Part shown: positions 1 to 11,994 of the stretch, piece by piece
How positions within the stretch are numbered: position 1 is the first letter of the stretch
Layout: every line of letters begins with the position of its first letter
From: Candidatus Thorarchaeota archaeon SMTZ1-45
Lineage (GTDB): Archaea; Asgardarchaeota; Thorarchaeia; Thorarchaeales; Thorarchaeaceae
Length of the DNA: 11,994 nt
NCBI GenBank assembly: GCA_001563335.1
Contig: LRSL01000099.1
Coordinates: 1-11,994 of the forward strand
Direction: 5' to 3'
Program-made: the position numbers and the translations under genes
Notes under the pieces: generated by a model
Told to the model about the DNA's origin: nothing
What the model saw: the letters and a program-made list of their open reading frames with translations, nothing else
Databases searched by the model: none

Positions 1-1685
1 GAGTTTATGGACGGTGCATCCCACCCTTCTCCAAGGAGTGACTTCGTACCAACTAGAACATTCACACCACCCTTTGAGAACAGTTCTGTTATGAGTTGCA
101 CAGCCTTCTGTCGATCCATCCCCCTGACTGTCACAGTAGAGTAATTTGGGTCAGCAATGGGTTTGACCGAAATTGATTCACGGAGTATCTCACAACTGTC
201 AGCACTTTCCAGGAGGAGTTCTGTCGAATCTGTAGGGATGATTATCAATGAACCACTCAGAACACCAAGCCTGATGCCACTGAGATTCGACCGTCTAATC
301 TCCTCAAAGATGGGCACAACACCAATCTTATCCAGTTCCGGAAGGTCTTGTTCACTCTTGGGGAGATAGGCTTTTCTTATGTAATCAGTTAAAATGACCA
401 TCCGTAGATTCTCGCCAAGTGTCTTAAGTTCCATTGTAACTATTGCTTGGACTGCATAGAGTTTTGTGATGCTTCGTTTCAGTACTGCGTCAAGTTTTCT
501 TGTGCTAATCAGATTCACATCTCTTCTTTCTAGAGCATCAATTCGATAGAGCCTGTCCCTAATTCGCTTCAGTGGTGGGGACAAGTCCTTAGGATCTACA
601 TCCGGGGGAAACAATATTCCTTCGAGCAAGGTTTCCAACCATTCCTTGTTGAACCAAGGTATTCCGAACTGCTCACCAGCGATGAGCTTGATTGCTTGTT
701 CTGGTAACACTACTTTTCGATGTTTCAGGTAGACAAGCATACTGGAAAAGAATGATGGATCTTCGAGAATCTCAATAACGTATGCTTCAGGATCTTTTAA
801 CCACTGGTGGTTCTTGACTTCTTCCAAGAACTCATCGTCTGTTTCGATGTCCTTGACAAACCTTTCTACTGATTGCTTGAACTCCTTCAGTTTGCTACCT
901 TCGATAAGACTTGGATATGTGAAAAGAACGAGATCTTGGTGGGGACAGAGATTTCCTTCCTTCACAAGTTCAGGTACAGACACTTCCGCATCAACAGGAC
1001 CACAAAGGTCCATATATCGCTCCCACTCAAACATTGAAACGTCATATGGTGGTGTCGCAGTTAAGGCTAGAACCTTACTGTCTTCCAATCCACTAACTAC
1101 TCTCGTAAGGCAACGCCACCAATTCGATCGTAGATGATGAGCTTCATCTAACACAATGGTCTTCACCGATAGATCCTGTAGTCGCTTGATTACATTGTGC
1201 TCACTCTGAACATTTTCCTGAACGTCGATGCTGTTGCTGTTATTGTTGCTTAGCTCTTCTTCTTCATCATCAGCATCAAAATCATCATTATCTTCAGAGT
1301 CAGGTTCTTCTGTGTACAATGTGTAGTCTTCTTCCAAGACCCCAGAACAAGCACTGTACAGGCCTTGATATGTTGAAACCGTTAGGAATTTTGGATTATG
1401 GATGTCGGTGGAAATCCAGTCTGGTGTTTCACTCCCTTCAGGTAAGAAGAAGCCTACTAGCCTTGAGACCCATTGATCACGAATTGCTAGGGTAGGAGCT
1501 AATATGAGTGAAGGCTGGTCTATCCTTCTCATCACTTCTAGTCCTAGGAGTGTCTTTCCAGACCCTGGAGCCGCAACGACATGTAGTCTGTTGTCATCCA
1601 GGTGTTCCTCAAGCTCACCTAGAACGCGTGCTTGGTATGGCCTCCAAGTGTAACGAAAATTGATTTCTGAGGGGAATTTCTTCAT
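1..1685 (-). CDS. Superfamily-2 DEAH-box helicase (ResIII/SSL2-like), 3' end truncated by the window edge
   Basis: Manual translation from ATG at 1685 gives MKKFPSEINFRYTWRPYQARVLGELEEHLDDNRLHVVAAPGSGKTLLGLEV..., open to position 1. Motifs: Q-motif WRPYQ, Walker A APGSGKT (1551-1571), Ia LILAPTLAIRDQW, II VLDEAHH (DEAH 1137-1148), III LTATP (TAT 1053-1061), V LLGEGWDAP near the edge. SD-like GGTGAATGAGGA lies upstream. Absent from the ORF track, presumably because there is no stop codon in the window. Confidence 0.92.
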   Translation of the reverse strand, partial: MKKFPSEINFRYTWRPYQARVLGELEEHLDDNRLHVVAAPGSGKTLLGLEVMRRIDQPSLILAPTLAIRDQWVSRLVGFFLPEGSETPDWISTDIHNPKFLTVSTYQGLYSACSGVLEEDYTLYTEEPDSEDNDDFDADDEEEELSNNNSNSIDVQENVQSEHNVIKRLQDLSVKTIVLDEAHHLRSNWWRCLTRVVSGLEDSKVLALTATPPYDVSMFEWERYMDLCGPVDAEVSVPELVKEGNLCPHQDLVLFTYPSLIEGSKLKEFKQSVERFVKDIETDDEFLEEVKNHQWLKDPEAYVIEILEDPSFFSSMLVYLKHRKVVLPEQAIKLIAGEQFGIPWFNKEWLETLLEGILFPPDVDPKDLSPPLKRIRDRLYRIDALERRDVNLISTRKLDAVLKRSITKLYAVQAIVTMELKTLGENLRMVILTDYIRKAYLPKSEQDLPELDKIGVVPIFEEIRRSNLSGIRLGVLSGSLIIIPTDSTELLLESADSCEILRESISVKPIADPNYSTVTVRGMDRQKAVQLITELFSKGGVNVLVGTKSLLGEGWDAPSIN

Positions 1686-1724
1686 TGTAAGTTGGTCCTC
1701 ATTCACCACGTCGAATAGTAGGCA

Positions 1725-1770
1725 ATGTTTTCGCTATTAATCGATTTCGTGCGCCTATATCAGTATTAAG
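1725..1770 (-). promoter_or_regulatory. Candidate BRE/TATA promoter for the helicase
   Basis: The minus strand reads GAAATCGATTAATAGC and CTTAATAC, AT-rich TATA-like boxes about 50-80 nt upstream of the ATG. Motif match by eye only. Confidence 0.3.
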
Positions 1771-1774
1771 AAGG

Positions 1775-2269
1775 TCATTTTCTTCGCAAAACAGCTCTTG
1801 CAAGCTTGAGACCCGGCTCGACTATTAATTGCTGAAGAATCATACGGAGACGCTCACTTCTTCTGGCGTATCTAGCAATGGGGGGTGACACCTCATAGTA
1901 CGTTCGAATCGCAATGCGGCCTATTGGGTGACCATTTAGCCACTCATCTCGAAAATTCCTCAAGAGGTCGATTTTCGGATGAAGTGGAGTACCAAAAACA
2001 GCTGTAGCGATGAAGCATTCTGTTTCATGTTCTCTACAATATACCTCATCATTCTCCACCCTCTTCTTATGCTTCTCACAAAGGAAAACATGTGTCTGGC
2101 ATGTAACACAATTTCCAACTGGGTCCGTTCCCTCTTTGAGAGGGATTCCACATCTGTCACAAGTTGCGTGTGATATACCATCGGATAAGTTGGCTCCACA
2201 CTTGGAACACTCTGACTCACCCAAGTCACATATTGCCCCGCAATAACGACATTCGACTTTCTTTGGCAT
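1775..2269 (-). CDS. Zinc-ribbon/zinc-finger protein with C-terminal CFI-box-CTERM domain
   Basis: CRYC-x10-CSKC ribbon, then C-x2-C-x13-C-x2-C-x6-C-x2-H-x10-C-x2-H, then CFIATAVFG...LLRNFRDEWL...GRIAIRTYYEVSPPIA, the CFI-box-CTERM signature. Strong SD AGGGGTGA 3 nt before the ATG. Confidence 0.88.
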   Translation of the reverse strand: MPKKVECRYCGAICDLGESECSKCGANLSDGISHATCDRCGIPLKEGTDPVGNCVTCQTHVFLCEKHKKRVENDEVYCREHETECFIATAVFGTPLHPKIDLLRNFRDEWLNGHPIGRIAIRTYYEVSPPIARYARRSERLRMILQQLIVEPGLKLARAVLRRK

Positions 2270-2480
2270 GCTTCACCCCTCAATTGAGATCCTCGTGAAG
2301 GAACCTTTCATATGTACCATCGAAATTGTCGATAAAAGGATTGCTTGAAGTGTTTTAATACTCGAAGGATTTTGCGTGCGAAGTTATTAATGGAGATTTC
2401 CTAATATTAGACGCCACCACAGGACTTCTTCTGCATCAGAAGACGCCAATTTTTCTGTGGATTCGCGATGGTTGTAGGGG
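2270..2480. promoter_or_regulatory. Divergent promoter region between the zinc-finger gene and the giant membrane protein gene
   Basis: 211-nt gap between head-to-head starts, with TATA-like TTTTAATA (~2352-2359), GTTATTAA (2383-2390) and the palindrome CTAATATTAG (2401-2410). Confidence 0.5.
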
Positions 2481-5400
2481 ATGAATGTGCAGGAAAAAGG
2501 ACTCGAAAGAGCAAGCCGATTGGCAGATAGGATTCAGCTATTTGCCTTGGTCGTTGTCCTCCTGATTATTTCCACAGCTGTTTGGCTTGCTTCTTATTTT
2601 CTGATTCAGCCCTTTGTTCAAGACACTCTTGTTCAGATGTTGATTGCAACAGCAGTTAGCCTTGCACTTGCAGGACTCATTTTGGTGTGGAGGAAACGAG
2701 TGATTCCCGGTGCATTTCTCTTCTTCATCAGTGCGGGAATCATAGCTCTTTCACTAGCGTTATTCTGGCAGTCGTTTCAAGGGTATGTTCTCAGTCTTCA
2801 TGGATTTCTACTCGCATCGCTTGCGATTCTGAATAGTCTACGTAATAGAGAAAAAATCACAAATGAAGCATATCAGAGATCGGGGTGGGTGCTGGGTTCT
2901 ATTATCATTATAACTGGCCCTCTTGGTATTGCTATCGGACTCCTAGCAATCACATCAGCTTACTCCTTCATTCTGGCCGGTTTCACTTTTTCACTTGCAG
3001 TCTACGTAATTGGTGTTCAATACATGCAGAAGTCTTCTCGACTGGGAGTCCCAAATGTTATCATAATTTCAATAGCTCCAACTATGTTGACTGTTGATTT
3101 CTTGATCAACTCAGCTATTCTATCTCCTGTTCTGTTGATATCCGGATTCTTCATTGCTTTTGGCACCACACTTTTTATAGCGTCCCAATGTGCCAAACGC
3201 CTTCAATCCTGGGTGGGAACAAGATGGGTCCGTAAATCACAAGAGAAAAAGGGTCGAGACTCTCTTTTTGAGGAGATTGGACTGGGAGAAGTAGTTGAGG
3301 ATGAAGAAGAGCCCCTCTTAATCCCTGATGAATGGATAATCGTTCCTGAGGATGCCAATACTCTCTCTGGGATTTCGCTTATTCTTGTAGCGGTAGGAGT
3401 TCCAACTATCTTTCTTTGGCTCTCTGAGTCAACAATATGGGGGACAGAGCTACAACTTATGGGACCCATTGCGTTCATCATTGGATTGCTCATCCTAGCA
3501 CCTTCACCAGTCTTCTTCAGGTTAGGCGAGCGACTAACGCGAGATTCAGAATACGCAGCTGTAAGAGCTATAGGTGTAGCTATTGTGCTTCTCGCATCAG
3601 CTAGCGGCTTTTTCTGGACACAGTTCTATCTCTGGCCAATTCTCATTTCATTCTCAATTTCTGTTGTCTTGTTTGCCGCAGGAATTACAGGTCTCTTCAG
3701 GCAAGTACGAAAGCTATGGCGACAGTTTTGGTTGTCAATTGTGGGCCGTTTAAGAGAACTCAAGTCATGGGTTCTGAGCAATATGCTCATCACAGGAGTT
3801 GTTGGTGATCTCACACTCTGCATCATACTATACGGTTTCATCAATCCAATCCTTCAGGTACAACCTGGATATCCTCTCTCGGTCCTAGGCATATTAGCTG
3901 CGGTCTTTTCTGGAGTGGGCATTCTTGGTCTCTCATTCTTTCGAGCACATCCTAGACGACTCCGCTTTCTATCTATAGGTGTAATGTTGCTTCTCAGTTC
4001 GTTGGTCCTAGTCACGTTCTGGCAGTTCTACGATATCATGCTGTTTGCTGTGCTCGATTCAATTGCCTACTCTCTTCTTTGGTTCCTAGGCTCAATTGCG
4101 CTCTTCAAGTTTGGAATCAGTCGACTCAAAATCGGACTCGCATATCTGCCTGGATTCCTCGCAGCAGTATACTTGACTTGGATGCTTGAGGCACCCCTAC
4201 CGACATACCAGTTTCCCATTCTAACAGTGCTGCTCATTATTACATTGCCCGGACCTATCCTGCATATTGAATACCGAAAAGCTGGAGGCGCTCTATTGTA
4301 TGGGGCTCGTAGACTTGGGACCTCCCTGTATAACGCACTCATATACCTCGGCCGAGTCCTGCTTAAATTCATCCTCATCTCCTGGGCGCTGATTGTTGTT
4401 GCTGTTCTGACCTTCGTGGCCTGGCAGTGGCTTGCACCATACTATAGTTGGAATCTTTTGCCAATTCTGGGTTGGATCACACTAGCCTTCTTTCTGGCAT
4501 ATATCCCAGCAATCGGACGCGCAGAGGAATCACCCTCCTATCTCATGCAGGTCTGCATCCTGGGAATTGCTTTGGCACTTGGAGTTCTCGTATTCTTCTA
4601 TACCCAACTTCTACATACCTTACTTCGTGTTCTTGCATCAGCGTTAGTCACTTGGCTTGTGCTAACAATTGCGAAAAATAAATTCCCTGAAGAAGCCCAA
4701 GTCTTCTTTTTCCCTACAGCCTGGATCATGACCTTGTCGCTGGTATGCAGCTGGATATTCCTAACAGCCACTGGGAATATGGGAGAGATACAATCAGGTC
4801 TGCTCGCAATGGTCATTTTCGGGCTCGGATTATTACCCTTGAAATTGATGGGTGCACCACCTCGAGTCGTCAATACTCTCTACACAGCACTCGCAGTTCC
4901 ATCTGCTGTATTGCTAACATATCTGGTATTTGCTGACTATCTTCTTACCTTGACAGCATTGTTTTTAGCTCCAATACCTGTTGCCTACAAGCAATACGGG
5001 AAAGTAATCAGCGCAGTTGGTAATGCGGCACTGATAGCCCTCCGAGTATTCTTCGCATATATCGCGATATATCTGATTATAGCTGTTGCGCTTTTCTCGT
5101 TACTCCCAGCTGCATTACTAGTCTATTACTTGTTACCGTTATTCTCCTTCCATTCTTTACCAGTTGCACCAATTGTAATTACTTTCATACTACTCTGGAT
5201 GTGCCTCTGGCTTCCAGCTCTCTACTTGCGAAGATCAGAGAATTTACGCCTCCATTCAGTAGTTCTCATTATTCTATGCGCAGCGGTCAGTTTAGACTTG
5301 GTTGTTTTACTCCAGATTTCAGATCCGATTCTTACAATCCTCACTGCAGTTACGCTTTTCTCTGTTCTATTTACCATAGTGACGCCTGTTTTGGTCTTCA

Positions 5401-8400
5401 TTGAGCAGAGAGCTCGGTCTGCTGCATTCGCAATTAGCGTGATTCTATTGCTAGGTCTCTACCTGGCACCATTCGATCTTATTCCCAAAATCTTACTAGC
5501 TATATTTGGTATCGGACTCATAGCAACGCCAGTTCTCAGTAAGGCAAACAGAGTGCTCATTGCATACCCTGTAGTCACATGTTCTTTGCTTGCCTTCCTG
5601 TTCTGGTATTTCGATTTGCACACACTGGATGCAAGACTTGTTGCTGTTGGATATGTGGCAATTGAATCAATGCTTCTCTCAGTGCCTGAGCAACTAAGGA
5701 ACAAAGTCACATGGACTGTGTTTGCGGTGTCAACAGGACTGTCCCTAGCATTAGTTCTGAGTCCCTTCATGACCATCAACCTTGTTCTTGCGTCGTTAGT
5801 AGCACTCGAAATCCTGCGTTTCACACCAGGATTCAAGATTGGCGAGAAGACCGGAATGCTATTGGGTGTCGCTCGTGCTTTGTTAGTCGGCGCAACAGTA
5901 TACCTTCTGATTATATCTTGGATTCCATTGTCGAGTCCACTTAGACACCCTCTGATGGAGTTCGGTCTCTCCAGTCTGATTACAACAGCAATTCTGGCAT
6001 TTTCAATGAGGCGATTCATTTCTTCAGAAAGGCTCATTGGTCTTCAGTCTCTAGCTGTCCTCAACTTCTGTATCGTGATATTCTTCTATCTGTGGATAAT
6101 TGTTGGGGTTGATTTCCTATACTCTGCATATATTGCAGGAATCCCACTTCTCGTATTCGCAGGAGTTCTCTCAACTGGAGATACTTTCAAACGAGCTGGC
6201 TGGGTGATGTTTTGCATTGTCATAACAGCGATGATTTCAGGCAGCTGGTTTACCTATTATCGTTCTATTGAATCGTTGTGGTTATGCATCACGACAGCCA
6301 TTTTTCTAACGAGCTCACTTAGATTGACAGATCCGAAAGGACATGAGGACATTGCAGGAAAGACAAATGTTGCTATTGGCACATTGATACTCATGCTGGA
6401 AACCATCTGGGTCTGGCACTGTTTCTTAGTGTTCCTCTATGAAATGAATGTCGTTCTTGCAGGAGTGGGCGTCCTCCTGACTCCTGTACTTCTAATGCCT
6501 TTGAGGAGTGCTATATCCTGGGATGCATTTCGAATCCTTTGGGGAGTTGTTAGTACAACGATTGCAGTTTCACTAGGCTCACTCATCTCAGGGTGGAACC
6601 TATATGACCTCATTTTGCCTACAGAACCCTATCTTACTTTTGGCATTATACTATCTCTTTTCTCATTCCTGTCCACTCCTGCATATCTTTGGATTGAGAG
6701 TCGACTTAGAATCGACGAGGAACGGCTCACAGCTCGATATAGCTGGAGTCCTAGTCTTGCTGGATGGGCTGCGTTAGGTCTACAAGTCGGGACATATCTG
6801 CTGGGCGAAACACGTTTCATGTATGCTATGGGAGGACTTGGGTTTGCACTAGCTCTTCTCATCTTCTATTTTCTCACTCCTTCAAGACCAAGAACACTCT
6901 TCGTGGCTAATATTCTCATTTTAGCCTCAGCTATCGCTGTAGGAGTATGGGTTTGGGCTGAGCCTAACTTAGGAACTGCGGAGTTGATTGCACTCTTTCT
7001 CTTTGTATGGTACATACTGAGTTTACCCCTGACTCTTGCAGCAACAATGGCTTTTCTTGGATGGCTAGCCACTAAATGGCATCAACTAACTACCGCTTTC
7101 TCCCGTTTCATATCTTGGGCACGTGCTGGCTTGGCTTCTGCATTACAGCGAGCCAAAGAGATCTATAGTAGAAACAAGGCGACATTTGCCACACTCCTAC
7201 CTATTCTGATTGGTGGTCTTGTGTTCTTGTGGATGTATGATCCCATGGACGCCTCTACTATTCTTGGTTTGCCCTACAAGAATCCAGCTTTTGCAATTAC
7301 TTTGGGTCTAGCTTTGGTGGGCCTGATCTATTGGTTCGAAGCAGTTGCATTAGAGCCGAAAATAGGTAATGAGCTTCGATCCCCCTCCATGATCCTATTT
7401 GGATTCGGTGTGAACAACATCATTCTTCTCATGTCTTTGACAGCAGCATCCTATGAACTACTAGAGCTGATATTCATCCTATCATTTGCTGCATCTCTCG
7501 CCTTGATTGCACTCCTTGCACAGGCTAGTTCTTTCTCATTGAAGGTGTGGATGAGACGGATTGCCGGGACTCTTGGGATTACTCTCTTTATAACGACATA
7601 TAGAGGTCTTATCACAAATGCTGGCTTCCTACCAATACAGGCTCTGCTATATGCGGTCATCATCTTTCTTTTGGTAGAAATCCCAGTATTTTGGGTGCAA
7701 GTGAAGGCCTTCGTTGCACTCCTTGGTCGTTACGGTGCAATAATTATCAAAGCCATCAAGAACCTTGGTAGTCTTTTGCTCACGATCTTCAGAAGATTCG
7801 GCTATGTCATGTGGACCTTCTTCACATTGTTGTTCGTCGTGGTGATTGCAGTGCTTAGCAGACCCCTGTTCAGCGAGCTTCTCAATATGCCAACAGATGG
7901 TCTACTGTATGAGGTTCCAGGTTTCTCTGTACCAACAGCTATCATTGGACTGTTAATGCTCTTCATTGCAATCGTACGACGTCGTGTCAGAACACGCTTT
8001 GGTCTCTTTAGTGGACTGTACGCTGCTTTTGGTGGGGGAGTCACAGTCATTGCGTTTCTATTTGATCATGGGCACCAAGTTCTCTCCCTATTCTCAGCAA
8101 TCATTGCCATATGTGGAACCGGTTTGATGCTTAAAGGAGAGCTTCAATTGGACCCAAGGCGCATTAGCATGTTATGGTCACCAATCCCACCAAGCATATC
8201 CCTATCCTTACTCTACTACATGCCACCAGCTTCTAGTGCACCTGATTCATTCTTACTGGCGCTGTTAATATCATTCAGTTCTACATTCATGCTTTACCTT
8301 CTTTCAACAACTGTGAATTGGATTCCGAAACGATATAGAGAATTGTTGTGGAGTATCCTAGCCATTATGACTGGCAGCATCACCTACTTTAGCTCATACC

Positions 8401-8747
8401 TGCTTATAGTACCGCCATTTGAACAAGTTGCAGGAATCTACTTGGGAGTCTTTGTAGCTTCGATTATTATGTACCCAGTAACAGCACGAAGTGCTCGACA
8501 GCTCTTCCTTTCTCCGCTGTTCTTTGCACTCACAGGATTCGCATACACGATTGTCCTTGGTCCAGTTTATCAGAGTCTTCTACTGGCTGCTGCAGCATTT
8601 CTCTTCTTTGTGAGTCGCTATATCAAGGAGAAAGAAACGATGAACCCACGACTCGTCTATTTGCGATTAGTGGTTCTAGTTGCACTTGTGACATGTATTG
8701 CAGTGTTTGCAATAGTAACTGGGCTCGAGATTATCTCAGCAATTTGA
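2481..8747 (+). CDS. Giant polytopic integral membrane protein of unknown function (2088 aa, about 65 hydrophobic segments counted by eye)
   Basis: Uninterrupted 6.3-kb ORF made almost entirely of 16-25 aa hydrophobic stretches with alternating short neutral loops and R/K-rich loops. No catalytic or nucleotide-binding motif recognised. Ends TGATGA. GTG at 2487 is an alternative start. Confidence 0.9.
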   Translation: MNVQEKGLERASRLADRIQLFALVVVLLIISTAVWLASYFLIQPFVQDTLVQMLIATAVSLALAGLILVWRKRVIPGAFLFFISAGIIALSLALFWQSFQGYVLSLHGFLLASLAILNSLRNREKITNEAYQRSGWVLGSIIIITGPLGIAIGLLAITSAYSFILAGFTFSLAVYVIGVQYMQKSSRLGVPNVIIISIAPTMLTVDFLINSAILSPVLLISGFFIAFGTTLFIASQCAKRLQSWVGTRWVRKSQEKKGRDSLFEEIGLGEVVEDEEEPLLIPDEWIIVPEDANTLSGISLILVAVGVPTIFLWLSESTIWGTELQLMGPIAFIIGLLILAPSPVFFRLGERLTRDSEYAAVRAIGVAIVLLASASGFFWTQFYLWPILISFSISVVLFAAGITGLFRQVRKLWRQFWLSIVGRLRELKSWVLSNMLITGVVGDLTLCIILYGFINPILQVQPGYPLSVLGILAAVFSGVGILGLSFFRAHPRRLRFLSIGVMLLLSSLVLVTFWQFYDIMLFAVLDSIAYSLLWFLGSIALFKFGISRLKIGLAYLPGFLAAVYLTWMLEAPLPTYQFPILTVLLIITLPGPILHIEYRKAGGALLYGARRLGTSLYNALIYLGRVLLKFILISWALIVVAVLTFVAWQWLAPYYSWNLLPILGWITLAFFLAYIPAIGRAEESPSYLMQVCILGIALALGVLVFFYTQLLHTLLRVLASALVTWLVLTIAKNKFPEEAQVFFFPTAWIMTLSLVCSWIFLTATGNMGEIQSGLLAMVIFGLGLLPLKLMGAPPRVVNTLYTALAVPSAVLLTYLVFADYLLTLTALFLAPIPVAYKQYGKVISAVGNAALIALRVFFAYIAIYLIIAVALFSLLPAALLVYYLLPLFSFHSLPVAPIVITFILLWMCLWLPALYLRRSENLRLHSVVLIILCAAVSLDLVVLLQISDPILTILTAVTLFSVLFTIVTPVLVFIEQRARSAAFAISVILLLGLYLAPFDLIPKILLAIFGIGLIATPVLSKANRVLIAYPVVTCSLLAFLFWYFDLHTLDARLVAVGYVAIESMLLSVPEQLRNKVTWTVFAVSTGLSLALVLSPFMTINLVLASLVALEILRFTPGFKIGEKTGMLLGVARALLVGATVYLLIISWIPLSSPLRHPLMEFGLSSLITTAILAFSMRRFISSERLIGLQSLAVLNFCIVIFFYLWIIVGVDFLYSAYIAGIPLLVFAGVLSTGDTFKRAGWVMFCIVITAMISGSWFTYYRSIESLWLCITTAIFLTSSLRLTDPKGHEDIAGKTNVAIGTLILMLETIWVWHCFLVFLYEMNVVLAGVGVLLTPVLLMPLRSAISWDAFRILWGVVSTTIAVSLGSLISGWNLYDLILPTEPYLTFGIILSLFSFLSTPAYLWIESRLRIDEERLTARYSWSPSLAGWAALGLQVGTYLLGETRFMYAMGGLGFALALLIFYFLTPSRPRTLFVANILILASAIAVGVWVWAEPNLGTAELIALFLFVWYILSLPLTLAATMAFLGWLATKWHQLTTAFSRFISWARAGLASALQRAKEIYSRNKATFATLLPILIGGLVFLWMYDPMDASTILGLPYKNPAFAITLGLALVGLIYWFEAVALEPKIGNELRSPSMILFGFGVNNIILLMSLTAASYELLELIFILSFAASLALIALLAQASSFSLKVWMRRIAGTLGITLFITTYRGLITNAGFLPIQALLYAVIIFLLVEIPVFWVQVKAFVALLGRYGAIIIKAIKNLGSLLLTIFRRFGYVMWTFFTLLFVVVIAVLSRPLFSELLNMPTDGLLYEVPGFSVPTAIIGLLMLFIAIVRRRVRTRFGLFSGLYAAFGGGVTVIAFLFDHGHQVLSLFSAIIAICGTGLMLKGELQLDPRRISMLWSPIPPSISLSLLYYMPPASSAPDSFLLALLISFSSTFMLYLLSTTVNWIPKRYRELLWSILAIMTGSITYFSSYLLIVPPFEQVAGIYLGVFVASIIMYPVTARSARQLFLSPLFFALTGFAYTIVLGPVYQSLLLAAAAFLFFVSRYIKEKETMNPRLVYLRLVVLVALVTCIAVFAIVTGLEIISAI

Positions 8748-8783
8748 TGAGGTTGACGAATCTTTGAAGAGACGAGATAAGAT

Positions 8784-9800
8784 CTAAGCTGATCCATCTT
8801 TAGGTTTCTTCTTCCAGAGTGAAGGGTAACGACCACGTTCCATTAGTACACGGTCAGTCTTTGCGACAATCCCACTCTTTGCTTTGGCTATTCTGTCGCT
8901 TGTGTCGTTGCATTTGGCTACAGCAACTGCTTCTCCCTTGAGTGTTCTCAAAACCACCATATCTTCCTTCTTCATACCGCTACTAAGACTCACAACTCCG
9001 CTCGCTGCAAGGTCAGCTCCGTGACAGATGGCGTCCACTGCTGAATCGCGCATATTGATAACAGGAAGATGGCCCAATCCGAATTCAATAGGACGTAGGT
9101 ATCTTCTAAGCTCTGTTTCATCACCATCTTCTTTCCAGAACACAAAAGCATCTTTCAAATCATAGAGTGAGCACATATGTTCGTCCTCTCTAAATGTCCC
9201 CACACGTGTCCGTCGCAGTTCTCTCATGTGCCCCCCAACACCGAGGGCTTCCCCAATATCAAAGCATAATTTTCGGATGTACGTCCCGGCCTGACAACCA
9301 ACTCTGAAGAGCACCAGTCGCCCCTTAATCTCCAGAATCTTGTTGTAGTAAATTTCACGAACTCGAAGAACTCTCTTGACAGACGACCTTAAGGGTGGTT
9401 TTTGGTATAGTTTCCCTACAAAATCATCTATGACCCTCCTGATGTCCTCCTCAGGAGCTGCCTTATGGAGTTCTAGAACACAGACATACTCCTTTCCAGC
9501 AGGTAATAATGCCTGCATGGCTTTTGTTGCATTTCCAACTCCTGTGGGTAAAATACCAGTGACAGCTGGATCTAAGGTTCCTCCATGTCCGACCCTTTCA
9601 ACCTCGAGTATCTTCCTTACCCAAGTGGCCACTTCATGGCTTGTTGGTCCTGAGGGCTTATCCAGTGCAATTACTCCATTCTTGAGAAGAAATTCAATAG
9701 GGAGATTCTCAAGTGATTGAAATCCATAGTCAGGATTTGTGCTATCAGATGCTTTCAATATCAGTTCACGAGGTTGATCTGCAGGCAACATGCCCGACAT
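8784..9800 (-). CDS. cbf5: H/ACA RNP pseudouridine synthase Cbf5 (archaeal TruB/dyskerin family) with PUA domain
   Basis: Motifs LDKPSGPTSHEV, GHGGTLDPAVTGILP (catalytic Asp), YQKPPLRSSVKR, CQAGTYIRKLC and HMRELRRTRVG; PUA region RDSAVDAICHGA; C-terminal RVLMERGRYP. SD GGGAGTG upstream. Confidence 0.97.
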   Translation of the reverse strand: MSGMLPADQPRELILKASDSTNPDYGFQSLENLPIEFLLKNGVIALDKPSGPTSHEVATWVRKILEVERVGHGGTLDPAVTGILPTGVGNATKAMQALLPAGKEYVCVLELHKAAPEEDIRRVIDDFVGKLYQKPPLRSSVKRVLRVREIYYNKILEIKGRLVLFRVGCQAGTYIRKLCFDIGEALGVGGHMRELRRTRVGTFREDEHMCSLYDLKDAFVFWKEDGDETELRRYLRPIEFGLGHLPVINMRDSAVDAICHGADLAASGVVSLSSGMKKEDMVVLRTLKGEAVAVAKCNDTSDRIAKAKSGIVAKTDRVLMERGRYPSLWKKKPKDGSA

Positions 9801-9832
9801 CTAATTAACACTCCCAAAAGAAGCCTTTGAAC

Positions 9833-10114
9833 CTACATTTCTATTCTGATTTTTGTTCTGAATTTCTCAATCAGACCTGCTTCTTCTATTGCTTTCTCAA
9901 CAGCTTTGTCATCAGCATCTGAAGTGATTGAGAGAATAGTTTCGAGAGGCTCTAGGTGCCTTGTATTACAACTACGTCTTCTCACGCCACTCAGGTGTTT
10001 AGGACCTGTAATAACAACATAGCTGTCATCCTTCATACTAACGACCACACATAGACTTCCAGCCTCGCGGCCCATAGTCTTTACACATACTCTTCCCGTT
10101 TCGTAGAAACCCAT
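9833..10114 (-). CDS. rpl14e: 50S ribosomal protein L14e (eL14)
   Basis: MGFYETGRVCVKTMGREAGSLCVVV...VVITGPKHLSGVRRRSCNTRHLEP matches the archaeal L14e pattern. Start moved to ATG 10114 because the SD GGTGAGGTG lies 7 nt upstream. Canonical position between cmk and cbf5. Confidence 0.95.
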   Translation of the reverse strand: MGFYETGRVCVKTMGREAGSLCVVVSMKDDSYVVITGPKHLSGVRRRSCNTRHLEPLETILSITSDADDKAVEKAIEEAGLIEKFRTKIRIEM

Positions 10115-10130
10115 TTCAATACACCTCACC

Positions 10131-10212
10131 TTGTCTTTGGTCAGCATCTGAGTCACCTCGATGCATCATTCCTATAGACTGGGAGAATGTGACGCTGACC
10201 GCCAGAAGACAA
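10131..10212 (-). ncRNA. Structured intercistronic RNA element with a C/D-type kink-turn hairpin and an alternative three-way fold (putative cis-regulator)
   Basis: The transcript contains GG-AAU-GAUGCAUC-GAG-GUGA-CUC-A-GAUGCUGA-CC (box C-like AUGAUG and box D CUGA, GNRA loop). It also has an alternative 10-bp helix GGUCAGCGUC/GAUGCUGACC plus a 7-bp helix UUGUCUU/AAGACAA. Folded by eye. Confidence 0.55.
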
Positions 10213-10243
10213 TATGAGCCTTACGCTTTGTACTACTGCCGAT

Positions 10244-10789
10244 TTAATTTGCAGATCTACCAAAGAACTCCTCGATAGCTGTGAATACAATCTTAATGAC
10301 ATTCTCAAGATCGTACTTGTCTGTGTTTATGATCAGGTCATAGATTGAATGATCCGACACATCAACTCCATAGTACTCAAGGTATCTTGCCTTCTCACTT
10401 CCTTCACGAGTGATAGTTTCTCGTCGTGCATACTCAAACTCTATGTCATCCCTCTCAGATATCCTTCGAATCCTATTCTCAACAGAAGCAATTAGTAGAA
10501 TCTTCAGATCTGCATTGTCCCCTGCCATCCATGCAGCTAATTGGCCATCAATTACTGCATTCCCCCTCTCAGCTTCTTCTCGCAGATTGTCATCAATCAA
10601 CCTGTCAATATCCTCGTTGCCCTCAGCAACTCTGCTAAATTCCTCTAGAGTAAGGTTTCTTTCTTTTGCAAGCTGACGAAAAATAACTCCGGCTGACATC
10701 CTACGAAGATTGAATTTCTTCGCAATGGCATCCGCCACCGAGCTCTTGCCTGTACCGTGGAGACCGCCCACCGTGATGACGTGCTTCAT
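10244..10789 (-). CDS. cmk: Cytidylate kinase, archaeal type
   Basis: MKHVITVGGLHGTGKSS P-loop, SAGVIFRQLAKE, IDRLID, VIDGQLAAW, RYLEYYGVD...YDLIINT. Start moved to ATG 10789, 4 nt after the rpl34e stop. Confidence 0.95.
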   Translation of the reverse strand: MKHVITVGGLHGTGKSSVADAIAKKFNLRRMSAGVIFRQLAKERNLTLEEFSRVAEGNEDIDRLIDDNLREEAERGNAVIDGQLAAWMAGDNADLKILLIASVENRIRRISERDDIEFEYARRETITREGSEKARYLEYYGVDVSDHSIYDLIINTDKYDLENVIKIVFTAIEEFFGRSAN

Positions 10790-10793
10790 TGCG

Positions 10794-11060
10794 TTAGTCT
10801 CGAGATGCTTTAACGATTCCACGACGTAGAGCCCTAGTGGAAAGAACTCCACCATAAGGTCGATTTGGACGTTTGGCTGAACGACTTACGCTTCTTAAAT
10901 TGTCGTGTTTTGCTCCACGAGACACTTGCAAGTGTGAGCCAGTTATGGCACACGTTCCTCCAGCCTTGTAGAATTTCTTTCTGTGAATTACTCTTCTTCT
11001 ACCTGGGGTCCTAATCATACGGTTGGACCTTCCCTTAGTGAGCACTCCGGGTCGTGGCAA
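10794..11060 (-). CDS. rpl34e: 50S ribosomal protein L34e (eL34), zinc-ligand-depleted variant, TTG start
   Basis: MPRP...RTPGRR.VIH...KRPNRPYGGVLS is the L34e pattern. SD GAGGTG lies 7 nt upstream of the TTG. Canonical position before cmk. Confidence 0.93.
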   Translation of the reverse strand: MPRPGVLTKGRSNRMIRTPGRRRVIHRKKFYKAGGTCAITGSHLQVSRGAKHDNLRSVSRSAKRPNRPYGGVLSTRALRRGIVKASRD

Positions 11061-11097
11061 TATGTGACACCTCTCTTTCTCTACGGGGACCCTCTTA

Positions 11098-11116
11098 CCT
11101 ATCCTTAAAAGGAAAG
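11098..11116 (-). promoter_or_regulatory. Candidate TATA box for the rpl34e-cmk-rpl14e-cbf5 operon
   Basis: The minus strand reads CCTTTTAAGGATAGG about 45-50 nt upstream of the rpl34e start. The box sits inside the inverted repeat TCCTT-AA-AAGGA. Confidence 0.4.
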
Positions 11117-11153
11117 CGGTGTTGGGAGATTTTCTTTCTCTTTATCTCTCCTT

Positions 11154-11897
11154 TTAGAACTCATGTATCCGAAATCGTATGACTGCGACGACTGCTAGTA
11201 CAAGCAGAATCACCAATGTAATGATAATCGGGTAAACTGGATACATATCACCAGTTGTCATGCTGATTGATGACATTATGAGTCCCCACGGTCCCAGTGG
11301 ACCATAAATGGGATGTTGCGCAAGACTTGGACCAATGAACAGAAAGGGAAATGGTACTGCCATTACTGGCCCCTCTTTGTTAAAGAATGTAGCCAAACAC
11401 ATGGTTAGCCATGATAGGAAGAGCTGCCACAGCATCAAAGGGAATAGGGATATTATGAATGTGACAAACAATAGAGTAGCCCCCATCATAGTAGCTACTA
11501 CGTAGAAGATGATCCCTGGAATGAATATCATCGACAGACAGAACCCAAGTGCTGAGGGCACCAATTTCGCTATTATGAATGCAGTCCGTGATACAGGTTT
11601 TGAAAGAACCCACGCAGCTGATCCTGATCGTTTCTCTTCGAGTATTCTTTCTTGTGATATGATGATGACTGCAATTCCGGGAAAGATCATTGCCATCATA
11701 TAGAAAATGAAGACGCCCGCTTCAGGGTCCCCAATGCCAACTGATCCAAACAGCACTAATATCAAGGACCAAAGAAGAGCTTGTTGCCACCATGCATTTG
11801 TGCCAAACCAAGTCTTCAATTCTTTCCCAAATAGAGCACTAAACCCCATTCTCCAACCAGTTTCTGTTACTGTTTTGAATGCAGTCTTACTGGACAT
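11154..11897 (-). CDS. ABC-2 type exporter permease
   Basis: About 6 TM segments, N-terminal ALFGKELKTWF and the motif EEKRSGSAAWVLSKPVSRTAFIIAK typical of ABC-2 permeases. SD GAGGAGG spacing favours ATG 11897 over 11906. Confidence 0.88.
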   Translation of the reverse strand: MSSKTAFKTVTETGWRMGFSALFGKELKTWFGTNAWWQQALLWSLILVLFGSVGIGDPEAGVFIFYMMAMIFPGIAVIIISQERILEEKRSGSAAWVLSKPVSRTAFIIAKLVPSALGFCLSMIFIPGIIFYVVATMMGATLLFVTFIISLFPLMLWQLFLSWLTMCLATFFNKEGPVMAVPFPFLFIGPSLAQHPIYGPLGPWGLIMSSISMTTGDMYPVYPIIITLVILLVLAVVAVIRFRIHEF

Positions 11898-11994
11898 TCG
11901 TATCATCCTCCTCTACAAGTCGCATGAAAATCTCTTCCAGCTCATACTGCTTCAAACCAAAATCAACGATGTCTACCTTGTCATCCTGTAGTAC
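11887..11994 (-). CDS. C-terminal end of an ABC transporter ATP-binding subunit (5' part outside the window)
   Basis: Manual translation gives ...VLQDDKVDIVDFGLKQYELEEIFMRLVEEDDTNVQ*. LEEIFMRLV is the usual tail of ABC-2 ATPases. It overlaps the permease start by 11 nt. Confidence 0.75.
   Translation of the reverse strand, partial: VLQDDKVDIVDFGLKQYELEEIFMRLVEEDDTNVQ

Follow-up and report, generated by a model that had tools for sequence, protein, structure and literature searches.

The 11,994-nucleotide contig LRSL01000099.1 of Candidatus Thorarchaeota archaeon SMTZ1-45, analysed here in full (the window), carries a genuine, conserved single gene of Thorarchaeota whose giant product holds some sixty or more hydrophobic segments in a regular positive-inside pattern. 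Part of this protein consists of diverged tandem repeats. It fits no known family or fold, it is linked to a divergently transcribed zinc-binding partner, and it is patchily distributed, as an accessory gene. We tentatively read the giant as an expandable intramembrane helical-repeat scaffold that may dock the zinc-ribbon partner, for which we infer the packing of the helices, the binding and the scaffold role itself.

Table 1. Coordinates of the giant gene, its modules and the neighbouring elements (positions in the window; residues of the 2088-aa translation).
Feature	Positions	Strand	Evidence
Giant polytopic membrane protein gene	2481..8747	+	ORF, translation; orthologues; dN/dS
Block A, TM segments 1-8, residues 20-234	2538..3182	+	segmentation, invariant columns
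Acidic, predicted cytoplasmic loop, residues 235-293, conserved	3183..3359	+	alignment, segmentation; side from positive-inside pattern
Block B, TM segments 9-12, residues 294-406	3360..3698	+	segmentation; densely packed invariant columns
Repeat unit 1, residues ~407-636	3699..4388	+	hhalign; approximate boundaries
Repeat unit 2, residues ~637-872	4389..5096	+	hhalign to units 1 and 3; all-helical in model m921e60de94a5
Repeat unit 3, residues ~873-1110	5097..5810	+	hhalign; weakest of three units
Central and distal TM arrays, residues 1111-1732	5811..7676	+	segmentation, AlphaFold helices
C-terminal module, residues 1733-2088	7677..8744	+	alignment A2, AlphaFold model, dN/dS
Divergent partner, 164-aa soluble protein	1775..2269	-	NF041770 match, alignment A4, adjacency
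Shared divergent intergenic region	2270..2480	.	alignment A5

The giant gene is one open frame, the sole long ORF at its coordinates, and encodes 2088 aa, as the initial annotation had it. That annotation described the product as almost all transmembrane hairpins, with which the single gene, the counts of hydrophobic segments and the alternation of loop charges agree. In relatives a stop follows the first ATG (ATG-TAG) and the genes begin at the position matching GTG 2487, so that this codon is probably the true start and the likely product has 2086 aa (MQEKG...), the length of the database copy P0002. The gene is under purifying selection along its entire length, with a dN/dS of about 0.15 overall and of 0.09-0.20 in every 300-codon bin. 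Full-length orthologues comprise 2033-2447 aa and are 28-83% identical.

Three counts together give 60-68 hydrophobic segments. Kyte-Doolittle profiles (19-residue window) show 60 peaks at values of at least 1.6 and 64 at values of at least 1.2, while dynamic-programming segmentation on family-averaged hydropathy yields 68 segments. The 18 hydropathy segments in residues 1-594, added to the AlphaFold helices of residues 595-2088 (42 strongly hydrophobic and about 7 borderline or proline-broken, read by eye from the helix table), give 60-67. The earlier estimate of about 65 falls within this range, and the counts are not far fewer than supposed. The protein has a GRAVY of +1.06 and 18% Leu, and its relatives show 49-65 hydropathy peaks.

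The proposed unit of TM segment, neutral loop, TM segment and basic loop was confirmed. The number of Lys/Arg alternates (at least 2 vs at most 1) in 62 of the 67 neighbouring loop pairs, a value reached in none of 100,000 shuffles (mean 34 alternating pairs, maximum 51). Basic loops hold 114 Lys/Arg, the other loops 6 and the segments themselves 7. The loops are short (median 10 aa), and only four are longer than 30 aa (235-293, 1400-1445, 1520-1568 and 1733-1775). Since all four belong to the basic class, they are predicted to be cytoplasmic by the positive-inside rule. The block boundaries drawn in the initial annotation coincide with these long linkers.

The acidic loop contains 14 Asp/Glu and 8 Lys/Arg, with R248, E284, W285 and I287 invariant in alignment A1, and the linkers 1400-1445 and 1520-1568 lie within the central and distal arrays. 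His107, inside TM4 of Block A, is family-invariant. The C-terminal module, made of a long amphipathic helix and about 11 TM helices, is the most conserved part of the giant and has the lowest dN/dS (0.09); in one genome (G387) it occurs as a lone copy of 308 aa. It carries the loop motif SxPxFSELxxMP..G.LY.VP (1793-1814) and the motif PLFFALTGFA(F/Y)T (2011-2023). The family has 123 near-invariant columns, 90 with G, P, L, F, W or Y and only 13 with a charged residue or His; just 2 of these 13 fall within hydrophobic segments. Read in this way, the conservation would be structural, not catalytic, in character.

Residues ~400-1100 form three diverged tandem units of ~240 aa, detected by hhalign comparison of 45 block pairs from short-type sequences only. 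Two pairs stood out, C/D with a probability of 95.1% (E 3e-8) and D/E1 with 89.8%. The first aligns residues 493-610 of unit 1 with 740-855 of unit 2, and the second 638-756 of unit 2 with 874-992 of unit 3, a match that reached 50-62% when the unit was compared with the whole protein. The pair C/E1 gave 60%, the B/C match (71%) is just 11 residues common to both blocks, and all remaining pairs were at or below 40%. At this background level no repeat was detectable in residues 1111-1732, and hhalign detected no repeat relation of Block A to other blocks. The units are offset by 236-247 aa and have invariant Pro and Tyr at equivalent ends. In unit 1, a linker helix that is amphipathic and rich in Trp/Arg precedes 6 TM segments and the end motif LPGPILHIEY; unit 2 comprises 8 TM segments and the end motif APIPVAYKQY, followed by a linker. 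Moreover, variants of 2250-2295 aa in one sub-lineage carry the 8-TM block of unit 2 twice in tandem (85-134 bits). As the sequence indicates, a ~240-aa unit of a linker helix and 6-8 TM segments was duplicated in tandem to give at least residues 400-1100. The search for repeats proposed in the initial annotation was successful for this stretch, about one third of the protein, and the other two thirds are without detectable repeats.

Searches with Pfam (scans of 12 family members), NCBIfam, PADLOC and PDB sequences returned no match to the giant, in agreement with the earlier view that no transporter, channel or enzyme motif is recognisable, and it is assigned to no characterised family in these collections. 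An hmmsearch with a profile of the C-terminal module against 1.84 billion representative proteins gave 31 matches, every one from the family itself. The two AlphaFold models, which cover residues 595-2088, are all-helical. The model of the C-terminal module has a pLDDT of 85.7 and a pTM of 0.71, the 1150-residue model a pLDDT of 78.4 and a pTM of only 0.43, and no solved fold matched them above noise. The structural matches (Z 8.7-10.0, Foldseek E at least 0.009, TM-score at most 0.15) lie at or below helical-protein noise, and the best ones of the C-terminal module extend over ~105 residues only, with Z at most 9.5. The best 50 Foldseek rows for the 1150-residue model are soluble HEAT, ARM, TPR or PPR solenoids, with no membrane transporter among them.

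Taxonomic distribution, also proposed earlier as a check, was found to be narrow. The giant gene is present in 26 of 400 Asgard genomes, all of one GTDB family (25 of 85 genomes plus the window's own; elsewhere 0 of 314). It is absent from 60 of the 86 genomes of this family, and in the window's genus 22 of the 27 other genomes lack it. As most members of its family and genus do without it, any role should be dispensable. Two copies are disrupted, one by TAG (G384) and one by TGA and TAG (G318).

The partner has three zinc sites (C7/C10/C21/C24; C37/C40/C54/C57; C64/H67/C78/H81) and a C-terminal CFI-box domain at residues 85-149 (NF041770, 81.6 bits vs a 40-bit cut-off), and it is the sole CFI-box gene in the window's genome. 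It adjoins the giant divergently in 19 of the 20 genomes holding both genes, and likewise at 16 of the 20 archaeal loci examined, while all other flanking genes vary between loci. Pairwise identities of giant and partner are correlated (r 0.81, 91 pairs), which is descriptive only since the loci are kin. In one single-contig genome (G320), the partner is intact and the giant cleanly absent between the same neighbours; the partner is therefore not strictly dependent on the giant. Relatives that share about 80% identity in their proteins share 84% in the intergenic region. This region holds the element TTATTAATG as well as an inverted repeat, TCTTCTG-CAT-CAGAAGA, at 2427-2443, whose hairpin is not significant alone (z -1.42), and it may have a regulatory role. 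An XPB-like helicase is found beyond the partner in the window's clade only. The conserved zinc-ribbon/CFI-box partner, the narrow, patchy distribution and the internal repeats were not visible to the initial annotation.

As in other members of NF041770, the CFI-box is C-terminal in the partner. Elsewhere it ends a subtilase with PKD, PKD arrays, a dynamin-like GTPase, pentapeptide-repeat and TPR proteins, as well as proteins with a cold-shock domain, a PP-binding domain or an Mrr nuclease, at loci without a giant membrane neighbour. The partner differs from these in the three zinc sites preceding the domain, in its size of 164 aa and in its tie to the giant. A literature search for 'CFI-box' and its motif found no paper on the domain.

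In the scaffold that we tentatively favour, the giant would be a lineage-restricted integral membrane protein with about sixty TM helices strung as positive-inside hairpins, grouped in blocks and joined by cytoplasmic Trp/Arg-rich amphipathic helices. Unit duplication built at least the stretch 400-1100, and one sub-lineage gained a further copy. The stacked hairpins might form a long belt or plate, neither transporter nor enzyme, whose cytoplasmic face (acidic loop, linker helices and C-terminal module) may dock the CFI-box domain of the partner. Such docking could keep the partner at the membrane, or the giant could organise or shape a membrane patch. The solenoid or scaffold suggested in the initial annotation gains indirect support from the tandem repeats, the extra 8-TM copy, the Gly/Pro/aromatic conservation and the alpha-solenoids found by Foldseek, although the scores of the latter are at noise; tension sensing and a large conduit, suggested alongside, were unsupported in our analysis. 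Against a scaffold stand the low pTM of the 1150-residue model, the noise-level structural matches, the confinement of detectable repeats to about one third of the protein, the absence of the gene from most family genomes and the genome that keeps the partner without the giant. Moreover, the conserved, presumably extracytoplasmic, loop motif of the C-terminal module and its TGFA(F/Y)T helix could point to an active site.

It is possible but unlikely that the giant is a composite transporter, channel or lipid scramblase, in which one or more blocks, above all the 11-TM C-terminal module, would conduct ions, lipids or a bulky substrate and the remainder would be anchor or gating lever. Eleven TM helices are a common size for transporters, this module is the most conserved part and folds confidently alone, and H107, E1110 and E1887 are ionisable, family-invariant and in or near the membrane. 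However, Pfam and NCBIfam gave no transporter or channel family, no PDB chain matched by sequence, and no such fold stands out among the short matches of the module. Only two near-invariant residues are both ionisable and inside hydrophobic segments. The extra 8-TM block would also disturb a repeat array less than the core of a transporter.

Alternatively, the C-terminal module could be an outer-leaflet membrane enzyme (for example a polytopic lipid- or glycan-transferase, polymerase or ligase) with the hairpin array as accessory platform. The strongest motif of the family, SxPxFS(E/D)LxxMP..G.LY.VP, occupies a short loop of the non-basic, presumably extracytoplasmic, class and keeps residue 1799 acidic; farther along comes TGFA(F/Y)T, which is invariant. 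Loop motifs of this kind are typical of polytopic transferases. We consider this improbable, as HMMs match no GT-C, O-antigen ligase or polymerase, or other enzyme family, and none such occurs in the fold lists. Moreover, the motif offers one conserved acidic residue only, the protein has no long extracytoplasmic loop or domain, and no locus has glycosylation or lipid genes nearby.

Just as improbable is that the partner controls transcription of the giant gene instead of being a physical partner, its zinc ribbons binding the shared divergent promoter region. Zinc ribbons are frequent nucleic-acid binders, the head-to-head order with a spacer of 200-300 bp is kept in nearly all genomes with both genes, the intergenic DNA holds an inverted repeat and is 84% identical where the proteins are about 80% identical, and the partner persists in the one genome (G320) without the giant. 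The CFI-box, however, is a C-terminal tag on unrelated proteins, which favours targeting or docking over DNA binding, and the partner matches no DNA-binding family. This explanation concerns the partner alone and leaves room for any function of the giant.

We regard it as still more doubtful that the two genes are a mobile accessory module used in conflict, for example in defence against viruses or in exclusion at the membrane, with the giant as effector and a sensing or regulating role for the partner. The pair is patchy (26 of 86 family genomes, 5 of 28 in the window's genus) and stands at differing chromosomal sites with differing neighbours. In the tree of the C-terminal module the window's genus is split between two positions, and none of 200 bootstrap trees shows it as monophyletic. 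The housekeeping neighbour Cbf5 tracks the genus only partly, with identities of 87-89% to G354 and G350 vs 77-78% to G348 and genus g12. Judged by these sequences, the accessory pair has a tree in conflict with that of its housekeeping neighbour. The two disrupted copies, the genome without the giant and the helicase after the partner would also fit a conflict module. However, PADLOC models match neither protein, the pair is flanked by ordinary housekeeping genes, without an integrase or a defence island, 2,000 residues under uniform purifying selection would be an unusual effector, and the helicase is restricted to one clade.

A mis-assembly fusing several genes, a concern of the initial annotation, or a chance open frame in hydrophobic-looking sequence can be rejected: the contig is short, its metagenome bin has 5.8% contamination and no independent contig spans the whole gene, but other contigs, of up to 548 kb, and a finished-looking chromosome's relatives carry the full-length frame too, the family is co-linear over all ~2,080 positions, dN/dS is low, and pieces obtained in four further sequencing runs match at 100% identity without discordant joints.

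Among known systems, DUF2339 and similar bacterial all-hairpin proteins consist of long TM hairpin arrays with short loops and no soluble domain, features that the giant shares. The giant is about three times longer than the DUF2339 model (PF10101, 659 positions), which was not among the Pfam matches of the 12 family members scanned. In a search of the window's whole genome with this model, the giant was not matched, and the single match, of 20 bits and below threshold, lay on another contig.

Soluble alpha-solenoids (HEAT, ARM, TPR, PPR) likewise have stacked antiparallel helix hairpins and unit-wise tandem growth, in which sequence repeats decay and the architecture stays. The best row of a VIA second look was the TPR of KLC2 (Z 8.7, 210 aligned residues, rmsd 8.8). 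As such scores are at helical-protein noise, the resemblance is one of local arrangement and not of a shared fold; solenoids are water-soluble, whereas the helices of the giant are hydrophobic spans of ~20 residues with positive-inside loops.

According to the account in a review, Piezo1/2 has 38 TM segments per subunit with nine 4-TM repeat units and is the protein with the most TM passes (PMC9256749). Like Piezo, the giant combines in one chain an exceptional number of TM helices, repeated TM bundles linked by amphipathic helices on the cytoplasmic side, hardly any extramembrane mass in the repeat region and repeats too diverged for plain BLAST. It has no sequence or family match to Piezo, whose blades had been suggested for comparison but appear in none of the fold lists, and no pore or cap module is recognisable. 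Its unit of ~240 aa has 6-8 TM segments vs four in Piezo, and its count of about 60 or more helices is, as the initial annotation pointed out, well above 38 (PMC9256749). Finally, the giant is encoded by an accessory archaeal gene that has a zinc-ribbon/CFI-box partner.

The many-TM membrane protein, hereafter called the giant, is encoded by a single long ORF (P0001; residue numbers refer to this ORF, and G, L and P numbers denote Asgard genomes, loci and proteins). Using a word-indexed search, we found 15 related proteins, whose full-length members have 2078-2267 aa and share 28-83% identity with the giant; they are labelled as Thorarchaeota, Promethearchaeota or (once) Lokiarchaeota MAGs. 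Further relatives were added by profile search. The family alignment (A1) comprises 12 sequences from the 15, leaving out an identical copy and three partial sequences, and its profile matched 26 of 400 Asgard genomes, typically in one open frame from end to end. Compared with an 81%-identical orthologue, the dN/dS of the giant is 0.15 overall and 0.09-0.20 per 300-codon bin, at a dS of 1.24 that is near saturation. Short contig pieces of four further sequencing runs match the giant at 100% identity and show no discordant joints; none of them covers the whole gene. Full-length orthologues, the dN/dS value and the lack of discordant joints show that the giant is one genuine gene and not several genes joined by mis-assembly, a concern of the initial annotation, and an artefact, be it a mis-assembly or a chance frame, can for practical purposes be dismissed. 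The public runs listed for the giant gene include no RNA data set.

Translation probably does not begin at the annotated ATG (2481). Three close relatives have a TAG right after this ATG, and their frames open at the codon equivalent to GTG 2487, so that the product is likely to have 2086 aa with the N-terminus MQEKG. This GTG is preceded by GGGG, and the database copy of the giant also has 2086 aa. Two orthologues are interrupted: in G384 (L016 / L044) one TAG splits the frame into 1384 and 645 aa, and in G318 (L039) TGA and TAG stops, or a frameshift, leave pieces of 839 and 1256 aa. These copies are either pseudogenes or sequencing errors.

Features of the window (nucleotide positions)
Feature	Position	Strand	Description
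Helicase, XPB/ResIII-type	3-1709	-	N-terminal 569 aa; 925 aa in relatives
Partner	1775-2269	-	164-aa soluble protein, three Cys/His zinc sites then CFI-box-CTERM; upstream of giant, divergent
Divergent intergenic region	2270-2480		contains TTATTAATG element and the inverted repeat
Inverted repeat	2427-2443		TCTTCTG-CAT-CAGAAGA
Giant	2481..8747	+	2088-aa ORF
Ribosomal gene cluster tail, archaeal	8784-10855	-	Cbf5, L14e, archaeal CMP kinase; convergent to giant
Membrane protein	11154-11906	-	250 aa; sub-threshold ABC-2 permease similarity in Pfam, no NCBIfam family

With a GRAVY of +1.06 and a Leu content of 18%, the giant contains 60 or 64 hydrophobic segments when Kyte-Doolittle peaks of at least 1.6 or at least 1.2 are counted, and 68 when the family-averaged hydropathy is segmented by dynamic programming. 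For residues 595-2088, the AlphaFold table has 42 clearly hydrophobic helices and, in our own reading of it, about 7 borderline or proline-broken ones, which together with the 18 hydropathy segments of residues 1-594 amounts to 60-67. The three counts, from hydropathy and from AlphaFold helices, are in broad agreement. Loop charge alternates in 62 of the 67 neighbouring loop pairs, a value reached by none of 100,000 shuffles, and Lys and Arg are distributed as 114 in basic loops, 6 in other loops and 7 inside segments. The median loop has 10 aa, and all four loops of more than 30 aa belong to the basic class, which we take to be cytoplasmic. Since the segment counts, the Lys/Arg alternation and the short loops fit, the description of the giant in the initial annotation, as a hairpin protein of about 65 TM segments with alternating basic loops, is confirmed on the basis of hydropathy, loop charge and AlphaFold helices. 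Piezo, with 38 TM passes per subunit the protein with the most such passes according to a review (PMC9256749), has far fewer spans than the giant; the comparison is with Piezo only and no record is claimed. If about sixty spans hold, the giant would be among the most membrane-embedded single polypeptides known.

None of the libraries searched contains a relative of the giant family, and we regard it as a categorically new protein family and architecture. All 24,736 Pfam-A models, including DUF2157 and other polytopic DUFs, gave no family for P0001 at E <= 0.1, and 12 family members scanned at E <= 1 matched five chance-level families only, with no Piezo. NCBIfam gave no match above threshold, and no PDB sequence matched the 12-member family profile at E <= 10. 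The view that no motif or characterised family is recognisable thus held in the Pfam, NCBIfam, PADLOC and PDB sequence searches. Of the families suggested for comparison, DUF2339 and DUF2157 were searched by profile and neither matches the giant; DUF2339 (PF10101; cut-off 33.6 bits) is absent from the Pfam scans, and its model misses the giant when run on the whole genome. Fused MFS/DMT or other transporter repeats, named in the initial annotation as a possible refutation, find no support at the sequence level, as no block has a Pfam or NCBIfam transporter profile or a PDB sequence match. The sorting signal PGF-CTERM (TIGR04126) reaches 16.2 bits on the giant, below its cut-off of 24.5 bits; the match lies internally at residues 1812-1835 and not at the C-terminus, and relatives do not keep the Gly-Phe of 'PGF'. 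With a profile of the C-module (giant residues ~1733-2088; alignment A2, 20 sequences), 1.84 billion representative proteins were searched exhaustively by hmmsearch; this gave 31 hits, which are family members or fragments only, up to 2447 aa in length; the remotest is a 1753-aa protein of the same architecture. For giant residues 1-2046 the ESM Atlas gave a best score of 0.82 to unnamed clusters, below the meaningful level. No Rfam family was found in the window. A full-text search found no literature on the family, and in the text of a preprint on Asgard solenoids (10.64898/2026.10.28.762692) the word 'transmembrane' occurs 0 times.

Internal repeats are visible only with block-versus-block profiles and subfamily-specific alignments. 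Plain self-BLASTP of 8 family members showed no internal repeat, windowed HMMs on the mixed alignment gave an alignment-placement signal only, and comparing the C-module with the full-length protein by hhalign gave nothing above 5%. In the long variants (2250-2295 aa, 12-sequence alignment), window profiles match a second site ~235-240 residues away with 85-134 bits (iE 4e-27 to 3e-42), which in sequence terms is a tandem duplication of an 8-TM block equivalent to giant residues ~637-872. The short type was analysed by pairwise hhalign of blocks, using 18 short-type sequences only, and two of the 45 pairs stand out, 493-610 with 740-855 (95.1%, E 3e-8) and 638-756 with 874-992 (89.8%, E 2e-6). 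Residues 431-566 and 861-996 reach 60%, and the 71% between blocks B and C of the giant spans only 11 residues shared by both; the remaining pairs are at <=40%. Moreover, the unit-end motifs LPGPILHIEY and APIPVAYKQY align, with a family-invariant Pro and Tyr at equivalent positions. From the hhalign pairs and this common motif, residues ~400-1100 are therefore three diverged units of ~240 aa, in each of which a linker helix rich in Trp and Arg precedes 6-8 TM helices. The repeat check proposed initially has thus yielded three units in this region and an additional tandem copy in the long variants; in the remaining two-thirds of the giant no repeat was detectable by these methods. Overlapping BLAST segments in P0039 (2447 aa) suggest that this protein may carry a second, independent duplication.

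The C-module (residues 1745-2088) is modelled with confidence (pLDDT 85.7, pTM 0.71), with about 11 helices in the membrane and a single long amphipathic helix. Residues 595-1744 are modelled as all-helical, with about 39 helices of at least 15 residues, and the pLDDT of 78.4 but pTM of only 0.43 means that the predicted helices appear credible and their global packing does not. With both models, which cover residues 595-2088, Foldseek found no match in the PDB at E <= 0.001. For the large model, every one of the best 50 rows is a soluble solenoid of the HEAT, ARM, TPR or PPR kind, and none is a membrane transporter. These rows (E >= 0.009, TM-score <= 0.15) give only a hint that antiparallel hairpins may be stacked in this region. 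The best VIA-align values are Z 9.5 over 105 residues and Z 10.0 over 152, with Z 8.7 over 210 in a second look, and all are under the noise level that the tool quotes for helical proteins. As for the alpha-solenoid class, tandem helix-hairpin repeats are found in residues 400-1100; for superhelical stacking, the top Foldseek rows of the large model are solenoids, yet at E >= 0.009, Z <= 10.0 and pTM 0.43. For the Piezo fold, a blade of nine 4-TM units with a pore module, no chain appears in the Foldseek or VIA listings for residues 595-2088, where the large model has the low pTM of 0.43. The fold searches speak neither for nor against a Piezo, GT-C, MFS or rhodopsin-type fold in the giant.

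There are 123 near-invariant columns, in which 22 or more of 23 full-length sequences share one residue, and in 90 of them this is Gly, Pro, Leu, Phe, Trp or Tyr. Charged residues and His account for only 13, of which H107 and E1110 alone lie inside hydrophobic segments. Such conservation looks like packing, kinks and interfacial anchors rather than a polar pathway. Two regions are the most densely conserved: residues 235-440, where the acidic loop and TM 9-12 are followed by the first linker helix, and the C-module, where the short outer loop SxPxFS(E/D)LxxMP..G.LY.VP and the helix PLFFALTGFA(F/Y)T form motifs. Several candidates for a stand-alone C-module were rejected: P0029, P0038 and P0043 have no start Met and represent fragments at contig ends, and P0026 starts at an internal Met of a long variant. 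The only lone copy within a long contig is that of G387 (L022:7046-7972), a 308-aa ORF that equals the C-module and lies inside a 190-kb contig among unrelated neighbours and with no partner. This ORF may represent either a remnant or a module that stands alone; a remnant is suggested because the genus-mate G388 retains only a 56-aa piece with a TAG (G388:C155:34495-34692).

The giant is tightly linked to its partner. The CFI-box model NF041770 (CFI-box-CTERM) matches residues 85-149 of the 164-aa partner with 81.6 bits at a cut-off of 40 bits, and it matches all ten partner orthologues scanned (72.7-86.2 bits); the partner is the only CFI-box gene in the genome of the window. In the 86 genomes of the GTDB family, 23 have the partner and 20 have both genes. 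In 19 of the 20 the genes share a contig and are oriented head to head with 200-300 bp between them; the remaining genome is fragmented. The giant occurs without a partner match in six genomes. In G326, G327, G330 and G349 it is cut at contig ends, and G387 and G388 have only a C-terminal remnant. The three genomes with a partner and no giant match are G373 (contig end), G383, which has only two partial partner matches, one with an internal stop, and the single-contig genome G320 (L024 / L041:7381-8504). Here the giant is cleanly absent and an intact partner directly follows an SSB-like gene that elsewhere stands beyond the giant; as the giant is retained in two genomes of this genus, we read its absence as a loss. 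An independent retrieval via the partner agrees with this picture, and the giant adjoins in 16 of the 20 archaeal loci examined, a set that leaves out L028 and L031. The other flanking genes vary (helicase, phosphofructokinase, aminotransferase, oxidoreductase, NuoN, Cbf5, CorA, SSB-like and DNA-topology-modulation protein). Among relatives with protein identities of about 80%, the divergent intergenic region reaches 84% identity, and its inverted repeat varies in relatives so that G-C or G-U pairing stays; folded as a 5' hairpin the repeat has a z of -1.42, which is not significant on its own.

Outside Thorarchaeota, the CFI-box is found at the C-terminus of unrelated proteins, which comprise PKD arrays, a subtilase with PKD, a dynamin-like GTPase with Sel1, and proteins with pentapeptide repeats, TPR, a cold-shock domain, a PP-binding domain or an Mrr nuclease. 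The bacterial hosts (L049-L057; P0049-P0053) include Planctomycetia, Omnitrophota, Desulfobacterales, Bacteroidota, Polyangia and others, and their CFI-box proteins are of secreted as well as of cytoplasmic type. This range suggests that the CFI-box could be a portable, general C-terminal docking or targeting module. A role as sorting signal for the giant was rejected, since the partner has neither a signal peptide nor a TM segment and the CFI-box genes outside Thorarchaeota have no comparable membrane neighbour in the loci examined. We found no literature on the CFI-box domain, and the tight pairing with the giant provides a first genomic handle on this uncharacterised tag of very different bacterial proteins.

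The proposed survey of taxonomic distribution and paralogues gave a narrow picture, with the giant in one family and in single copy in the genome of the window. It was found in 25 of 85 other genomes of this GTDB family and in none of 314 genomes of 32 other families. Within the genus of the window, 5 of 28 genomes have it. The giant of the window shares 81-83% identity with copies of g12, another genus of the family, but only about 33% with the long variants found in G348 and G350, which belong to its own genus. Cbf5 on the same contig is 89% identical to that of G354, 87% to G350, and 77-78% to G348 and g12, and appears to track the genus only partly. A maximum-likelihood tree built from 20 C-modules splits the genus between two positions, and it is monophyletic in 0/200 bootstrap trees, with the window and G354 nested in the g12 clade (100/100 support). 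Partner identities track giant identities with r 0.81 (91 pairs, 14 loci), a value that is descriptive only because the loci are kin. Two deep giant types, of ~2086 aa and ~2280 aa and about 33% identical, thus occur within one GTDB genus, and the short type is nearly common to another. The patchy distribution, the discordant tree and the interrupted copies therefore indicate that the pair is dispensable and has been lost repeatedly; they point to exchange between Thorarchaeota lineages or to inherited old alleles. The giant is accessory and narrowly distributed, and hence not a general Asgard trait.

With regard to function, the best-supported reading, which we propose tentatively, is a structural role, in which the TM hairpins of the giant would stack as an expandable array clamped by cytoplasmic interfacial helices, and the large cytoplasmic surface thus offered would serve as a putative docking site for the CFI-box of the zinc-ribbon partner. 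A more far-reaching version, which we consider somewhat unlikely, is a new membrane-protein class: a single-chain intramembrane alpha-solenoid of about sixty TM segments, beyond the 38 of Piezo and among the highest TM counts, that grows by 8-helix units and, with its dedicated zinc-ribbon/CFI-box adaptor, builds a rigid belt or plate by which membranes in certain Asgard archaea are organised or shaped; in that case the CFI-box would serve quite generally as a tag for docking to membrane platforms. We consider it improbable that the C-module is the core of a transporter or scramblase. As for transporter folds, the Foldseek rows for the models of residues 595-2088 are limited to ferroportin and NarK, with E 0.46-2.2 and TM-scores of 0.12-0.15, values that carry no meaning. 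The conserved outer-loop motif of the C-module keeps an enzyme or receptor reading alive. We give little credence to a membrane enzyme in this module. GT-C glycosyltransferases have an acidic motif in the first extracytoplasmic loop, and the C-module has one conserved acidic residue in its first outer loop, E/D1799; we found no GT-C profile match, and no GT-C chain in the fold listings, which may miss this family. A similarly small chance is given to the partner being a regulator, which is compatible with any role of the giant. Still less probable is a conflict or defence module of both proteins, for neither of which PADLOC gave a family at E <= 0.01. If the span count holds, the giant would offer structural biology a new architecture, a repeat protein built inside the bilayer, and it represents a natural case of the insertion and folding of very long polytopic chains. 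Its hosts are Asgard archaea, and their membrane biology is relevant to how eukaryotic cells arose.

Among the other genes of the window, the XPB/ResIII-type helicase follows the partner gene only in the clade of the window and in g12, and it has weak PADLOC matches to PbeA and Cas3-like models. The listed L14e ORF (107 aa) fits its family model only from residue 18, and its start is therefore probably later.
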